A stretch of DNA of 64,000 nt from Candidatus Acidiferrum sp. (GTDB lineage Bacteria; Acidobacteriota; Terriglobia; Acidiferrales; UBA7541): assembly GCA_036522195.1 (NCBI GenBank), contig DATDGF010000089.1, positions 13,673 to 77,672 of the forward strand, in the 5' to 3' direction. Position 1 is the stretch's first letter. Every line of letters begins with the position of its first letter. Below are positions 1 through 64,000 of this stretch, piece after piece. A program made the translations under genes and the position numbers. The notes below the pieces were generated by a model that worked only from the letters and a program-made list of their open reading frames with translations, did no database searches and had not been told where the DNA came from.

Positions 1-2
1 CC

Positions 3-209
3 ACGCTCGCCGGCGTCGCCATTGGCGTAATCCTCAGTCTTGCAATCACTCGTCTCTTGAGCAGCTTGCTCTTTGGCGTCACACCGGCCGACTGGCTCAC
101 TTTCCTCAGCGTCACAGTCCTGTTGCTGGTAGTCGCGTTCGCGGCGTGCTCCATCCCTGCCCGCCGCGCCACGCGCGTCGATCCCATCGTGGCGCTACGT
201 TATGAGTGA
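3..209 (+). CDS. ABC transporter permease, ADOP/MacB-like (C-terminal part, runs off window start)
   Basis: Frame from nt 3 translates ...[47 protein letters not shown], the typical ADOP C-terminus; same ending as the permease at 21823. Confidence 0.9.
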
Positions 210-310
210 TTGATGTTCGTTTGATCCAACTCACTCGGTGCGGTCGGACCGCAACAAACTGTATTTTGCCGGCTCGGGCTTGCCTGTTTGGCTGTGCTAT
301 CCTGCGGCGC

Positions 311-2329
311 ATGATTTTACTTCATCGTCGACTTGCCCTGTGCCTGATTTTCCTGTTCGTAGCTCCAAAACTGCTCGCCCGCGTCACTCGCGTCGAGATC
401 ACCTCGCGCACGGACGTTCTGGAGGCCAAGCCCTTTGGCGACAGCGGTCCATACGAACGCATTAGCGGAAGGGTCTATTTCGCAGTGGCCATCGCCAACA
501 TCCACAACCAGCGGATCGTCGATCTTTCGAACGCGGTCAATCTTCAGAATGGCGAGGTGGAATTTTCCGCGGACTTCGTCGCCGTCCGGCCCAAGGATGC
601 AACGAAGGGCAACGGCACGCTGCTGCTGGAGAATCCCAACCGCGGCCATGCGCGCATTCTCTCGCTCGTTGATGGCGGCGACGAAGATCTGGCGCACAGC
701 GCAGGCGATGCGTGGCTGCTGCGCAACGGTTTTACTGTGGTCGCGCTCGGCTGGCAGTGGGATGCCGCAGGTCCTAACGCGCTGCGGCTGTATGCCCCGG
801 TCGCCAAGGATCACGGCAAGACCATCACCGGTCTACTCCGCGGCGACATCACGCTCCCCGTCAAGGCTGACGAAATTCCGCTTGGCCACGTGATGCCCGG
901 CAGCATCGGAGGTTCGGAGTACCCCGTCGCCCTTCCCAATGATCCCCGCAACACGCTTACGCTTCGCGATTCGCGCGAGGGCAAGCGCATTTCTATCCCG
1001 CGCTCGGAGTGGCAATTTGCAGAGATGGTTGACGGCAAGCTGACGCCCAGTAACCGGTCCATCCATCTCAATGGCGGCTTCGAGCCCGGCCGCATTTACG
1101 AGTATGTCTACGTGGTTTCCGATCCGGTCGTTGCCGGGCTCAGCTTCGCGGCCGTTCGCGACTTCGCCTCGTATGCGAAACACGCACCCGACGGCCTCAT
1201 GCCCGCGTCCCGCGTGCTCGGCGAAGGCATTTCACAGAATGGCCGCTTCCTGCGCGATTTTCTCTATCAGGGTTTCAACGCCGACGAAGACGGGCGCATC
1301 GCTCTCGATGGTGTTCTTTCGCACGTCGCCGGTGCGGGGCGCGGCAGTTTCAACTATCGCTTCGCGCAGCCTTCGCGCGATGCGCAGCCGACCTCGTCAG
1401 TATTCTTCCCCACCGACATCTTTCCGTTCACCGACCAGCCCGAGAGCGATCCGCTCACTGGGGAGAAGGGCGGGTTACTCGACCGCGCACAGCGGGAGCA
1501 AGTCGTTCCCAAGATCTTCTTCTCCCACACTTCTTACGAATATTGGGGACGCGCCGCCTCCCTCATTCACACCACCGCCGATGCCAAGCACGACGCCACC
1601 ATTGGTCCCAACGTGCGCATCTATTATTTCACCGGCTTGCAGCATTACAGCGGACCGTTTCCACCTGCGCGCGGAGAAGGTACGTTGCTCGGGCAAAACC
1701 TTCAGTCGCCGCTGCCCATCCGGTTCTTCTGGCGCGCGATGATCGCGAACATGGATGCGTGGGTTCGCAGCGGAACGGCCCCGCCACCCAGTGCGTATCC
1801 AACCATCGCCGCTCACGCACTGGTACCGCTGAGCGAACTCGCATTCCCCCGAATCCCGCATGTGCAGTTGCCCAGCGACGCCAACACCGCTTACCGCCTC
1901 GACTATGGTCCGAATTGGCGTGACGGCATTCTTGCCGTGCAGCCGCCGCATGTCGGGAAACCGTTTCCAGTTCTCGTGCCGCAGGTGGATGCCGATGGCA
2001 ACGAGCTCGGCGGCATCCACCTGCCAGAGATCTCGGTGCCGCTCGCGACGTACACAGGATGGAATCTTCGCCATCCATCCATCGGCGGGGCATCGCAGCG
2101 TTTGGGCTTCGAGGGGTCGTGTCTCCCCTTCCCGAAAAACGCCGCTGAACGCAGGCAGTCCGGCGACCCGCGCAAATCAATCATCGAGCGCTACGCCGAT
2201 CGCGAGGCCTACCTTGCGCAGTTCGCACATGCCGCCGATGAACTGATCGAGCAGAGATGGATTTTGCTTGAGGATCGTGCACTCTTGCTGAAGCGCGGGG
2301 CGGAAGAGTGGGGCTTGGCCGCACAATAG
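311..2329 (+). CDS. Secreted alpha/beta-hydrolase domain protein
   Basis: ORF 206..2329; ATG 311 gives a signal-peptide-like MILLHRRLALCLIFLFVAPKLLA; nucleophile-elbow-like GISQNG. Confidence 0.75.
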   Translation: MILLHRRLALCLIFLFVAPKLLARVTRVEITSRTDVLEAKPFGDSGPYERISGRVYFAVAIANIHNQRIVDLSNAVNLQNGEVEFSADFVAVRPKDATKGNGTLLLENPNRGHARILSLVDGGDEDLAHSAGDAWLLRNGFTVVALGWQWDAAGPNALRLYAPVAKDHGKTITGLLRGDITLPVKADEIPLGHVMPGSIGGSEYPVALPNDPRNTLTLRDSREGKRISIPRSEWQFAEMVDGKLTPSNRSIHLNGGFEPGRIYEYVYVVSDPVVAGLSFAAVRDFASYAKHAPDGLMPASRVLGEGISQNGRFLRDFLYQGFNADEDGRIALDGVLSHVAGAGRGSFNYRFAQPSRDAQPTSSVFFPTDIFPFTDQPESDPLTGEKGGLLDRAQREQVVPKIFFSHTSYEYWGRAASLIHTTADAKHDATIGPNVRIYYFTGLQHYSGPFPPARGEGTLLGQNLQSPLPIRFFWRAMIANMDAWVRSGTAPPPSAYPTIAAHALVPLSELAFPRIPHVQLPSDANTAYRLDYGPNWRDGILAVQPPHVGKPFPVLVPQVDADGNELGGIHLPEISVPLATYTGWNLRHPSIGGASQRLGFEGSCLPFPKNAAERRQSGDPRKSIIERYADREAYLAQFAHAADELIEQRWILLEDRALLLKRGAEEWGLAAQ

Positions 2330-2346
2330 GCCTGCGGGTGCAGGCC
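2329..2346. terminator. Hairpin between convergent hydrolase and pntB
   Basis: GGCCTGC-GGGT-GCAGGCC perfect 7-bp stem at the stop codon; no clear U-tract. Confidence 0.35.
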
Positions 2347-2431
2347 CGCACACGGGCGTCGTTCAAGCAATGTCGTAGTCGGCGCAGTCTTCACAAACGT
2401 AAGGTTACAGAACGCACTGCGCGTGCGGCAC

Positions 2432-3826
2432 CTACTCGTGCCCGCCGCCGAGTTCTCGAACAATCGAGCCGACAAACGATTTAGCATCCCCGAACAGCAT
2501 CAGTGTCTTGTCGAGGTAGTAGAGGGGGTTCTCAATGCCCGCAAAACCTGCCCCCATGCTGCGCTTGATCACCATCACGGTGCGCGCCTTGTCCACATCC
2601 AGAATGGGCATGCCGAAAATCGGGCTCGCAGCGTCCGTGCGCGCTGCCGGATTGGTGACGTCATTCGCGCCGATCACCAGGGCCACGTCCGTTTGCGGAA
2701 AATCCCCGTTGATTTCGTCCATGTCCAGCAGCTTGTCGTAAGGAATGTCTGCCTCCGCCAGCAAGACGTTCATATGTCCCGGCATGCGGCCGGCGACTGG
2801 ATGAATTCCAAATTTTACGTCGACACCGCGCCTCGTCAGCGCGTCGTACAGTTCGCGCACTTTGTGCTGGGCTTGCGCAACGGCCATTCCATAACCCGGT
2901 ACGATGACCACCTTGTTCGCCGCCGCAAGAATCGCCGCCGCTTCTTCCGGCGTCGCGCTGCGTACTGGCCGTGCTTCCTGCTTGCCCGCAACAGCGGCTT
3001 GCTCCTGCCCAAACGCGCCAAAGAGCACGTTCGAAAAGGAGCGGTTCATCGCTTTCGACATGTTCACCGAGAGAATGAGGCCCGATGCTCCGTCCAACGC
3101 GCCCGCAATGATCAATAGCTTGCTGTCCAGCACAAAGCCCATCGCCGCTGCAGATAGTCCAGCGTAGGAATTCAGTAACGAGATGACCGTTGGCATATCG
3201 GCGCCGCCGATGGGAATGATCATCATCACACCAAACAAAAGAGGTATGCCCACAATGAATGGAAAGAGATAGGCCTTTTCGGGATGTGCCACCAACATTC
3301 CCGCGATGACGATCGCCACGCCCAGCAGTCCGAGATTGACGAGGTTCTGCCCCTTGTAGGTAATCGGCCGCTGCGGCAAAAGTTCCTGCAATTTTCCCGC
3401 GGCCATCAAACTTCCGGTAAACGTCAGCGAACCGAGAATGACCTCCAGTGAGAGCACGCCCATCATGAAGCGCGGCACATCCGGCGTCCGCAGATAAAAC
3501 TCCGCGGTTCCAACCAGTGTCACGCACAGCGCGCCGAACGCGTGGCTCAGCGCCGTCCGTTGCGGTACGGCGGTCATCGCCACTTTGCCGAGCGGCACTC
3601 CGATAATCGTCCCCAGCACCAGGGCGATTACGATCCATTTGTATTCGACGATGCCGCGGTTCAACAAGGTTCCGGCAATCGCCAGCAACATTCCCAGTTC
3701 GCCGGCAAATACTCCGCGTCGCGCCGTCTTCGGAGAGCTCAGCCATTTCAAGGCCAGGATAAAAAGCGCGGTGGCAATTAGGTAGGTAACTTCGATGATC
3801 TGTTCCAGGCCGGGTACGTTTCTCAT
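2432..3826 (-). CDS. pntB: NAD(P) transhydrogenase beta subunit
   Basis: GGADMPTVISLLNSYAG, VPGYGMAVAQAQH, HPVAGRMPGHMNVLLAE, GANDVTNPAA motifs. Confidence 0.97.
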   Translation of the reverse strand: MRNVPGLEQIIEVTYLIATALFILALKWLSSPKTARRGVFAGELGMLLAIAGTLLNRGIVEYKWIVIALVLGTIIGVPLGKVAMTAVPQRTALSHAFGALCVTLVGTAEFYLRTPDVPRFMMGVLSLEVILGSLTFTGSLMAAGKLQELLPQRPITYKGQNLVNLGLLGVAIVIAGMLVAHPEKAYLFPFIVGIPLLFGVMMIIPIGGADMPTVISLLNSYAGLSAAAMGFVLDSKLLIIAGALDGASGLILSVNMSKAMNRSFSNVLFGAFGQEQAAVAGKQEARPVRSATPEEAAAILAAANKVVIVPGYGMAVAQAQHKVRELYDALTRRGVDVKFGIHPVAGRMPGHMNVLLAEADIPYDKLLDMDEINGDFPQTDVALVIGANDVTNPAARTDAASPIFGMPILDVDKARTVMVIKRSMGAGFAGIENPLYYLDKTLMLFGDAKSFVGSIVRELGGGHE

Positions 3827-4128
3827 GGTTTCTTCGGCCCGCTGGCTTTGAACATTCTCAGCATGCGGTCAGTGATCAGGAAGCCACCGACGATGTTGCT
3901 GGTGGCCGCCACGATGGCAATCGTTCCCAGAATTTTCGCAAGCGTTGCGCCGTGCGCATGGTATTCACCCGCGAGCAAGATCGCTCCCACGACGGCGATG
4001 GCGTCGAGCGCGTTCGTCAGCGACATCAGCGGCGTATGCAAGAGCGGCGAAACCCGGCGTATCACTTCGAACCCAATGAACGCGGCCAGCATGAAAACGT
4101 ATAGGCTGGTCAGCAGGTCCAGCTTCAT
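3823..4128 (-). CDS. pntAb: NAD(P) transhydrogenase alpha subunit part 2 (membrane)
   Basis: LHTPLMSLTNAL and NIVGGFLITDRML motifs; 4-nt overlaps with both neighbours. Confidence 0.95.
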   Translation of the reverse strand: MKLDLLTSLYVFMLAAFIGFEVIRRVSPLLHTPLMSLTNALDAIAVVGAILLAGEYHAHGATLAKILGTIAIVAATSNIVGGFLITDRMLRMFKASGPKKP

Positions 4129-5312
4129 GACTTTGCCACCTCCTGGGCATCCGCGACCAAGGGAGGGAGGGAGAAGAACTCTCGTACGCGCGCGTTGACC
4201 ACTTCCCCGCCCCGCGTCAGCATCGTCTCTCGAATAATTTCATCTTCCTTTAGTTGAAGCTTTCCCTCCTTGACCAGATGCACCAGAAATGCGCTCACGT
4301 TCCGCGCGTACATCTGGCTCGCGTGATACGGCACGGTGCTCGCCAGGTTGAACCACCCGATGATCGTCACTCCGTACTCCACCACGATTTCTCCCGGCCG
4401 CGTCAATTCGCAATTCCCTCCGCGCTCGCCCGCCAGGTCTACAATCACGGAGCCCGGCGCCATGCTTGCCACCATCTCCTTAGTCACCAGAATTGGCGGC
4501 TTTTTTCCAGGGATAACCGCAGCGCTGATCACCACATCGCTTTCCGCCACAACTTTCCCGAGCAAATCCCGCTGTCGCTTGTAAAAAGTCTCATCCTGCG
4601 CGCGCGCGTACCCGCGTGCATCTTCCGCATCTTTGGCCTCAATCGGAAGTTCAACGAACCGCCCGCCCAGGCTCTGCACCTGCTCCTTCGCTGCGGGCCG
4701 CAAATCGTAAGCGGAAGCCACTGCGCCCAGTCGCCGCGCCGTCGCGATCGCCTGCAACCCCGCAACTCCCGCGCCAATCACGAGCACGCGGCCCGGAGTA
4801 ATTGTCCCCGCCGCCGTCGTAAGCATCGGGAAAATCCGCGGCGAAGTATCCGCCGCGAGCACCACCGCTTTGTAACCGCAGATCGTCCCCATCGAGGAAA
4901 GAACGTCCATGCTCTGCGCGCGCGTCGTTCGCGGCATCAATTCCACCGAAAACGAAGTCACGCCTTTCGAGGCGATTTCCTGAATGGTTTCAAGCGACCC
5001 CAGCGGCCGCAGAAATCCGATGAGCACCTGATAGTGCTTGAAAAACGGCACGTCCGCTTTGCCGGTCTTGTCATTCGAACCATAACAAAGAATCTGCAGC
5101 ACGATATCAGCGGCGCGAAACACTTCCGCGCGCTCCGCAATAATCCTTGCGCCTTTGGCCGTGTAGTCGGCGTCCGGATAACCCGCCGCCATTCCCGCTC
5201 CCGCTTCCACTACCACTTCCAACCCCGCTTTTGTAAGATTGGGAATCGCCGCGGGCACCAGGGCCACACGTCGCTCTCCAGGAAAACTCTCTCGCGGAAC
5301 TCCGACGATCAT
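4125..5312 (-). CDS. pntAa: NAD(P) transhydrogenase alpha subunit part 1 (dI)
   Basis: MIVGVPRES..ERRVAL start, RAQSMDVLSSM, GAGVAGLQAIA, DLAGERGGNC. Confidence 0.95.
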   Translation of the reverse strand: MIVGVPRESFPGERRVALVPAAIPNLTKAGLEVVVEAGAGMAAGYPDADYTAKGARIIAERAEVFRAADIVLQILCYGSNDKTGKADVPFFKHYQVLIGFLRPLGSLETIQEIASKGVTSFSVELMPRTTRAQSMDVLSSMGTICGYKAVVLAADTSPRIFPMLTTAAGTITPGRVLVIGAGVAGLQAIATARRLGAVASAYDLRPAAKEQVQSLGGRFVELPIEAKDAEDARGYARAQDETFYKRQRDLLGKVVAESDVVISAAVIPGKKPPILVTKEMVASMAPGSVIVDLAGERGGNCELTRPGEIVVEYGVTIIGWFNLASTVPYHASQMYARNVSAFLVHLVKEGKLQLKEDEIIRETMLTRGGEVVNARVREFFSLPPLVADAQEVAKS

Positions 5313-5548
5313 AAAGCTCTCTCCGCTTCTGAAAACGACGACTGTTGTTGGGAATTGCAATCGGTCGGGAAAATAAATTCAATCCATTTCAAGAAAAGGC
5401 CAACCCTCCGCGCGCGCAAACGGTTGAGATCATACACTCATAAGCGCCAGTTCTGTTAGGAGAGCTCACCGTGCTCGGAGCCGGGAGTCCTACTGATTGC
5501 CAATTAGCTCTCTCTGGGATTTCCTGGCATCTTCTATCACACCTAAAC

Positions 5549-5576
5549 AAAAAAAGGGACCGCTCCGCGGCCCCTT
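5549..5576 (-). terminator. Rho-independent terminator (minus strand)
   Basis: Minus strand AAGGG-G-CCGC-GGA-GCGG-T-CCCTT followed by a U-tract (A7 on plus, 5549-5555). Confidence 0.6.
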
Positions 5577-5717
5577 CTTCTCTCTACAACGAACTCTGGT
5601 TAGTTGCTCCCTCGCGTCTGCTCGGATGGAGCCGTCGCCGCGGAAGCTCCGCCTAAGGACAGCTCTTTCTTTCGCAGCTTTATTTTCAGCGCTTTCCCTT
5701 CCACGCTATACTTCGTC

Positions 5718-6650
5718 ATGCTCCTCAGAGACCGTTCGGCCTGCCTGATTTTCCTCTTGCTTCTGCTAGTGTTGCTCCCCGCTCCCGCAGCCTCGCAAGA
5801 GACTCCGTGGCAAAAGGATCTCGCCGCCTGGCGCGAACAGTACGTCGCAAATCTCCTGAAGCCTGACGGCTGGCTCTCTCTCTCCGGTCTCGAGTGGCTC
5901 CAGCCCGGCGACAACTCCATCGGCTCTGCCGCTGACAACAAGATCCACCTCGCCGGCAGCAGCCCCGCGCATCTCGCAATCCTCCATCTCGACGGCGAAA
6001 TCGTCACACTGAACCCGCCGCCCAGCGGCTTCCCGTCGGATTTTCTCGTCTCCGGCGCGCCCGCGAAGCCGCAGCCTCTCCGCGCCGAAGCCAACAACGA
6101 CAAGGTCTCTCCTCATCTCACCGTCGGCACTCTCAACATGTACGTCATCCGCCGCGAAGCGCGCTTCGCTTTGCGCATCAAGGATTCTCATTCACCAGGC
6201 ATCGTCGGATTTCACGGGCTCAAGTTCTTTCCGCCCAACCCCGCCTATCGCGTCACCGCCAGATGGATTCCTTACTCTCCGCCAAAGACCATCACGCTCG
6301 CCACTCTCGTCGGCACCAATTACGACGAGCCCGTGCCCGGTGCCGCTGAATTTACGTTGCAAGGAAAATCTTTTCGCATTGATCCCGTCCTGGAAGATCC
6401 CGCCGTCGCCAAACTTTTCTTCATCCTTCGCGACACTACCAGCATCTCGACCACCTACGGTGCTTGCCGCTTCCTCTATACCGGCTTCCCCACCAACGGC
6501 CTCGACAAACCTGGCGAACTTATCCTCGATTTCAATCACCTCGAAAATCCTCCTTGCGCCTACACTTCCTTCTCCACCTGCCCGCTTCCTCCACCCGGCA
6601 ACCGCCTCCCCATCGCCATCCCCGTCGGAGAGCAGCGCTATCACAATTGA
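5718..6650 (+). CDS. DUF1684 family protein (secreted)
   Basis: DGWLSLSGLEWL, TTYGACRFLY, LDFNHLENPPCAYTSFSTCPLPPPGNRL motifs; signal peptide from ATG 5718. Confidence 0.85.
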   Translation: MLLRDRSACLIFLLLLLVLLPAPAASQETPWQKDLAAWREQYVANLLKPDGWLSLSGLEWLQPGDNSIGSAADNKIHLAGSSPAHLAILHLDGEIVTLNPPPSGFPSDFLVSGAPAKPQPLRAEANNDKVSPHLTVGTLNMYVIRREARFALRIKDSHSPGIVGFHGLKFFPPNPAYRVTARWIPYSPPKTITLATLVGTNYDEPVPGAAEFTLQGKSFRIDPVLEDPAVAKLFFILRDTTSISTTYGACRFLYTGFPTNGLDKPGELILDFNHLENPPCAYTSFSTCPLPPPGNRLPIAIPVGEQRYHN

Positions 6651-6781
6651 AAACTCTCCGCTTCCCTGTTCTCCGTTCTCTGATCTCTCATCTTCTCCGT
6701 GCCCTCCGTGCTAATTTTTTTCAATTCAATCATTTTGAATTTCCCACCCGCCTGTCGCACAATAGACTAGTTCTCACAACA

Positions 6782-7228
6782 ATGGCCTCTCCAAATTCCA
6801 ATCTGTCCCCCTCCAACAACGATTCCGCCGCCCGCGAGAAATTGATCTCCCTTCGCCTTGCGCTCCTCAAACTCCACAAAACTCTTCTCAACATGGAACG
6901 CCGCGATTACGAGCGCGAGCACGGCTATGTCAACACCGGCGAGCTTTTCCGCCTGGTTATCGACCACGCCCAGTTCGCCTGGCTTCACAATATTTCCGAA
7001 TTCGTCGTCCGGATTGACGAAACCCTCGCCGCCAAAGAACCCATCACTCCGGAGTACACCAGCACTTCCATTGCTCTTGCTCGAAAGATGTTCGTCCCCA
7101 CGGAATCCGGCGATGCCTTCCAGAAAAAGTACTTCGACGCCATTCAACGCGACCCCGCGGTCGTCATCGACCACGCCGAACTCGCCCGCCTCTTCAACAA
7201 CGAGCCTCCCGATTCTCCCAGCGCGTAA
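6782..7228 (+). CDS. Conserved-looking helical hypothetical protein
   Basis: Coding-like ORF from ATG 6782 (LRLALLKLHKTLL..ERRDYE..FAWLHNISEFVVRIDE). Confidence 0.7.
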   Translation: MASPNSNLSPSNNDSAAREKLISLRLALLKLHKTLLNMERRDYEREHGYVNTGELFRLVIDHAQFAWLHNISEFVVRIDETLAAKEPITPEYTSTSIALARKMFVPTESGDAFQKKYFDAIQRDPAVVIDHAELARLFNNEPPDSPSA

Positions 7229-7273
7229 TTTCAGAATTCCCTGATAGACTTTGCCGGTCACCCGGAGGTCCAC

Positions 7274-7513
7274 ATGAGCGGTTCCGAAAAGACCTACACC
7301 AACGGCGAAATCTCCGTCGTCTGGAAGTCCGGCCTGTGTCTCCACTCCGCGAAATGCGTCCAGGGCCTCGGCGAAGTTTTCAATGTCCGGACCCGCCCGT
7401 GGATCAACATGGACGGCGCATCCACCGATCGCATCATCCGGCAAATCGAGCAATGCCCTTCCGGAGCGCTCCGTTATTTCCGGAATGAAAAATCTGAAAA
7501 AGCCGCGGGTTAA
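7274..7513 (+). CDS. Divergent 4Fe-4S mono-cluster protein (YjdI-like)
   Basis: GGAGG RBS; CLHSAKC..RPWI..CPSGAL pattern. Confidence 0.85.
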   Translation: MSGSEKTYTNGEISVVWKSGLCLHSAKCVQGLGEVFNVRTRPWINMDGASTDRIIRQIEQCPSGALRYFRNEKSEKAAG

Positions 7514-7516
7514 TTC

Positions 7517-7858
7517 GTGGACTTGGATCTCAGAAAGGTTGTCGTCATTCACGACGAAGAAGCGCACCGTTTCGAATCGCGGGTCGGCGGCCTCCGCTCT
7601 CTGATGAACTATCGCCGCTTCCCCGATCGCATCGTTCTTACTCACACCGAAGTTCCGCCGCCCCTTGAAGGCCACGGCCTCGCTGGAAAACTAGCGCGTA
7701 CGGCGCTCGATTTTGATCGCGCCAACCAACTTCGCGTTGTGCCGCTTTGCCCGCACGTCGCAGACTACCTCCGCAAACACGCCGAATACCACGATCTCCT
7801 CTCCCCTGAAGACCTGCGGCGCGTGATGTCCGTCTCGGGCAGCCCAGCCACTCCGTAA
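7517..7858 (+). CDS. GNAT family N-acetyltransferase (YjdJ-like)
   Basis: HTEVPPPLEGHGLAG..VVPLCPHV motif; follows the YjdI-like gene. Confidence 0.85.
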   Translation: MDLDLRKVVVIHDEEAHRFESRVGGLRSLMNYRRFPDRIVLTHTEVPPPLEGHGLAGKLARTALDFDRANQLRVVPLCPHVADYLRKHAEYHDLLSPEDLRRVMSVSGSPATP

Positions 7859-7870
7859 CGATTCGTCACC

Positions 7871-8524
7871 GTGAACACCCCCAGCGCAAAACTCTTTCTA
7901 CGCCGCCTGCGCCGTTCGGAACTTCCGCAAGACACTGTCGCTCTCGCGCGCTTTCTGATTGGCAAAGTCGTCGTTCGCGATCTACCCGCAGGGCGGCTCG
8001 CCGGGCGCATCGTCGAAACCGAAGCTTATCCACCCGGCGATCCCGCCGGCCACCATTTCCGTGGGCCCACGCCGCGCATCCGCTCCATGTATCTCAGCCA
8101 GGGCCACGCCTACATTTTCTTTAACTACGGTGCGCATTTCATGCTCAACGTCGTCAGTGAACCAGCCGGAACCGCCGCCGCCATCCTTATTCGCGCTCTC
8201 GAACCGCTCCAGGGAATCGAGTTAATGCAGGTTCATCGCAAGACCACTCGCCTTCTCGATCTCACGCGTGGCCCCGGCCGCCTCGCTGCCGCCTTTCAAA
8301 TCGACCGTCGCCATGATGGCTTGGATCTGTGCGCTCCTGGGTCGCTTTGGCTCGGCGTCACTCGCCATCGCACCAACCCCATCGGCAATTCCGTTCGAAT
8401 CGGCATCACCCGCGCCGCCGATCGGCTCCTCCGCTTCTATGAACGTGGCAATCCATTCGTCAGCGGGCCAAAACGATTGCTGTTTTCCGTTTCCTCTCGG
8501 AAGAAAAGCCTTCCAACCCGATAG
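7871..8524 (+). CDS. mpg: DNA-3-methyladenine glycosylase (AAG/Mpg family)
   Basis: GRIVETEAY, AYIFFNYGAHFMLNVV, AILIRALEP, LTRGPGRL, RIGIT motifs. Confidence 0.93.
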   Translation: MNTPSAKLFLRRLRRSELPQDTVALARFLIGKVVVRDLPAGRLAGRIVETEAYPPGDPAGHHFRGPTPRIRSMYLSQGHAYIFFNYGAHFMLNVVSEPAGTAAAILIRALEPLQGIELMQVHRKTTRLLDLTRGPGRLAAAFQIDRRHDGLDLCAPGSLWLGVTRHRTNPIGNSVRIGITRAADRLLRFYERGNPFVSGPKRLLFSVSSRKKSLPTR

Positions 8525-8538
8525 GAAATCGCCGTTGC

Positions 8539-9619
8539 CTATTTCTTACTGAGAATTCCTTCTGCCTCCGGAGCGTTCTCCGCCCGGTGCTTCGCGTATT
8601 TCTTCAGAATTGCATCGAGTTCCTGCGTTCGGATTGGCTTGCTGAGATATTCGTCCATTCCCGCCGCCAGGCATTTCTCCCGGTTCGGATTGCCGAGCAG
8701 GATCACTTCCGCAGGCCCGGGCAAGGCTGCGAGTACCGCGTCCAGCCCTACACCACGGCGGCTGGGAGTACGGCTGGCGCGCGAGATGCCTGCCCAGAAC
8801 GTGCGGCGCGCGTCCGGAGTCCAGGCAAGATGCACAGTGGGCAGAAGGTCGAACCCGGTGTAGTAGCTGTTTTCGAGTTTTGTCCCTACATACAGGTATG
8901 CACGATTAGGCCACAGGGTGATTTGATCTTGCACAAACAGATTGAAAAAATGCACCGCCGAGTCGGGTGGGACAAGTGCCTGGTCCACCGTACCCTCGGT
9001 ATCGTCGGTGGTGTGACGATATCCCATTCCCCAAATGACATCCTGACGCATTCCTAGCACCACATGGCTCTGAAAATCGATATCAATCACGTTGAGGAGT
9101 TCCTTAAGCTCGGGAACGTTTCGTTTCGTGCTGTCGAAATAGAACTGCAAAGCCGTGTCCCACCGGCTTGAAATTGTGTGATTCCACCGGCCTAAGACGT
9201 CGCCTCCGGATAGAGTGGTAAGTCTCGCCTCCAGGTTGTCGGGAGGAGTAAACGTGGAATGTACGATGACTGCTCCTTCGCGCCCGGTGCAGATGTCCCC
9301 TTCTATTGTCACGGTATCTTTCTTGGACAGAATCGTGTCCACACGAAAGCCTCCGTGCAGCAGGTGCCAGCCGTCGTCTCCGTTTTGCCCACTCAGATTT
9401 CAGGTTTTCGATACTCACCTGCGTCAGGTCGCTCGGCGAAGTTTGCGAGACTGCTGGTGGCTGTGGAGATTGGCCTCTCACCATTTGGCAATCAAGCAAG
9501 AAACACACGACCCCCGCCGGCATCCACAATGCTCTTACCAACCGCTTCGATCGTTTTCCGCCCGTTGCGCACACCCTCTCTTCCCCGAGAACTATCCGCA
9601 CGCCGTGCGCCAGCCTCAA
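8539..9619 (-). pseudogene. Collapsed TonB-dependent receptor fused to response-regulator receiver C-terminus
   Basis: Signal peptide + DLTQVSIENL (receptor N-terminus) breaks out of frame near 9395 into barrel sequence (GWHLLHGGFRVD..LFVQDQI..GTKLENSYYTG..LLGNP), then in frame near 8685 into REKCLAAGMDEYLSKPI (receiver end). Confidence 0.8.
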
Positions 9620-9870
9620 GAGCGAAGTTGTCTACCAACTCGTTTGCAATCAGCGCTTTTTGATTCGAAAATGCCGGTGGAATTTACAGCGTTGGCTGAT
9701 TAACGGACGCGTGTACCGGAGTGGAACAGTGCCGCTTCCGATTTCGTACTACTAGAGGAAGAGAATCAGCAAAATCAAAACAGGAAGGGAGTTGCGGATC
9801 TGCGGGAAACATTCAGTCCAGACATTTCATAATTCTCTGCACCGAAAAGACTGGCTAGCTATCGTTCTCT

Positions 9871-10320
9871 TCAATCGCTGCTGGCTACTTCCATCTCATC
9901 GCAAGCCGAGCGAAACTTTTCGTACCACGTCTCCGTAAATTTCGTGATCAGGTGCTCCGCGGTCTGCCCCGCAATCGTCACGCCGGAATGCACGACGTCC
10001 CCCCAGGTATGTACGCGCGTGCCGCCGCACACAGCTTCTTCGAAGCTGACCCACTGCGCCAGTACCACGCCGAGTGAATGATCGATCCAGCCCACCTTAT
10101 GCGCGGGCTGGCAGTTGGTGATCACGTGGCTGACCACCGTTTTCACGGGTTGCAGCACTTCAATCTCCAGGCGGCTTCCCGCGGTCCACGGGCTTCCTTC
10201 GCGCCAGTGCAGTTCGCCGTAGATATTCGCGAACTCATTCCAGCGGCGCCAATTGGAGAAGATCTCCCACGCACGCGCGCGGCTGGCCCGGGTGGTCACG
10301 GAATATTGAAATCGAAACAT
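9871..10320 (-). CDS. SRPBCC/polyketide cyclase family protein
   Basis: ASRARAWEIFSNWRRWNEF..W..GS pattern; divergent from TetR. Confidence 0.7.
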   Translation of the reverse strand: MFRFQYSVTTRASRARAWEIFSNWRRWNEFANIYGELHWREGSPWTAGSRLEIEVLQPVKTVVSHVITNCQPAHKVGWIDHSLGVVLAQWVSFEEAVCGGTRVHTWGDVVHSGVTIAGQTAEHLITKFTETWYEKFRSACDEMEVASSD

Positions 10321-10459
10321 GAATCCTCTTCGAGCGTTCCAGTCTTGGGAGTTTGCTGGGGGACCAGCGAGGGGGTCGATCTGGGCTCGATTATTTATAC
10401 ATTGTTGGTTTAACGCTGTAAAGGATATAATTTCGCAAGCACGGTCCGGAGAATTCCGA

Positions 10460-11062
10460 ATGCCACGGAAAGCGGATGCCCGCCTGGAAGGCCGTATCCT
10501 CGATGCCGCCTATCGCATCTGGAGCGAACGCGGCGAAAACGCGCTCACGATGCGCGCGGTTGCGCGCGCCGCACGCACCACCACGCCCACACTTTACGAA
10601 CGCTTCTCGCACAAGAGCGATCTTCTCGTGCTGCTGCGCCGCCGCGCGCGGCGCAATCTTTTTTCCGCCATCCGTTCTTCGCGTACGACCGTGGAAGCTT
10701 GCCGGCGCGCGCTCGATTTTTTTACCGCGCACCCCCATGATTACCGTCTCGTTTCGGAGGATTGGGCCGTCGCCCTGGCCCGTAAGGAGCTGCTGCCATC
10801 GTTTGAATTTCTCGAGCGTCGGCTTGCGGCGCAACTCGGCGGAGTCCGCCACCGGCACATGCGACTGGCTCTCGCGCTGGTTGCGCTCGTCAACGGCACC
10901 GCCACACTGTTGCACTCCTCAAATGGGCAAACAAAAATCCATCGCGAGTTCCGCAATGCATGCATTTCGGCTTGCGCGGCCCTGATCGATTTCGCGGCTC
11001 AGAAAAAGAGCCGGGCGAACGGTACCACCCCTTTCAGGGGGAAGGCACGCCATAACCGATAG
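10460..11062 (+). CDS. TetR/AcrR family transcriptional regulator
   Basis: MPRKAD..RILDAAYRIW..ALTMRAVARAARTTTPTLYERFSHKSDLL HTH. Confidence 0.88.
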   Translation: MPRKADARLEGRILDAAYRIWSERGENALTMRAVARAARTTTPTLYERFSHKSDLLVLLRRRARRNLFSAIRSSRTTVEACRRALDFFTAHPHDYRLVSEDWAVALARKELLPSFEFLERRLAAQLGGVRHRHMRLALALVALVNGTATLLHSSNGQTKIHREFRNACISACAALIDFAAQKKSRANGTTPFRGKARHNR

Positions 11063-11260
11063 GAACGGGTCTCGCCGGGGGCCCCCATTTCGTGCCAGAA
11101 TGAGGGCGACGAGCGCCCGGCCCCTGGCGCCTGCGTTACACCCGGTTCGACGAGCCAGCCCCGCCACAGACGCCTTGGTGATTTTTTGACGGTCACAGAC
11201 CGCGAGCGTGGGGTTGTCACGATTCGCGGGCGCGCATGAAACCGCAAGCAGAGGTGCACC

Positions 11261-12850
11261 ATGTCGGATGTATGGAGACAGTTCGAGGGGCAGATCGTCG
11301 ACGAGGAGTTCCCGCTGAAGCAGCTTCTGGCGGGTGATGATCACAGCGCGGTATTTCTGACGCAGCGCGGAGATTCGCAGCCGCAAAACGCGGTGATCAA
11401 GCTAGTTCCCGCGGATCCCGCGACTTCCGACCTGCAACTCTCCCGCTGGCGTCTTGCCGCACAACTTTCTCATCCCAACTTGTTGAAGATTTTTGATTTT
11501 GGACGTGGGCGGCTGGAGGACACCAATTTTCTCTACGTCGTGCTGGAGTTTGCGGAAGAAGACCTTTCGCAAATTTTGCCGCAGCGCGCACTGACGGCGG
11601 CGGAAACGCGGGACATGCTGGGGCCGGTCCTGGATGTTCTGGTTTATCTCCACGCCAAAGGCCTCGTTCACGGACATATAAAACCTTCCAACATTCAGGC
11701 TACGGCCGATCAACTGAAACTTTCGAGCGACACGCTTGCGTCGATCGCGGAGTCGCAGGCGCCGACGACGCGGCCCAGCCTGTATACCGCGCCGGAAGTC
11801 GCGGTCTCCGGACTCACGGCTGCCAGCGATGTGTGGTCGCTGGGCGTGACGCTCGTCGAAGTGCTCACGCAGCGCTTGCCGGTTTTGCCGGCGGACGCGC
11901 AATCTGATCCGGTGGCGCCGGATACGATTCCGCAGCCGTTCCTGGACATTACGCGTCACGCTCTGATGCGCGAGCCGAAGCGCCGCTGGACGATTGCTGA
12001 AATCGCTGCGCGCATGAATCCCACAGCGGTCGCGGCCGCGGCGGGGCAATCGATTTCGCCGCTGGCTGTGCCGCTTTCGTCGGTGCCTGCGGTTCCCGCA
12101 GCCAAGCTGCAAACGCCGAAGTATGATGCGCCTGCGCCGAAGGCGCACATACCGCGCGCGCCGGGAACGACTCCGACAAAGCAAACTCTTGTTCTGCCCA
12201 ACTACGCGATTCCGGTGTTCGCGGTCTTGCTGGTGCTCGTTGCAATAATCGCGCTGCCGAAAATACTGGGGCATCGCGCGGAGCCTTCGACTTCTGCAGC
12301 GAATGCAGCGGCGCAGCCCGCGTCAAAGCCAAAACCTGTGGAACAGCCAGCGCATCGCGATACCTCCTCAGCAACACAGCCGACGGCAAAAAATTCCCCT
12401 AAAGCTGCTACCGAGAAAAAATCTGCGCCGCCGGAAAAACTGGTTGCGGCCCCTGCGCAACCTGTGAATGCCGCGCCAGCGACGGCGGCTCTGCGCACTG
12501 ACACGTTCCCGTCAGCCAACGCGCCGAAATCATCGAGCGCTTCCGCGGCTCACGGTGAAGTTCTCGACCAAGTATTGCCCGAGGTTTCCGGCAAAGCGCG
12601 CGGGACGATTCAGGGCAAAGTGCGCGTCAGCGTGCACGTCCACGTGGAGCCCGCGGGAAATGTTTCGCAAGCGGAACTTGATGCACCCGGGCCGAGCAAA
12701 TATTTTGCAGACCTGGCGATCCAGGCCGCGAGGCGCTGGGAATTCACGGCACCGGAAGTGGGCGGCCACAGCGTGCCCAGCGAATGGGTCATCCGGTTCG
12801 AGTTCACGCAAGCCGACACGAAAGCGTTCCCCGCACAAAAGACTCCTTAG
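11261..12850 (+). CDS. Membrane protein: Ser/Thr kinase-like (degenerate) domain, TM, TonB C-terminal domain
   Basis: AVIK, HGHIKPSNI, YTAPE, DVWSLG; TM YAIPVFAVLLVLVAIIAL; Pro/Ala linker; IQGKVRVSVHVHV..G.V..FADLAIQAARRWEF (TonB_C). Confidence 0.85.
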   Translation: MSDVWRQFEGQIVDEEFPLKQLLAGDDHSAVFLTQRGDSQPQNAVIKLVPADPATSDLQLSRWRLAAQLSHPNLLKIFDFGRGRLEDTNFLYVVLEFAEEDLSQILPQRALTAAETRDMLGPVLDVLVYLHAKGLVHGHIKPSNIQATADQLKLSSDTLASIAESQAPTTRPSLYTAPEVAVSGLTAASDVWSLGVTLVEVLTQRLPVLPADAQSDPVAPDTIPQPFLDITRHALMREPKRRWTIAEIAARMNPTAVAAAAGQSISPLAVPLSSVPAVPAAKLQTPKYDAPAPKAHIPRAPGTTPTKQTLVLPNYAIPVFAVLLVLVAIIALPKILGHRAEPSTSAANAAAQPASKPKPVEQPAHRDTSSATQPTAKNSPKAATEKKSAPPEKLVAAPAQPVNAAPATAALRTDTFPSANAPKSSSASAAHGEVLDQVLPEVSGKARGTIQGKVRVSVHVHVEPAGNVSQAELDAPGPSKYFADLAIQAARRWEFTAPEVGGHSVPSEWVIRFEFTQADTKAFPAQKTP

Positions 12851-13224
12851 CGCAGGCGTTCGGGATCAACGGACTGATCCAGATAGATCCACAGAACACG
12901 CGAGAAAAGTGTAAGTGTCGGCGCGAGCGGCAAAAACAAAACGATCGCGCAGATGGTGACTTTGATGAGCCCCCACCGGGTGATAGCCCACAACAGTATG
13001 GCAATGAACACGATGAGGGCGACTCCCAGGACGTAGCTAATGTACATGGCGCCGAGGAAGTAGCCGGGTTCGCGCTCGAACTTGAGGTCGCAGACGGGGC
13101 AGCGCTGGTGCATCTTCGGAAAGCCGCGAAAGATGGAAGCGCGGAAGATTCCTGCCAGGCGGCAGCGCGGGCAGCGCTGTTCGAGAATGCTTCGCAGCAT
13201 GGACGGGTTTGTGGCGGTGTCCAT
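12847..13224 (-). CDS. DUF983-like zinc-ribbon membrane protein
   Basis: CPRC..CPVC..FEREPGYFLGAMYISY then two hydrophobic segments. Confidence 0.75.
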   Translation of the reverse strand: MDTATNPSMLRSILEQRCPRCRLAGIFRASIFRGFPKMHQRCPVCDLKFEREPGYFLGAMYISYVLGVALIVFIAILLWAITRWGLIKVTICAIVLFLPLAPTLTLFSRVLWIYLDQSVDPERLR

Positions 13225-13416
13225 CGGATCGGCAGCGCCTTCCACGGTACCAGAGATAAGCGAGGAGCGGCCCGCCTCACAGAAGGTGGGCCGTACAAGA
13301 GCGTGCCAAAAAAGCGAGTTCGGCTGTTTGTTCGCGATCTTGGGAGATTAGGTTCCAAGTTCATAGTCTTTAGTTCTTAGTCCGAAGCACGGAGAGGCAG
13401 GAATTCTCCGAATTCC

Positions 13417-13542
13417 ATCGGCCTCGAACGCATCTTCTGTAACTTGACTCGACTTCGCCGGCCCGCTACTAAAGATTGGGCCGATTCCTATCTCTGCGCT
13501 TTCGCTTCTGCCTCGCAACTCTCCCTCGTCACCTTCGATTGA
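13417..13542 (+). pseudogene. VapC/PIN-domain toxin C-terminal remnant
   Basis: IGLERIFCNLTRLRRPATKDWADSYLCAFASASQLSLVTFD* matches the PIN C-terminal D..L..A....L.T.D signature; no N-terminus, followed by further stops. Confidence 0.65.
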
Positions 13543-14029
13543 TCGCTCGCTTAGTCGTAAGGCTTCCAATTCTCGCCTTCTCAGCGCTAAGCCCTCGACT
13601 CCGGGTCGCCCTTATACCTCCCCTTCGGGGCATGGAGTGGGGCGACGAGTTCCAGAATGGGAATTGCCGGGTGACACCCGGCAACTTTAAGAAAGAGTGC
13701 GGATCCATTTGATTGCAAAGGAGTTGTGAAACACTCTTGCTGCAAAGAGTGAAAAGAGAGAGCGCGGAGGCGAAAACGTCGGAGCATATGAATGCGGGAG
13801 CGCCTGAGGAATGGAGCAAAGAAAGAGGTGGGAGCGGTGCGAGCCCTTCGGGGCTTAGGGCGGGCGGGGATTTGAATCGATACACGAGGGCGATTAGCAC
13901 AAAACGCATCGGAAGCACGACGACCGCGCCCCCTACGGCCGCATTGGTTGGTCCGATGCCGCCTGCTTGTCAAAAGTACCTAACAGCTCCGATTAGGGAC
14001 CAAGGCAAGCGCCGTGCGGCGCTGATTGC

Positions 14030-14854
14030 TTACTTCACGGATGGATTTGCTTTCGACGCCTCAAGCTCGGACTTCATACCCTCGATCTCTGACTGCAGGG
14101 AGTGGATCTGCTGCTGTTCGGCATCGAGCCTGGCCTTGCCCGCGGCGTCTCCGGAGTAGCTGGGGCTGGAATAAAATGCGTTTTGATCCAGAGCGAACTG
14201 GCGCTGCAGGAGTTTCAGGTCTTGCTCCGCCTGATCGAGGCTCGCCTGGACTTCCGCATCTTTAGGGGACTGGCAACGGATGAGTAAGGCTCTCTTCAGG
14301 GACGCAATCTTCTCATCGACAATGACTTCCGTCACTCGCGCAGGCGCCTGGGGCTGCGATTGCAGCAGTGCTGGTGATCCGACGTTAAACCCCGAGGAGC
14401 CGGGTTTGAAATTGGTCATATCGACATCGCCGTCGGAGATGACCTTGGGATGATAGGAAAGTTCGCGGCGAATTTGGTCCTGCTCCTCCTGGGCGGCCAG
14501 CAGGTCCGCCTTGAGTCTGTTGGCATCCTCATTATCGCATTCCGCTGGTTTTGTTGCCTCGGCAACTTTCGTGGATGCGGGCTCTGGAGATGATACTGAA
14601 GCGCTTGGCGCCGAATATTGCATGGGGAGGTCGTCGTTGGTGATGGTTTTCGGATGTTTCGTGGAATTTGGCTTTTGCTCGCGGAGGCTTCGCGCAGCCT
14701 GCGCGATCGCCCCCGCGGGAAGCGGTGGCTCTTGAGACCGAGCGGAAGGGACAAGGACCAGAAACATAATGGTTAATGAACACGCCCAAGTCACCCTAAT
14801 CGTTCGCCACCCCAAGAGTTCCAAGGACTTGCTGCGATTACGATCCATGCTCAT
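14030..14854 (-). CDS. Secreted coiled-coil hypothetical protein
   Basis: Signal peptide, AIAQAARSLREQK motif, helical Q/E/K-rich C-terminus. Confidence 0.65.
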   Translation of the reverse strand: MSMDRNRSKSLELLGWRTIRVTWACSLTIMFLVLVPSARSQEPPLPAGAIAQAARSLREQKPNSTKHPKTITNDDLPMQYSAPSASVSSPEPASTKVAEATKPAECDNEDANRLKADLLAAQEEQDQIRRELSYHPKVISDGDVDMTNFKPGSSGFNVGSPALLQSQPQAPARVTEVIVDEKIASLKRALLIRCQSPKDAEVQASLDQAEQDLKLLQRQFALDQNAFYSSPSYSGDAAGKARLDAEQQQIHSLQSEIEGMKSELEASKANPSVK

Positions 14855-15172
14855 ATCGACCTCCCCAAGCCGACATACTAACTCAGGTCATGAGGATTGG
14901 ATGATGGTCAGAGCCAGAAGGTTCCGGGTAGAAGAGTGGGCGCAGGAATGTTTTTAGCTGTGGAAGTCTACTGATTGGTTAACACGGTTACTGGACAATT
15001 CGCTTTTAGGAGCCGCGTTAGCCCACTAGCCATCGCTCCAGCCATCATCCCCGGTGCGTAAAAATCGGCGGGTTCCCGGCATCTGATCGGTAATGAGACT
15101 CATCGGGAGTTAGCGTGATCTCCTCGCGCGCCGGCCTACCCGTGAACAACGAACTGGCCAGCAGGACGCGCA

Positions 15173-16075
15173 TTAGTTGTGGCTGCTCGCGCTGACCCTC
15201 AAGAGCATGCCTGCGCCACTTGGTAGATTGAGGCTACCTTTGGCGGAAACCAGGACGATCACGCCAGTGGCGTCGGTCCTGCCAGCATGCGCAATACTAA
15301 TGTGTTCGAGGCCGTAGGTCCCGCAAGCGTCGGAGGAAAATACCCAGAGTGCCTGGGGACTGTCATTGCCGTCGATAGCGCCTCGGCACTTTGTACCTTC
15401 TTTAGCCCTAACTTGGCCCAAGACACCGCCGTTGACCTTGTTTCCCACAACTTGGTTTGCGTTTTCGCCGGTCGTGACAGGTCCGCCTTCACCGTAGACA
15501 ACGTCGCCCCCCACCTGCACTGTCGTCAACCAGCGATAGACATCGCTCTCTCCCGGACCCATCGTGGGTGTCTGAGCTTCGATTATTCGCATGAAACCAG
15601 CGATGGCTCGCAGGTTTGTGGTAATGGAGATTGTCTGGTGCGAGGAGACCAGTTTGTCAAATTGGAGGGAGATGCGTGCTGGGGCGCCGACGGTTGCCGG
15701 GGTCACTTCGACGATGTGACCTAAAATCTTACTCCCTTCCTTTATCTTCACCCCTATAGAAACGGGAATATCCTGCATAATCCTGCCCGTGACCACCTGG
15801 CCTTTTCTGCATTTCACGGACGAAAGGGTTGAGTTTAAGCGGACGGGCAGTATCGTTCCGCGTGGAATGACAGGGTTGCTCTCCGGGGGACTCTTGTCAT
15901 CGGGAGCAGTGGAGTGGACAAACGTTGGCGATTCGACAAGAGAGGGTTTAGGGCCGTCCTGCGGACTCCGTTGTTGAGAATTGGCCTGCTGCACAAAGAG
16001 TATGGAAAGCGTCGCCACGAGCAGGCATAGCGTCTGTCTAGTAAGGTGAGCGATACCTTTTCTGCTCATACTCAT
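15173..16075 (-). CDS. Secreted protein with TrbI/VirB10-like beta domain
   Basis: IPRGTILPVRLNSTLSS..GQVVTGRIMQDI..IKEGSKILGHIVEV..LNLPSGAGMLLRV; start approximate. Confidence 0.6.
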   Translation of the reverse strand: MSMSRKGIAHLTRQTLCLLVATLSILFVQQANSQQRSPQDGPKPSLVESPTFVHSTAPDDKSPPESNPVIPRGTILPVRLNSTLSSVKCRKGQVVTGRIMQDIPVSIGVKIKEGSKILGHIVEVTPATVGAPARISLQFDKLVSSHQTISITTNLRAIAGFMRIIEAQTPTMGPGESDVYRWLTTVQVGGDVVYGEGGPVTTGENANQVVGNKVNGGVLGQVRAKEGTKCRGAIDGNDSPQALWVFSSDACGTYGLEHISIAHAGRTDATGVIVLVSAKGSLNLPSGAGMLLRVSASSHN

Positions 16076-16260
16076 ATCATACTCCAACAGCGCTCTCCGC
16101 GCAGTTGAGTCGATTACAGATGAATCGCCAGAGGGGTCTCCTAGCCTTGCAAAACAACTAAAGTGCAAGGGTGGGGACCCCGATCGTCGGGGCGGATAAC
16201 GGCTGGCCCACTGCCAATGCCAGGGCCGAGAAGCAGGTTCGACCGCATGGTTCCGTGGGG

Positions 16261-16643
16261 CTAGGCAGCCGGCTTTTCTTTCTCTGCTGGTTTGGGCGCA
16301 GCCTTTGCCGGAGCCGGTTGTTGGTCCTGCTGCTCCAACGGTTGCTGTTTCGGTTCATTCGCCGGCTTTGCGGGAAGCGCTGGTGATCCTGCTCCTGTTT
16401 CGTCTGGAGTGTCTGGCGCTCCTTGACCTGTTGCACTTGAAGCTTTTGCTGCTGCTGGTATTTCTGATCCTGCTTAGCGTTGCCTGTGTTTGGTGCGGTG
16501 ACCCTTTCGGCCGGGGGCAGGTCCTTAGCGTAAACCGTGAGACTCGGGCGAGCGGTCTCGGCGGCTGGACGAGCCGTCTCTGTTACTGGACGAGGGGTCT
16601 GGGCTGCCGGACGAGCAGTTTTCTGACTGATGATCCTTTGCAT
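16261..16643 (-). pseudogene. Frameshifted C-terminal fragment resembling acidobacterial YXWGXW-repeat proteins
   Basis: VYAKDLPPAERVTAPNTGNAKQDQKYQQQQKL..KQEQDHQR, continuing in another frame as KPANEPKQQPLEQQDQQPAPAKAAPKPAEKEKPAA* (stop 16261). Family assignment from memory. Confidence 0.55.
16553..16615. repeat. 21-bp imperfect tandem repeat x3 (plus a partial unit)
   Basis: CGGTCTCGGCGGCTGGACGAG / CCGTCTCTGTTACTGGACGAG / GGGTCTGGGCTGCCGGACGAG; 7-aa TARPAAE-type repeats on the minus strand. Confidence 0.85.
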
Positions 16644-16817
16644 GCGAGAAGTCCATCAAGTCAACTAAGCTCAGTCTCTACGAACGGCATTCGGACGGGG
16701 TTGTGAGCGGCCGCAATGGGAGGACTCGACGATTCCAAAGCCGAACTCACCTTGCGACTCTTGCGTGAGTATAGGAAATTCCAGCCTTCAATGCTGTACG
16801 CTATTGCACAAGTTTTT

Positions 16818-17060
16818 CTACTTTCTGAGGGCACTTGACGGGAACGCGTTTCCAACAAACCAAGTGAGCCAGTGCCTTCCTGAGAAGGCCGGCCTCCGCG
16901 GGATGCGATACGCACCCAATGCTCGAGGCGCTCGAGGCGCAAGAGAAAGGAGGCGGGGTGCGAAGAAGATCAACACGGCGGCGACCAGCAGAAACGCGAT
17001 TTTCAAGGAGGCCAAGCTGAGGTCGATTGAGTCCAACCGCAACATGTAAATTATTGACAA
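16818..17060 (-). CDS. Possible small membrane protein
   Basis: One hydrophobic stretch (IAFLLVAAVLIFFA) followed by a basic tail; no family recognised. Confidence 0.3.
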   Translation of the reverse strand: MSIIYMLRLDSIDLSLASLKIAFLLVAAVLIFFAPRLLSLAPRAPRALGAYRIPRRPAFSGRHWLTWFVGNAFPSSALRK

Positions 17061-17180
17061 CTGCCGGGATGCAACGTACTGTTGCGCCAGTTAGTTTGCC
17101 CGGCCCGCAATACATACAGGTCACAACGAACAAAAAAGTAACTACCCGAAGCTTGTTAAATCGGAACTGAGGAGAGAACT

Positions 17181-17660
17181 ATGAAACGTCTGTTGGGGTT
17201 TGCAGCTGTTGTTGTGTTAATTGCTGTAGCTGCCGCGACGGTGGCGGCGCAAAGCAATCCGCTGGTGGGGACGTGGAAGCTGAACGTGGCGAAGTCAAAT
17301 TTCAGTCCGGGGCCGGGCCCGAAGAGCCTGACGCGGACGGTGGTCGCGGACGGCGATGGAGTGAAATATACGTTCGAAGGAACGGCCGCGGACGGAACTG
17401 CTCTGGCGTATAGCTTTTCCGTCCAATTTGACGGCAAGGACAACCCGGTGACGGGTGCGATGCCGGGCGGAGTGGATGCTATCTCGGCCAAGCGCACCAA
17501 TGCCAGCACCTATGAAGCGACAACGAAAAAAGGCGGCAAAGTGATTGGCTCGTCCAAAGTCACAGTTTCCGCGGACGGAAAAACCACAACGGTTGACGCG
17601 AAGGGCACGAATGCAAAAGGTGAGGCCACGCATGACGTGTCTGTCTATGACAAGCAATAA
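17181..17660 (+). CDS. Secreted lipocalin-like beta-barrel protein
   Basis: GAGGAG RBS, signal peptide, NPLVGTWKLNVAKS motif. Confidence 0.8.
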   Translation: MKRLLGFAAVVVLIAVAAATVAAQSNPLVGTWKLNVAKSNFSPGPGPKSLTRTVVADGDGVKYTFEGTAADGTALAYSFSVQFDGKDNPVTGAMPGGVDAISAKRTNASTYEATTKKGGKVIGSSKVTVSADGKTTTVDAKGTNAKGEATHDVSVYDKQ

Positions 17661-17697
17661 AAAGGTTCGTTAAGAAAACGCAGAAAAGTACGGATTG

Positions 17698-17729
17698 AGG
17701 GCGGCTCTTCATTGGGCCGCCTTTTTTTT
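17698..17729 (+). terminator. Rho-independent terminator
   Basis: AGGGCGGCTC-TTCATT-GGGCCGCC followed by a T-run; between convergent genes. Confidence 0.75.
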
Positions 17730-17848
17730 GTTTCGGGGGCAACTCCATCGCTGCGCGACGCAGGTGACAGACAGGTGCCAGAAATGGAGGAGAGCGCAGC
17801 AATGCTGCGCCCCTACAAGGAGAAGAACGATGCGTGCTGGGTGAAAGA

Positions 17849-19174
17849 TCAGATGCGGCGAACGAGGCCCCGATCGGTGGCGCGAGTGTTGCGGACGAGG
17901 AGGAGGACGAGAATCATGCCGATGAAAGGGATGAGGCCGGCGGCGATGACGATGGGATCGAAGGAATGGGTGGCGGCGGACTGGCGGGCGTCGGAATAGT
18001 GGCCGATCAGGAGGAAAGCGAGGATGGTGCCGATGCCGGCGCCGGTGCCGCTCATGCCGCTGACGGAAGCGACGGCTTCGCTGGCGAAGAGGTCGGTGGG
18101 GAGGACGTTGGCGATGGTGGAAAAGGAGGCGTAGGAAAAAGTGGCGAGGGCGAAAAGCAGGGTGATGAGGTAGAGATTCACGGTGAAGATGGTGGGGATG
18201 AGCAGCATAACGCCGAAGCCGCCGAAGACGACCAGCGCTTTGCGAGCGGCGCCGAGCGACCAGCCGCGGCGGATCAGATAGCCGGAAACGCCGCCGCCGA
18301 AAAAATTCCCGAGGTCGGCGGCGAGAAACGGAATCCAGACGGCGATGAGGCCGCTCTTGAGGGAAATGCCTTTGGCAATGAGGTAGATGGGAAACCAGTC
18401 GGTGACGAAGAACCAGACGGGATCGGTGAACGCTTTCGAAATGATGGTGCCCCAGGTTTGAGGGAGCCTGAGGAGATCCCGCCAGCGCGGGAGCGGTTTG
18501 GCGACAGAGGATTCGGTGGGCGGCTTGTCGTCGAGGAGCATCTGGAGTTCGGCGGGGCTGATGCGCGGGTGATCCTGCGGCAAGTGATAGAGGCGGCGCC
18601 AGGCGATGAGCCAGAAAAAGCCGAGCACTCCGGGGATGACGAAGGCGACGCGCCACCCCCAGCGGAGATACACGGGCAAGATGAGAAAAGGCGCGATGGC
18701 GCCGCCGACGGAAGAGCCGCTGTCATAGAGGGCGGCGGCAAGACCGCGTTCCCGCTTGGGGAACCATTCGGAGACGGCTTTGCTGGCGCCAGGCCAGTTG
18801 GCGGATTCGCCGGCACCGAGAAGGAAACGGAAAGCGGCGAAGCTGAGGATGCCATTTGCGAGGGAGGTCAGGAGCGAGACGATGGAGTACCACGTAACGC
18901 TGATAGAGAGGCCGAGGCGGGTGCCGACGCGATCGATCTGGCGGCCGCAAACGGTTTGTCCGATGGAATAGGCGATGCGGAAGGCGATAGCGATGGCGGC
19001 GTAGTCGGAGTTGGTCCAGCGGTATTGCTGTTTGAGGAAGGGCGCGAGGATGGAAAGAGTTTGGCGGTCGATGTAGTTGATGACCGTGGAGGCGAAGAGG
19101 AGTACACCGATCCACCAGCGTAATGAGGGGATGGGGCGTGGGTGGGGTGAAGGTGTTTGCGCGGTTAGCGGCAT
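17849..19174 (-). CDS. MFS transporter, ExuT/hexuronate-like
   Basis: INYIDRQTLS, GAGESANWPG, EWFPKRERGLA, FTDPVWFF motifs. Confidence 0.9.
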   Translation of the reverse strand: MPLTAQTPSPHPRPIPSLRWWIGVLLFASTVINYIDRQTLSILAPFLKQQYRWTNSDYAAIAIAFRIAYSIGQTVCGRQIDRVGTRLGLSISVTWYSIVSLLTSLANGILSFAAFRFLLGAGESANWPGASKAVSEWFPKRERGLAAALYDSGSSVGGAIAPFLILPVYLRWGWRVAFVIPGVLGFFWLIAWRRLYHLPQDHPRISPAELQMLLDDKPPTESSVAKPLPRWRDLLRLPQTWGTIISKAFTDPVWFFVTDWFPIYLIAKGISLKSGLIAVWIPFLAADLGNFFGGGVSGYLIRRGWSLGAARKALVVFGGFGVMLLIPTIFTVNLYLITLLFALATFSYASFSTIANVLPTDLFASEAVASVSGMSGTGAGIGTILAFLLIGHYSDARQSAATHSFDPIVIAAGLIPFIGMILVLLLVRNTRATDRGLVRRI

Positions 19175-19180
19175 GAAGTT

Positions 19181-19951
19181 TTAGGTCGCGGCATGCATGG
19201 CAAGCGTTGACTGGCTGAGGAGGCTGGCGGATTGTTTGTCGAGATAGAGCGTGGTGGCGGGATGGGTACGCAAGATGGAAGCGGGGACCAGGGGACTGAT
19301 TTCACCTTCGAGGCAGAGCTTGACGGCGAGGGCTTTGCGCGCATCGGGAACGACGGCGATGATTTCTTTGGCTTTCAGGATTTGACGGATGGACATGGAG
19401 ATGGCCTGGCGGGGGACTTCGGAAATGTCTGAGAACCAGGCTTCGCCGACTTGTTGACGGCGGCAAGCTTCGTCGAGGTTGACGATGAGATACGGAGCTT
19501 CGGTTTGGAAATCGGCGGGCGGATCGTTGAACGCGAGATGGGCGTTTTCGCCGATGCCGGCGAAGGCGATGTCTACCGGCGCGGAGGAGAGGAGCTGGCC
19601 GACGTGGAGCGCAGCTTCGTGCGGGGCGGCGTTGGCATCGAGCAGATGGTAATGCCGCATGCTGGTTTTATGAATCAAGCGATCGAGAAGGTATTTGCGA
19701 AAACTGGCGGGGTGGGTGATAGGCAGGCCGACGTACTCGTCGAGATGAAAGAGCTCGACTTTTTGCCAGTCGAGTTTCTCCGCAGCAACGAGAGCGTCGA
19801 GAAAATCCAGCTGGGAAGTTCCGGTTGCAACGACGATGCGCGCGCGGCCGCGATCGAGGATGGCGTGGTGGATGGCGTTCGCGGCCTGATCGGCAGCGGC
19901 GGTACTGAGAGAGCGCTTATCTTCGAACACGCGGACGATCACTTTGTTCAC
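19181..19951 (-). CDS. nagB: Glucosamine-6-phosphate deaminase family protein
   Basis: [42 protein letters not shown]; GTG start after GGAGA. Confidence 0.85.
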
Positions 19952-20088
19952 TCTCCAGCTGCAGCTGCGTGCGTGACGAGGAGTAACTTTAGTGGGGGCG
20001 GGTTGCGGAGTCAATTCGCGGGGACGGCGTTGGCTTGCAAAGGCGGGCGGCAGGCTCTAGGCTACTGCGCTGAGGAATTAGAGGATCG

Positions 20089-20760
20089 TTGATGCCCAAT
20101 ATTACGCCGGAGATGCTGGCGTTTGGATTTATCTGGTACGTGGCGTTTCTTTTTTCGACGACTTGCCATGAGGCGGCGCACGCGCTGGTAGCCAAAATTG
20201 GCGGGGACACTACGGCGGCGCTGGGCGGGCAAGTGTCGCTCAATCCCGTGCCTCATATACAGCGCGAGCCGTGGGGCATGGTGGTGATTCCACTGCTTTC
20301 CTATGTGCTGAGCGGATCGATGATCGGGTGGGCGAGCGCGCCGTTCGATCCGCTGTGGGAGCGGAGGCACCCGCACCGCTCGGCGTGGATGGCGCTGGCG
20401 GGACCGGCGGCGAATTATTCGCTGATGCTGCTGGCGGTGATTGGCATTCGCGTGGGCACCGCGATGCAGTGGGTGGGACGCAATCCCGGTACGGGCCAGC
20501 TGACCTTTCCGACATTGGTACTGTTCGTTTTTTTCTCGCTGAATCTGCTGCTGGGAACTTTCAACCTGCTGCCGGTTCCGCCGCTGGATGGCAGTACGGT
20601 GATTATGTTGTTCATGAGCGAAGAGCGAGCGCACAAGTACCTGGATTGGTTGCGCGGAAACAGCTACGCGATGCTGGGACTGCTGGTGGGACTGCTGGTG
20701 TTCCGGCAGTTCTATCAGTACGTGGAAGCTTTCGCGACGAACCTGTTGCTGAGGCGTTAG
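20089..20760 (+). CDS. Site-2 protease (M50) family protein
   Basis: HEAAH zinc motif, ALAGP, FNLLPVPPLDG. Confidence 0.92.
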   Translation: MMPNITPEMLAFGFIWYVAFLFSTTCHEAAHALVAKIGGDTTAALGGQVSLNPVPHIQREPWGMVVIPLLSYVLSGSMIGWASAPFDPLWERRHPHRSAWMALAGPAANYSLMLLAVIGIRVGTAMQWVGRNPGTGQLTFPTLVLFVFFSLNLLLGTFNLLPVPPLDGSTVIMLFMSEERAHKYLDWLRGNSYAMLGLLVGLLVFRQFYQYVEAFATNLLLRR

Positions 20761-20914
20761 GTGGCGATGGCCCAGCTTGGAACATGGTTCGAAGGAATGT
20801 CTCACGGATGCACAGTTCTGGATCTTTTCGTTTTCGGTAAATAATTTATTTTCATTCACATGGCAAAGTTGCGGGTGGCCTCCAGGCTGCACTCCGGGAG
20901 TGCGGAGGCTGGCT

Positions 20915-21206
20915 ATGAACTTGACCATCGCGCAACTGGTGTTGGACACGCACCGCGTGGAAGTATCCGGCTGGGACATTTCGCAATCGTTCTTTGTTGA
21001 GAAGCCGGAACTCGAGTGGAACGAAGTAAACGGTAAACAGATTACGCTGAGAAGGGTGCTCCGAAAAGACGATGCTGTTCGCGCGGCTGCTGCAGTCGAC
21101 GGCGCCGGACCGGTCCTCGCCGGTGGCCTATTGGGCCGAGCACATTGCGACGACTCCGCAGGGATTCCACCAGTTCCGGCTAAACCAGGTATTTCCACAC
21201 ATTTAA
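20915..21206 (+). pseudogene. Small hypothetical protein with single frameshift
   Basis: MNLTIAQLVLDTHRVEVSGWDISQSFFVEK..LRRVLR then +1 frame TMLFARLLQSTAPDRSSPVAYWAEH..FRLNQVFPHI*; 292 nt = 97 codons + 1. Confidence 0.7.
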
Positions 21207-21403
21207 GGTTGGGCAAAAACACACAAATTGTCGGTGAAGATCTGGATGTGTGAACGAAGTGCGGGAGAGAAGGAGTGCGTGGATTTTGTGTCAAAGTGGG
21301 AAAAGGGTGAGGGGTCGTGGGCCGATGCGGGACAAAGAGGCTCGAAGTGCGAGGGTGGTTGGTTTGGACCGATGCGGGAGTGATGAAAAGAGGGAGGAGA
21401 GGG

Positions 21404-21481
21404 ATGTGCGAGGTGCTGCTGCAACATTCGTGGCCGGGAAACGTGCGCGAACTGGCGAATGTGATTTCCAGCGCGTGCATT
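21404..21481 (+). pseudogene. Sigma54-activator (NtrC-type AAA+) lid fragment
   Basis: Isolated LLQHSWPGNVRELANVISSA, matching the WPGNVRELENVIERA signature; no rest of the gene. Confidence 0.65.
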
Positions 21482-21588
21482 GCAGTGCATGCTAGAAAGC
21501 GCAGGGCTGAAGGCATGATTCAAGAGACAGTTCCTACCCCCAGTTAGTTCCACAGGTTAAGCGCTAAAATCCGGCCAGAATCCTCTGA

Positions 21589-21626
21589 AGCGCCGCGTCA
21601 CCCAACCCTGATGGGGACGCGGCGCT
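21589..21626. terminator. Strong GC hairpin, probable terminator
   Basis: AGCGCCGCGTC..GACGCGGCGCT 11-bp perfect stem followed by CTTTCCTCTT. Confidence 0.55.
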
Positions 21627-21822
21627 CTTTCCTCTTCTCCAAGAGTTGGCGGAAAATGGAACCCATGACAGTAGGGACGCAAAACCATCATGATGAAGAG
21701 CTGCGGAAATCACGGAATGATGGAAGCTCCCTGGAAGGGCCTATCCTCGGGATTTCACAAACTCCTAGAGGTTTTTTTGGCGGTGATATCACGGAGGGAT
21801 TACTGATCACCTTTGCGAAGCA

Positions 21823-24800
21823 CTACTCGTATCTCAGCGCAACCAGGGGATCCACACGTGTCGCGCGCCGCGCCGGAATGTAGCAGGCGGCAAGAGCCAC
21901 AAGGGTGAGCAGCACGGCGACCGCGATGATCGTCAGCGGGTCGTTGGCGTGGACGTCGTAGAGCATCGAGGACAGGTAGCGCGTCACACCGAGGGCTACT
22001 CCGATGCCCACAGCGGCTCCGACAACGACCAGCACGATTCCCTGCCGCAGGACCAGCTTCAGAACGCTTCCCGCTTGCGCGCCAAGGGCCACGCGAATTC
22101 CGATTTCACGTGTGCGCCGCGAAACTTCGTAGGAAAGCAGCCCGTACAATCCCACGCTCGCCAGCACCAGCGCCAGCAAGCCAAAGAAGCCCGAGAGCCG
22201 CGCCACGAACCGCTCCTGGAATAGCAGCCGGTCGATTTGCTGGGATTCCGTTTTCACGTCGAAGAGCGGCAAATTCGTATTCACTTGCGCGACAACTTCG
22301 CGTATCGCAGGCAGAATGGCCTGCGGGTCGGCCGCCGTGCGCAATTCAAACGAGGCTCCCCCGGCGCTCTGCGGCGTGTACATCATGGCTTGTATCTCCC
22401 GGCGCAGGCTGTTGTATTTTGCGTCGCGCACGACGCCGACGATTTCGTAGCCGGGCCTCGCTGGCTCGTTTGCGTCTGCCGGAGATTCCCCGAACCGCTT
22501 CCCCAGCGGATTCTCCTTGGCAAGATATTTTTCGACGAACGCATGATTTACAATCACCGGAGTCGGCGCCGAAGTGGGGGTATCTCCGCTGTTCGAAGCG
22601 GACAGCGCAAAATCGGAGGCGTTGAAGCCGCGGCCCCTGAGAAATGGAATGTGCAGCGTCTCGAAGAAATTTGGCCCCACGCCAAGCGTGTCCGCATCGG
22701 AGTTCTGATCTTCCGGCGTTCCCGGCCAGTGGAAACTCGTGACCATCAATCCATTATTCAACAACGGCAGCATCGAGTAGCTCGCGGACTTTACTCCGGG
22801 CGTCTCAGCAAGCCGGCCCTGCAAGTCGCGATAGAAGCTGTCCACCTGCGCCCCTTTGTAGCCGATCAATTCCGGATTGATTCCAAAAATCAGGATATTG
22901 TGCGCATCGAATCCGACGTCGATGTTGCGCAGGTTCGCGAGCGTGCGCACCAGAAGTCCGGCGCCCACCAGTACCACGATCGCCAGCGCCACTTGCGCCA
23001 CCACCAGCGCATTGCCGATGCTGAACCATTTTCCGCCCGCATGTCCCGAACTCGTCGAGCTTCCCTCGCCTTCCTTCAGCGCCGGAGTCAAATCGACGCG
23101 CGCGCTCCGAAAGGTTGGTGCGATGCCGAAAAAAATACCCGTCAACAGCGAAACCGCCGCGGTAAATCCCAGCACGCGCAGGTCAACGCCTGTTGCGAAT
23201 CCCAGCGGACGCGCCTGGTTGCTCGACACAAACGAAAGGATCGCGTGTGCTCCCCAGTACGCGAACAGAATTCCCAGCACGCTGCCAAGCACCGAGAGCA
23301 TTATGCTTTCCGTCAAAAGCTGGCGCACCACCCGGGCGCGGCTTGCGCCAAGCGCCAGTCGCACCGCCATTTCCTTATGCCGCGCGGCGGCGCGTGCGAG
23401 CATCAGCCCCGCCACATTCGCGCATGCAATCAGCAGAATAATTCCCACGGCGAGCATCAGGACGTAGAGAGGATTGGAGTACTGCGTGCGGCTGCCAGTC
23501 AGGCCGGTCTGCGCGGGCAAAAGGGTAATCTCCGGGTTATCGTCGGCCTTGGACAACGTCGCCGGCGCACTGGCCACTTCAGATGGGTGCGGGCTTCCCG
23601 CTGGCGCTGCTCCTTGCGGTGCAGCCATCGTAACCCGGCCCGCTGCCGAGGCAGGCGGCGGCACGCTTGTCGGAGTACCTCCAGGAGTTGGCGTTCCGAC
23701 GTTTGCTATTTCGCGCCGAAACATGGTGTTGCCGCCTGCCGGCGCTCCCGGCCGGAGAGCAGGCCCGCCCGCCGCCTCCCCACCATGGAATATCGGGACG
23801 GCCCCATGCAGCATCTCGTTGCGGAACAGGCTGCTCGCAACCGCTTGCGCTTGCGCGAGAGATGTTCCTGGCTTTAGCCGCCCCATGATCGTCAGCCACC
23901 AGAACGCGGCATCCGCCTGACGATTTTGCCAGCGGAAGGGACCGCTGGTGGAGATGCGTTCACCGTCGGAAAGCGGCAGCCAGACATCGTAATCGCTGCC
24001 CGGAGCAATTCCTGTGAATCGCTGTTCGGTTACGCCGATGATCGTAAAGGCAACGCCGTTCAGTTCAATCGTGCGACCGACGATATCGCGAGAGCCGCCA
24101 AAGGCGCTCTGCCAGAAGCCGTAGTTCAAGACCGCGACCGGTGCGGCCGACGGCGTGTCATCCGATGTGTCCAGCAGCCGGCCTAAGGCGGGCTTGAGAC
24201 CCATGGTGCGGAAGAAGTCGCCGGAAACGAGTTGGCCGTTGACAACCATCGCCGGGCCATTCCCCGTCAAATTCATTCTCCCGGCGTTGGCGAACGCAGC
24301 CGCTCCCGAAAAGACATTCGCTTGTGCTATTTCGCGAAACATGGGCTCGGAGAACGAGCAGCCAGACGGATTTCGAGCCCCTAAGCCAAAATTGGATATG
24401 CAATCGCCGGCGGACATGTACCCGTGAGTGTCGGGAGGCGTGCGCGCGCCCCACTTCATCAGCACCAGCTCTGACGGATTCTCCACCGGCAGCGACCGCA
24501 GCATTACAGAGTCGATCAGGCTGAAGATGGCTGTGTTTGCGCCAATGCCCAAAGCCAGCGTGAGAATCGCCACCGCCGCAAAGCCGGGAGATTTCGCGAG
24601 CGTGCGAAGCCCGTAGCGGATGTCCTGCCACAACTGCTCAAGCCAAAGGAATCTCCACACCTCCCGCGTATCTTCCTTGACGTGCGTCACATTGCCGAAC
24701 TTCCGCAGAGCGGCGTAGCGCGCTTCCTCTGGCGACATGCCGCGTTCGATGTTGTCGCGAGTCTCCATTTCGATGTGTTCGCGGATGTCCTGGTCGAGAT

Positions 24801-24828
24801 CGTCGAGCAGGCGCTTGCGGCGACTCAT
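21823..24828 (-). CDS. ADOP/MacB-like duplicated ABC transporter permease
   Basis: [70 protein letters not shown]. Confidence 0.95.
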
Positions 24829-25187
24829 GGTTTGCCCTCCTGTTTCACCGGCCGGAGAATCCGAGCGATGGCCCCCGCCAGCTTATCCCACTTGGTGGTC
24901 TCAACCACCAGTTGCCGCCGGCCTTTGGCCGTGAGCCGGTAGAACTTGGCCCGGCGATTGTTCTCGGAGGTGCCCTCTTCGACCGAAATCCATCTGCGCT
25001 TGATGAGGCGGTGCAGCGCCGGATAGAGCGACCCCTGCTCGACTTGCAAGACGTCATCGGAGTTGAATTCAATCGCTTTAGCGATGGCATGTCCATGTCC
25101 CGGACCCCGAAGCAGGGTGCGCAGAATGAGCAAATCCAGGGTGCCCTGCAACAGCTCGATGCGTTCGCGCTGCTCTTTAGTAGACAT
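24825..25187 (-). CDS. PadR family regulator (acidobacterial type)
   Basis: [44 protein letters not shown]; overlaps the permease start. Confidence 0.93.
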
Positions 25188-25191
25188 TCTA
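25181..25191. promoter_or_regulatory. Putative PadR operator palindrome over the padR start codon
   Basis: TAGA-CAT-TCTA inverted repeat centred on the ATG. Confidence 0.4.
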
Positions 25192-25401
25192 GGTGAAGAT
25201 ACAGCGGTTTCCGCGGAGTGTCAACGTGAACCGTCACGCGAGGAATCCCGAATCGCCGGCTACCCGGGAGATCGGAAAATTCTCGCGTTTCTTTTCAAAA
25301 AGAGTGACCAGTGAACAGAGATCAGAGAACTTCGGCTACCCGGTGAACTGGGGATTGAAGCGTCTAAGTGGGCCTGGAGGTGGTGTAAACTGGCGGAAAA
25401 T

Positions 25402-26226
25402 ATGCTGTACCGACTTTATAGTCCGCCGGCGCCGTTGGGCCACTTTGTGGAGTTGTTGTGGCTGTATGAGGGATTCCGGCCGGCGCATTCGAAAGAACGG
25501 CTGCTGCCGACGGGCACGATAGAGATCGTCTTTGACATGCGGGAGGATCGAATCCTGACGTATGGGCGGCGCGAGAAGATGCAGCCGTTTTATCTGTCGG
25601 GATCGGTGGTTTGCGGGGCGCACTCGGAATTTTTTGTCATTGATACGAGTTCGCAAGATGCGGTTCTGGGTGTGCACTTCCGGCCGGGGGGCGCGTTTCC
25701 GTTCCTCAAACTGCCTGCCGGTGAGCTCCACAATGAGCATGTCGATTTAGGGGCACTTTGGGGCTGGCAGGGGGTCCGAGACTTGCGGGAGAAACTGCAG
25801 AGAGCTGCGAAGCCAGAGCAAAAACTGCGCGTGCTGGAGCGCGCGCTGCTGGGCAAATTGCGGGAGGGATTCGAACGGCATCCGGCGGTGGCATACGCGC
25901 TCGGTGAATTTGACGCTGCGCCCGGGGCACGAACCATGGCGGAAGTTACCGGCAAGACGGGCTTCAGCGCGAGACGGTTTATTGATCTGTTTGAGAAGGA
26001 AGTGGGGCTGACGCCGAAGCTTTTCTGCCGGGTGCAGCGTTTCCAGAAAGTGCTGCACATCATTCAAAGCGGACGCGCGATCGATTGGGCGGAGATCGCG
26101 CTCATGTGCGGGTACTACGACCAGGCGCATTTCATACACGATTTCCGGGCGTTTTCCGGGATCAATCCGTCGACTTATCTGGCAGCGCATACACCGCACC
26201 TGAATCACGTTCCGATTCTGGAATGA
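25402..26226 (+). CDS. AraC family regulator (DUF6597-like N-terminus)
   Basis: ERLLPTGTIEIV; C-terminal FEKEVGLTPK..WAEIALMCGYYDQAHFIHDFRAFSGINPS. Confidence 0.9.
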   Translation: MLYRLYSPPAPLGHFVELLWLYEGFRPAHSKERLLPTGTIEIVFDMREDRILTYGRREKMQPFYLSGSVVCGAHSEFFVIDTSSQDAVLGVHFRPGGAFPFLKLPAGELHNEHVDLGALWGWQGVRDLREKLQRAAKPEQKLRVLERALLGKLREGFERHPAVAYALGEFDAAPGARTMAEVTGKTGFSARRFIDLFEKEVGLTPKLFCRVQRFQKVLHIIQSGRAIDWAEIALMCGYYDQAHFIHDFRAFSGINPSTYLAAHTPHLNHVPILE

Positions 26227-26419
26227 ACTTAGCACGCTGCGGCGGAGCCGGACTATTGTTGGTTGATAGCTGCTATTTTTTTGTGAACAAATGGGAGGAT
26301 GTTCAGGTGCTTCCCACCGGGCCGCCACTTCAAATTTTTACAATACGATACCCTGCGCCTTTGTCAGAATCTCTCGCGAAGCACCAGATAGCACTCGATG
26401 GAAATGACGCGAGGTAAAC

Positions 26420-27241
26420 ATGAGCAGCCAAACGAATTACATTCCTGAAGGTTTTCATTCGCTTACGCCGTACCTGGTCGGCAAGGGAACAGCGCGATTA
26501 CTGGAGTTCCTGAAGGAGGTGTTCGGGGCGACGGAGACGTTTCGAATGAGCCGGGAGGACGGCACTATCGGGCACGCTTCGGCGCGGATTGGGGACTCGA
26601 TGCTGGAAATGGCGGACCCGGCGGAAGAATGGAAGGCCATGCTCGCGGGACTACATTTATATGTCCCCAATGCGGATGAGGTGTACAAGCGCGCCGTAGA
26701 GGCGGGCGCGCAATCGTTGTACGCACCGAGCGACATGGAATATGGGGACCGCGAAGGGGGCGTGCAGGATCCATCAGGCAATCATTGGTATATCGCGACC
26801 CATAAAGGGGGCAAACATTTCGCACCGGAGGGTTTAGGCAGCGTGACGGCAGGGATAAGCGTGAAAGATGCGGCCAAGTTTTTAGAATTTCTAGCTAAAG
26901 CTTTTGACGCAGAAGTTGTACAGAAGAATGAGGCGGCGAAGGGCGTCGTGGGACACGCCAAGGTGCGGATCGGCAACTCCGTGCTGGAATGCAGCGAGGC
27001 GCGCGGGAAGTGGGGACCGCGTAGCGTGACGATGCACCTGTACGTACCGGACGTGGATGGGGCGTATGCGCGCGCGATGCAGGCGGGAGCCAGCTCGCTC
27101 TCGGAGCCCAAGGACCAGTTCTACGGGGAGCGCAACGGCGGAGTGATGGATGCGTGGGGAAACCAGTGGTATGTGGCGACGCACAAAGAGGCCGTTTCCA
27201 AGGAAGAAGTTGAACGCCGGGCGAAGAGATCGGCAGGCTGA
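26420..27241 (+). CDS. Tandem VOC/glyoxalase (PhnB-like) protein
   Basis: Two repeats of HA..RIG.S.LE..../LYVP..D..Y.RA..AGA/.YG.R.GGV.D..GN.WY.ATH. Confidence 0.9.
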   Translation: MSSQTNYIPEGFHSLTPYLVGKGTARLLEFLKEVFGATETFRMSREDGTIGHASARIGDSMLEMADPAEEWKAMLAGLHLYVPNADEVYKRAVEAGAQSLYAPSDMEYGDREGGVQDPSGNHWYIATHKGGKHFAPEGLGSVTAGISVKDAAKFLEFLAKAFDAEVVQKNEAAKGVVGHAKVRIGNSVLECSEARGKWGPRSVTMHLYVPDVDGAYARAMQAGASSLSEPKDQFYGERNGGVMDAWGNQWYVATHKEAVSKEEVERRAKRSAG

Positions 27242-27303
27242 CGGTTCGAATGATTTTGTGGCAAGCTACCGGAGTGCAGTTGCAGAGTCACTGACGTTCA
27301 TCC

Positions 27304-28653
27304 ATGAGCCCTCCGGCCGGCCACAGCAGTGCCCTCTCCAATCCCACGTCCAAGGTCAAAAAAGCCTTTCTTGCGGCGGCGACATCGCTGTCTCTGATTT
27401 TTATTGTGGCGCTGGGAGCGCGGCTGGGATTTGGCTGGACGCAGGAACGCAAAATTCCCAAGGATATGCTGGCGCTGGCGTCGTTCGCGCAGGAGACCGG
27501 GAGTATCGCGTCGGCGCTGGCACAAGGAAAGGGATTCAGCTCGCCGTTTGGAAGGGAGACGGGGCCGACGGCTTGGCTGACGCCGGTGTATCCGCTGCTG
27601 GTAGCGGGAGTGTTTCGCGTGTTTGGGATCGTGACGCGCGGGTCGTTCTTCACGGTATTTTTTCTCAATGCGCTATTTTCGTCGGCGGTGTGCATCGCGA
27701 TATTTCATGCGGGGAAGCGGATCGGCGGAATTGGAGTGGCGAGCGGCGCGGCGTGGCTGTGGGCGCTGTTTCCCAATGCCGTGATGGTGCCGTTCGAATG
27801 GGTGTGGGACACCAGCCTGACGACGCTGCTGGGAGCGACGATTTTTTGGGCGACGCTGAAGCTGGCGGAATCGCAACGGGTGCAAGACTGGTGCGGCTAC
27901 GGGCTGCTGTGGGGATTTACGTTGATGACCAACCCGGCGCTGGGGTCGCTACTGCCCTTCTTGCTGGGGTCGGCGGCGTACCGAGCGCGGCGGGAAATGA
28001 AGATGCGGGTCACGCGGCAGGTGCTGGCCGCGGCGGGGATCGCGTTTTTGTGCTGCGTGCCATGGACGGTGAGGAATTACGTGCAGTTTCACAGGCTGGT
28101 TCCGCTGCGTTCGAATTTTCCGCTGGAGCTATACATCGGGAACAACAATAACTATGCGACGAAGCAGTTTGTTTGGCCGCCGAAGATCACGAAGGAAATG
28201 GAACTGCTCCGCTACTTCAAGCTGGGCGAGACGGGGTTCATGGATGAGGAGAAACGGAAGGCGATGGAATTCATCCGCGCGCATCCGGGAATCTTCCTGG
28301 TGCTGACGTGGGACCGGTTTGTGACGTTCTGGACAGGATTGCCAGCGCCAGTGGAGTCCTTTATTCACGCCGAGACGCAACTGGTGCGCGTGCTGCTGGT
28401 GTGCAATGCATTGGCGGGCCTGGGAGGCTTGGTAGGAATCGTGGTGCTAACACTAAGACGCAGCCCATATGCATTTCCAGCCGCAGCTTATCCGGTTGTT
28501 TTTCCGTGGCTGTATTACATCACGCATCCAAATCTGCGATACCGGCACCCCATCGATCCGGTAGTGTTGCTGCTGGCGGCGGTGGCGATCGGCAGTTTGT
28601 TGGGATTCCGGCCGGCAACCGCAGGGTCATCCAGCGGACTGGAGGAGAGATAG
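27304..28653 (+). CDS. ArnT/PMT-like (GT39) glycosyltransferase
   Basis: GPTAWLTPVYP, many TM segments, PWTVRNY, RYRHPIDP. Confidence 0.8.
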   Translation: MSPPAGHSSALSNPTSKVKKAFLAAATSLSLIFIVALGARLGFGWTQERKIPKDMLALASFAQETGSIASALAQGKGFSSPFGRETGPTAWLTPVYPLLVAGVFRVFGIVTRGSFFTVFFLNALFSSAVCIAIFHAGKRIGGIGVASGAAWLWALFPNAVMVPFEWVWDTSLTTLLGATIFWATLKLAESQRVQDWCGYGLLWGFTLMTNPALGSLLPFLLGSAAYRARREMKMRVTRQVLAAAGIAFLCCVPWTVRNYVQFHRLVPLRSNFPLELYIGNNNNYATKQFVWPPKITKEMELLRYFKLGETGFMDEEKRKAMEFIRAHPGIFLVLTWDRFVTFWTGLPAPVESFIHAETQLVRVLLVCNALAGLGGLVGIVVLTLRRSPYAFPAAAYPVVFPWLYYITHPNLRYRHPIDPVVLLLAAVAIGSLLGFRPATAGSSSGLEER

Positions 28654-28809
28654 ACAGAGCCAGAAATGGCTGCTACATTTTCCTACTGATGGAGTCTCAG
28701 GCCGCGAAAGAGCAAGAGCAGTTCGTTGCGGCACGAGGTCAAGCGCAATGGGTTCCAGAACCTTCCCCCGTTTTCCAAACCGAAAAGAATAGAAAAGGAG
28801 AATAGAAAA

Positions 28810-29424
28810 ATGAGAACGAAATCCCTGGCAGGGGTGTTGATAGCTTTGCTTTTGATGGCGGGGGCAGTAGCTACGCATGCGCAGGAACTGACACAGGCCG
28901 ACAAGGACCATGCGATGCAGTACCTGGAATCGACGAAGAAGAATGTGCTGGAGGCGACGAAAGGGCTCTCGGAGGCGCAGTGGAACTACAAGCCGGCGCC
29001 CGACCGCTGGTCGGTGGCGCAAGTGATGGAACACATTGCGGCGGCAGAAGATTTTATACTGAGCCTGACTAAGGATAAGGTGATGTTGGCGCCGGCAGGG
29101 GAGCCGGGACGCGACGTGCAAAAAGTGGACGCCGCGGTGCTGCTGATGGTCCCGGACCGCACGAACAAGGCGCAGGCACCGGAGCCGCTGGTGCCGACAA
29201 ACCGATTCTCGTCGCCGGAAGGATCGATTAAACACTTCGAGGCGAGCCGGGCGACGACGGAAGAGTTCCTGAAAACGACACCGGGACTGCGCGAGCACGT
29301 GATGGAAAGCCCGTTAGGGAAGCTGGATGGATATGAATTCATCCTGCTGATCGCGGCGCACAGCGAGCGGCACACCAAGCAGATCAACGAAGTGAAAGCG
29401 GATCCAAACTTCCCGAAGAAATAA
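28810..29424 (+). CDS. DinB family protein with signal peptide
   Basis: QWNYKPAPDRWSVAQVMEHI and AAHSERH (His triad); N-terminal signal peptide. Confidence 0.85.
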   Translation: MRTKSLAGVLIALLLMAGAVATHAQELTQADKDHAMQYLESTKKNVLEATKGLSEAQWNYKPAPDRWSVAQVMEHIAAAEDFILSLTKDKVMLAPAGEPGRDVQKVDAAVLLMVPDRTNKAQAPEPLVPTNRFSSPEGSIKHFEASRATTEEFLKTTPGLREHVMESPLGKLDGYEFILLIAAHSERHTKQINEVKADPNFPKK

Positions 29425-29537
29425 TGAAGATAAAAACCTAACACAGTGCTCTGAGAGACCGGACACAGAGTTCTCAGAGACAAAAAAGGCCAAAGACCCG
29501 GCGGGTTAAGCTACGGGTCAACCGAACAAGAACAGAT

Positions 29538-29580
29538 GCGCCGCGGGAGGGCAGGCTGAGAGTGCCCGCGCGGTGCTTTC
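29538..29580. terminator. Hairpin between convergent DinB and TrbI-like genes
   Basis: GCGCCGCG..GGGCA..TGCCC..CGCGGTGC followed by TTTC. Confidence 0.5.
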
Positions 29581-29583
29581 TTG

Positions 29584-30285
29584 TTATTGGCGAACTTCAG
29601 CTACTGCTGGAGTGTCCGTGTTGCTGGCGCTAACGCCCGGCACGGTAATAGTATTGTCCATGCGGACGAGGATTCCCGTTTGCGCAGGGAGTTCCACTTC
29701 CTTACCCTTGCGAATCATGATGTAGGCGGCGCTTCCGGCGAGGCCAAAGCCGAAGCCCTGGACAACTTTGCCGAAGATGGCGCCAACGATGGAGCCTGCG
29801 CCAGTGCCGATGGTGGCGCCGATGATGTCACCCTTGAAGTCATGCTTTTCCTGCACAACCTGACCTTCGGCGATCTTGACGTCGCTCCGTTGTTTGCCGT
29901 TTGACTGGCCACGAGGCGGCTCGAAAGCGATGATGCTCATTTGGATAGGGATGAGACGACTGTCGACTTCTATGGAGTGAAAAGTGATGTTGATGTAGGC
30001 CTGGCCGCGGAATACGGAGAAGCGGCGGGCTTTCTCGACGGTGCCGACGACGCCGTTGATGCGTGTGCCTGCGGGAATCAACATCTGGGTGCCGAGCATG
30101 ACGGGATCGGCGACGGTGGCTATGAAGGGATCACCATCTTTCGCGAGGCCGGTGTTGATGCTGTTCAGAAGGGTGAGGTGGATCTGGGTGCCTTGCAAAA
30201 CCTGGCGCGGATCGGCTTTGGTTACAGGCGCGGTGGTAGCGGACAGAAGTGCAAATGCCAATACGAACGACAAGACTGATTTCAT
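29584..30285 (-). CDS. Secreted TrbI/VirB10-like protein with glycine-zipper segment
   Basis: AGGAGG RBS; GTQIHLTLLNSINT..GDPFIATV..IPAGTRING..GATIGTGAGSIVG..VELPAQT. Confidence 0.7.
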   Translation of the reverse strand: MKSVLSFVLAFALLSATTAPVTKADPRQVLQGTQIHLTLLNSINTGLAKDGDPFIATVADPVMLGTQMLIPAGTRINGVVGTVEKARRFSVFRGQAYINITFHSIEVDSRLIPIQMSIIAFEPPRGQSNGKQRSDVKIAEGQVVQEKHDFKGDIIGATIGTGAGSIVGAIFGKVVQGFGFGLAGSAAYIMIRKGKEVELPAQTGILVRMDNTITVPGVSASNTDTPAVAEVRQ

Positions 30286-30608
30286 TGAATTCCTCCTGCG
30301 TGCACGTGCGTGCAAGCTTGGCCCCGTATCGTGGGGCGACACCGAGGCGATGCCTGGGTGCTGACCGCTGGCGCAGCGGACCTGCGTTCGACGCGGGCGA
30401 ACGCGAGGTAGACGAGGAGGAAGTCCGTCCGAGCGCAGGTTACCTGAATTCCGGAAGATGCATGAAAGGTGTTTGGAATTGTGTCCATTCGGTAAACGTG
30501 GTGAGCCGAGTGGGCTACTGGACGAGTGCGAGTTAGTTCCTATGGTCTTGCCCTTAATGGGTCTCGTGCGTATGGTTTGCGGAGTTTGTTCCAACGGAGG
30601 AGAGCGAC

Positions 30609-31102
30609 ATGGGAGAAAGCAAGTTCATCAAAGCGTGTCTCGTGATAGCAGCGGCGGCGGTGTGTGCGGTATCCATTTACGGTCAGGACAAGAAAGAGAC
30701 TACTGAAGCGCATAAAATCGTGCATTACGGCGATTTGAAGTGGACGGCAATCATCAAAGGGTGCGAACTGGCTCCGGTGGACGGTGATCCCAATGCGGAA
30801 GGGGCCCCGTTTGCCCTGCGCCTCCGGTGCGCCGACGGAAGCAAGATTCCCGCTCATTGGCATCCGACGGACGAAAACGTGACGGTGTCGGGATGGGAGA
30901 GACGTTTGACGAGAGCAAGCTACAGCCGATGAATGTGGGAAACTTTATTGCCATGCCGAAAGATATGAAGCACTTCGGGCTGTGCAAAGGCGAGACGATT
31001 GTACAGGTTCACGGTGTGGGGCCGTTCAAAGTGAACTGGGTGAATCCGTCCGAAGTGCAGCCGCCGGATGCTCCGGCCGCGGCAGCAAAACCAAAATCCT
31101 GA
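30609..31102 (+). pseudogene. Secreted cupin protein disrupted by a short deletion
   Basis: IPAHWHPTDENVTV (frame A) joins VGMGETFDESKL..HFGLCKG..VQVHGVGPF (frame B) at about 30887; the strand normally between them is missing. Confidence 0.75.
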
Positions 31103-31208
31103 CGAGCGAGATCAATCGCTCTCACAGATTTCAAATTCCAACTCACACCTAGCGCACGCGAGGCTCGAGTGTCAGCGATTGCGCGTTCTGGCTGCGCTCG
31201 AGTCGCTA

Positions 31209-31217
31209 TGCTAGACT
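31209..31217 (+). promoter_or_regulatory. Extended -10 promoter for ffs
   Basis: TG-C-TAGACT about 45 nt upstream of the SRP core. Confidence 0.45.
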
Positions 31218-31251
31218 TTGCGTGCAGCCGCTAAAAAGTGCGCGACTGCCG

Positions 31252-31365
31252 GAGAGTGGAACTTCGGGCTCTGTGCAACGAGGTCCCGCGAACCCCGCCA
31301 GGCCCGGAAGGGAGCAACGGTACCGGGATCGCCTCGGGTGCCGCAGATCACCCGAAGTTCCTCTC
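31252..31365 (+). ncRNA. ffs: Signal recognition particle RNA (4.5S); core about 31264-31354
   Basis: Conserved GAACCCCGCCAGGCCCGGAAGGGAGCAACGGT domain IV; long closing stem; classic position upstream of dnaX. Confidence 0.95.
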
Positions 31366-31561
31366 ACTGAAAAGTGTTTATAGCGTTCAGATATCAGTTT
31401 TCAGTGGGAAAAACGCTAACTTGTTGATGATTTCTCCTCTGTGCTGCGGATCAGACTTGTTGATGGCGGTCGATTAGCGATTGTCAGTGAGAGAAATACG
31501 AAGTGATGCACCGAGTTTTTGTTTTGCTGAACACTGAAAGCTGAGAACTGAAAACCTTCGC

Positions 31562-33361
31562 ATGAGCTACCAAGTCATCGCGCGCAAGTGGCGGCCGCAG
31601 ACGTTCAAGGATCTTGTCGGCCAGCAGCACGTGACGGAAACGCTGGCGAACGCGATCAAGAACGACCGCGTGGCGCATGCGTATATTTTTTCCGGCGCGC
31701 GGGGCGTGGGAAAAACGACGGCGGCGCGAATCCTGGCCAAGGCCATGAATTGCGTGAACGGGCCAACAGCGGAGCCCTGCGGAGTGTGCGATTCGTGCAA
31801 AGAGATTACGGCCGGGAATTCGCTGGACGTGATTGAGATCGACGCGGCCTCGAACCGCGGGATCGACCAGATTCGCGAACTGCGAGAAATGGTGCGGTAT
31901 GCGCCGGCAGCTTCGAGAAGAAAAGTCGTAATCCTGGATGAAGCGCACATGCTGACGGGCGAGGCGTCGAACGCGCTGTTGAAGACGCTGGAGGAGCCGC
32001 CGGACCGCGTGATTTTCGTGATGGCGACAACGCAGCCGGAGGATCTGGCGGATACGATCCGGTCGAGGTCGCAACACTTTCATTTTCGGGCGCTGACGTT
32101 TGCGGAAATTACGGGAAGGCTGGAAGAGATCGCGCGCAAAGAAAATCTGAAGATCGAGCCAGGCGCGATGGCGGTGATTGCGCGGATGGCGGAGGGCAGT
32201 TTGCGTGACGCGCTGTCGCTGCTGGAGCAGGCGCGGGCGTATTGCGGCGACACGATTCCAGACAAGGAAGTGCGCGAGCTGTTGGGCGTGGTGCCGGATG
32301 ACGCGCTGGAAGAGCTGGTGGGCGCGATCGCGTCGGGATCGGCGGACCGGGCGATGGGCCTGGTGCACACGTTTCAGAAAGAGGGACGCAACCTGCAACA
32401 TTTTTGCCGGGAAGCGATCCGTCACATGCGGAATCTGCTGATTGCGCGGGTGTGCGGTGCGGATTCGGAGTTGATTGCGGCGACGCCGGACCAACGGCCG
32501 GGCCTGGCGAAAGCGGCGGCGCAGTTCAGCGAAGAGGACCTGACGCGATTTTTTCAAATTTTATTGCAGACGGATGATGACTTGCGCCGGAAGCCCGATC
32601 CGCGCGTGCACCTGGAAATGGGATTGTTGCGGCTGATCAATGCGTCGCGGCTGGCGCCGCTGGAAGAGTTGCTGGCGGAATTGAAGAGCGGGGCGCCAGG
32701 CGGCGTGACCAATTCGGGAATGGCGCGGGGCGCGACGCAGTCTGCTTCTGCTGTACCGGGGCAGGTGCGTCTTGGAAGTTCGCCAGCGGCGACAACTGGA
32801 TTTGTATCACCGGGAAAAAGTTCTGTTCCAAATTTCGCGGCTGCGACGGCCACGGCACCTGCTCTTGCAGCACCGATTCCTGCACCGATGGCGGCAAAGA
32901 TCGAACGTGAAGAAGAAAAAACCGTTTCAGCGGCGAAGAGCAATGGCGCAGTAGCGGAATTGAGTGGGATTAGCGTGGAGCAAGTGGTGGAAATCAAAAC
33001 GGCGATCCAGGCACAGCAGAAATTTTTGGGAGAGCTGGTCGAGCAGAGCAGCAGGTGGGAGCTCGAAGGAGCGGAATTGCGAATTTATTTCCCAGCGGAG
33101 AAACGGCCGTTCGCGGAAATGCTCGAAGGTAGAGATTCGCTGGAGAAGATCCGTAGCATATCGAGCAAGACTCTGGGCCGAGCAGTACGCGTCTGTGCTA
33201 AACTCGAAGGAGTTGCAGCGGTAGCCGCGCCTTCGTCGCGCGCGGCGAGCGTCACCCAGGAATTGAGCGCGCAATTTGAGCGCGATCCGATGGTGCGATC
33301 GATACTGCAACGCTTCGGAGGAAAAATTTCCGAAGTGAAACGGCGGCAAGAGGAATCCTGA
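31562..33361 (+). CDS. dnaX: DNA polymerase III subunit gamma/tau
   Basis: YQVIARKWRPQTF, GARGVGKTT, DVIEIDAASNRG, ILDEAHML, LLKTLEEPP. Confidence 0.98.
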   Translation: MSYQVIARKWRPQTFKDLVGQQHVTETLANAIKNDRVAHAYIFSGARGVGKTTAARILAKAMNCVNGPTAEPCGVCDSCKEITAGNSLDVIEIDAASNRGIDQIRELREMVRYAPAASRRKVVILDEAHMLTGEASNALLKTLEEPPDRVIFVMATTQPEDLADTIRSRSQHFHFRALTFAEITGRLEEIARKENLKIEPGAMAVIARMAEGSLRDALSLLEQARAYCGDTIPDKEVRELLGVVPDDALEELVGAIASGSADRAMGLVHTFQKEGRNLQHFCREAIRHMRNLLIARVCGADSELIAATPDQRPGLAKAAAQFSEEDLTRFFQILLQTDDDLRRKPDPRVHLEMGLLRLINASRLAPLEELLAELKSGAPGGVTNSGMARGATQSASAVPGQVRLGSSPAATTGFVSPGKSSVPNFAAATATAPALAAPIPAPMAAKIEREEEKTVSAAKSNGAVAELSGISVEQVVEIKTAIQAQQKFLGELVEQSSRWELEGAELRIYFPAEKRPFAEMLEGRDSLEKIRSISSKTLGRAVRVCAKLEGVAAVAAPSSRAASVTQELSAQFERDPMVRSILQRFGGKISEVKRRQEES

Positions 33362-33687
33362 TGGAAGTCAGCGCTCTCCAACAGATGCTTTCGCGATTCC
33401 GGCAACTGCAGGAAGACCTGCAGAGGCAGGTGAATTCCGTAACGATCGAAGCGTCGTCCGGAGGCGGAATGGTCACCGTAAAGATGAACGGCCAGAAGCA
33501 GATTGTGGATGTGCGCATCGAGCCGGACGTTTTCGCGAGCAAAGACCAGGAGATGCTGCAGGACCTGGTGCGCGCGGCGGTGAATGAAGCGTCGCGCCGC
33601 GTGGACGAAGAACTCGCCAACCAGATGAAAAACATCACCGGCGGTATTCCAGGGATCGCGGGGATGAAGATCCCGGGGTTGTTCTAG
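33361..33687 (+). CDS. ybaB: YbaB/EbfC nucleoid-associated protein
   Basis: SSGGGMVTVKMNG..EMLQDLVRAAVNEA; TGATG coupling with dnaX. Confidence 0.95.
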   Translation: MEVSALQQMLSRFRQLQEDLQRQVNSVTIEASSGGGMVTVKMNGQKQIVDVRIEPDVFASKDQEMLQDLVRAAVNEASRRVDEELANQMKNITGGIPGIAGMKIPGLF

Positions 33688-34000
33688 GTTCTCTAATCGC
33701 TAAATCAGCGCTTTGTTTTGCTGCCCGCCATCTTGTTGCCTGCCTGGAAACTTAGAGCTCAAAGATAGTGAATAGGGGTAGGAGATCGAGGGCAGGTGTG
33801 TTACCCTTATTTTGCGCTTATTACCTCGGTTGTGATGTGCGGTCCCTCTGGTGCAGTGCTTGATCTGAGAATCCCCGCCTCCAGTTTCCTCCGTACGTTT
33901 TACGCGTAATCTAAAACAAGACTGGCAAAGCAAGCCGCCGGCCGCCCGAGAATTCGTGTGCGCACCGCGACGGCTTCTGCCAGCAAGAAAGCAATATTGA

Positions 34001-35365
34001 ATGTTGAATGTTTCTGAAGTTAAAGCAGAGCGCTCCTCGGAGCCTTTGACTGAACGCGCCGCGGCGCCTGTCGTGGAGCGCGCTACGGCACCTCTCCAAG
34101 AACGCGCGGTCGCACCTCTTTTGGAACGCGCTACCGCGCGATTCGCAGAGATGCAGATTTCTGCGTATGTGAAAGAGAGATTGACGGGATCACGGTTTAA
34201 CACGCCGACTCCGGTGCAGGCGGCGGCAATTCCGCAGGCGCTGGAAGGCAAAGATGTAATCGCCACGGCGCAGACAGGAACGGGCAAAACGCTGGCCTTC
34301 CTGATTCCGGTAATCGAGAAGCTGCTTGCAGATAAGACGCCGGGCATTACGGCGCTGGTGCTGGTTCCCACGCGCGAACTGGCGATGCAGGTGGTGGAGC
34401 AATTTAACGCGCTGCGCGGGAAGCAATTGCTTCCGGCGGCGCTGGTCGTTGGTGGATTGTCCGAAGGAGCGCAGCTCCAGGCGATTCGCAAAGGAGCGCG
34501 GCTGGTTGTGGCGACTCCTGGAAGACTCGAAGATTATCTTGACCGCAGGCTTTTCCATTTCAACGCGCTGCGCATCCTCATCCTCGATGAAGCGGACCGC
34601 ATGCTGGACATGGGATTCCTCCCGGCGATTCGGCGCATTGTGTCGATCCTGCCTAAGGAACGCCAGACGATGTGCTTTTCCGCAACGATGGAAGGCGACA
34701 TGGCGCGCGTGGTGAAGGACTATCTGCGAAACCCCGTACGGCTTACGTTCGGCTCGACGTCGAAGCCATCGGAGAACGTACGCGTACAGGCGTTTGAAGT
34801 GGCCATGGACCGCAAGCAGGAGATGCTGCAACGTCTGTTGACCAAGGAAACGGGCAAGTGCCTGGTATTTGCCCGGACCAAGCGCGGGACAGAACGGATT
34901 GCGGAGAGCTTGAACCGCAAAGGATTCTCCGCGGCGATGATTCATGGCGACCGCTCGCAATCGCAGCGGACTTCGGCGCTGACGGGATTCCAGCAGGGCC
35001 GATTTCGCGTGCTGGTGGCGACGGACCTGGCTTCGCGCGGGATTCACGTGCAGGACATCGCCCACGTCATCAACTACGATTTGCCCGAAGTGCCGGAGAA
35101 CTTTATTCACCGCGTTGGACGGACAGGGCGCAATGGCGGTCACGGAGTAGCTTCGACGCTGTTTGTGAAAGAGCAGCGGTCGGAACTGTTCCAACTGGAA
35201 CGCACGCTGGGAATCAAGATGGAGCGGCTGCGCGCAGACGACGGCGCGGCTCTTCCTGAGCGACAAGATCGAAAGCCTGTCAACTTGCCGACGATGGAAT
35301 CAGCCCCGAGGCCTGGAAGATTTGTTCTTCCGGGCGAGATTTTCCAGGCGCAGCTCGAAAACTAA
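34001..35365 (+). CDS. DEAD-box RNA helicase (RhlE-like)
   Basis: Q motif PTPVQ, AQTGTGKT, PTRELA, DEAD, SAT, HRVGRTGR. Confidence 0.95.
   Translation: MLNVSEVKAERSSEPLTERAAAPVVERATAPLQERAVAPLLERATARFAEMQISAYVKERLTGSRFNTPTPVQAAAIPQALEGKDVIATAQTGTGKTLAFLIPVIEKLLADKTPGITALVLVPTRELAMQVVEQFNALRGKQLLPAALVVGGLSEGAQLQAIRKGARLVVATPGRLEDYLDRRLFHFNALRILILDEADRMLDMGFLPAIRRIVSILPKERQTMCFSATMEGDMARVVKDYLRNPVRLTFGSTSKPSENVRVQAFEVAMDRKQEMLQRLLTKETGKCLVFARTKRGTERIAESLNRKGFSAAMIHGDRSQSQRTSALTGFQQGRFRVLVATDLASRGIHVQDIAHVINYDLPEVPENFIHRVGRTGRNGGHGVASTLFVKEQRSELFQLERTLGIKMERLRADDGAALPERQDRKPVNLPTMESAPRPGRFVLPGEIFQAQLEN
34028..34147 (+). repeat. 24-bp (8-aa) tandem repeat x5 in helicase N-terminus
   Basis: ERSSEPLT/ERAAAPVV/ERATAPLQ/ERAVAPLL/ERATARFA. 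Confidence 0.85.
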
Positions 35366-35390
35366 GCAATTCTAATTGCAAACTGAAACA

Positions 35391-35419
35391 CGGGCCCTCC
35401 TATCGAATCGGAGGGCTCG
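35391..35419 (+). terminator. Hairpin after helicase
   Basis: CGGGCCCTCC-TATCGAATC-GGAGGGCTCG. Confidence 0.5.
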
Positions 35420-35454
35420 TCTGCGTTTATGAGCAATCGTGGCAAAATACGAGA

Positions 35455-35937
35455 ATGGGAATCCGGCCCGCAGCCAACGGAGACAAGGACGCCATCTGGG
35501 GGATCATGGAACCGATCGTTCGCGCGGGCGAGACTTATACACTTCCACGCGACATGGAACAGAAAAATGCGCTCGCGTATTGGCTATCGGCGCAGCACGA
35601 GGTCTTCGTGGTGGAAGAGAACGATGAAATTATCGGAACGTATTTCCTGCAGGCGAATCAGCCGGGTGGCGGAGCGCACGTCGCAAATTGCGGCTACATG
35701 ACGTCTGTTTCCGCGACAGGACGCGGCGTCGCGCGAGCGATGTGCGCGCATTCTCTGGACCGCGCACGCACGCGAGGATTTCGAGCGATGCAGTTCAATT
35801 TTGTGGTGAGCACGAACGAACGCGCCGTGCGGTTGTGGCAAAGCTTTGAATTTGAGATCGTGGGCCGACTTCCGAAAGCTTTCCTTCATCCGGCATTGGG
35901 CTATGTGGACGCGTACGTCATGTATCGAGGACTGTAG
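35455..35937 (+). CDS. GNAT family N-acetyltransferase
   Basis: [39 protein letters not shown]. Confidence 0.9.
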
Positions 35938-35978
35938 CGCGTTTGCACGAGGACACGCCGCTATGCTACACATGCTGC

Positions 35979-36578
35979 ATGCCTGATTTTGCCGGTCCTG
36001 TCGAACGACTCATCGATGAACTGAAACATCTCCCTGGAATTGGCCAGAAGACGGCGCAGAGGCTGGCGTTTTACCTGCTGCGCGCGGCGCCGGAAGATGC
36101 GCTGGCGCTGGCGGACGCGATTCGCGACGCCAAAGAAAAGATCCGCGCCTGTTCGGTCTGCCACAACATTACGGAATCGGATCCGTGCTTCTACTGTGTG
36201 GGGCCAACTCGCAGCAAGAAGACGATTTGCGTAGTGGAAGAAGCGCACAACATCATGGCCATCGAGAAGACGCGGACGTACAGCGGGATGTATCACGTGC
36301 TGGGCGGAGCGCTCTCGCCACTCTCAGGACGCGGGCCGGAACAGCTTCATATCAAGACCTTGATCGAGCGGCTGAAGGGCGGAGCGGTGGAAGAAATCAT
36401 CGTGGCGACGAATCCTACGGCGGAGGGTGAAGCTACGGCAGTGTACCTATCAAAGCTCTTGAAGCCGCTTGGTGTCCGCGTTTCACGGATCGGAGTCGGG
36501 ATTCCAGTGGGCGCGGACCTGGAATATGCTGACGAAGTGACGATGTTGAAAGCCATGGAAGGGCGAAGAGATCTGTAA
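35979..36578 (+). CDS. recR: Recombination mediator RecR
   Basis: [14 protein letters not shown]4 zinc finger, [30 protein letters not shown]. Confidence 0.97.
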
Positions 36579-36630
36579 TCTAGCGGGAACGAAACCCTCG
36601 AACTCCATCCCATGCCTCGCTAAAGCTTGA

Positions 36631-36639
36631 TGATACAAT
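36631..36639 (+). promoter_or_regulatory. Extended -10 promoter
   Basis: TG-A-TACAAT, about 150 nt upstream of the DUF962 ATG. Confidence 0.5.
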
Positions 36640-36789
36640 AGCTTCCGGAGAGTGAATTCCGAGGCTCTGCTAGTACGCCTAGGACGCTCTAGCCAATTTC
36701 CCCATTTGGGTATAGAGTCCGAATTCCACGGTGGTTGTTCCCCCGCCGATTGCATGGCAGCCGCCGCACGGCTGACAGGAGGTGCGCCA

Positions 36790-37107
36790 ATGCCGAGTCT
36801 GGCGCACTATATGGCGCAATACGATCACGAGCACGAATCCGGCTGGAATAAGTTCCTGCATGGCGTAGGCATTCCGATGATTTTTGCAGGGTTGATCCTG
36901 TTCCTTTTCACGAAGTGGATTTGGGGGACGGGATTTTTTGTGGGCGGATGGGTGCTCCTTTTTCTCGGCCACCGGATCGAAGGAAATCATCCGGCGTTTT
37001 TTCAGGGACCAATCTATTTGCTAGTAGGGCCAATCTGGGTCGCAAAGGAAGCATGGATGTTCCTGACCGGAGCACACCGCAGGCCGAACTCGGAAGGTAC
37101 CCCGTAG
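36790..37107 (+). CDS. DUF962/Mpo1-like membrane protein
   Basis: Y..EH....NKFLHGVGIP..FLGHRIEGNHPAFF..GP; CAGGAGG RBS. Confidence 0.85.
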   Translation: MPSLAHYMAQYDHEHESGWNKFLHGVGIPMIFAGLILFLFTKWIWGTGFFVGGWVLLFLGHRIEGNHPAFFQGPIYLLVGPIWVAKEAWMFLTGAHRRPNSEGTP

Positions 37108-37186
37108 GGCACGGCGACGAAGAAGTGGCATCGCTGCCACGCGTTTGAGAAAAATCTAAGCACACTGAGGGACGGCGGCGGCTTGT

Positions 37187-40100
37187 ATGAACAATTCAGG
37201 CGGCGATTCTGCCGATGAGAGAGCTGAGATGGTGTCCGAAGACATAGCCAGCGCGAGCACGGAGTTGAGGAAGCGCCGCAGCACCAGGATCGTGCAAGCG
37301 GTGCCACTCGTCACGACGGGAGTGGACGCGCTCGGGCGGCCGTTCGTGGAACGGACCTCTTCGCTGATCATTAACTGCCACGGTTGCCGCTACCAGTCGA
37401 AGCATTACGTCTTGAAAAATATGTGGGTGACGATGGAAATTCCACACCCCGAGGCTGGCCAACCGCCGAGAAGCGTGCGGGGCCGCGTGGCGTGGATTCA
37501 ACGGCCGCGGACGGTGCGGCAACTCTTTCAAGTGGCGTTGGAATTGGAAATTCCCGGAAACGTCTGGGGCATCGCATTTCCACCGGAAGACTGGATCGCG
37601 TTTCCGGACATGGCGCAAGGTGGGACAAAGTCTGAAAGAGTGGAGGAGACATCACATTCGGCGTCGCCCACGAACGAAATTACATTGCCTCTAGGCGAGC
37701 CAGAGCTTCCCTCTTCGAGCGGACCGGACAACGTGCGGGTGTTCCCTTCTCCGGCGAGCACGACGGATGCGTCGTTGCAGTTGGCGCGGCAGGTTGCGCG
37801 GTTGGTAGCGGACGCCAAGCAGCAGATTCAGGCGGCCACGCGGGAAGCTGCTTCGCAAGCGGTGTCAGCCGAACGGCGGCTCTCCTTCGAGCAGTGGGAA
37901 CAGAAGTTTGCCGCGGGGCGCGCGGAAATCGCAAATGAGGCGTCCCACGCGATCGCGCGGCTTCACGATGAAGTCGACGACCGATCGCGCGCAACACATG
38001 CCGCGTCAGCGGAGGCGCTGCGGAATGAATTGCCGCGTTGGCTGGCGCCGCAACTCGAACAGCTCACGCGAGAGCTGACGTCGCGACTTTCAAAAGAAGG
38101 CGCGGCGCAGCGCGGCGAACATATCGAGCAAGCCGAAAAAATGTCGGGAACACTGCGGACGCTGTGCCAGCAGGGCGAGGAAACTGCGGCACGGGTGAAG
38201 GCCCAGACTGAGTTGTCGGAAACACAAATTTCCGCACGGACGGACGCGGCGGCGCAATCCGTGGAAGAAACCGCGAAAAAGCTCGAAGAGGCAGCAACAA
38301 AGCAGCACGAGTCATTGGAAGCTGCGGCAAACGCGATCCGGCAACAATTCGAAGTGGTAACCCAAATGGCAAGCGAAGCGGCGAAGAAACTGGAAGAGAC
38401 GACAGCCAAGCGGCGCGAGACTTTGGAGGCCACGGCCAGAGAGATTCAGCAACAGTTCGAATTGGCGGCGCGAACTTCTGGGGAAGCCGCGAGGCAACTG
38501 GAAGAGAGCGCGGCGAAACACCGTGAGACGTTGAACTTTGCGGCAAACGATGTGCAGCAGCGGGTTGCGGAAGCGCTCGCGGCAGCGCAGTCTTCGTGGC
38601 ACGCGCAGCTTGCAGGTGAACTGGAAGCAGCACAATCGCGGTGGCGCGCCGCGATGGACAGTACTCTCGCGGAAGCACAGGATCGCGCGGCAGGCGGGTT
38701 GAACGAGCATGCGCGCAGCTTGCTTTCACACTTGCAGGAAGAGATGGCCCGGCAAACCACGGCCATGCGAGAAGCAGCGGCTGGCACGGCGGCGGAATCG
38801 GAGAAAAAAATGGCCGCGCTGCGGGACACGCTTCAGGAGCAGTCGCAACGGCTGGAGGCAGCGCTGGCACGGACTGGCCAATCCGCTGAACAGATGGAGA
38901 GTCATGCGTCCCAGCTTGAAAATGCGAAACAGCAGGCGCTGGCGGGATTTCATGCGCAGTTGGATGACGTGCTGAACATTCACCGTAACGAGCTGCACCG
39001 GCGCTCGGGATCGTTGATCGAGGAGATCAACGATCGAATTCGTGCGACGTTTGAAGAATCCACGCGGCAGGCGCTGGCCACATTCAACGGGCAAGTCGAA
39101 GAAATGGTGCAGCCGCACATCTCGCGGACGGAGGAAGCGATTCACCGGCTGGCGGGAGGGCGTTCGCTGCTGGATGCGGCGCTGACGCTGCAACAAGACC
39201 GCATCCGCAACTCGGCGGATGAAGCGTTTGCGGAATCGCTGGGGCGCTTCCGGGAAAACCTGGGAGGCGTGGAGCAGATTCTGCAGGAGGCTTCGGAAAC
39301 GGTCACCGGGCGCAACCTGACGGAATTGGAAGGAAAAATCAGCGATCTAAAGCACCAGGTGGTTGAGGAGCTTTACAAGTCCGCGGAATGGTACGAGAAA
39401 AAAGCGCAGACGCAGATTCAGAACCAGGCGGACCGCGCGGTGGAACAGGCTGCGAATCAGCTGCGGGAGAAGGCAGGAGAGGTGTCCAGCGTGTTTGCGA
39501 GCAAGCTGGATCATTCGAGCCGCAACTTTGTGGGGCACACGCAAACGCAGATGGAAGAAGTGGTGCGGGAATCGTTCGAACGAGCACGAGCGCTCTTTGC
39601 GGAAGCTGCGGATACTACCGCGGCGGCTTTTACAGATGAAGTGCAGCGCACGGGGCGGCAGGAGTTGGATGGGTTCGGCCAGGAGCTGATGCGTGCGACG
39701 GAGGAAGCTCGGTCGGAAATGGGCGCGGCGCGCGTGGATCTGGCACATCAAGTGACCGCCGAGCAGCAGGAATTCCTGCGCCGGTTCCAGACGGCGACGG
39801 CTGGAGCGCTGGAAGCCGGTATAGCGGACGCGCGGAAACGCGTGGAGGAAGGATTCGAACCGCTGCTGGATTCGTGGAAGTCGATGACGGATGCGCATCA
39901 GAAGGAAATGGAACGCGTTTACGGGAAGATGGGCGAGGAAGCAGCGGACCACTACAAGACCAAGCTGGAAAATGTTTCGAATCAGTGGATGCTGGCTACC
40001 GTGGCGTCGCTGGATCACCAGTCGCGGGACATGATTTCTGGAATCGCGGCAATAGCGGAAGAAAAACTCCGCGAAGCCTGCAATCAGGTTTTTACGGGAA

Positions 40101-40198
40101 TCGGAGAATCGCTGCGCGAACGGCTAAAAGAGATTGCTTCGGGCTTCACCCCGCCGGAACCTCCCGAACGGGCAAAAAGCGCGAATTCCGGAAACTGA
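37187..40198 (+). CDS. Large protein: N-terminal PilZ-like domain + about 750-aa coiled-coil
   Basis: RRSTRI..V.GVDALGRPF.E.T....NCHGC..V.GRVAWI..VALEL..PGNVWG; long A/E/Q/R helical region. Confidence 0.75.
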   Translation: MNNSGGDSADERAEMVSEDIASASTELRKRRSTRIVQAVPLVTTGVDALGRPFVERTSSLIINCHGCRYQSKHYVLKNMWVTMEIPHPEAGQPPRSVRGRVAWIQRPRTVRQLFQVALELEIPGNVWGIAFPPEDWIAFPDMAQGGTKSERVEETSHSASPTNEITLPLGEPELPSSSGPDNVRVFPSPASTTDASLQLARQVARLVADAKQQIQAATREAASQAVSAERRLSFEQWEQKFAAGRAEIANEASHAIARLHDEVDDRSRATHAASAEALRNELPRWLAPQLEQLTRELTSRLSKEGAAQRGEHIEQAEKMSGTLRTLCQQGEETAARVKAQTELSETQISARTDAAAQSVEETAKKLEEAATKQHESLEAAANAIRQQFEVVTQMASEAAKKLEETTAKRRETLEATAREIQQQFELAARTSGEAARQLEESAAKHRETLNFAANDVQQRVAEALAAAQSSWHAQLAGELEAAQSRWRAAMDSTLAEAQDRAAGGLNEHARSLLSHLQEEMARQTTAMREAAAGTAAESEKKMAALRDTLQEQSQRLEAALARTGQSAEQMESHASQLENAKQQALAGFHAQLDDVLNIHRNELHRRSGSLIEEINDRIRATFEESTRQALATFNGQVEEMVQPHISRTEEAIHRLAGGRSLLDAALTLQQDRIRNSADEAFAESLGRFRENLGGVEQILQEASETVTGRNLTELEGKISDLKHQVVEELYKSAEWYEKKAQTQIQNQADRAVEQAANQLREKAGEVSSVFASKLDHSSRNFVGHTQTQMEEVVRESFERARALFAEAADTTAAAFTDEVQRTGRQELDGFGQELMRATEEARSEMGAARVDLAHQVTAEQQEFLRRFQTATAGALEAGIADARKRVEEGFEPLLDSWKSMTDAHQKEMERVYGKMGEEAADHYKTKLENVSNQWMLATVASLDHQSRDMISGIAAIAEEKLREACNQVFTGIGESLRERLKEIASGFTPPEPPERAKSANSGN
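38273..38580 (+). repeat. 108-bp (36-aa) tandem repeat x about 2.8
   Basis: Units begin at 38273, 38381, 38489: AKKLEEAATKQHESLE.. / AKKLEETTAKRRETLE.. / ARQLEESAAKHRETLN.. Confidence 0.8.
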
Positions 40199-40240
40199 AA
40201 GACAGGCTACGGGGCTATATCCAACGCCGAGTCCTCTGAT

Positions 40241-40269
40241 TCGCCAGGTCCCTGCTGGCCCGGTATAAT
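40241..40269 (+). promoter_or_regulatory. Sigma70-type promoter
   Basis: TTCGCC-17bp-TATAAT, 20 nt before ATG 40289. Confidence 0.5.
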
Positions 40270-40288
40270 CCCACAGGTATCAACCTTA

Positions 40289-40969
40289 ATGGCTAATCAT
40301 GCTTACTTGCGCCTGTGGACGCGCGATTTTTCCCTGGAAACGATGCTTGTGGAGTTCGCGCAGTTCCTGACGACCGCGCCGCTTTCGGCAACACAAGATA
40401 CATTCAGCGAACTGATTGTGCAGGCAGTGGACGCGGCGGAAATCCCGGTGGCGGAATGGGATCTGCGCCCACTGAAAATGGGGCCTGCGGAAGTTACCGC
40501 CATGGCTGTACAGCACCTGAATACGGACACGGCGTACGTTGTGAATGCAAAATGGGATTTGTGGGGCTTTGATATCGAGAGTTTGAAGTGGCAGCATAAG
40601 CCGGAGCCGCTGGTCTTGGCGTGCCACGGGCTAGACTATGACGACGGTCTTGCGGCGACATCGGGACACTTTATGGCCGACCTGGGCTTCGAGCACTTCT
40701 TTACGGGACACGGCGGACTGCTGGCGCCAGGAACGGCTTCGAATCCGTTCAACTCGTCGGATCACCCTATCGAGCACACTTTCCGACAATGGATGACGGC
40801 AAGTGGGAACTTGAAGGAATATCACGCCAAGACGCGGGAAAACATCCAACAATTGTTCCGATGGGTGGAGGCGGTGGAGCGGGCACTGCCGGTCGAGCGG
40901 AGCGAATTGTGGTCCGAAGGTGAGGAAAACTTTGAAGCGCGGCTGGATGCGATCCTGGCGCAGAGGTAG
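40289..40969 (+). CDS. Conserved-looking hypothetical protein
   Basis: 226-aa coding-like ORF with promoter; no family recognised. Confidence 0.75.
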   Translation: MANHAYLRLWTRDFSLETMLVEFAQFLTTAPLSATQDTFSELIVQAVDAAEIPVAEWDLRPLKMGPAEVTAMAVQHLNTDTAYVVNAKWDLWGFDIESLKWQHKPEPLVLACHGLDYDDGLAATSGHFMADLGFEHFFTGHGGLLAPGTASNPFNSSDHPIEHTFRQWMTASGNLKEYHAKTRENIQQLFRWVEAVERALPVERSELWSEGEENFEARLDAILAQR

Positions 40970-41162
40970 TGGATTCCAAACTAGGACAAGCCGGGCATGG
41001 CCCGTCCTTCCACCGAAGGCGGGCAACAGATAGAATTGTCGCATTGCGCATGGGATTCGGCGGATCCGGCTGCGCCTCGGGTGATGGAATGCTCTGCACG
41101 CCGGAAAAGGATGGGAAGCCGGAGCGAGTATTGAAAATCGCACTTGCGGCGACAAGGCTCTG

Positions 41163-41861
41163 ATGGAGAAAAGCTCACAAAGCGAATGTACGCGTGCTAA
41201 CGAGGCGGGTAGCGCCCCGTCCTTTCTTAAAGAAGGCTGGCGCGCAGGCGAGGCTTGCGGGTGGAGTATCCCCCTGAAATTTTCACTGGGTGTCTTGTCC
41301 CTGGCTGTTTTTCTTGGCGGGTGTGGCGCAGATGCGCCTTCGCCAGCGCCAGCGGCGGAAGCCAAGCCCGCTGAGCCTGCTGTGCCCGAAGACATGCAGG
41401 CGGCAGCGAAGGCCATGTTGGGAAGCGATTCGCAGGTATTGGCCTTTGGAGATCTGGCCAAAAACGGGAAACAGGAATTTCTTGCGGCGAACGTCGTGCC
41501 AAAAACTCCCACTAATAATTTGCCTGGAACCATCGTGACGCGCGTGGTGGTGGCGGAAGAAAACGATGGCAAGTGGGCAGAACTTCTGCGTTGTGATGAA
41601 CACTTGAAAAACCAGAAAGGCTACCTTGGTTTGACCCCACTGGTGCCCGTAACCGGATGGCGCTTGCAATATGAGCAAAATACCGATAAAGGCCTGCAAC
41701 TTTATTTCACGCCGCTGAAAGGCGCGGTTGATTCGCACGTGCTGCCGATCGGCGTGCGCTGGAACCCGGCGACAAAGCGCTACCAGTCGTTGGACCGCAC
41801 ATACGAACACTTTCTGCTGGAATCACCCTCGCTGCAAGATGTGAGGTCCACACTGCGATGA
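41163..41861 (+). CDS. Putative lipoprotein
   Basis: Hydrophobic stretch ending in lipobox FLGG-C; start uncertain; ATGA coupling to the ABC gene. Confidence 0.65.
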   Translation: MEKSSQSECTRANEAGSAPSFLKEGWRAGEACGWSIPLKFSLGVLSLAVFLGGCGADAPSPAPAAEAKPAEPAVPEDMQAAAKAMLGSDSQVLAFGDLAKNGKQEFLAANVVPKTPTNNLPGTIVTRVVVAEENDGKWAELLRCDEHLKNQKGYLGLTPLVPVTGWRLQYEQNTDKGLQLYFTPLKGAVDSHVLPIGVRWNPATKRYQSLDRTYEHFLLESPSLQDVRSTLR

Positions 41862-43813
41862 GCTCGGCCCCTTCAACTACTGACAATAAGCCGCCCACGA
41901 GTCCGCCGCCATCGGTCCCTAAAAAGGACTTGAGCGGCCTGATGCCTTACTTGCGGCGCTACCCGGGCGGGATCGTTTTCGGGCTGCTGACGGTTGTGCT
42001 GATGGGAATCGTCGGAAATGTGCTGCCACTGGCAACCGGCGTTATGACGGACACGCTTGCAGGGAATCCGGTGCCTTTTGAGCATGCCACGGCGACTGGT
42101 GCTCCGCCGGTTACGTTCGGCCTGAACCCGTCGACGCTGAGCCGCTCGGTTCCGTATTACGCACCGAGCAGCCGGCGCACGTTGGGAATTTATTGCCTGA
42201 TCGTCATTCTATGTGTCGCAATCAAGGGCGTGCTTTCGTTTTCTGCACGGTGGACACTGATCGGAGTATCGCGGGACATCGAATTCGACATTCGAAACGA
42301 TCTGCTGAAGCGGCTGCTGATCCTCGAGCCGGAATTCTATGTGCGCAATCGCACCGGCGAACTGATGTCGCGCGCCACGAATGACCTGAATGCGGTGCGC
42401 ATGGTGCTGGGTCCGGGAATCATGTATAGCGCGACGACGATCATCACAATGATCATGGCTATCCTCGTGATGGTCACCCTTTCGCCTTCCCTCACTCTGT
42501 GGGTTTTGATCCCCGCGCCGGTGGTGGCAGTCGCGGTGTGGTTCTTTGGCAAGACGATTCATGATCTTTACGAGAAAATCCAGGCTGCGCTCGCCACACT
42601 CACGGCGCGTGTACAGGAGAATCTTGCCGGCGTGCGCGTGGTCCGCGCTTACGCTCAGGAAGAAGCAGAAATCCGGGGATTCGACGAGCCTAACCGCGAG
42701 TATGTTTCGCGCAACATCCGCCTCATTCGAACCTGGAGCATGTTCATGCCGTCACTTCAGGCGCTGATTGGAACAACCTTTCTGATCGTGCTGTGGCAGG
42801 GCGGCCATCGGTTGCTCAATGGCCAGATTTCACTCGGCGCACTGATTGCGTTCAATGGCTATCTTGCTGTGCTCGTGTGGCCCATGATCGCGCTGGGATG
42901 GGTGACAAATATTTTTCAGCGCGGCGCGGCTTCCATGGGGCGCCTGAATTACATCCTTACCGCGCAGCCAAATATAGATGATCGCAACGCGAAAGTTCCA
43001 GAAGGCACCGTGCCTCACGGCGAGATCGAATTCCGGCACCTTACGTTCAAATACCCGACGTCTCTATCGGGAGGTGGTTCGAACGGCTCGGCAAAATCCA
43101 ATGGCAGCGGCCCTCATGCGGTACTACACGACATCAATCTGAAAATCCCCGCGGGTTCTACGCTCGCCATCGTTGGCCCCACGGGCAGCGGCAAGACCAC
43201 TCTGGCCGCGCTGATTGCACGCCTTTGGGAAGCGCCGGATGACTCGGTGTTGATTGACGGGCGTGCGATCCGCGAGTGGCCGCTCAAAACACTGCGGCAG
43301 TCCATTGGCTATGTTCCGCAGGACACCTACCTGTTCGGCGAGACGGTAGGGGGAAACATCGCGTTCGGCTTGCCGGAATATGAAGAGGCGCGCGTCCGCC
43401 AAGCCGCCGAAATTGCCAGCCTGGATGGTGACGTCGTGGGCTTTGGAAAAGGCTACGAGACCATGGTCGGCGAGCGCGGCATCACGCTCTCCGGCGGACA
43501 AAAGCAACGGGCCGCGATTGCACGCGCCGTGGTACGCGATCCGCGCATTCTCATCCTGGATGATTCTCTTTCTGCCGTGGACACGCAGACGGAAGAACGA
43601 ATCCTCAATGGACTGCGCGGAATCATGGAAGGCCGCACGACGGTTCTGATCTCGCACCGCACCTCGACGGTCCGCGACGCGGACCAAATTGTGGTTTTGG
43701 TCGCCGGCGCCATCACCGAGCGCGGAACGCATGACGAGCTTCTCGCGCGCGGCGGCTATTACGCGGATTTGTACCAAAAACAGTTGTTGGAAGAAGAGCT
43801 CGAACGCGCATGA
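41858..43813 (+). CDS. ABC exporter half-transporter (degenerate NBD)
   Basis: TMD + GPTGSGKT, LSGGQ, Walker B ILILDD (catalytic Glu replaced by Asp). Confidence 0.93.
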   Translation: MSSAPSTTDNKPPTSPPPSVPKKDLSGLMPYLRRYPGGIVFGLLTVVLMGIVGNVLPLATGVMTDTLAGNPVPFEHATATGAPPVTFGLNPSTLSRSVPYYAPSSRRTLGIYCLIVILCVAIKGVLSFSARWTLIGVSRDIEFDIRNDLLKRLLILEPEFYVRNRTGELMSRATNDLNAVRMVLGPGIMYSATTIITMIMAILVMVTLSPSLTLWVLIPAPVVAVAVWFFGKTIHDLYEKIQAALATLTARVQENLAGVRVVRAYAQEEAEIRGFDEPNREYVSRNIRLIRTWSMFMPSLQALIGTTFLIVLWQGGHRLLNGQISLGALIAFNGYLAVLVWPMIALGWVTNIFQRGAASMGRLNYILTAQPNIDDRNAKVPEGTVPHGEIEFRHLTFKYPTSLSGGGSNGSAKSNGSGPHAVLHDINLKIPAGSTLAIVGPTGSGKTTLAALIARLWEAPDDSVLIDGRAIREWPLKTLRQSIGYVPQDTYLFGETVGGNIAFGLPEYEEARVRQAAEIASLDGDVVGFGKGYETMVGERGITLSGGQKQRAAIARAVVRDPRILILDDSLSAVDTQTEERILNGLRGIMEGRTTVLISHRTSTVRDADQIVVLVAGAITERGTHDELLARGGYYADLYQKQLLEEELERA

Positions 43814-45687
43814 GCAACCTGCAAGAAGAAGAGGCCCTCGGCAAAGCGTACGATTCGCGCTTGATGCGGCGGCTGTTGCAGTACATGAAGCCGTACAAAT
43901 GGCGCGTGCTGCTGGCGCTTGTCATGGTGGCCATCGTCACGCCGCTGGAACTGGCGCCTCCATTGATTTTTCGAAGGGCCATCGATAGTTACTTCGTTCC
44001 CGCGCTGAAACATTTGCTCCCGGAAGCATCGGCATGGACGGGCATCGGCTGGCTGAGCCTGCTCTTTCTGGGCGTGCTTACGTTCGACTTCCTTGCGCAA
44101 TACATCCAGATTCGAATCATGCAGCGCGTCGGCCAGCAGACGATGTACGACATGCGCGGCGAAATTTTCAGTCACATGCAGCGTCTGCCGATGAGCTACT
44201 TCGACCGCAATCCGGTCGGGCGGCTGGTGACCCGAGTGACCACCGACGTTGATGCCCTCAACGATCTCTTTGCTGCCGGCGTCGTCACCATGATCAACGA
44301 CTTCTTTCTCCTTGTGGTTATGGCCGGCCTGCTCTTCAAGATAGACCGCCGCCTGGCGCTGGACACGCTTGCCGTCCTGCCCGGCATCCTGATCGTCACC
44401 ATGATTTTCCGCAAATTCGTCCGCGACGCGAATCGCCGCATCCGTACGGCCATTGCACGAATCAACGCTTTCCTCCAGGAATACATTTCCGGCATGGGCA
44501 TCGTGCAGCTTTTCAACCGCGAACGCAAAGCCATGGAAGAATTCGAAAAGCGCAATCGCGACAATATGCTCGCCTGGCGCGATGCGATTCTTGCCTATGC
44601 GCTCTTCTACCCGGCTGTCGAATTTCTCAGCTTCGCGACCATTGCATTGATTTATTGGTCCGGCGGAAATCGAATTCTCCACGGCGCCCTCAGCCTAGGC
44701 GTTCTCACCGCCTTTACGATGTTTGCGCAGCGCTTTTTCCGGCCGATTCAGGACCTCAGCGAAAAATTCAACATCCTGCAATCCGCCATGGCGGCTTCCG
44801 AGCGCATCTTCAAACTGCTCGATGAGCCGGTGCTGGTGGAATCCGATCCCAACGCCATTCCGCTCGACCACCCGCGCGGCGAAATTGAATTCCGCAACGT
44901 GTGGTTCAGCTACCGCAACGTTGCGGAGCCTGCCGAGGAAGACTGGATTTTGCGTGATGTCTCGTTCCGGGTGGAGCCCGGGCAGACTATCGCCATCGTG
45001 GGGCACACGGGCGCGGGAAAGACTACGCTGATTTCCTTGCTGCTGCGCTTCTACGACATTCAGCGCGGACAAATTCTCCTGGACGGCAAGGACATTCGAA
45101 CGATTGAACTGCAGGATTTGCGCCGGCAATTCGGCATCGTGCTGCAGGATCCGTTTCTTTTTACCGGAACGATCGAGACGAATATTTGTCTGGGTACGCC
45201 GGGTATTACGCGCGCGACCGTGGAAAGCGCCGTAGATGAGATCGGGCTCGGGGAATTCGTACGTTCTCTTCCGGAGGGAGTCGGCGCCAGTGTCAATGAG
45301 CGAGGTTCGACACTTTCGGTCGGGCAGCGGCAGCTCATCAATTTTGCGCGCGCGCTGGCGCACAATCCACGCTTCCTGATTCTGGATGAGGCCACTTCGA
45401 GCGTGGACACCAAAACGGAATTGCTCATTCGCGAAGCGCTCGGACGCTTGCTCTCCGGGCGGACTGCGCTTGTCATCGCGCACCGGCTGAGCACGATTCA
45501 GCACGCAGACCGTATCCTGGTATTTCACAAGGGCCGGCTGCGCGAACAGGGCGCGCACCAGGAATTGCTCGCCGAGCGCGGAATCTACTACAGGCTTTAC
45601 CAGCTCCAGTACAAGGAGCAAGAGCTGCACCTTCCGCTCGAAGCGAACGGCTCCGTGGAACCGTCGCCGCTGCCGGCCAGCGATTGA
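43810..45687 (+). CDS. ABC exporter half-transporter (consensus NBD)
   Basis: TMD + GHTGAGKT, LSVGQ, ILDEATSSVD, IAHRLST. Confidence 0.93.
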   Translation: MSNLQEEEALGKAYDSRLMRRLLQYMKPYKWRVLLALVMVAIVTPLELAPPLIFRRAIDSYFVPALKHLLPEASAWTGIGWLSLLFLGVLTFDFLAQYIQIRIMQRVGQQTMYDMRGEIFSHMQRLPMSYFDRNPVGRLVTRVTTDVDALNDLFAAGVVTMINDFFLLVVMAGLLFKIDRRLALDTLAVLPGILIVTMIFRKFVRDANRRIRTAIARINAFLQEYISGMGIVQLFNRERKAMEEFEKRNRDNMLAWRDAILAYALFYPAVEFLSFATIALIYWSGGNRILHGALSLGVLTAFTMFAQRFFRPIQDLSEKFNILQSAMAASERIFKLLDEPVLVESDPNAIPLDHPRGEIEFRNVWFSYRNVAEPAEEDWILRDVSFRVEPGQTIAIVGHTGAGKTTLISLLLRFYDIQRGQILLDGKDIRTIELQDLRRQFGIVLQDPFLFTGTIETNICLGTPGITRATVESAVDEIGLGEFVRSLPEGVGASVNERGSTLSVGQRQLINFARALAHNPRFLILDEATSSVDTKTELLIREALGRLLSGRTALVIAHRLSTIQHADRILVFHKGRLREQGAHQELLAERGIYYRLYQLQYKEQELHLPLEANGSVEPSPLPASD

Positions 45688-45705
45688 TCGCCGCGAAAAC
45701 TCTTC

Positions 45706-46872
45706 ATGCCACCCATACCGCTCCTTCTCTCCGCCGGCGAAGCCTCGGGAGACATGTACGCCGCGCAGCTCGCGACGGCGCTAAAGCAGCGCATGGACGT
45801 GGCGATTTTCGGGATGGGCGGGCCGCAAATGCGCGCCGTAGGCGTCGAGATCATCACGGATTATTCCGAAGTTTCCGTGGTGGGTATCACGGAAGTGCTG
45901 AGACGGCTCCCATCGCTGCGGCGCGCCATGAGGCGGCTGGTGGATGAAGCGGAACGTCGCCGTCCGCCGCTCGCGATTCTTACGGACTTCCCCGGTTTTC
46001 ATCTCCGGCTCGCGCGTAAATTGCGGCCTAGAGGCATTCGAAACGTCTACTACGTTTGTCCGCAATTCTGGGCTTGGCGGCCCTGGCGCGTGAACCTGGT
46101 CCGGCGGCGCTTTGCCCAAGCGCTGTGCATTTTCCATTTCGAGGAAAAGTTCTACGCCGACGCCGGCGTGCCCGTGAAATTTATCGGCCACCCTCTTGTC
46201 GGAAACGTGAAGCCCACATTGACACGAGAATTTTTCTGCAAGAAACATGGTTTGGAAGAAGGGAACCCTATCCTCACCATCCTGCCGGGGAGCCGGCGGG
46301 GGGAGATCGCTCACCATGTGCCGGTGCTGGTCGAAGCACTCGCAGAGATGAGACGCGCCTCTCCAGGCCGACTCGAAGTGGTGGTGGCGGTAGCTCCGGG
46401 ACTGGGCTTGGAAAAACTGAAAGCAATGTTCCCCGCGCAGCTGGGAGCTAAATTCGTTGAGGAAGATACGTACAACGCGCTGGCTGCCGCGGACCTGGCC
46501 ATTGTCTCCAGCGGTACGGCGACAGTGGAAACGGCGCTACTCGGAAAACCAATGATTGTGGTGTACCGGCTATCGCCGCTGACCGCCCGTCTGGCAAAAC
46601 CACTGGTAAGAACGAAGTTTTTCAGCATGGTGAACCTGATCGCTGGCCGCGCGGTGGTACCGGAACTAATCCAGGACGATTTCACGCCTCGGCGCCTGGC
46701 TGAGGAAGTCGCAAAGCTCTTGCCTTTGTCAAAAGAGGGCGAACACCGCGTGAACAACATGAAGCTGGGGCTAGCAGAGGTGCAAAAGCTGCTGGGTCCG
46801 CCGGGGGCCGTGGATCGGGCGGCAGACGTCATTGCCGCGCTTTTGCGCGCTGGCGAAAGCAACGCGAAGTGA
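45706..46872 (+). CDS. lpxB: Lipid-A-disaccharide synthase
   Basis: SAGEASGDMY, DFPGFHL, PQFWAWRPWR, IGHPL, LPGSRRGE, SSGTATVE. Confidence 0.96.
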   Translation: MPPIPLLLSAGEASGDMYAAQLATALKQRMDVAIFGMGGPQMRAVGVEIITDYSEVSVVGITEVLRRLPSLRRAMRRLVDEAERRRPPLAILTDFPGFHLRLARKLRPRGIRNVYYVCPQFWAWRPWRVNLVRRRFAQALCIFHFEEKFYADAGVPVKFIGHPLVGNVKPTLTREFFCKKHGLEEGNPILTILPGSRRGEIAHHVPVLVEALAEMRRASPGRLEVVVAVAPGLGLEKLKAMFPAQLGAKFVEEDTYNALAAADLAIVSSGTATVETALLGKPMIVVYRLSPLTARLAKPLVRTKFFSMVNLIAGRAVVPELIQDDFTPRRLAEEVAKLLPLSKEGEHRVNNMKLGLAEVQKLLGPPGAVDRAADVIAALLRAGESNAK

Positions 46873-46897
46873 TGGGTTTGGTATCCTATAGAGGTAC

Positions 46898-49090
46898 ATG
46901 GCTGCGCGGTTGAACCCAATTGAAAGGGGTGCGATGGCCCTTCGTCGAGGAATTTCCGCTTTATCTTGCCTGTTTGCGATGATGCTGTTTGTTTGCGCCG
47001 CTCCGCTACGCGCACAAGCGCCCCGGCCGGTGACGTTTCTCGCCCAGCATTACGACGTTTCAGCCACACTGGACGCCATTGGGCAATCGCTTTCTGCCAC
47101 TGCCAAGATTGATTTCAAGGCCGTGGAAGCCTCCAGCAGCGTGCGCGTGGAACTGCATCCGAATCTCATCGTTAAGGAAGTAAAAGGCGCGGATGGCAAA
47201 CCGCTGACATTCGAACGCGACAATCAGAATCCTCTGATTGTCATCGTGCAACTCCCCACGCCGGTGGCGACGGACGGCAAGCTGACCCTGACGTACACCT
47301 ACGCAGGCCTGCTCTTCAATGAAGAAAACAGCCCGGTGCCGGGTAACCGTGTGGCCTCCATCAACAAGGACGGCGCGTATTTGCTGCTTCCCGCGCGCTG
47401 GTTTCCGCTCACAAATTATCCGGCGAACCGTTTCACAGCAACATTCCGGCTGAATGTGCCGGACTCGTTTGCAGTGGCCGGTACCGGCAAGGCCGGCGCT
47501 CCGACGCCCATGGCGGGAAGAAACGCCGTCGAGGGCGGACGGCTTCTCTATACATTCGAATGCAAGAATCCGGCGCCTAACGGGACGTATGTGGCTGGCA
47601 ATCTGCAGCTCAATCCAAAGCAGGCGGAAGGAATCAGCGTCGCAGTCTATGCTCCACGAGCGGCGTCCGCCAATGCGGAAGATTTTGCAACAGACGTGGC
47701 GCGGTCGGTGATTATTTTCTCGGACATGTTTGGGCCTCTGCCCGATCCGTCAATGACCATCATCCAGTTGCCGGATGGAACGCTTCGCGATTTTGCGGCT
47801 CCCGGGATCCTGCTGCTCAGCCAGCGCAGTTGGGATCCGAAAGCGAGCGACCGAACGATCGCCAAGCTGGTGGCCGCGCAATGGTGGGGTGTACAAGTTC
47901 TTCCTACGACGCCGGGCGATGTGTGGATCACCGACGGATTGGCGCAATATTCCGAAATTCTTTACGCCGAACAGAATGCCGGCAGAGAAGCCGGGCTGAA
48001 GACCGTGGATGAATTCGCGGTAGGCGCGCTGATGTACGAAGAAGCTGCGCCGGTGGCGCAGGCCGCGCGGCTGGCTCCTTATTCTCCGGACTACCGTTCC
48101 GTGGTGCTGAACAAAGGCGCGATGATCTTTCACATGTTGCGCGCGATGATGGGAGACGCAGCATTCAAAATGGCGCTGCGTGATTTCTACTTTCAATACG
48201 CGGAGAAAAGCGCGCGCATCGAGGACTTTGAACGAATTGCCGAGCGTCGTGAGAATGCTTCGGTAAAGCCGCCGCAGGAGCCGGCCAATCTGAGAAGCTT
48301 TTTTGCGCAGTGGCTGAACTCCACGGGCGTGCCGGAATTTACGCTTGAGTATGTTGTGTACCGGACGCCGAAAGGATTCCGCGTCGTCGGGAAAATCAAA
48401 CAGCCGCTGGACACCTTCCGCATGCCGGTGGAGCTGCGCATCGACACAGAGGGAAATCCGGAATTAAAGACCATTGATGTGATCGGGACCGAGTCGGGCT
48501 TTACGGTGGAAACGTTTGGCCGGCCAAAGCCGGGTGGGATAAAAATTGATCCCAACAACTTGATTCTCAAGGGCAGCGTTTCACTGCGCGCGCGCGCCGC
48601 GGTCGCGCGCGGCGAAGAGCTCGCCGAGCAGGGCCGCTTCTACGACGCCATCGCGCAATACCAGCGCGCGCTCGCCATTCAGCCAAACCGGCCGCTGGCT
48701 AATTTCCGGATGGGCGAAGCGTTCTTTTATCAGAAGAACTATCAGGCAGGGGCCAACGCGTTCCGCGAAGCCCTACAGACCGTGCCGGAGCCGTCGGAGA
48801 AATGGACGGAAGTCTGGAGCCGCATCTATCTCGGAATGATTTTTGATCTGTTGGGGCAGCGCGAACGCGCCGTCAACGAATATAGCAAGGCCAAGCAAAC
48901 GAACGATGATACCGGCAACGCGCAGCAGATCGCAGAAGCTTATCTGAAGAAACCGTATACGGAAGGCGGAGTCCTGATTGCAACGCCCACGGCGACAGAG
49001 CCGAAACCCAAACCAGCATCGACCGTGCCGGTGCCGGCTTCCGGCGAAAGGCCGGTGCTGAAAAAACCGAATCCTTACGCTGGCAGGTAA
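46898..49090 (+). CDS. M1 aminopeptidase-fold protein lacking zinc ligands + C-terminal TPR
   Basis: HYDVSATLD, WFP, WITDGLAQY, NKGAMIFHMLR, FFAQWL; HExxH site reads KLVAA; TPR helices at the C-terminus. Confidence 0.85.
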   Translation: MAARLNPIERGAMALRRGISALSCLFAMMLFVCAAPLRAQAPRPVTFLAQHYDVSATLDAIGQSLSATAKIDFKAVEASSSVRVELHPNLIVKEVKGADGKPLTFERDNQNPLIVIVQLPTPVATDGKLTLTYTYAGLLFNEENSPVPGNRVASINKDGAYLLLPARWFPLTNYPANRFTATFRLNVPDSFAVAGTGKAGAPTPMAGRNAVEGGRLLYTFECKNPAPNGTYVAGNLQLNPKQAEGISVAVYAPRAASANAEDFATDVARSVIIFSDMFGPLPDPSMTIIQLPDGTLRDFAAPGILLLSQRSWDPKASDRTIAKLVAAQWWGVQVLPTTPGDVWITDGLAQYSEILYAEQNAGREAGLKTVDEFAVGALMYEEAAPVAQAARLAPYSPDYRSVVLNKGAMIFHMLRAMMGDAAFKMALRDFYFQYAEKSARIEDFERIAERRENASVKPPQEPANLRSFFAQWLNSTGVPEFTLEYVVYRTPKGFRVVGKIKQPLDTFRMPVELRIDTEGNPELKTIDVIGTESGFTVETFGRPKPGGIKIDPNNLILKGSVSLRARAAVARGEELAEQGRFYDAIAQYQRALAIQPNRPLANFRMGEAFFYQKNYQAGANAFREALQTVPEPSEKWTEVWSRIYLGMIFDLLGQRERAVNEYSKAKQTNDDTGNAQQIAEAYLKKPYTEGGVLIATPTATEPKPKPASTVPVPASGERPVLKKPNPYAGR

Positions 49091-49120
49091 GAGAGCGGCA
49101 GCTGAAGTGGGAACAGCGGA

Positions 49121-50239
49121 CTATGAGATTCCCGCCAGGCCCGTGAGCTGCGGAGTGGTTGTACCCTTTTGCTGAACCAAAACCTGGAATCGCTCGCCCA
49201 TTCCTTCCGGATAAATTAACGTCTTGAGCTGCAACCGGGCGCGGGCGCGCTCCACTTCTGTCTGACCCTCATCGTAGAGATCAGCGAATTCATTGCCACG
49301 GCCGAGCGCGAGCAGGAAAGCGGTTTGCGAAACGAGACCTGCGGTCTCCAGGCCCGTACGTTTTCCCCATGTTTCAAGGGCAGTGAAATTGACATGCGCG
49401 GTCAGGTCCTGCTCGCCGGGTGAATCGTAATAATTTTCCGTCGCGCGATGGTCACGGTAGGCCAGCAAAGTTCCGCGCATATGATGGTCGTCGAATAGCT
49501 CCGGGGCGCGGTGTCCGTAGTCGACGGTGAGAACATAGCCGCGTTCGAGGCGGCGGCCCACTTCCGTGATCCAGTCGCAGGCCTCGAGCCCTGCCTCGGC
49601 TTGCTGGCCGTCGTGAAGAATGATCCCCTGCACCGCAAAGTACTCGGTGATCGCGCAAGTGAAAAGCTCGGCGACGCAATCCACAAATCCGCCGTCGCTT
49701 ACGTTTACGAAGATTTCTTTCAGCGCGCCATCTTCCATTACGACGCGGTGGACAGGCAGCGCATCGGCCAGTTCGTTCGAGAAAAGGCAGCCCGCAGGGA
49801 TATGCGGCGGAATTTCAACGGAGGCCTCGAAGTGGCCCGCATCGGCGTGGCGCTTTGCGCGGGCTGATGACTGCTCGCGGCGCGCTGCCGAGCGCTCCAC
49901 CGCGACATAGCGCAGCGGTTCATAAAATGCGGGAAGTCTCGATTCGCTGAAATCGAGAATATGCGCTGCAAGCCGCCCAACACCTGCACCGGCTTCGACA
50001 AGAGTAAATTCCGATGGACGGTCAAGGTATTCCCACATTTCGCTGAATTGCCGCGCCAGCAACCGTCCAAAGATGGGATGAACATCCACGCTTGTGTAGT
50101 AATCGGCGAAGCGCGTGGATTCCGTCTTGCTGTAATAGCCGTGGACCGGGTGATACAGGCATTCGCGCATGAAATCGGCGAATGCGACGGGCCCATAGCG
50201 GCGGATACGATCGGCAAGCAATTCGGCGAGCGGCGTCAC
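49121..50239 (-). CDS. SAM-dependent methyltransferase, MidA/NDUFAF7 family
   Basis: FMRECLYHPVHGYY, VEAGAGVG, SNELADALP, DYG, GEQDLTAHVNF; GTG start coupled to the macro gene stop. Confidence 0.9.
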   Translation of the reverse strand: MTPLAELLADRIRRYGPVAFADFMRECLYHPVHGYYSKTESTRFADYYTSVDVHPIFGRLLARQFSEMWEYLDRPSEFTLVEAGAGVGRLAAHILDFSESRLPAFYEPLRYVAVERSAARREQSSARAKRHADAGHFEASVEIPPHIPAGCLFSNELADALPVHRVVMEDGALKEIFVNVSDGGFVDCVAELFTCAITEYFAVQGIILHDGQQAEAGLEACDWITEVGRRLERGYVLTVDYGHRAPELFDDHHMRGTLLAYRDHRATENYYDSPGEQDLTAHVNFTALETWGKRTGLETAGLVSQTAFLLALGRGNEFADLYDEGQTEVERARARLQLKTLIYPEGMGERFQVLVQQKGTTTPQLTGLAGIS

Positions 50240-50793
50240 GCGCCTTTGGCTCCCGCGGTGTCGGCGGCGGGTTCGATCTGAATCTGCTTCCACATCCGCG
50301 TGAAAATCCCTTCCGCGACTTCATCGAACAGCACGAAATAAATCGTTTCGAGCGAGGTTTCGCCTTTCAGGTGACGTGCGGCTTCACGTAGCATAATCTC
50401 TGCGCACTCTTTCAGCGGAAAGCCGGCGATGCCGGTGCCTACCGCAGGAAACGCAATGGATTTCAGGCCGCGCTCGTCGGCGATCCTCAGAGAGTGGGCC
50501 GTGGAATGCCGCAATGTGTCCGCACTGGTTTTCCCACCCAATTGCATGCTGGCGGAGTGAATCACGAAGCGCGCTTTCAGTTTTCCGCCGGTGGTGATGG
50601 CCGCATAGCCAACCGGAATGCTGCCGATAGAATCGCATTCGCGCTGAATCGCGTCTCCACCCTTGCGGCGGATGGCGCCGGCAACTCCCGCGCCGAGTAC
50701 CAAGTCATTGTTCGCCGCGTTGACGATGGCGTCGGTGTCCATCTCAGTTAAGTCGCCCTGCTGAATTACGATTCTTTCTGCCAGAGATTTCAT
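50236..50793 (-). CDS. Macrodomain protein (YmdB-like)
   Basis: GDLT..DAIVNAAN..GAGVAGAI, SIAFPAVGTGIAG. Confidence 0.93.
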   Translation of the reverse strand: MKSLAERIVIQQGDLTEMDTDAIVNAANNDLVLGAGVAGAIRRKGGDAIQRECDSIGSIPVGYAAITTGGKLKARFVIHSASMQLGGKTSADTLRHSTAHSLRIADERGLKSIAFPAVGTGIAGFPLKECAEIMLREAARHLKGETSLETIYFVLFDEVAEGIFTRMWKQIQIEPAADTAGAKGA

Positions 50794-50819
50794 CGTGCGT
50801 TCATTCCTGCCTCGTATGG

Positions 50820-51713
50820 CTAGGCTTTCTCTTCTGCCGCACTTTCTTGCGTGTAATTGTAAACACCGCGTCCGGTCTTTCGGCCTAGGCGACCTTCCTG
50901 AACGTATCGGCGCAACAAGGAATTGGGCCGGTATTTTTCGCCGAGGGTGCGCTGCAGATATTCAAGAATATTCAGGCGGACATCGAGGCCAACGAGATCA
51001 ACAAGTTCGAACGGTCCCATGGGATGGCTCAGTCCCAGCTTCAGCGCTTTGTCGATGTCCCTTGCCGAAGCGACGCCTGCTTCGAGCATATCGAAGGCTT
51101 CGTTACCGATGAGCGCGTTGACGCGCGTAGTGATGAAACCGGGCGATTCGTTGACCAGAACTACTTCTTTGCCCATGCGGCCCGCGACCTCTCGGCAAGT
51201 GGCGACTGTTTCATCGGATGTATGCGGCGTCCGCACGAGTTCGATGAGCTTCATTTTCGGAATGGGGTTGAAGAAATGCATGCCTACACAGCGATCACGC
51301 GAAACAGTGACGTCGGTGAAATCCGTGATCGAAAGAGAAGAAGTATTGCTCGCGAAAATCGCTCCCGTCTTGGCGAACTTGTCGAAGATGGTGAAGAGTT
51401 CGAGCTTCATTTCCAATTCTTCCGGGACGGCTTCGATGATGAGATCTGCCTCGCGGATGGCATCCTCGACGTTGCTGGCGGTGGAAATCAAGGCGAGTGC
51501 TTTGTCGTGCGCCGCGGCCTCCACTTTTCCGCGCGTAACGCCTTCCTCGAAGGCTTGCCGGATCCAGCTGACCGCTTGCTCCAGCCTGGGCCGTGAAACA
51601 TCCTCCAGGACGGTTAGGTAGCCGCCGAACGCAGCCGCGTACGCGATTCCTCGCCCCATCGTTCCGGCGCCAATCACCGCGATGGTCTTTACATCCAACC
51701 TTTGATCTCCCAT
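50820..51713 (-). CDS. 3-hydroxyacyl-CoA dehydrogenase (Hbd/PaaH-like)
   Basis: GAGTMGRG, IEAVPE, SNTSSL, GMHFFNP, HPMGPFEL, GRLGRKTGRG. Confidence 0.93.
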   Translation of the reverse strand: MGDQRLDVKTIAVIGAGTMGRGIAYAAAFGGYLTVLEDVSRPRLEQAVSWIRQAFEEGVTRGKVEAAAHDKALALISTASNVEDAIREADLIIEAVPEELEMKLELFTIFDKFAKTGAIFASNTSSLSITDFTDVTVSRDRCVGMHFFNPIPKMKLIELVRTPHTSDETVATCREVAGRMGKEVVLVNESPGFITTRVNALIGNEAFDMLEAGVASARDIDKALKLGLSHPMGPFELVDLVGLDVRLNILEYLQRTLGEKYRPNSLLRRYVQEGRLGRKTGRGVYNYTQESAAEEKA

Positions 51714-51723
51714 CGGAGAATCA

Positions 51724-52077
51724 TCACTTCACCAGTTTCTTGAAGGCTTCCTCATCAAAACCAAGCACCATTTCCGATCCACGCAGCACCACAGGCCTGC
51801 GGATGAGATTCGGATTCTTGGCCAAGAGCTTGATCGCTTCCGCGCGCGCAGGTGGATGCTCTTTCATATTTCGGGCGCGATAGAGCTCATTTCGCGTATT
51901 CAGAAACTCCTTATAATCGCGGGTTCCCATCAGTTCATCGAGTTCGGCTTCGGAAAGCCGCTCTTTGTCCAAATCGCGCGATTCAAGTTCGGCGCCAAGT
52001 TCCAGCAAGAGACCTCTTGCCTTGCGGCACGTGGTTCACGTCGGCTTCTGGAGAAACTTGATCTTCGCCTTTGGCAA
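51724..52077 (-). CDS. ArsC/Spx/YffB-fold protein, probable selenoprotein (U-x-x-C, Sec14)
   Basis: AAGGAG RBS, TTG start; MPKAKIKFLQKPT-[TGA 52038-52036]-TTCRKARGLL..NPNLIRRPVV..VLGFDE; SECIS-like hairpin follows. Confidence 0.88.
52000..52035 (-). promoter_or_regulatory. Bacterial SECIS element
   Basis: Minus strand after UGA: ACCACGUGCCGCAAG-GCAAG-AGGUCU-CUUGC; apical AGGUCU as in E. coli fdhF SECIS. Confidence 0.8.
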
Positions 52078-52138
52078 GCCATCTCCTTCGATGTAGAAGC
52101 ACGCCGTCTCGAGGGCGCCCTCACGAAAAATACTGCGT

Positions 52139-52462
52139 CTAATACCGTGGAACTTTGGGATCGATCTCCAGGGACCAGCGCTCGATTCCGCCAGCCAGAG
52201 ATTTCGCCTTTTCGATGCCCTGAAAGCGCAGCCACGCCGCTGCATCCAGGCTGCGCATGCCATGGTGGCAATAGCAAATCAGTTCGTCGACATCCGGAAG
52301 CATCTGTAAGTTGGCCGCCAGCGACCCCAGCGGAACTAGTTTCGCGCCCTCGATACTGCAGAGCTGGTGCTCCCAGGGTTCGCGCACATCAATAAGAACC
52401 AGCTTTTCGCCGCGGTCGAGCCGCGCCTTCATATCTGCTGGCGTTATCTCCAGTTCATCCAT
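52139..52462 (-). CDS. Rhodanese-like domain protein
   Basis: LIDVREPWE, CYCHHGMRS, LAGGIERW. Confidence 0.9.
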   Translation of the reverse strand: MDELEITPADMKARLDRGEKLVLIDVREPWEHQLCSIEGAKLVPLGSLAANLQMLPDVDELICYCHHGMRSLDAAAWLRFQGIEKAKSLAGGIERWSLEIDPKVPRY

Positions 52463-53233
52463 CTATCTTCCCTTCCAGATTGGTTGGCGCTTTTCCAGAA
52501 ATGCGCGGACGCCTTCTTGTGCGTCGTGGGTCTTCATCAGCCCGGATAAGTATACGCGTTCTACTTCCTGGAGTTGTTTCTCAAAGTCAATGACATGCAG
52601 CCGCCACAAGGTTTTCCTCGTCAAGTGAAGAACCGCTGGGCTCAACGCGCCTAATTCCACAAGGAGACCGTCCAATGCGGCGCGAAGCTCGTGATCGGCA
52701 ACGACACGCGTGATCAGGCCGAGACGGTGCGCCTCGCCGGCACTGATTTGCTGGCCCGTCAGAAGGAGATGTGTGGCCGCGCGCATGCCAATGAGCTTCG
52801 GCAGTGTCACCATTGCGATGGGTGGGAAGCAACCTAACTTGATTTCCGGTTGTCCAAACTGCGCGGACTCTGTGGCCAGCACAAAATCGCAGAAGGTGGC
52901 CAGCTCCATGCCCCCGCCGAGGCAATATCCGTGTACGGCGGCGATTTTCAAGCAGCCGGCTTCGGCAAGGCGGCGAAACACCGCGTGAAACGCGGACAAC
53001 ATTTTCTCGACGCGCTCAGGAGCGTGGTCTGCAATCTCCGCTCCGGCGGAAAAGGCTTTAGGACCTGCACCTTGAAACACAACGAAATCACAGTTGGGTA
53101 TCGCGCGCTCCAGAGCCGTATCCAGCGCTTCCATCATCGGAATGTCCAGAATATTAAGCGGCGGTCGGGCAAGCGTAACCCACGCCGTGCGATCATCAAG
53201 TAGAAGTTCAACGGTTTCTTGCGGGTTGGTCAC
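52463..53233 (-). CDS. Enoyl-CoA hydratase/isomerase (Dch-like crotonase)
   Basis: AFSAGAEI, HGYCLGGGMELA, FGQPEIKLGCFP. Confidence 0.85.
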   Translation of the reverse strand: MTNPQETVELLLDDRTAWVTLARPPLNILDIPMMEALDTALERAIPNCDFVVFQGAGPKAFSAGAEIADHAPERVEKMLSAFHAVFRRLAEAGCLKIAAVHGYCLGGGMELATFCDFVLATESAQFGQPEIKLGCFPPIAMVTLPKLIGMRAATHLLLTGQQISAGEAHRLGLITRVVADHELRAALDGLLVELGALSPAVLHLTRKTLWRLHVIDFEKQLQEVERVYLSGLMKTHDAQEGVRAFLEKRQPIWKGR

Positions 53234-53260
53234 AATCGTTGGGCACTTCTATGGAGAATG

Positions 53261-54076
53261 CTATTTCCCCTCAAACTTCGGAGCGCGCCGCTCGAAAAAC
53301 GCGCGAATCCCCTCGTTACAATCTTCGGAGAGATAGCAGCGAATCTGTTCCTGAACTTCTTTCTCGAGGGCCCGCGAGAGCTCCTTCGCCTCACTGCCAA
53401 ACAGCGCCTTCTTCACCGCGCGGATCGGGAGCGAAGGACCGTGCGCGATTTTCTCCGCTAGCGTCTTCACTTCCGCTTCGAGCCGTGTCGAAGGGACGAC
53501 GTGATTTACGATTCCCATGGCCAGCGCGGTTTTCGCGTCAATCATGTCGCCGGTGTAAAAAAGTTCGGCCGCTCTCGAAGGGCCTATGAGTTGCGGCAAG
53601 AAATGAGTCCCGCCGAAATCTGGAAACAGGCCGACTTTTGCAAAATTCTGTCCAAACGTCGCTTCTTCCGCGGCGATGCGAATGTCCGCGGCCAACGCGA
53701 TATTCATGCCCGCGCCCGCCGCCGCCCCATTTACCGCTGCAATTACCGGCTGCGGCATCGTGCGCATGTTCAACACCAATTGCATTCCTGCGCGAAGCAG
53801 CGGTTCCAAGTCCTTCATCGTGCCACTCTGGTGGCCCTTGCCCAGCGTCGCGAGATCCCCTCCCGCGCAAAAAGCGCGGCCCGCTCCGGTGATCACCACC
53901 ACGCGAACGGCGCTATCCGCCGCGAGACGCCCGAGGGCCTCGTTGAGGGCGATGCCAAGTTCATTGTTCAAGGCATTCAACCGGTCGGGGCGGTTCAGCA
54001 CCAGCGTGGCGATGCCTCCGTGCTTCTGTTCCAGAACTACAGGTCCTTCTTGCGCGGATTGTGTGGCGTTACTCAT
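53261..54076 (-). CDS. Enoyl-CoA hydratase/isomerase (PaaG-like)
   Basis: RAFCAGGDL, VNGAAAGAGMNIALAAD, VGLFPDFGG. Confidence 0.88.
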   Translation of the reverse strand: MSNATQSAQEGPVVLEQKHGGIATLVLNRPDRLNALNNELGIALNEALGRLAADSAVRVVVITGAGRAFCAGGDLATLGKGHQSGTMKDLEPLLRAGMQLVLNMRTMPQPVIAAVNGAAAGAGMNIALAADIRIAAEEATFGQNFAKVGLFPDFGGTHFLPQLIGPSRAAELFYTGDMIDAKTALAMGIVNHVVPSTRLEAEVKTLAEKIAHGPSLPIRAVKKALFGSEAKELSRALEKEVQEQIRCYLSEDCNEGIRAFFERRAPKFEGK

Positions 54077-54088
54077 GGTTCATCAGTC

Positions 54089-54619
54089 CTAGCGGCCCTT
54101 AATTTCCCGATCTTTCTCGATGCGTGTGACGAGTTGGGCGAGCTTTCGAAAATGCCGCAACTTCTCGCTCCTGCCTTGGGCGTTTGAACCGCTGGTGGAA
54201 GGCAGGACGTAGACGCGCGCGCCATAGAGCAGCTCTTTCTGCATTCCATACTTGCATTTGCGCTGGGAAAACTGCTCGTAGGTCAGCTTGCCGTTGAAGG
54301 CCACCACGTGAGGAGCAAATTCTTCGAGCTTCTGTGAAAGTACAATGCGCCCTTCCGCATAGTCTTCTCGTTTGAGCTCTTCGATGCCTTTGGTGGGGCG
54401 CTTCACCAAATCGGTGAGTCCGATTCCGAATTCGATGACGCGCTTGTCGTCGTGATAATCGAATGGCTCCGGCACCACTCCGCCCTCATAAAGCATCGGC
54501 CAGAACTGGTTCGCGCGTCCTGCATAATAATGGCCCACGCGCACCGAGGACTCGCTCGGATTGCAACCGACGATCACCAGTTTCATGCCTTTGCGGAGAT
54601 GATCTGGAAGAGTTCGCAT
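54089..54619 (-). CDS. mug: Mismatch-specific uracil/thymine DNA glycosylase
   Basis: IVGCNP, GHYYAGRANQFW, GIGLTDLVKR, LPSTSGSN. Confidence 0.92.
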   Translation of the reverse strand: MRTLPDHLRKGMKLVIVGCNPSESSVRVGHYYAGRANQFWPMLYEGGVVPEPFDYHDDKRVIEFGIGLTDLVKRPTKGIEELKREDYAEGRIVLSQKLEEFAPHVVAFNGKLTYEQFSQRKCKYGMQKELLYGARVYVLPSTSGSNAQGRSEKLRHFRKLAQLVTRIEKDREIKGR

Positions 54620-54955
54620 TACCTCAGCTTACTACGCCTTTCCGTTTGCGCTGCTTTCCCTTGGTGCGGCCCGCGCGCTTTCAGCATCGGCCGCGAGGAT
54701 TTTTCTGGTGTCTTCGCCGGTAGTAGGCCGGCAATCGGACCAACTCATTATCCCGCAAAGACTTACGAAGGCAAGCCTTCCGGTGGGAGCCGGCGCGGGA
54801 TGGCCTTCGGTTCGAGACTTTAGGTGGCCAGAAAACCGTTGTCAAGACCCTGCATCCCAAGTCTGTAACTCAATTCATTTTTCTGAATCTGACAGTCGGC
54901 ATCGTCATCCAAACAGGGGGACGTCTGAGGTGTAGCGGTGCTCTGTGGTACCTTT

Positions 54956-55627
54956 ATGGCTGCGAAAGCGAGGCAGTGGCCCTTCCTGGACCCCTATCAT
55001 CCGTTGAACGCACCGAACCCTCATCGCTTGCCTTCCACCGTTGCACGGGAGGATGAACACCTGCTTGTGGCTGCAGCCAAGCGGGGCGAAACGGCTGCGT
55101 TTGAAGAGCTTGTAAGCCGCTACGAGAAAAAGATCTTTCGCCTGACGATGAACATCACCCGCAATCGCGAGGATGCGGAAGACGCCATGCAGGATGCGTT
55201 TCTCAAGTCCTACGCGCACTTGAAGGATTTTCAGGAAGATTCGCGTTTCTATACCTGGCTGGTGCGCATCGCCGCGAATGAAGCGCTGATGCGCCTGCGC
55301 AAGCGCCGTCCCAACCAGTTCTCTCTGGATGAGCCGATCGAAGGCGATGACGACCTGATGCCGCGGGAGCTCGAAGACTGGGGTCCAAGCCCGGAGCAGC
55401 GATTCGCGCAAACCGAAATGCACGAAATCTTGTCCGAGGTTATCGACAAGCTGGAACCCGATTTTCGGGTTGTTTTCGTTTTGCGCGACGTGGAAGAACT
55501 TTCCACCGAGGAAACCGCCAAGACTCTCGGCATCTCAGTATCGGCGGTAAAATCGAGGCTCTTGCGCGCGCGGCTCAAACTCCGGCAAAGACTGGATCGT
55601 TATTTTCGGCAGGGTGGAACCAATTGA
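54956..55627 (+). CDS. ECF sigma-70 factor
   Basis: AFEELVSRY, DAEDAMQDAF, FYTWLVRIAAN, VSAVKSRLLRAR. Confidence 0.93.
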   Translation: MAAKARQWPFLDPYHPLNAPNPHRLPSTVAREDEHLLVAAAKRGETAAFEELVSRYEKKIFRLTMNITRNREDAEDAMQDAFLKSYAHLKDFQEDSRFYTWLVRIAANEALMRLRKRRPNQFSLDEPIEGDDDLMPRELEDWGPSPEQRFAQTEMHEILSEVIDKLEPDFRVVFVLRDVEELSTEETAKTLGISVSAVKSRLLRARLKLRQRLDRYFRQGGTN

Positions 55628-55863
55628 ACTGCAAAAGCGTTATCAGCGAACTCTCGAACTATCTCGACGGTGAACTCGAGGTGGCGGCGAAGCAGGAACT
55701 CGAACAGCACCTCGTGGATTGCGAAGAATGCAAGATGGTAGTCGATCAGACGAAACTGACGGTGGATATCTTCTGCGATTCCGAACTGGTCGCGCTTCCC
55801 CCTGATGTGCAAACCCGGCTGCACGAAGCCTTGCGCCGCAAGTTTAGCGAAAAACAAACTTAG
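55624..55863 (+). CDS. Small soluble zinc anti-sigma (zf-HC2/ZAS)
   Basis: MNC..YLDGEL..HLVDCEEC (HxxxCxxC); no TM; 4-nt overlap with the sigma gene. Confidence 0.88.
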   Translation: MNCKSVISELSNYLDGELEVAAKQELEQHLVDCEECKMVVDQTKLTVDIFCDSELVALPPDVQTRLHEALRRKFSEKQT

Positions 55864-55872
55864 ATTTCGCTT

Positions 55873-56853
55873 TCAGCCTTTAGACATGTTCGCCCAAAGC
55901 GGCAGTTCTCTTCCCAGCCTTTTCTCTTTCGCCAGCGCAAAAACTTTCATCGCCAGGGCCAGATCCCACGACGCAATTCCGTTGGATTTAAAAAGGGTTA
56001 CTTCCGTGTCGCTAGTCCGCCCGCTCACTTTTCCCGCGACAACTTCGGAGAGCTTTTTCACGCCGGTCCAGCAAATCTCGTCTCCATGGAACGCGATGAT
56101 CAGGTCTCCCGCTTCCTGCCGGGACTGCTCGACAGAATCGACCACGATCACGTCTGCGCTGGCGACCGCCTCATCATCGAGCTCGCGCTTGTGCGCATGA
56201 TTCGCGCCAATCGCGTTGATATGGGCGCCCGGCGCCAGATCCGCCCCGCTCACCACCGGCTGCGAAGCGGTTGTTGCTGTGGACACAATATCCGCTCCGC
56301 GAACCGCTTCTCCCGAGGAAAGACAGGGGAGCACGGGAATGCCAAGCCGTTCCGACATTTCGGAGCTGAATTTCTCGCGCTTGGCGGCGTCGCGTCCATA
56401 GGCACGAATCGTTTCCAGGTTGCGGACAGCGGCCACCGCTTCGAGCTGCGTCCGCGCCTGGCCGCCTGTGCCGATGATTGCTGCGACCCGCGCGTCTTTG
56501 CGCGCCAGATATTTCGTAGCCACTCCAGACGCTGCGCCGGTGCGCAACTGACCCATGTAATCGGCTTCGATCAAGGCGAGCAATTCCCCGGTGGTCATCT
56601 CGTAGAGAGGAACCAGAAAGCGAAGCTTACCGCGAACATAGGTGTACTGTTTCATGGCCACGAAGCCCTGTGCGTAGTCCGCCGCGGCCATGTAATGAAA
56701 AAAGCCTCCGCCGGGCAATTCGAATCGCCGCCGCGGGTGCACCACCACTTCTCCACTGGCCTGCTTGCGCGAAATTTCCTCGACGGCCTCCACCGCCAGC
56801 GGCATGGTCAGCACTTCACGCACTTCGGCTTCGCTGATGTGCAGCGTCATCAT
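55873..56853 (-). CDS. Ornithine cyclodeaminase / mu-crystallin family protein
   Basis: RTGAASGVA, IIGTGGQA, GAHINAIGA, FKSNGIASWD. Confidence 0.9.
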   Translation of the reverse strand: MMTLHISEAEVREVLTMPLAVEAVEEISRKQASGEVVVHPRRRFELPGGGFFHYMAAADYAQGFVAMKQYTYVRGKLRFLVPLYEMTTGELLALIEADYMGQLRTGAASGVATKYLARKDARVAAIIGTGGQARTQLEAVAAVRNLETIRAYGRDAAKREKFSSEMSERLGIPVLPCLSSGEAVRGADIVSTATTASQPVVSGADLAPGAHINAIGANHAHKRELDDEAVASADVIVVDSVEQSRQEAGDLIIAFHGDEICWTGVKKLSEVVAGKVSGRTSDTEVTLFKSNGIASWDLALAMKVFALAKEKRLGRELPLWANMSKG

Positions 56854-56962
56854 TCGAATCTCCGCCTTGGTCCCTTGCTGGAATGTCTGCGAGGGGAATC
56901 TCGATGCTCAGGAATCCACATCACCACGGTGCCCGCTAATCCAGATCGTTTGAGCCATCAAA

Positions 56963-58030
56963 CTACTTGGTCGCTGGTTTAACCGGCTTCGTCGAACCAC
57001 GCTTGGCGCCGGCCTCGCCTCCCTCACGAACCCGGCGGACGACCGTCTGGTTCAAACGATAGGCGCGTTCTTCTTTGTTGCCATCAAGCACGCGGAATCG
57101 AAATTCCGGCTCGCCCTTCGGCCCTTTGCCAACGCGCACCGGCATCTGGCCGCAAAGATTATTTTCAAGGTACGCGGTCTCATAGCGATCTTTCTTCGCA
57201 TACCAGGTGTACACGCGAAGCGCCGCGAAGTCGCACGCCTGACCTTCCGGCCCGCGCGCCGCGGCAAGAAGATATTGTGGCTTGTCGTCGGGAGGAACAC
57301 CGATGCGGTTAAGCTCGAACCACGCGATGGGGCGCAGGTTGGCGGAAGCAGCTCCTTCACGAACCGGATCAGGAAGGTCGAGTTCGACGAATCGTGCGAT
57401 CACCCAGCCTGCGATGGGCACAGTTTGATCGCCAGGTTGCGTCGTTGCATTGGATTCAGCGGCGCGCGCCGCGTTTTCACCCGGCGGCCGGGTGGCCAAT
57501 CCCCTAACCAGGAACCAATCTTCTCTCTTTGTTTCCCCCACATCGTTGGACGAATCCTTTTCATCCGTGCCCTGCGCCCACTCGGCCGTGGAGCGCCCGA
57601 CGATTTCAACGGGAACACCGCGGCCAAACTGGTAGAGGCGTGACGCGGTCCGGCCAGGTTCGACACGAAGATTCGTGGAGACTTTTGTGCGTCCCCGTGC
57701 CTGCACCGGCATCGCGCGCACCTGGGTTAGGAGCTTGATGCTGCGCTGCCAGAGCGCGGGGTCCATCAGAAAGCGGGCGTCGACCCATCCGACAGCGCCG
57801 GCATCCGTCCGGACTTCCACGTTGTCATTGCGGCGGGCAATGATGGAAACGCGATCGCCATAATGCAGAGTTGCAAGCGGCTCGCGTACCTGCGCAACCC
57901 GGCCCCACAGCGTGACGCTCCGTTCGCTGATAAAGGCCTCGCCTCGCGTTTCGTGCTTGGGCCGGAATATCCAAGCCAGCAGTACTACGAGGCCAAGCAG
58001 CGGCACTGCAATGAGGAGCTTTCTTTTCAT
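56963..58030 (-). CDS. Membrane-anchored SH3-domain protein
   Basis: N-terminal anchor; two SH3b-like segments (GDRVSII..GWV; NLRVEPG..GWV). Confidence 0.75.
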   Translation of the reverse strand: MKRKLLIAVPLLGLVVLLAWIFRPKHETRGEAFISERSVTLWGRVAQVREPLATLHYGDRVSIIARRNDNVEVRTDAGAVGWVDARFLMDPALWQRSIKLLTQVRAMPVQARGRTKVSTNLRVEPGRTASRLYQFGRGVPVEIVGRSTAEWAQGTDEKDSSNDVGETKREDWFLVRGLATRPPGENAARAAESNATTQPGDQTVPIAGWVIARFVELDLPDPVREGAASANLRPIAWFELNRIGVPPDDKPQYLLAAARGPEGQACDFAALRVYTWYAKKDRYETAYLENNLCGQMPVRVGKGPKGEPEFRFRVLDGNKEERAYRLNQTVVRRVREGGEAGAKRGSTKPVKPATK

Positions 58031-58211
58031 GTGCCGCGGGCCACACTAGCCGTCTCAACCGTCGTCATCATTTCCCGTTTGTCTTTCAAGGTTCTCTAAA
58101 GATTGTACCTGAAAGTTTGGCGCCGCCGGGCGCGGCAGTGAGCTGTTTGCTTTTCTGCTAGAATGCCGCAGCAATCAGAAACAATTTTTGGACAAACTGC
58201 GGAGGATTTTC

Positions 58212-58649
58212 ATGAGGTCTCTCAATTCCCTCCAGCCGCTGGGCCTACTGGTCCTTCGCCTGGCTCTGGGGCTCATTTTCTTTTCGCACGGCTATCCCAA
58301 ACTGGCGCACCAGGGCGGCGGTATGGAGGGCTTTTTCGTCCAGCACGGACTCCCGGGATATTTTGTTTACATTTCGGGCGTATTAGAGGTTTTCGGAGGC
58401 ATGCTGCTGGTGCTGGGCCTTTTCACGCGAGGCGCGGCCCTCTTGCTGGCCATCGAAATGGGCGTGGCCATCTGGAAAGTGCACAGCAGCGCAGGCTATC
58501 TGGCTGTTCACAATTACGAATTCCCCATGATGTTGTTGACAGCATGCTTCGCGCTCGCGACCGTTGGAGCAGGAACTATCTCGCTGGATTACCCGCTCTT
58601 TGAAAGCGCCAAGGGTGGCAGATCAAGTCCGCCGAAGCCAAAAAAGTGA
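58212..58649 (+). CDS. DoxX family membrane protein
   Basis: LRLALGLIFFSHG.K, LEVFGG.LL.LGLFTR, YEFP; GGAGG RBS. Confidence 0.9.
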   Translation: MRSLNSLQPLGLLVLRLALGLIFFSHGYPKLAHQGGGMEGFFVQHGLPGYFVYISGVLEVFGGMLLVLGLFTRGAALLLAIEMGVAIWKVHSSAGYLAVHNYEFPMMLLTACFALATVGAGTISLDYPLFESAKGGRSSPPKPKK

Positions 58650-58676
58650 CTGCTCCCGGCCATCGAGAAAAGGAAC

Positions 58677-59009
58677 TTAGTACCTCGCCGGCGCTGACGT
58701 CGATGCCACTCCCGTCAACCCCTCAGGCACCGCGATCCACAGGATAATGTAAGCAAGAATGTTCGGTCCGGGAATCAGTGTTGCCACCAGCCAGATCACC
58801 CGGACGATCGTTGGATCCAGATCGAAATAGTCTGCTATGCCGGCGCAAACACCTGCTATTTTTCTGTTGTTCGTAGAGCGTACCAGTCTCTTCTCTGGTC
58901 CGTAGCGAGGAGGAGCGCCGCTAGCAGCTGTTTCCGGCTGCTTTGCGCCGCAGTTGTAGCAGAACTTGGAACCCGCCGCGATATCTTTTTGGCAGTTCGG
59001 ACAATTCAT
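58677..59009 (-). CDS. Zinc-ribbon + PspC domain protein
   Basis: CPNC..CYNC; LVRS..RKIAGVCAGIADYFDLDPTIVR. Confidence 0.9.
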   Translation of the reverse strand: MNCPNCQKDIAAGSKFCYNCGAKQPETAASGAPPRYGPEKRLVRSTNNRKIAGVCAGIADYFDLDPTIVRVIWLVATLIPGPNILAYIILWIAVPEGLTGVASTSAPARY

Positions 59010-59110
59010 TGGACCACCCCCACGGAGCAGCTCCATCATGCTCCTCTACTTATGGATACGAGCAAACCCTGAAAAAAGTTTCCCGATTCGGCAGTCTAAA
59101 CCCAATGGGC

Positions 59111-61267
59111 TCAATACTCCAGAAGCTGTTTCACAGCGGAGGTGATATGGCTTGTCTGCGGTAGGATTACATCCTCAAGCTTGGGCTGGTATGCGCAGAA
59201 TGTATCCATGGCCGCCACGCGCTTCACTGGCGCGTCCAGTTCTTCAAACAGTTCATCCGCGATGCGAGCCGCAAGTTCCGCGCCGTAACCCCAGCTCAGC
59301 ATGTCCTCGTAAGCCACGATCACGCGGTGCGTCTTTCGGATTGTCGCGGCGATGGCTTCCCAGTCGTACGGCGAGAGCGAACGCAGATCGATAATCTCCA
59401 CTGAAATGCCCTCGCGCTCCAATTGTGCAGCGGCCACCTCTGCCCGATGGACCAACGCGCCATAGGTGACGATGCTCAGGTCCGTGCCCTCTTTCACTAT
59501 GCGCGCCTTACCGAATGGAATCGTAAAGTCCGGCCCCGGATTCTCCGAGCGGTTATACGGCTGCCGGTAAAGGTGTTTGTGCTCCAGAAACATCACGGGA
59601 TCATCGCAGCGGATCGCTGTACGCAAAAGACCCGCCACGTCGAGGGCCGTCGACGGCATTACCACGCGAAGGCCCGGGCAATGCGTGAAGATCGATTCGC
59701 CGCTCTGGCTGTGATACACGCCGCCTCCGGTCAGGTAGCCGCCGATGGGCACGCGAAGTACCACCGGCGCTTTGAACGCGCCATTCGAACGCCAGCGCAT
59801 CACGCACAGCTCATCGCGAATCTGCATCATGGCCGGCCAGATATAATCGAAAAACTGTATCTCAGCCACCGGCTTCAACCCGCGCGTGGCCATCCCGATC
59901 GCCCGCCCAACGATGCTGGCTTCTGCCAGCGGCGTATTGAACACCCGATCGTTCCCATACTTCCGTTGCAGCCCTGCCGTCGCTTTGAAGACCCCGCCCT
60001 TCCCTTTCACTTGCTTGAGGCTCTCTTCACGGCTGGCGTCGGCTACGTCTTCGCCGAAAACCGTGATGCGTTCGTCGCGCGCCATCTCGTCGGCAAGTGT
60101 TGCCGCCACCGTTTCCACCATCGTTTTCGGCGCGCCGTGAAAATGAGGTTGCGTTTCGAACGCGGCGGACGCCGGATCGATCTCCGCGGAATAGACATGC
60201 ATCGGAATGGACTCGACGGAAGGCTCCGCGGCTTCAAGCGCCCGGTCGGCGGCCTCACGGACCTCGATGTCAATCTCCGCTTCGAGGGTTTCAATCTGCT
60301 TCTGGTCCAGCACGCCTTCGCGAACCAGGACCAGCGCAAGCTTCGAAAGTGGATCGCGCCGAGCCTCTTCTTCGCGCTCCTCAGGGGATTTGTAAAGTTT
60401 TTCGTCGTCGGAGAGCGAGTGTGAATAAGGCCGCGTCACATGCGCATGGATCAGCGCCGGTCCGTGGCGCTCGCGGCAATATTCCACGGCTTCTTTGCAG
60501 ACGGAATAGCTTTCGAACGGATCCGTGCCGTCGCACTCCGCAACACGCAGATTCGGAAAACTGCTCACCAGTTTCGAGATGCTCCCCCCGGCGGTTTGCA
60601 CTTCAACAGGCACGGAGATGGCGTAGCCGTTGTCTTCGATGAGATACAGTAACGGCAGCTTCTTGCCGCACGCGACGTTGAGGGACTCCCAGAACTCGCC
60701 CTCGCTTGTTGAGCCGTCACCACCGGAGACATACACGATTTCATTGCGCTCGTGGTTCACGTATTTTCCGAGCGGCGCTTTCTTGGCTTGCGCCAGGGCC
60801 TTGGGCCGTCCTTCGTAATAAAACGTTGCCTCGGCGGCGCCCACGGCTTGCACAAATTGGGTTCCGGTGCAGGAAGACTTGCTGACGATGTTCCATTTGG
60901 GATGGCCCCAGTGCGAAGGCATTTGCCGGCCTCCGGAGCTGAGATCATCCTTTGCTCCTACCGCCGCGAGCAACGTCTCCAGTGAAGTGACGCCCAGCAT
61001 TAGGCAGAGCGCGCGATCCCGGTAATAAGGATAAAACCAGTCCACACCCGGGCGGAGGAATAGCCCCATAACGGCAGTAACCGCTTCATGCCCGGCGCTG
61101 GAGATTTGAAAGTAGATTTTATTCTGTCGCTTGAGCTGGATTTCGCGGTCATCCAGCCGTCGCGAAAGATACATCGTGCGGTAAAGGCGAATCAGCGTTT
61201 CGTAATCCAGGCCGTGCACCTTGGGGGCGTCAAGCTTTGCGAGTCTGACGCGCGTTTGTAACGCCAT
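59111..61267 (-). CDS. 2-oxoacid dehydrogenase E1, fused alpha+beta (branched-chain type)
   Basis: [49 protein letters not shown]. Confidence 0.93.
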
Positions 61268-61437
61268 TCGTTCTGCCCTCGAGTTGAACTTCGGAATTGC
61301 CTCTGCGGAATTTAATTATAGCGGATTTTCACGTCCGGCTAGTCTATTTGAAATTCCCCGTCCGCCAGGGGCCCGCCAAAAACCATCCAAATTGGCCTAG
61401 TGCGACGAAGCCGTAAGACAATTCTCTCAAGCTGCCC

Positions 61438-61878
61438 CTAGTCGAGGGCTTCGAACTGTTGATCCGTTTTTTCGAATTCAGGATCGCTTTGCAAGATCAC
61501 TCTCGGAGACGCGTTCTTGAACGGTTCCTCCGAGGGAATGCGCGCGACCCAGCGCTGCTCGGAAAGTTTTTCGTGCGAGCTGAAATACAACCGCACAAGT
61601 AAACTCACCTTACCGTTAGGCGTTGCTGCAGAATTTTCTGCCCCCGCCACATGCGATTTACCTTTTGTTTTGCCTTTAGTCTTAGCGGCAGGTGCCGGTT
61701 TGTCAGCCGCCTCAGCATTCGTAGGCGCTTCCCCAGCAGCGCTCTCGGGGCGGTCGAGTTTGTATTGCAGTCTCTTGTCCAGGCGAAAGGCTTGCTTCCA
61801 GCCGTCGAGTTTATGGCGCGCGAGTTGCGCCTTCTCCTCATCCGTGCCAAAATCCAGCTTGATATAAATGTGGGACAT
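61438..61878 (-). CDS. Hypothetical protein with Lys/Ala-rich internal linker
   Basis: MSHIYIKLDFG..VSLLVRLYFSSHEKL; coding-like. Confidence 0.65.
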   Translation of the reverse strand: MSHIYIKLDFGTDEEKAQLARHKLDGWKQAFRLDKRLQYKLDRPESAAGEAPTNAEAADKPAPAAKTKGKTKGKSHVAGAENSAATPNGKVSLLVRLYFSSHEKLSEQRWVARIPSEEPFKNASPRVILQSDPEFEKTDQQFEALD

Positions 61879-62090
61879 GAATTCAGTCTGCGACGCGCTC
61901 CATTCTAAGTCAAGATGGCCCCAGCCGCAAAAGTTCGCGCTGGCCACTCTGAAAACTCCGGTACTTTACGCGAGGTGGGAATGATTTGGTATGGAAGGGG
62001 CCAGTCCATGAGGACTTATCTCTTTTCCGCTTGCAAACTATGGCGTTTCGCGCCATAGTATCCATCGCTCGGATCCGGCTTGCGTAACTC

Positions 62091-62507
62091 ATGCAAACTG
62101 CACTTCAACGTCGCCGCCGTTCATATTCCGCAAGCATCTGTTTGCTCGTAGTAGCCCTGCTGTACGCGCCGCTCGCTGGCGCCGCGTGGTCCTCCTATCA
62201 ATCCGCCTGTTGCACCTCGGATCAATGCCCTATTCCGGAGCATCATCACCATAAATCTCCGGCCGCGCCCACGAACCACATGGATTGCGGGCATGACATG
62301 GTTGGCATGATGGCATGCACCATGTCCTGCTGTCATGATTCCGATCGCTCGGCAGTTGCTTCGATCGCCTTTGTGCTGCCCCCAGTCCTAGTGGTCCCCG
62401 AATCGGCGGCCATCACGTCGCCAGTGCAGTTTGCCAAGCCCTTGGATTTTCCTCGTCCCATCGAACCTCTCTCTCCACCACCTCGTCTCGCTTTTGCGGT
62501 CGCTTAA
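62091..62507 (+). CDS. His/Cys-rich DUF2946/CruR-like upstream ORF
   Basis: N-terminal hydrophobic segment, CC..C..HHHH..HMDCGH..C..CCH, Pro-rich end PRPIEPLSPPPR; directly upstream of a TonB receptor. Confidence 0.7.
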   Translation: MQTALQRRRRSYSASICLLVVALLYAPLAGAAWSSYQSACCTSDQCPIPEHHHHKSPAAPTNHMDCGHDMVGMMACTMSCCHDSDRSAVASIAFVLPPVLVVPESAAITSPVQFAKPLDFPRPIEPLSPPPRLAFAVA

Positions 62508-62548
62508 GCACCGGCCATCTCTTCTCAACCTAGCTGATCCACGTAGCC

Positions 62549-62582
62549 TGCGGCGTCAATGCCGCACGCGAAACATTTTTTT
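62549..62582 (+). terminator. Hairpin + U-run between uORF and TonB receptor (possible attenuator)
   Basis: TGCGGC-GTCAAT-GCCGCA, then T7 at 62576-62582. Confidence 0.4.
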
Positions 62583-62599
62583 CGGGAGAAAAGTTTTCC

Positions 62600-64000
62600 A
62601 TGCGCAAAGTTTCGCCTTTGTTGTTGGTTTTGCTGTTACTCGGCGGCCGCTCGTTTGCCACGGTCTTCGGAACTGTTCGCGGCATCGTTCACGACCCGCA
62701 GCACCGGCCGGTAGCAGACATTGAAGTGGTTCTTAAAGCGAAGTCCTCGGAATATACGCAAACCGTGAAAACGGATGTCAACGGCGAGTTTCACTTCGAT
62801 GCCGTACCGCTCGCCGAATACATCGTCACGGTCTCGCATCAGGGATTCGCGACCGTCGAGCAAAGCGTCACCGTACTTTCCGGATCGGCCCCTGTATTGC
62901 ATTTCGAATTGCAGATCGCCACACAGAATCAATCGATTCTCGTGTCCGCCCCGCCCGCCCAGACGGAATCCGCGACGCCGACAACCATCGTGACTCGCCT
63001 GGAAATCCAGGAAACGCCAGGCGCGTCGCAGACCAACAGTGTCGCCATGATCACGGACTATGTGCCGAGCTCTTATGTCACGCACGATCAACTCCACGTC
63101 CGTGGCGGCCACCAAGTCAGCTGGTTGATTGATGGCGTGCCAATTCCCAACACCAATATCGCCAGTAACCTCGGCCCGCAAATCGACCCTAAGGACATCG
63201 ATGTGTTGGAGACCCAACGCGGCAGCTACACAGCCGACTACGGCGATCGCACTTACGGCGTGTTCAACGTCGCGCCGCGCACCGGATTCGAACGCAACAA
63301 CGAAGGCGAAGTGCTTCTGAGCGCGGGAAATTTCTATCAGACCGACGATCAAATCAATTTCGGCGGTCACACCAACAAGTTCGCCTACTACTTGAGCGCC
63401 AACGGCAATCGCACCAACCTCGGCTTGCAGACCCCGACCCCAAACGTCATCCACGATGCCGGCAACGGCTACGGCGGATTCGGCTCTTTGATCTACAATC
63501 TGGGTTCGCAGGATCAATTGCGCTTCGTCGGACAAATCCGGCGCGATTATTATCAGGTGCCCTTCGATCCGAATGACCCTAATCTCCCGGTCACGACTCC
63601 TCCCCAATATCTAAAGGACGCCAATCAGGAGAGCGATACGATCGCCGCATTTTCTTGGGTGCACACCTTCAGCCCTGGTCTGCTGCTCACGGTCTCGCCC
63701 TTCTATCACTACAACCGTGCCAATTACGAAAGCAGCCCCAACGACATCCCCGCTTCGACGACTCAAAAGCGCTCTTCCTATTATGAAGGCGGTCAAGCCA
63801 CCGTGACCTGGGTCAAAGACCGGAGCAATTTTCGCGCGGGGCTCTTCGGCTTTGCACAGCAAAATGATGAGCTCTTTGCTCTCGTCTATAACGACGGCAG
63901 CAACCCGCCACTAGAGCCGACTCCGGTTAACTCAACAGGTGGCTTGATTGCGGCCTACGCCGAGGAACAATTCCGCGCCACGTCCTGGTTGACCTTGAGC
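62600..64000 (+). CDS. TonB-dependent receptor with carboxypeptidase-regulatory-like N-domain (partial)
   Basis: Signal peptide, GTVRGIVHDPQHRPV..TDVNGEF, plug LHVRGG..IDGVPI..QIDPKDI; open to window end, so absent from the ORF track. Confidence 0.92.
   Translation, partial: MRKVSPLLLVLLLLGGRSFATVFGTVRGIVHDPQHRPVADIEVVLKAKSSEYTQTVKTDVNGEFHFDAVPLAEYIVTVSHQGFATVEQSVTVLSGSAPVLHFELQIATQNQSILVSAPPAQTESATPTTIVTRLEIQETPGASQTNSVAMITDYVPSSYVTHDQLHVRGGHQVSWLIDGVPIPNTNIASNLGPQIDPKDIDVLETQRGSYTADYGDRTYGVFNVAPRTGFERNNEGEVLLSAGNFYQTDDQINFGGHTNKFAYYLSANGNRTNLGLQTPTPNVIHDAGNGYGGFGSLIYNLGSQDQLRFVGQIRRDYYQVPFDPNDPNLPVTTPPQYLKDANQESDTIAAFSWVHTFSPGLLLTVSPFYHYNRANYESSPNDIPASTTQKRSSYYEGGQATVTWVKDRSNFRAGLFGFAQQNDELFALVYNDGSNPPLEPTPVNSTGGLIAAYAEEQFRATSWLTLS

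Follow-up and report, generated by a model that had tools for sequence, protein, structure and literature searches.

A conserved in-frame UGA followed by an fdhF-type hairpin predicts a selenocysteine-containing ArsC/Spx-type protein in soil Acidobacteriota

A 64-kb stretch of DNA from Candidatus Acidiferrum sp. (64,000 nucleotides, referred to below as the window) carries on its minus strand a gene in which SECIS-dependent recoding very probably places selenocysteine at UGA codon 14 of a 117-residue ArsC/Spx-type protein; from comparison with related loci, we infer that selenium is inserted there through SelB and tRNA(Sec). The evidence for this reading comes from the position of the UGA within the protein family, its retention in nearly all related loci, and the invariance of an RNA hairpin that follows it.

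The full predicted gene occupies positions 51724–52077 of the minus strand and has 117 codons including UGA-14, an extent supported by its match to the Pfam ArsC model and by homologues of 117 aa. It begins with TTG (52077–52075), preceded by the Shine–Dalgarno sequence AAGGAG (52083–52088, minus strand) 5 nt 5′ of the start codon; the first-pass annotation had assigned both elements, and both can be read directly at those positions. Translation from the TTG gives LPKAKIKFLQKPT, the in-frame TGA and then TTCRKARGLLL..., with 103 codons after the TGA; on the minus strand the frame around codon 14 is LPKAKIKFLQKPT-TGA-TTCRKARGLLLELG.... This TGA (52036–52038, minus strand), the predicted selenocysteine codon, stands in the column of the first Cys of a CxxC motif, as had been proposed: full-length homologues read CTTCRKA there. 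The gene stops at a further TGA (51726–51724), which is followed directly by another (51723–51721). As also pointed out at the outset, the mechanical ORF list shortens the gene and gives for it only a 94-aa piece (51724–52008, minus strand). We regard this ORF as an artefact, called because reading stops at the UGA and restarts at TTG codon 24, a codon that falls inside the hairpin described below.

The initial proposal had argued, from other genes ending in TGA, that this genome is not recoded. In the window, whose G+C content is 58%, TGA ends 22 of the 65 likely ORFs, this gene included; we conclude that the genome is not recoded and uses the standard code.

In order to follow codon 14 among relatives, we compared 102 loci, 22 from species-representative genomes and 80 from metagenomes. 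TGA is present at this codon in 97 of them, and the remaining five, all distant Cys forms, have TGC or TGT; these five also read AKAYLE where the TGA forms have ARGLLL or ARSFLL. A one-off nonsense mutation, which the first-pass annotation had named as an outcome that would undo its proposal, is ruled out by the retention of both TGA and hairpin in 97 loci. The species-representative genomes give the same picture, with TGA at codon 14 in 19 of 22 loci, each of which also has the hairpin. Protein identity in these 19 is 68–85%, and nearly all are labelled Acidobacteriota, the labels including gp2, ‘Candidatus Acidoferrum/Acidiferrum’ and Terriglobia. A protein search yielded more than 4,500 homologues, the full-length ones being about 117 aa long with the CTTCRKA motif. 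There is also a set of 94-aa database entries, 91–100% identical to the window protein, all of which begin at the same internal Leu. This common start is the footprint of gene callers that halt at the TGA.

The sequence 5′ of the TGA evolves as part of the same protein. In codons 8–13 the amino acids are kept at 83–100% while third positions vary, and the start position in relatives is occupied by ATG, GTG or TTG; these observations indicate that the 13 N-terminal codons are translated, in frame, as part of the protein that continues beyond the TGA. The same 13 codons align residue by residue with strand 1 of full-length Cys homologues. The alignments therefore show, at the level of sequence, that the frame evolves as coding sequence both before and after the UGA. 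Beyond it, the predicted resolving residue Cys17 (TGC, 52027–52029, minus strand), the second active-site residue of U-T-T-C, is invariant in homologues, being encoded by TGC in 86 and by TGT in three of the TGA genes compared.

The second conserved element is a SECIS-like hairpin (52004–52021, minus strand), recognized by its fold and its invariance, which overlaps codons 19–25. It begins 16 nt after the UGA, the distance originally reported, and the stem and GGUC loop are found at 52021–52004. Its arms, GGCAAGA and UCUUGCU, form 6–7 bp with a G-U base pair at the foot; the core stem GCAAGA/UCUUGC corresponds to 52020–52015 and 52010–52005, and the apical loop GGUC, at 52014–52011, is closed by an A-U pair. 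Bacterial SECIS prediction, as in bSECISearch, uses a distance window for the stem-loop downstream of the UGA. The pattern GCAAGA, then GGTC, AGTT or GGTT, then TCTTGC is present in 97 of 97 TGA loci, whereas the sequence of the five distant Cys forms is unrelated at this site and lacks the hairpin, so that the conservation in relatives anticipated by the first-pass annotation is borne out. Loop positions 2 (G) and 3 (U) are constant across the TGA loci. In the fdhF SECIS, G23 and U24 are the bases that contact SelB, and we take the two invariant loop positions to be their counterparts. The hairpin also follows the published rule that a bacterial SECIS has G at position 1 or 2 of the apical loop (PMC13582414), position 2 being always G, with the loop at nt 25–28 in the window.

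Conservation of the hairpin can be separated from conservation of the peptide that it encodes. Synonymous variation was measured in 89 distinct TGA genes at 43 codons of 4- or 6-fold degeneracy whose amino acid is at least 90% conserved. Synonymous entropy was zero only in codons 20–24 (GCA AGA GGT CTC TTG), which are the hairpin codons; the other 38 degenerate codons all vary, their entropy averaging 1.30 bits. This indicates that the constraint on codons 20–24 acts on the RNA and not on the protein. The stem was invariant in 64 distinct regions, the sole change being from G-U to A-U at the foot, and compensatory base changes are absent because the stem never varies.

Other approaches to the RNA gave little. 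For a lower SECIS helix, RNAalifold returned four pairs with mismatches and one isolated double change, a weak and unconvincing result. The folding energy of the 71-nt region was no better than that of shuffled sequences (z = −0.03); the hairpin is thus unremarkable by thermodynamics alone and its support is comparative. Rfam searches of the whole window at the gathering threshold found SRP RNA only, and a permissive scan of 51950–52080 produced only noise (mir-72, sR35); short bacterial SECIS elements fall outside Rfam coverage. When the window was scanned for a second selenoprotein gene, using an in-frame TGA together with a GU-loop hairpin, the site at 52038 was the only one that was coding-like with a strong hairpin.

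Two Cys forms closely related to the TGA genes are informative about the relation between codon and hairpin. One of these (L107) has TGC at codon 14 and a GGCC loop, a synonymous change from GGT to GGC having removed the U that the TGA loci all share; the other (L108) has TGC with an intact AGUU hairpin. Both look like recent conversions from Sec to Cys, and SECIS remnants of a similar kind have been described in other selenoprotein families (PMC13582414).

The genes for Sec incorporation were sought in the sequence around the locus and its relatives. ARAGORN found no tRNA(Sec) in the 64-kb window or in any of the related loci, Pfam identified no SelA, SelB or SelD among the 20 largest ORFs, and tblastn with E. 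coli SelA, SelB and SelD (MG1655 record) gave no match in the window and 103 related loci. Overall, selA, selB, selD and tRNA(Sec) are not encoded within the 64-kb window or the 1.07 Mb of related loci. The Sec trait is present in Acidobacteriota (PMC1794560), and Occallatibacter riparius, a member of this phylum, is a Sec user (PMC12013277); three selenoproteins are listed for Occallatibacter, and an ArsC-like one is not among these. SelB and tRNA(Sec), and likewise SelA and SelD, presumably exist in the genome from which the window derives.

We considered three other explanations for the interrupted frame. The simplest is that the TGA arose in this contig alone, as a nonsense mutation of TGC or TGT in a pseudogene or through an error of sequencing or assembly. 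A single base separates TGA from either Cys codon, and two database translations do differ at codon 14, with Gly in P0010 and Arg in P0061. Nevertheless, 97 independent contigs obtained from many samples have the TGA, as do 19 species-representative genomes, with intact frames and purifying selection on either side of it, and this explanation is scarcely credible. Alternatively, the TGA could be a true stop that ends a 13-codon leader, with re-initiation at TTG codon 24 yielding the 94-aa protein and the hairpin acting as a translational regulator. The 94-aa ORF does exist and is annotated as such in databases. Furthermore, the hairpin contains a Shine–Dalgarno-like AAGAGG 4 nt 5′ of TTG-24, so that the conserved 16-mer would span both a ribosome-binding site and a start codon, and part of its conservation could in principle serve re-initiation. 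Against this, the AGUU loop variant (GCAAGAAGTTTCTTGC) breaks the GAGG core and yet is kept within its own sub-clade, and a Shine–Dalgarno sequence with a start codon leaves the invariant GCA codon and the spacer unexplained. The 13 leader codons are under amino-acid constraint and match strand 1 of the Cys homologues, while the 94-aa product would be without strand 1, most of helix 1 (9 of 12 residues) and the active site. The distant Cys forms, which have a sense codon at this position, have neither the Shine–Dalgarno-like element nor the TTG. We consider re-initiation highly improbable.

The remaining explanation accepts SECIS-dependent recoding but has cysteine inserted, by a tRNA(Sec)-like tRNA(Cys) (selC*/tRNA-ReC) that SelB itself or a paralogue of it would deliver; translation through the UGA would in that case yield a conventional CxxC protein. 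In several anaerobic phyla such tRNAs read UGA as Cys when a SECIS is present (PMC5389517, PMC13582414), unusual allo-tRNAs in Acidobacteria may act as suppressors (PMC5389517), and sequence data give nothing that separates Sec from Cys insertion. On the other hand, selC* has been reported in Firmicutes, Thermodesulfobacteria, Nitrospirae and Proteobacteria and not in Acidobacteria, and where reported it co-occurs with the full Sec machinery (PMC5389517); the window and the related loci searched contain no tRNA of the selC* type. It is also hard to see why 97 of 102 loci would keep the UGA and its hairpin, at a cost, merely to encode Cys, because one base change gives TGC, as in L107 and L108. 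Insertion of cysteine is thus very unlikely, and we prefer recoding of UGA-14 as selenocysteine.

The first-pass annotation had placed the protein in the ArsC/Spx fold. Family searches were run with the 117-aa sequence in which U was replaced by C. The Pfam ArsC model PF03960 matched at 64 bits against a cutoff of 24, with Glutaredoxin matching more weakly, and a model of a homologue superimposes on Spx, YffB and ArsC with TM scores of 0.75–0.82; the assignment to this fold is therefore sound. The best NCBIfam model was TIGR01617, the Spx/MgsR ‘arsC_related’ subfamily, whose score of 70.6 bits lies just under its cutoff of 75.05, and the Cys homologues of the window protein carry the NCBI name ‘Spx/MgsR family’. 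More specific assignments were rejected. An Spx orthologue was not recognized by the subfamily model NF002459 (54.9 against 123 bits) or by the equivalog models NF009210 (29.8 against 159) and NF009885 (26.7 against 152). For an arsenate reductase ArsC of the glutaredoxin type, TIGR00014 gave 37.5 bits against 106.05, and the motif is U-x-x-C instead of C-x-x-S. A YffB-type reductase (NF008107, 39 bits against a cutoff of 121) and the ‘ArsC family (seleno)protein’ model NF041106 (ArsC_rel_Se_1; 34.2 bits against 85) also scored far from their thresholds. The best sequence matches in the PDB were Spx proteins (3L78, at 1.3e-12; 1Z3E) and uncharacterised ArsC-family proteins (3GKX). On sequence models and a homologue structure model, the protein thus belongs to the ArsC/Spx superfamily, where the Spx/MgsR branch is closest to it, and is no demonstrable orthologue of either Spx or ArsC. 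The original description, ‘redox protein or Spx-like regulator’, was apt: the Spx/MgsR model scores best, but the protein does not pass the tests specific for Spx itself.

The structure was considered through an AlphaFold model of a Cys homologue that is 79% identical (pLDDT 88.7). In this model strand 1 comprises residues 6–10 and helix 1 residues 15–26, with the motif between them, which puts residue 14 at the N-terminus of helix 1. Judged by the same model, the 94-aa product would begin only after the first nine of the 12 helix 1 residues, with neither strand 1 nor any part of the active site. Foldseek found Spx, YffB and ArsC to be about equally close to the homologue model, and these near-equal matches leave the function unsettled by fold.

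We propose the following scheme for the expression and activity of the protein. The hairpin, at nt 18–35 after the UGA and with its GGUC loop closed by A-U, would be bound by the elongation factor SelB, which would bring Sec-tRNA(Sec) to the UGA, so that the ribosome reads through and does not terminate. Selenium would in this way really be inserted at codon 14, creating the active-site motif Sec14-Thr-Thr-Cys17 in a protein of thioredoxin fold. Sec14, at the N-terminus of helix 1 and right after strand 1, would take the place of the attacking Cys of CxxC proteins. As the nucleophile it would form a selenenylsulfide with Cys17, and the protein would cycle between a reduced (selenol/thiol) and an oxidised (Se–S) state.

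The genomic neighbourhood offers one candidate for a partner. The gene belongs to a minus-strand block that contains a mug-type DNA glycosylase, an enoyl-CoA hydratase in one or two copies, a single-domain rhodanese and the ArsC-like gene, followed by a 3-hydroxyacyl-CoA dehydrogenase, a macro domain protein and a methyltransferase. The rhodanese gene (52139–52462, minus strand; Pfam Rhodanese), with the active-site loop CHHGMRS, lies directly upstream. A rhodanese is upstream of the ArsC-like gene in 21 of 22 motif-bearing genome loci, its matched part ending 13–88 nt before the start, the sole locus of the 22 with no rhodanese match being a Cys form (L020); a rhodanese also adjoins the ArsC-like gene in further Cys-form contigs that we examined. 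It is possible that the rhodanese is the partner of the ArsC-like protein; nevertheless, the whole syntenic block is common to these loci, and the adjacency may therefore reflect relatedness and not function. There are no ars genes near the ArsC-like gene at this locus, and a promoter and terminator scan of 49000–55000 gave counts at chance level.

The cellular role is the least certain part of the proposal. The protein may be an Spx-like redox sensor that binds RNA polymerase or, with about equal likelihood, a reductase or acceptor for the upstream rhodanese. Thioredoxin resolves the persulfide of the E. coli rhodanese GlpE, and in the second case the small protein would resolve the rhodanese persulfide in the same manner. 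A stronger version of either role seems to us unlikely: that the protein is a true Spx counterpart, sensing redox state through selenocysteine and binding RNA polymerase, or that it serves the co-encoded rhodanese as a dedicated selenol acceptor within a sulfur or selenium relay. A true Spx counterpart would be the first selenoprotein transcription factor, and whichever role were true, a dominant group of soil Acidobacteriota would share it.

The findings bear directly on annotation. For many contigs of soil Acidobacteriota, JGI and NCBI list the gene as an ‘arsenate reductase’ fragment of 94 aa, where the predicted product has 117 residues and a Sec active site, and NCBI’s curated ArsC selenoprotein model (NF041106) misses the clade. 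It follows from our reading that selenocysteine is probably in use in a widespread soil lineage of Acidobacteriota (gp2, ‘Acidoferrum’); few surveys of selenoproteins have dealt with soils (PMC9312934). Furthermore, an invariant fdhF-type hairpin, together with natural revertants from Sec to Cys in which the loop U is either present or gone, makes a compact system for the study of SECIS decay. Knowledge of Sec decoding and of the range of selenoprotein families is left unchanged.

The hairpin resembles most closely the SECIS of E. coli fdhF, which we took from the MG1655 record. In fdhF the UGA stands at codon 140, and the loop of the apex A(GGUC)U is at nt 22–25 counted from the U of the UGA; in the window the loop of the identical A(GGUC)U is at nt 25–28, exactly 3 nt, or one codon, further from the UGA. 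The likeness to the fdhF loop noted in the first-pass annotation is therefore an identity. Both hairpins lie within coding sequence directly 3′ of the UGA, and the G and U of the loop are invariant in the present family. The two differ in their stems: the upper stem in the window is a perfect 6–7 bp, without the bulged U of fdhF, and the lower stem is weak or absent.

Among characterised proteins the closest comparison is with Spx. At the UTTC site, the aligned segment of Spx from B. subtilis and S. mutans reads ...PSCTSCRKAR..., so that the CTSC of Spx corresponds to UTTC here, with RKA next in both and Sec in place of the first Cys. Arg60 of Spx is Arg62 here, and the LxRRP motif is also common to both. 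Gly52 of Spx is a contact to the α-CTD of RNA polymerase; it falls in a gap of the HMMER alignment, a weak result since the alignment of this loop is uncertain. B. subtilis Spx bears a C-terminal degradation tail, whereas the window protein ends at residue 117, the matched Spx chains having 131–132 residues, and the tail is missing. Spx is from Firmicutes, the window protein from Acidobacteriota. ArsC (E. coli R773, PDB 1I9D) and YffB (PDB 1RW1) have the same fold, with the nucleophile at the same N-terminal position.

ArsC-like selenoproteins had been said to be already on record, and as predictions they are well established. They were described in Desulfotalea and Desulfuromonas (Zhang et al. 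2006, PMC1794560) and in the GOS metagenomes, as ‘Arsenate reductase 1 (UxxS)’ and ‘Arsenate reductase 2 (cd03032, UxxC)’ (PMC2398784); both kinds appear in the table of a 2022 review (PMC9312934), and sequences are given in the supplement of PMC12013277. The deep-Sep supplement contains an ‘Arsenate reductase’ whose tetrad is likewise U-T-T-C (...YPQUTTCQRARGWL...). The published ArsC-like U-x-x-C selenoproteins and the window protein have in common the ArsC superfamily (COG1393/PF03960), a length of about 115 residues and Sec as the first residue of the N-terminal CxxC, and they were predicted by the same logic, from Sec/Cys pairs together with a SECIS. The window protein shares only 30% identity with the published UTTC example and 22% with the ‘arsenate reductase-like’ representative MDE3003982.1, values that indicate a different subfamily. 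The earlier reports concern Deltaproteobacteria and marine metagenomes, whereas the present clade is from soil Acidobacteriota. Since ArsC-like U-x-x-C selenoproteins have been published since 2006–2008, the genes described here form a new clade, so far misannotated, within a kind of selenoprotein that is already known.

The predicted selenoprotein gene (51724-52077, minus strand) lies in a block of minus-strand genes spanning 50236-54619, the synteny of which is kept in most, if not all, of the related loci that were compared. In the direction of transcription, the block starts with a gene for a mug-type G/U mismatch DNA glycosylase (54619-54089), followed by two enoyl-CoA hydratase genes (54076-53261 and 53233-52463), the second of which is found in some genomes only. 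The rhodanese gene and then the selenoprotein gene lie between the second hydratase and a 3-hydroxyacyl-CoA dehydrogenase (51713-50820), and the block closes with the gene for a macro-domain protein (50793-50236). The same block is carried by three loci, L015, L018 and L021, in metagenome-assembled genomes labelled Dongiaceae, Candidatus Cybelea and Candidatus Eisenbacteria. All three follow the gene order of the Acidobacteriota loci; therefore, these contigs may be mis-binned, or else the block may have been transferred.

Two close relatives, L107 and L108, have TGC (Cys) at codon 14 and still have the hairpin (positions 2035-2085 and 115-160 of the respective loci). In L107 the loop reads GGCC, a synonymous change having removed the loop U that is invariant elsewhere; in L108 the AGUU hairpin is intact. 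These two genes are probably recent Sec-to-Cys conversions, in which the SECIS is decaying or relict. Other residues occupy the Sec position in the database translations of two hairpin-type genes encoding ARGLLL: Gly in P0010 and Arg in P0061, the C-terminus of which is frameshifted. Known from translations alone, these residues could be genuine GGA or CGA variants or sequencing errors, or could reflect genes called under an alternative genetic code in which UGA is read as Gly.

Elsewhere in the window, an NAD(P) transhydrogenase gene group (2432-5360, minus strand) consists of genes for the alpha subunit (5360-4125) and the beta subunit (3826-2432), with a small ORF (4128-3823) between them. 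In a 529-aa protein (11261-12850, plus strand), a Ser/Thr protein kinase domain at the N-terminus is joined to a TonB_C domain at the C-terminus, an uncommon pairing. The bacterial small SRP RNA (31262-31360, plus strand; Rfam RF00169, 71.6 bits) lies immediately 5' of dnaX, encoding the DNA polymerase III gamma/tau subunit (31562-33361, plus strand), an ordinary housekeeping arrangement.

Follow-up and report, generated by a model that had tools for sequence, protein, structure and literature searches.

A putative metal-sensing leader peptide ahead of a TonB-dependent receptor gene in Candidatus Acidiferrum

Genes at the locus and the leader family

Toward the end of the window, i.e., the whole stretch of 64,000 nucleotides that was analyzed, a short open reading frame of 138 aa (62091–62507, forward strand) is followed after 92 nt by the gene of a TonB-dependent receptor (62600–64000). 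All features described below lie on the same strand. The short ORF is classed here as a CutF/CruR-like exported Cys/His-rich peptide on the basis of its homologues and their alignments and is referred to as the leader. Its sequence agrees with the first description of it, given by a sequence-only reading of this DNA: it has an export-like hydrophobic N-terminus, is dense in Cys, His and Met, and has a Pro-rich end. The peptide contains 8 Cys, 7 His, 6 Met and 16 Pro residues, and its C-terminal end is ...PRPIEPLSPPPRLAFAVA. Homology searches found 493 homologues at E ≤ 0.01 (about 500 proteins), which form 259 clusters at 50% identity; the ORF is therefore far beyond what chance would give. 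All 47 genome loci belong to Acidobacteriota, and the majority come from Ca. Acidiferrum. There is no second copy within the window.

The family is not captured by existing protein models. Scans of the leader against Pfam (E ≤ 1) and NCBIfam returned no match, including none to PEP-CTERM or other sorting-signal models in NCBIfam. The sequence-only reading had compared the peptide with CruR, the DUF2946 uORF of Bordetella, and had proposed an HMM check, which was negative: DUF2946 (PF11162) does not match the window protein at E ≤ 1, and among 44 diverse relatives there is one marginal match (E = 0.49).

The receptor gene continues past the window end. The 467 N-terminal residues inside the window comprise the signal peptide, a CarboxypepD_reg domain (PF13620, 1.5e-17), the plug (PF07715, 5.5e-9) and the start of the barrel, and full-length relatives of 739–779 aa also carry PF00593. 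In every locus with enough sequence, a TonB-dependent receptor lies 83–100 nt downstream of the leader on the same strand. NCBIfam assigns the receptor to no substrate-specific family, and its full-length sequence had no match when searched against the PDB. Since the N-terminal 467 residues contain no Cys, this part has no OprC-like CxxxM site. Directly behind the receptor, a CusF-like gene is found in 9 related loci, and this neighbor hints that the metal of the leader may be copper, as the most likely candidate, rather than nickel, cobalt or zinc.

Upstream of the leader lies a promoter-like sequence (62031–62059), with TTGCAA at 62031–62036, a spacer of 17 nt and CATAGT at 62054–62059. A perfect palindrome, ACTATGGCG-N5-CGCCATAGT (62037–62059), extends over the spacer and the -10 element. 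It occurs once in the window (expected 0.02) and, judged from its sequence and position, may be a repressor operator. Among related loci, the closer clade retains the whole promoter/palindrome block, whereas the distant clade lacks it. A transcript 5' end is presumed near 62066–62083. The leader is transcribed, being covered by contigs from seven of eight soil metatranscriptome runs, at a depth of 4–11, which as a contig-derived value is a poor proxy for expression. Contigs from three runs end at 62529, 62533 and 62534, and none spans 62535–62650 into the receptor; these are assembled contigs rather than reads, and their ends may be branch points of diverging strains in the assembly graph.

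Modular architecture of the leader and its putative arrest motif

The leader is built in a fixed order: an export helix, a Cys8/His-rich module, a 21-residue linker, the motif (E)P(L)SPPPR and a six-residue tail. Residues 1–33 (62091–62189) form a putative export signal or signal anchor, as indicated by sequence, conservation and an AlphaFold helix. As features of the sequence itself, the Arg-rich n-region (RRRR) precedes a hydrophobic core of 17 residues, the h-region ICLLVVALLYAPLAGAA, and an A-x-A-like site, A-G-A, stands ahead of W33. The pattern CLL..LLYAPL..AAW is conserved across relatives. The AlphaFold model contains a helix at residues 2–40 (pLDDT 90–97) and nothing structured beyond it, so that the mature part is predicted to be unstructured.

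Residues 34–97 (62190–62381) make up the putative metal-sensing module, which is recognized by its conserved columns. Its motifs are CC40-41, QC46PI, HHH51-53, MDC66GH68, C76xxxC80C81H82 and FVLP94-97. These columns are invariant or near-invariant in alignments of 28 and 44 sequences, and the 8 Cys, HHH and HMDCGH in particular indicate strong purifying selection, while the module itself ranges from 61 to 76 residues in length among relatives. C76-T-M-S-C80 is followed immediately by C81-H82, and C76, C80 and C81 are each present in at least 90% of the wide-family sequences. The leader therefore has a CxxxC pair (C76 and C80); a CXXC motif is absent, the conserved Cys being CC40-41, C46, C66 and C76-x3-C80-C81. 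With its 8 Cys and its HHH run, the putative sensor goes well beyond a CXXC motif in complexity, and such a composition would also suit a stable metal-binding protein.

The next segment, residues 98–118 (62382–62444), is a linker whose length is fixed although its sequence is not conserved; it may act as a ruler in the ribosomal tunnel. All of the 44 aligned sequences have 21 residues here, while the majority residue has a frequency of 0.21. The distance from the last Cys to PPP is likewise constant, with 47 residues in 102 of 122 cluster representatives and in 107 of 115 close homologues. In the window protein, 46 residues intervene between C81 and S128, and the count to the first Pro is 47.

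The putative arrest module DFPRPIEPLSPPPR (residues 119–132; 62445–62486) is defined by conservation, by its likeness to the CutF motif and by codon bias. P129–P131 are invariant or near-invariant in the alignments of relatives, and S128 and R132 are conserved. The C-terminus does not match RAPP; it reads L-S-P-P-P-R plus six residues. It is not a novel motif, as had been supposed at first: IEPLSPPPRL is identical to the CutF motif PEPEGPPPRL at 7 of 10 positions (PMC8456105; bioRxiv 10.1101/2025.02.05.636593). The six-codon tail, LAFAVA, and the stop codon TAA (62505–62507) occupy 62487–62507. The tail is variable in sequence but fixed in length: 44 of 46 loci and 111 of 115 close homologues have exactly 6 residues beyond PPPR.

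Selection at this site is also visible at the synonymous level. The S-P-P-P-R codons are TCT CCA CCA CCT CGT (62472–62486). Across 47 loci, Ser is encoded by TCT in 72% (background 9%), the three Pro residues by CCT in 68, 68 and 85% (background 13%), and Arg by CGA in 49% (background 11%). The bias toward rare, mostly U-ending codons falls exactly on S-P-P-P-R. It can be explained by rare-codon slowing alone.

RNA elements between leader and receptor

The receptor Shine-Dalgarno sequence (SD), GGGAG, and a local stem occupy 62584–62599, where GGAGAA (62585–62590) faces TTTTCC (62594–62599). This stem over the ribosome-binding site, one of the elements proposed earlier, does appear in the minimum free energy (MFE) fold, but the GGA/TCC pairing before the ATG is kept in the nearest relatives only. 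By prediction, the SD is free of pairing with a probability of 0.04 in the window and of 0.10 on average over 46 loci. The UCU-CCN-CCN-CCU codons of the putative stall site are complementary to the SD; they account for 57% of its predicted pairing, in duplexes of -11 kcal/mol on average. When the footprint of a stalled ribosome was masked, the predicted accessibility of the SD rose from 0.10 to 0.19, and a second pyrimidine tract took over the pairing; with shuffled upstream sequence the accessibility was already 0.17. Co-evolution between the SPPPR codons and the SD was not significant when tested by permutation (p = 0.10), and no covariation in the SD pairing was seen among loci.

The second possible anti-Shine-Dalgarno is the pyrimidine tract CTCTTCTC (62519–62526), which is CUCUCC in the distant clade and pairs with the receptor SD in both MFE and consensus folds. 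It is contained in an 80-nt stretch that is C-rich and G-poor. A conserved GCTGATC motif, found by alignment, follows at 62533–62539, where the metatranscriptome contigs stop.

Two hairpins were recognized. H1 (GGTCG/CGGCC, 62498–62516), taken from the MFE fold, holds the stop codon in its loop and is weak in the window. A stop-codon hairpin is present in 34 of 47 relatives, compared with 30% of control ORF stops, and in the distant clade three of its pairs show compensatory changes. H2 (UGCGGC-GUCAAU-GCCGCA, 62549–62566) is a conserved G+C hairpin in folds of the window and its relatives, with arms at 62549–62554 and 62561–62566. It is paired in 97% of cells, and one closing pair alternates between C-G and U-A. 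RNAalifold over all loci recovers only this central hairpin, the MAFFT alignment being poor in the 5' intergenic part, and structures elsewhere were therefore folded clade by clade. As a single sequence, the intergenic region folds no better than its shuffles (z = 0.15 and 0.03), and Rfam gave nothing at E ≤ 1 over 61900–62700. Some members of the closer clade have GCGGC/GCCGC both in the tail and in the hairpin arms, which makes the alternative pairings 1:2, 2:3, 3:4 and 1:4 possible. A four-segment trp-type attenuator fits some close relatives but neither the window nor the distant clade.

The sequence-only reading had also seen an attenuator in the hairpin and the T7 run (62576–62582). The hairpin is present and conserved in relatives, but a conserved G+C hairpin directly before a U-tract is not found: the T-run begins 9 nt past the stem and is missing from most relatives, and the promoter/terminator scan predicts no terminator between leader and receptor. 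A classical attenuator, in which H2 and T7 are an intrinsic terminator and the position of the ribosome on the uORF sets readthrough, would gain from the shared GCGGC/GCCGC pairings and from transcript contigs that stop short of the receptor, yet it is highly improbable, as the 2:3 pairing amounts to a weak -4.1 kcal/mol in the window and does not occur in the distant clade, and the contigs end upstream of the hairpin rather than past the T-run.

Proposed control of the receptor and relation to known leaders

The arrangement of these elements suggests, with a probability of roughly two in three by our estimate, that the ORF encodes a leader peptide of the CutF/CruR class, which senses metal and acts in cis to set the expression of the following TonB-dependent receptor. 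The core of the earlier claim, a CruR-like metal-sensing uORF ahead of a TonB receptor, survives on the strength of the ruler, the codon bias and the linkage to the receptor, but DUF2946, the new motif and the terminator are not borne out. Stalling itself, the metal, the direction of control and the route, through translation or Rho, are what we infer from these data. In the preferred reading, the N-terminal signal would engage the Sec pathway, and the ribosome would pause at S128-P-P-P-R132, with three prolines in a row, rare codons and the conserved DFPRxIEPLS inside the exit tunnel. During the pause, the 21-residue linker would span the tunnel, and the CxxxCC/His/Met module, 47 residues back, would just have emerged. 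Metal binding or folding of this module may then alter how long the stall lasts. The paused ribosome would cover the codons that are complementary to the receptor SD, at the start of the C-rich, G-poor tract, and the length of the stall would therefore decide whether the receptor is produced. By the route that is preferred here, the stall would free the receptor ribosome-binding site (stall = ON). Since the target is an importer, metal would be expected to relieve the stall and shut receptor expression off, as in CruR.

The same leader might have a transcriptional output instead. A stalled ribosome would shield a C-rich, rut-like tract that starts in the Pro codons, and relief of the stall would let Rho or RNA processing end the transcript in the intergenic region, with no receptor mRNA made. 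This route seems the less likely of the two. From the SPPP codons to 45 nt beyond the stop, the sequence has 42% C and 20% G, as opposed to 29% of each in the loci overall, although part of this C-richness is due to the Pro and Ser codons themselves. CruR, the sole characterized case before a TonB receptor, acts in this manner (PMC9426467), with an intergenic region of 162 nt in Bordetella as against 92 nt here. The metatranscriptome contigs, three of which end at 62529–62534 and none of which enters the receptor, would fit such an early end of the transcript, but their possible origin as graph branch points and the poor value of contig depth as an expression measure weaken the argument.

It has also to be considered that the ORF encodes a stable exported metal-binding protein (a metallochaperone, a metallophore-like or an accessory protein) that partners the receptor and CusF, with EPLSPPPR as an interaction or sorting motif and without regulatory stalling. 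The purifying selection on the sensor, the export signal and the operon-like layout, which joins the ORF to the receptor gene and in 9 loci also to the gene of a CusF-like periplasmic copper protein, would all be in line with this, and Pro-rich ends can mediate protein-protein contacts, as was first proposed for CutF itself (PMC8456105). Nevertheless, a linker of random sequence and fixed length and a 47-residue ruler are unexpected for a folded domain, and AlphaFold predicts none past the signal helix. The rare-codon bias is restricted to S-P-P-P-R, which speaks for selection on translation or on RNA. The tail varies as protein and is yet part of a covarying RNA hairpin around the stop codon. 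With no sorting-signal match in addition, a stable partner protein is quite unlikely.

To our knowledge, CruR and CutF, both from Pseudomonadota, are the only nascent exported peptides for which experiments have demonstrated post-transcriptional metal sensing; as proteins, the two are undetectable or quickly degraded. If the leader-peptide reading is true, the present family extends this mode of sensing to the abundant, mostly uncultured Acidobacteria of soil. Such leaders are probably under-counted, because neither the Pfam model nor RAPP/RGPP motif searches pick up the family. More generally, uORFs before TonB-dependent receptors have been reported to be widespread in Gram-negative bacteria (PMC10987492, PMC12992588).

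By rule-based criteria (PMC9973294), the leader is CutF-like: its 138 aa are below 150, PP lies in the last 15 residues, CxxxC and signal features are present in the sequence, and the intergenic region measures 92 nt. Both the leader and CutF of Rhodobacter capsulatus (cutFOG) stay below 150 aa, have a Sec-type signal and a metal motif with CxxxC, and carry EPxxPPPRL at the C-terminal end. The PPP of CutF, in P109EPEGPPPRL118, is needed for regulation and for its dependence on EF-P (PMC8456105; bioRxiv 10.1101/2025.02.05.636593). They further share an intergenic region of less than 100 nt, RNA structure over the SD of the next gene (predicted for the leader), the predicted or observed lack of a stable fold and an association with copper genes, here the CusF-like neighbors. 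The two differ, however, in their targets, an outer-membrane importer for the leader and a multicopper oxidase for CutF, and control probably has the opposite sign for this reason. The leader also has a much larger sensor, 7 residues follow PPP instead of 2, and the Cys-to-PPP distance is 47 instead of 40; in addition, the leader has no match detectable via Pfam DUF2946 and belongs to the phylum Acidobacteriota.

CruR (PF11162; Bp2923 in Bordetella pertussis), for which arrest has been shown in vitro (PMC12992588), is likewise a uORF directly before a TonB-dependent transporter, with an export signal and a mature part that has been reported as poorly structured (PMC9426467). Its CXXC and RAPP motifs are 45 residues apart, a spacing that is conserved within 1–2 residues and functionally required (PMC9426467), and the 46 residues from C81 to S128 in the leader resemble it. 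A C-rich region past the ORF, which could serve Rho, is common to both. In contrast to CruR, the leader has SPPPR rather than RAPP, CxxxCC and further Cys/His clusters rather than a single CXXC, an intergenic region shorter by the difference given above, and no match to the PF11162 model. It also lacks an Arg two residues ahead of its prolines, and RAPP/RGPP surveys would therefore miss it. The RAPP/RGPP arrest peptides at Sec/YidC and metal genes are in the same way small exported or membrane peptides with a C-terminal Pro-Pro site upstream of a regulated gene; they are defined by Arg-Ala/Gly-Pro-Pro, whereas (E)P(L)S-PPP-R would be a putative EF-P-type poly-proline stall, as in CutF. The CutF-like proteins of PMC9973294 also include CopL of Xanthomonas/Stenotrophomonas, a small Cys/His-rich ORF required in cis for metal-regulated expression of the next gene, but it controls the copper oxidase copA.

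Homology of the leader to CruR and CutF is unproven because DUF2946 does not match, and the resemblance could be convergent. It is conceivable, though rather unlikely, that the Acidiferrales family is an independently evolved metal-sensing arrest leader rather than a diverged DUF2946 protein, with a single mRNA segment in a double role. Ser-Pro-Pro-Pro could then stall as protein, and UCUCCUCCUCCU could act as RNA, as the receptor anti-Shine-Dalgarno or the core of a rut site. Synonymous sites would be selected for both roles, and the multi-Cys/His module, much larger than CXXC, would respond not to a single Cu(I), as in CruR and CutF, but to another metal or a metal cluster.

Returning to the CutF/CruR-class reading, the invariant 21-residue linker, the 47-residue Cys-Pro distance and the codon selection at the stall site make the family a clean natural data set for a "molecular ruler". 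The combination of a CutF-type PPP with a CruR-type importer target is useful for asking what makes a metal induce or relieve a stall. The receptor and CusF can be flagged as a candidate copper-uptake system in Acidiferrales.

The leader gene and its family

The 138-residue leader ORF (62091-62507, + strand, ATG start), located ahead of the TonB-dependent receptor, is best read as a cis-acting nascent-chain sensor, with a probability of about two in three. Its N-terminus, MQTALQRRRRSYSAS, is followed by the hydrophobic stretch ICLLVVALLYAPLAGAAW; the protein contains 8 Cys, 7 His, 6 Met, and 16 Pro and ends in ...DFPRPIEPLSPPPRLAFAVA. Judged by its relatives, it is a genuine, conserved, and unnamed gene. 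A word-indexed search retrieved 493 homologous proteins at E ≤ 0.01, and the best 120 of these, none of which has a Pfam domain, show full-length identities of 69-93%. When 1.84 billion cluster representatives were searched with a profile, 259 clusters matched at E ≤ 0.001, and a scan with one genome per species gave 47 loci. Nearly all of them belong to Acidobacteriota MAGs labelled Ca. Acidiferrum/Acidoferrum or "Acidobacteria gp2", that is, to the class Terriglobia, order Ca. Acidiferrales. Three loci of the Acidiferrales type bear other labels (L012, Limnocylindria; L013, Ca. Cybelea; L046, Betaproteobacteria) and are probably mis-binned contigs, horizontal transfer being less likely. In two cases, one MAG carries two separate loci (L008/L010 in SMAG_U11440, L030/L031 in SMAG_U5328), so genomes can hold paralogous leader-receptor pairs.

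Two characterized systems resemble this arrangement. In B. pertussis, the exported DUF2946 protein CruR is encoded upstream of the TonB-dependent transporter BfrG; its CXXC lies 45 residues from a C-terminal RAPP, and this spacing is conserved and required. The stall at RAPP holds off Rho, and copper frees the ribosome so that transcription terminates (PMC9426467); the arrest has been demonstrated in vitro (PMC12992588). CutF of R. capsulatus combines a Sec signal, C69xxHC73, and a C-terminal P109EPEGPPPRL118, and its copper-induced, EF-P-involving PPP stall melts a stem-loop over the cutO Shine-Dalgarno sequence (PMC8456105, PMC9973294, bioRxiv 10.1101/2025.02.05.636593). A "CutF-like" class was defined by rules: its members are shorter than 150 aa, have PP among their last 15 residues, carry a signal peptide, and have a neighbour on the same strand. 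The class comprises 29 sequence clusters with differing Cys/His motifs, among which TonB-type neighbours rank second in frequency (PMC9973294). The leader in the window shows every one of these features. Its IEPLSPPPRL agrees with the CutF motif in 7/10 positions, and its spacing of 46-47 residues agrees with that of CruR, but it has no DUF2946 profile match, no CXXC, and no RAPP. The comparison with DUF2946 proposed in the sequence-only reading was negative, because the window protein matched nothing in Pfam or NCBIfam at E ≤ 1 and only one of 44 diverse relatives reached DUF2946, at E = 0.49. Since all the rules apply and the sequence-defined tests failed, the leader is placed in the rule-based class and, by analogy, would work like a CutF or CruR leader, its homology to PF11162 being unproven. 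The sequence-only reading, a metal-sensing upstream ORF of the CruR kind, was right in kind but mistaken in several details, among them its different arrest motif, which is of the CutF type, and its attenuator. What is new is an unannotated member family within an already known leader class, and its main value lies in a very clean ruler and codon-bias signatures, with a CutF-type motif paired with a CruR-type target.

The putative ruler and the proline motif

The architecture was drawn from alignments of 28 close and 44 diverse members, the latter 27-54% identical to the window protein. Residues 1-33 form an export signal or signal anchor that is unusually well conserved (CLL..LLYAPL..AAW). 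They are followed by a ligand-rich module (residues 34-97), in which CC40-41, C46, HHH51-53, C66/H68, C76xxxC80C81, and FVLP94-97 are invariant or nearly so and whose length ranges from 61 to 76 residues. The linker (residues 98-118) is essentially random in sequence (majority-residue frequency 0.21) and is 21 residues long in 44/44 sequences. It leads to DFPRxIEPLSPPPR (residues 119-132, PPP invariant) and a tail of variable sequence that is exactly 6 residues long in 44/46 loci. Seven residues follow PPP in 111/115 close homologues and 71/122 cluster representatives, and the final SCC cysteine precedes PPP by exactly 47 residues in 107/115 and 102/122, respectively. A spacer with free sequence and fixed length between ligand motif and Pro motif is what one would expect of a ruler running along the exit tunnel of the ribosome, and it fits poorly with a folded domain.

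The putative stall motif S128-P-P-P-R132 is encoded with a strong bias to codons rare in the adjacent receptor genes. In counts from the 47 loci, which are related and hence not independent, TCT reaches 72% (background 9%), CCT 68%, 68%, and 85% (background 13%), and CGA 49% (background 11%). The bias is limited to the motif; CCT makes up 21% of the other Pro codons of the same small ORF, third positions vary among loci, and the window has CCA CCA CCT. This bias fits slow decoding at the putative stall site and also fits selection on the RNA UCUCCUCCUCCU.

RNA between leader and receptor

As in CruR, a ribosome stalled on the leader would keep the receptor ON, and metal would release it and switch the receptor OFF, the polarity to be expected for an importer. 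As the output, exposure of the ribosome-binding site is slightly preferred over transcript ending, because the intergenic region is short, the receptor Shine-Dalgarno sequence (SD; GGGAG, 62584-62588) is strongly complementary to the Pro codons, and these codons are biased. The SD is predicted to be paired in nearly all loci (mean unpaired probability 0.10); the S-P-P-P codons take 57% of the pairing mass and the intergenic pyrimidine tract 17%, and the mean energy of the SPPPR:SD duplex is -11 kcal/mol. Masking the segment that a stalled or a terminating ribosome would cover raised the predicted SD accessibility only to 0.19 or 0.21, and shuffled upstream sequence gave 0.17. A permutation test for locus-specific SPPPR:SD matching was not significant (p = 0.10).

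Conserved blocks among the 47 loci are a hairpin at the leader stop codon (H1), a pyrimidine tract (CUCUCC or CUCUUCUC), GCTGATYMAC, a G+C hairpin (H2), and the SD GAGGAGA. H1 holds the stop codon in its loop, and its 5' arm consists of the last tail codons; the arms pair as GTCCT/AGGAC, GATCC/GGATC, GCGGC/GCCGC, or TGCC/GGCA, and the window H1 is weak (5 bp). Compensatory changes occur at three H1 pairs, and a stop-in-loop hairpin is found in 34/47 loci versus 30% of control ORF stops; the tail, variable in sequence and fixed in length, therefore makes more sense as one arm of an RNA hairpin than as a protein feature. Six-residue tails (62487-62504 and relatives) finish in small non-polar residues (AVA, AAA, AAV, SVL, QVL). 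Such endings may follow from the GC-rich sequence of the hairpin arm (GCG GCC GC); alternatively, they could serve as a degradation signal at the C-terminus, in keeping with CutF, whose turnover is reported to be rapid. In the distant clade, RNAalifold predicted CUCUC(C):(G)GAGAG pairing together with H2, and pair counting gave 91% of cells paired versus 38-50% in slid controls; covariation neither supports nor contradicts the anti-SD helix and H2, because both are invariant. A four-segment model of the trp kind suits some members of the closer clade alone and does not suit the window, and Rfam had no match to the leader or intergenic region.

The alternative output is a Rho-type or processing-type transcript ending. 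It is favoured by the C-rich tract of the SPPP codons and intergenic start (42% C, 20% G), which is therefore also rut-like, and by contig ends in soil metatranscriptomes. When contigs of eight runs were compared with 61800-63600, the small ORF was present in 7 runs (strain ~97% identical, word depth 4-11), which shows that the leader is expressed in nature. Two contigs start at 62082/62083, and one in each of three runs ends at 62529, 62533, or 62534, in or beside the conserved GCTGATC motif (62533-62539). Receptor fragments were separate and of low depth, and no contig in the eight runs spanned 62535-62650. These ends are compatible with the transcript stopping or being processed ~25 nt past the leader stop, but they are suggestive only, because assembly branch points could equally produce them.

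A rival of minor probability is that the leader encodes a stable protein acting like a chaperone; AlphaFold2 with the 44-sequence alignment modelled only the N-terminal helix 2-40 (pLDDT 90-97), the rest being devoid of secondary structure (pLDDT 46-70). The hairpin (H2, UGCGGC 62549-62554/GCCGCA 62561-62566), T7 run (62576-62582), and small stem over the SD (GGAGAA 62585-62590/TTTTCC 62594-62599) of the sequence-only reading are all present, but H2 and T7 very improbably form an intrinsic terminator, and the attenuator built on them is weakened by a 9-nt gap between hairpin and T-run, a consensus scan that found no terminator in the intergenic region, folding no better than shuffled sequence (z = 0.15 and 0.03), and a T7 run that is not conserved among the 47 loci.

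Gene neighbourhood and upstream block

The receptor ORF starts at 62600 (+ strand), 92 bases past the leader, matches CarboxypepD_reg (PF13620, 1.5e-17) and the TonB plug (PF07715, 5.5e-9), and runs off the window. In every locus extending far enough, a receptor gene lies 83-100 nt downstream of the leader; intact receptors have 720-779 codons. In L016 (5507-), L025 (5502-7133), and L049 (5501-), the receptor frame is broken after 190, 543, and 38 codons, respectively, with the leader intact; these are frameshifts, pseudogenes, or assembly errors. Directly 3' of the receptor, 9 loci from close and distant members carry a CusF-like gene (PF11604; HGDIPG.MPAMTM), the sole pointer to the metal, and one that suggests copper. 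In the distant clade, its place is taken by a same-strand ORF for a secreted protein of ~446 aa whose HxH motif (VDAHIHIW) resembles that of amidohydrolases (L027:7883-9226, L029:7850-9190, L041:7872-9287, and others). On the other side of the leader, a divergent ORF (61438-61947, - strand; 169 aa, start uncertain, Lys/Ala-rich middle) has no Pfam or NCBIfam match and keeps its position in L001-L004 (167-184 aa).

Upstream of the leader, the closer clade shares TTGCAA-17 nt-(C/T)ATAGT, a promoter-like block at 62031-62059 in the window (TTGCAA as -35, CATAGT as -10). A perfect 9+9 palindrome, ACTATGGCG-N5-CGCCATAGT (62037-62059), covers the spacer and -10, is conserved in the closer clade, and occurs once in the window. 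A repressor, possibly a metal-responsive one, may use it as an operator, and transcriptional control may therefore add a second layer. In the distant clade, another block is conserved ahead of the leader, GGCTACC...CGTCTAA..GGTATCAT.
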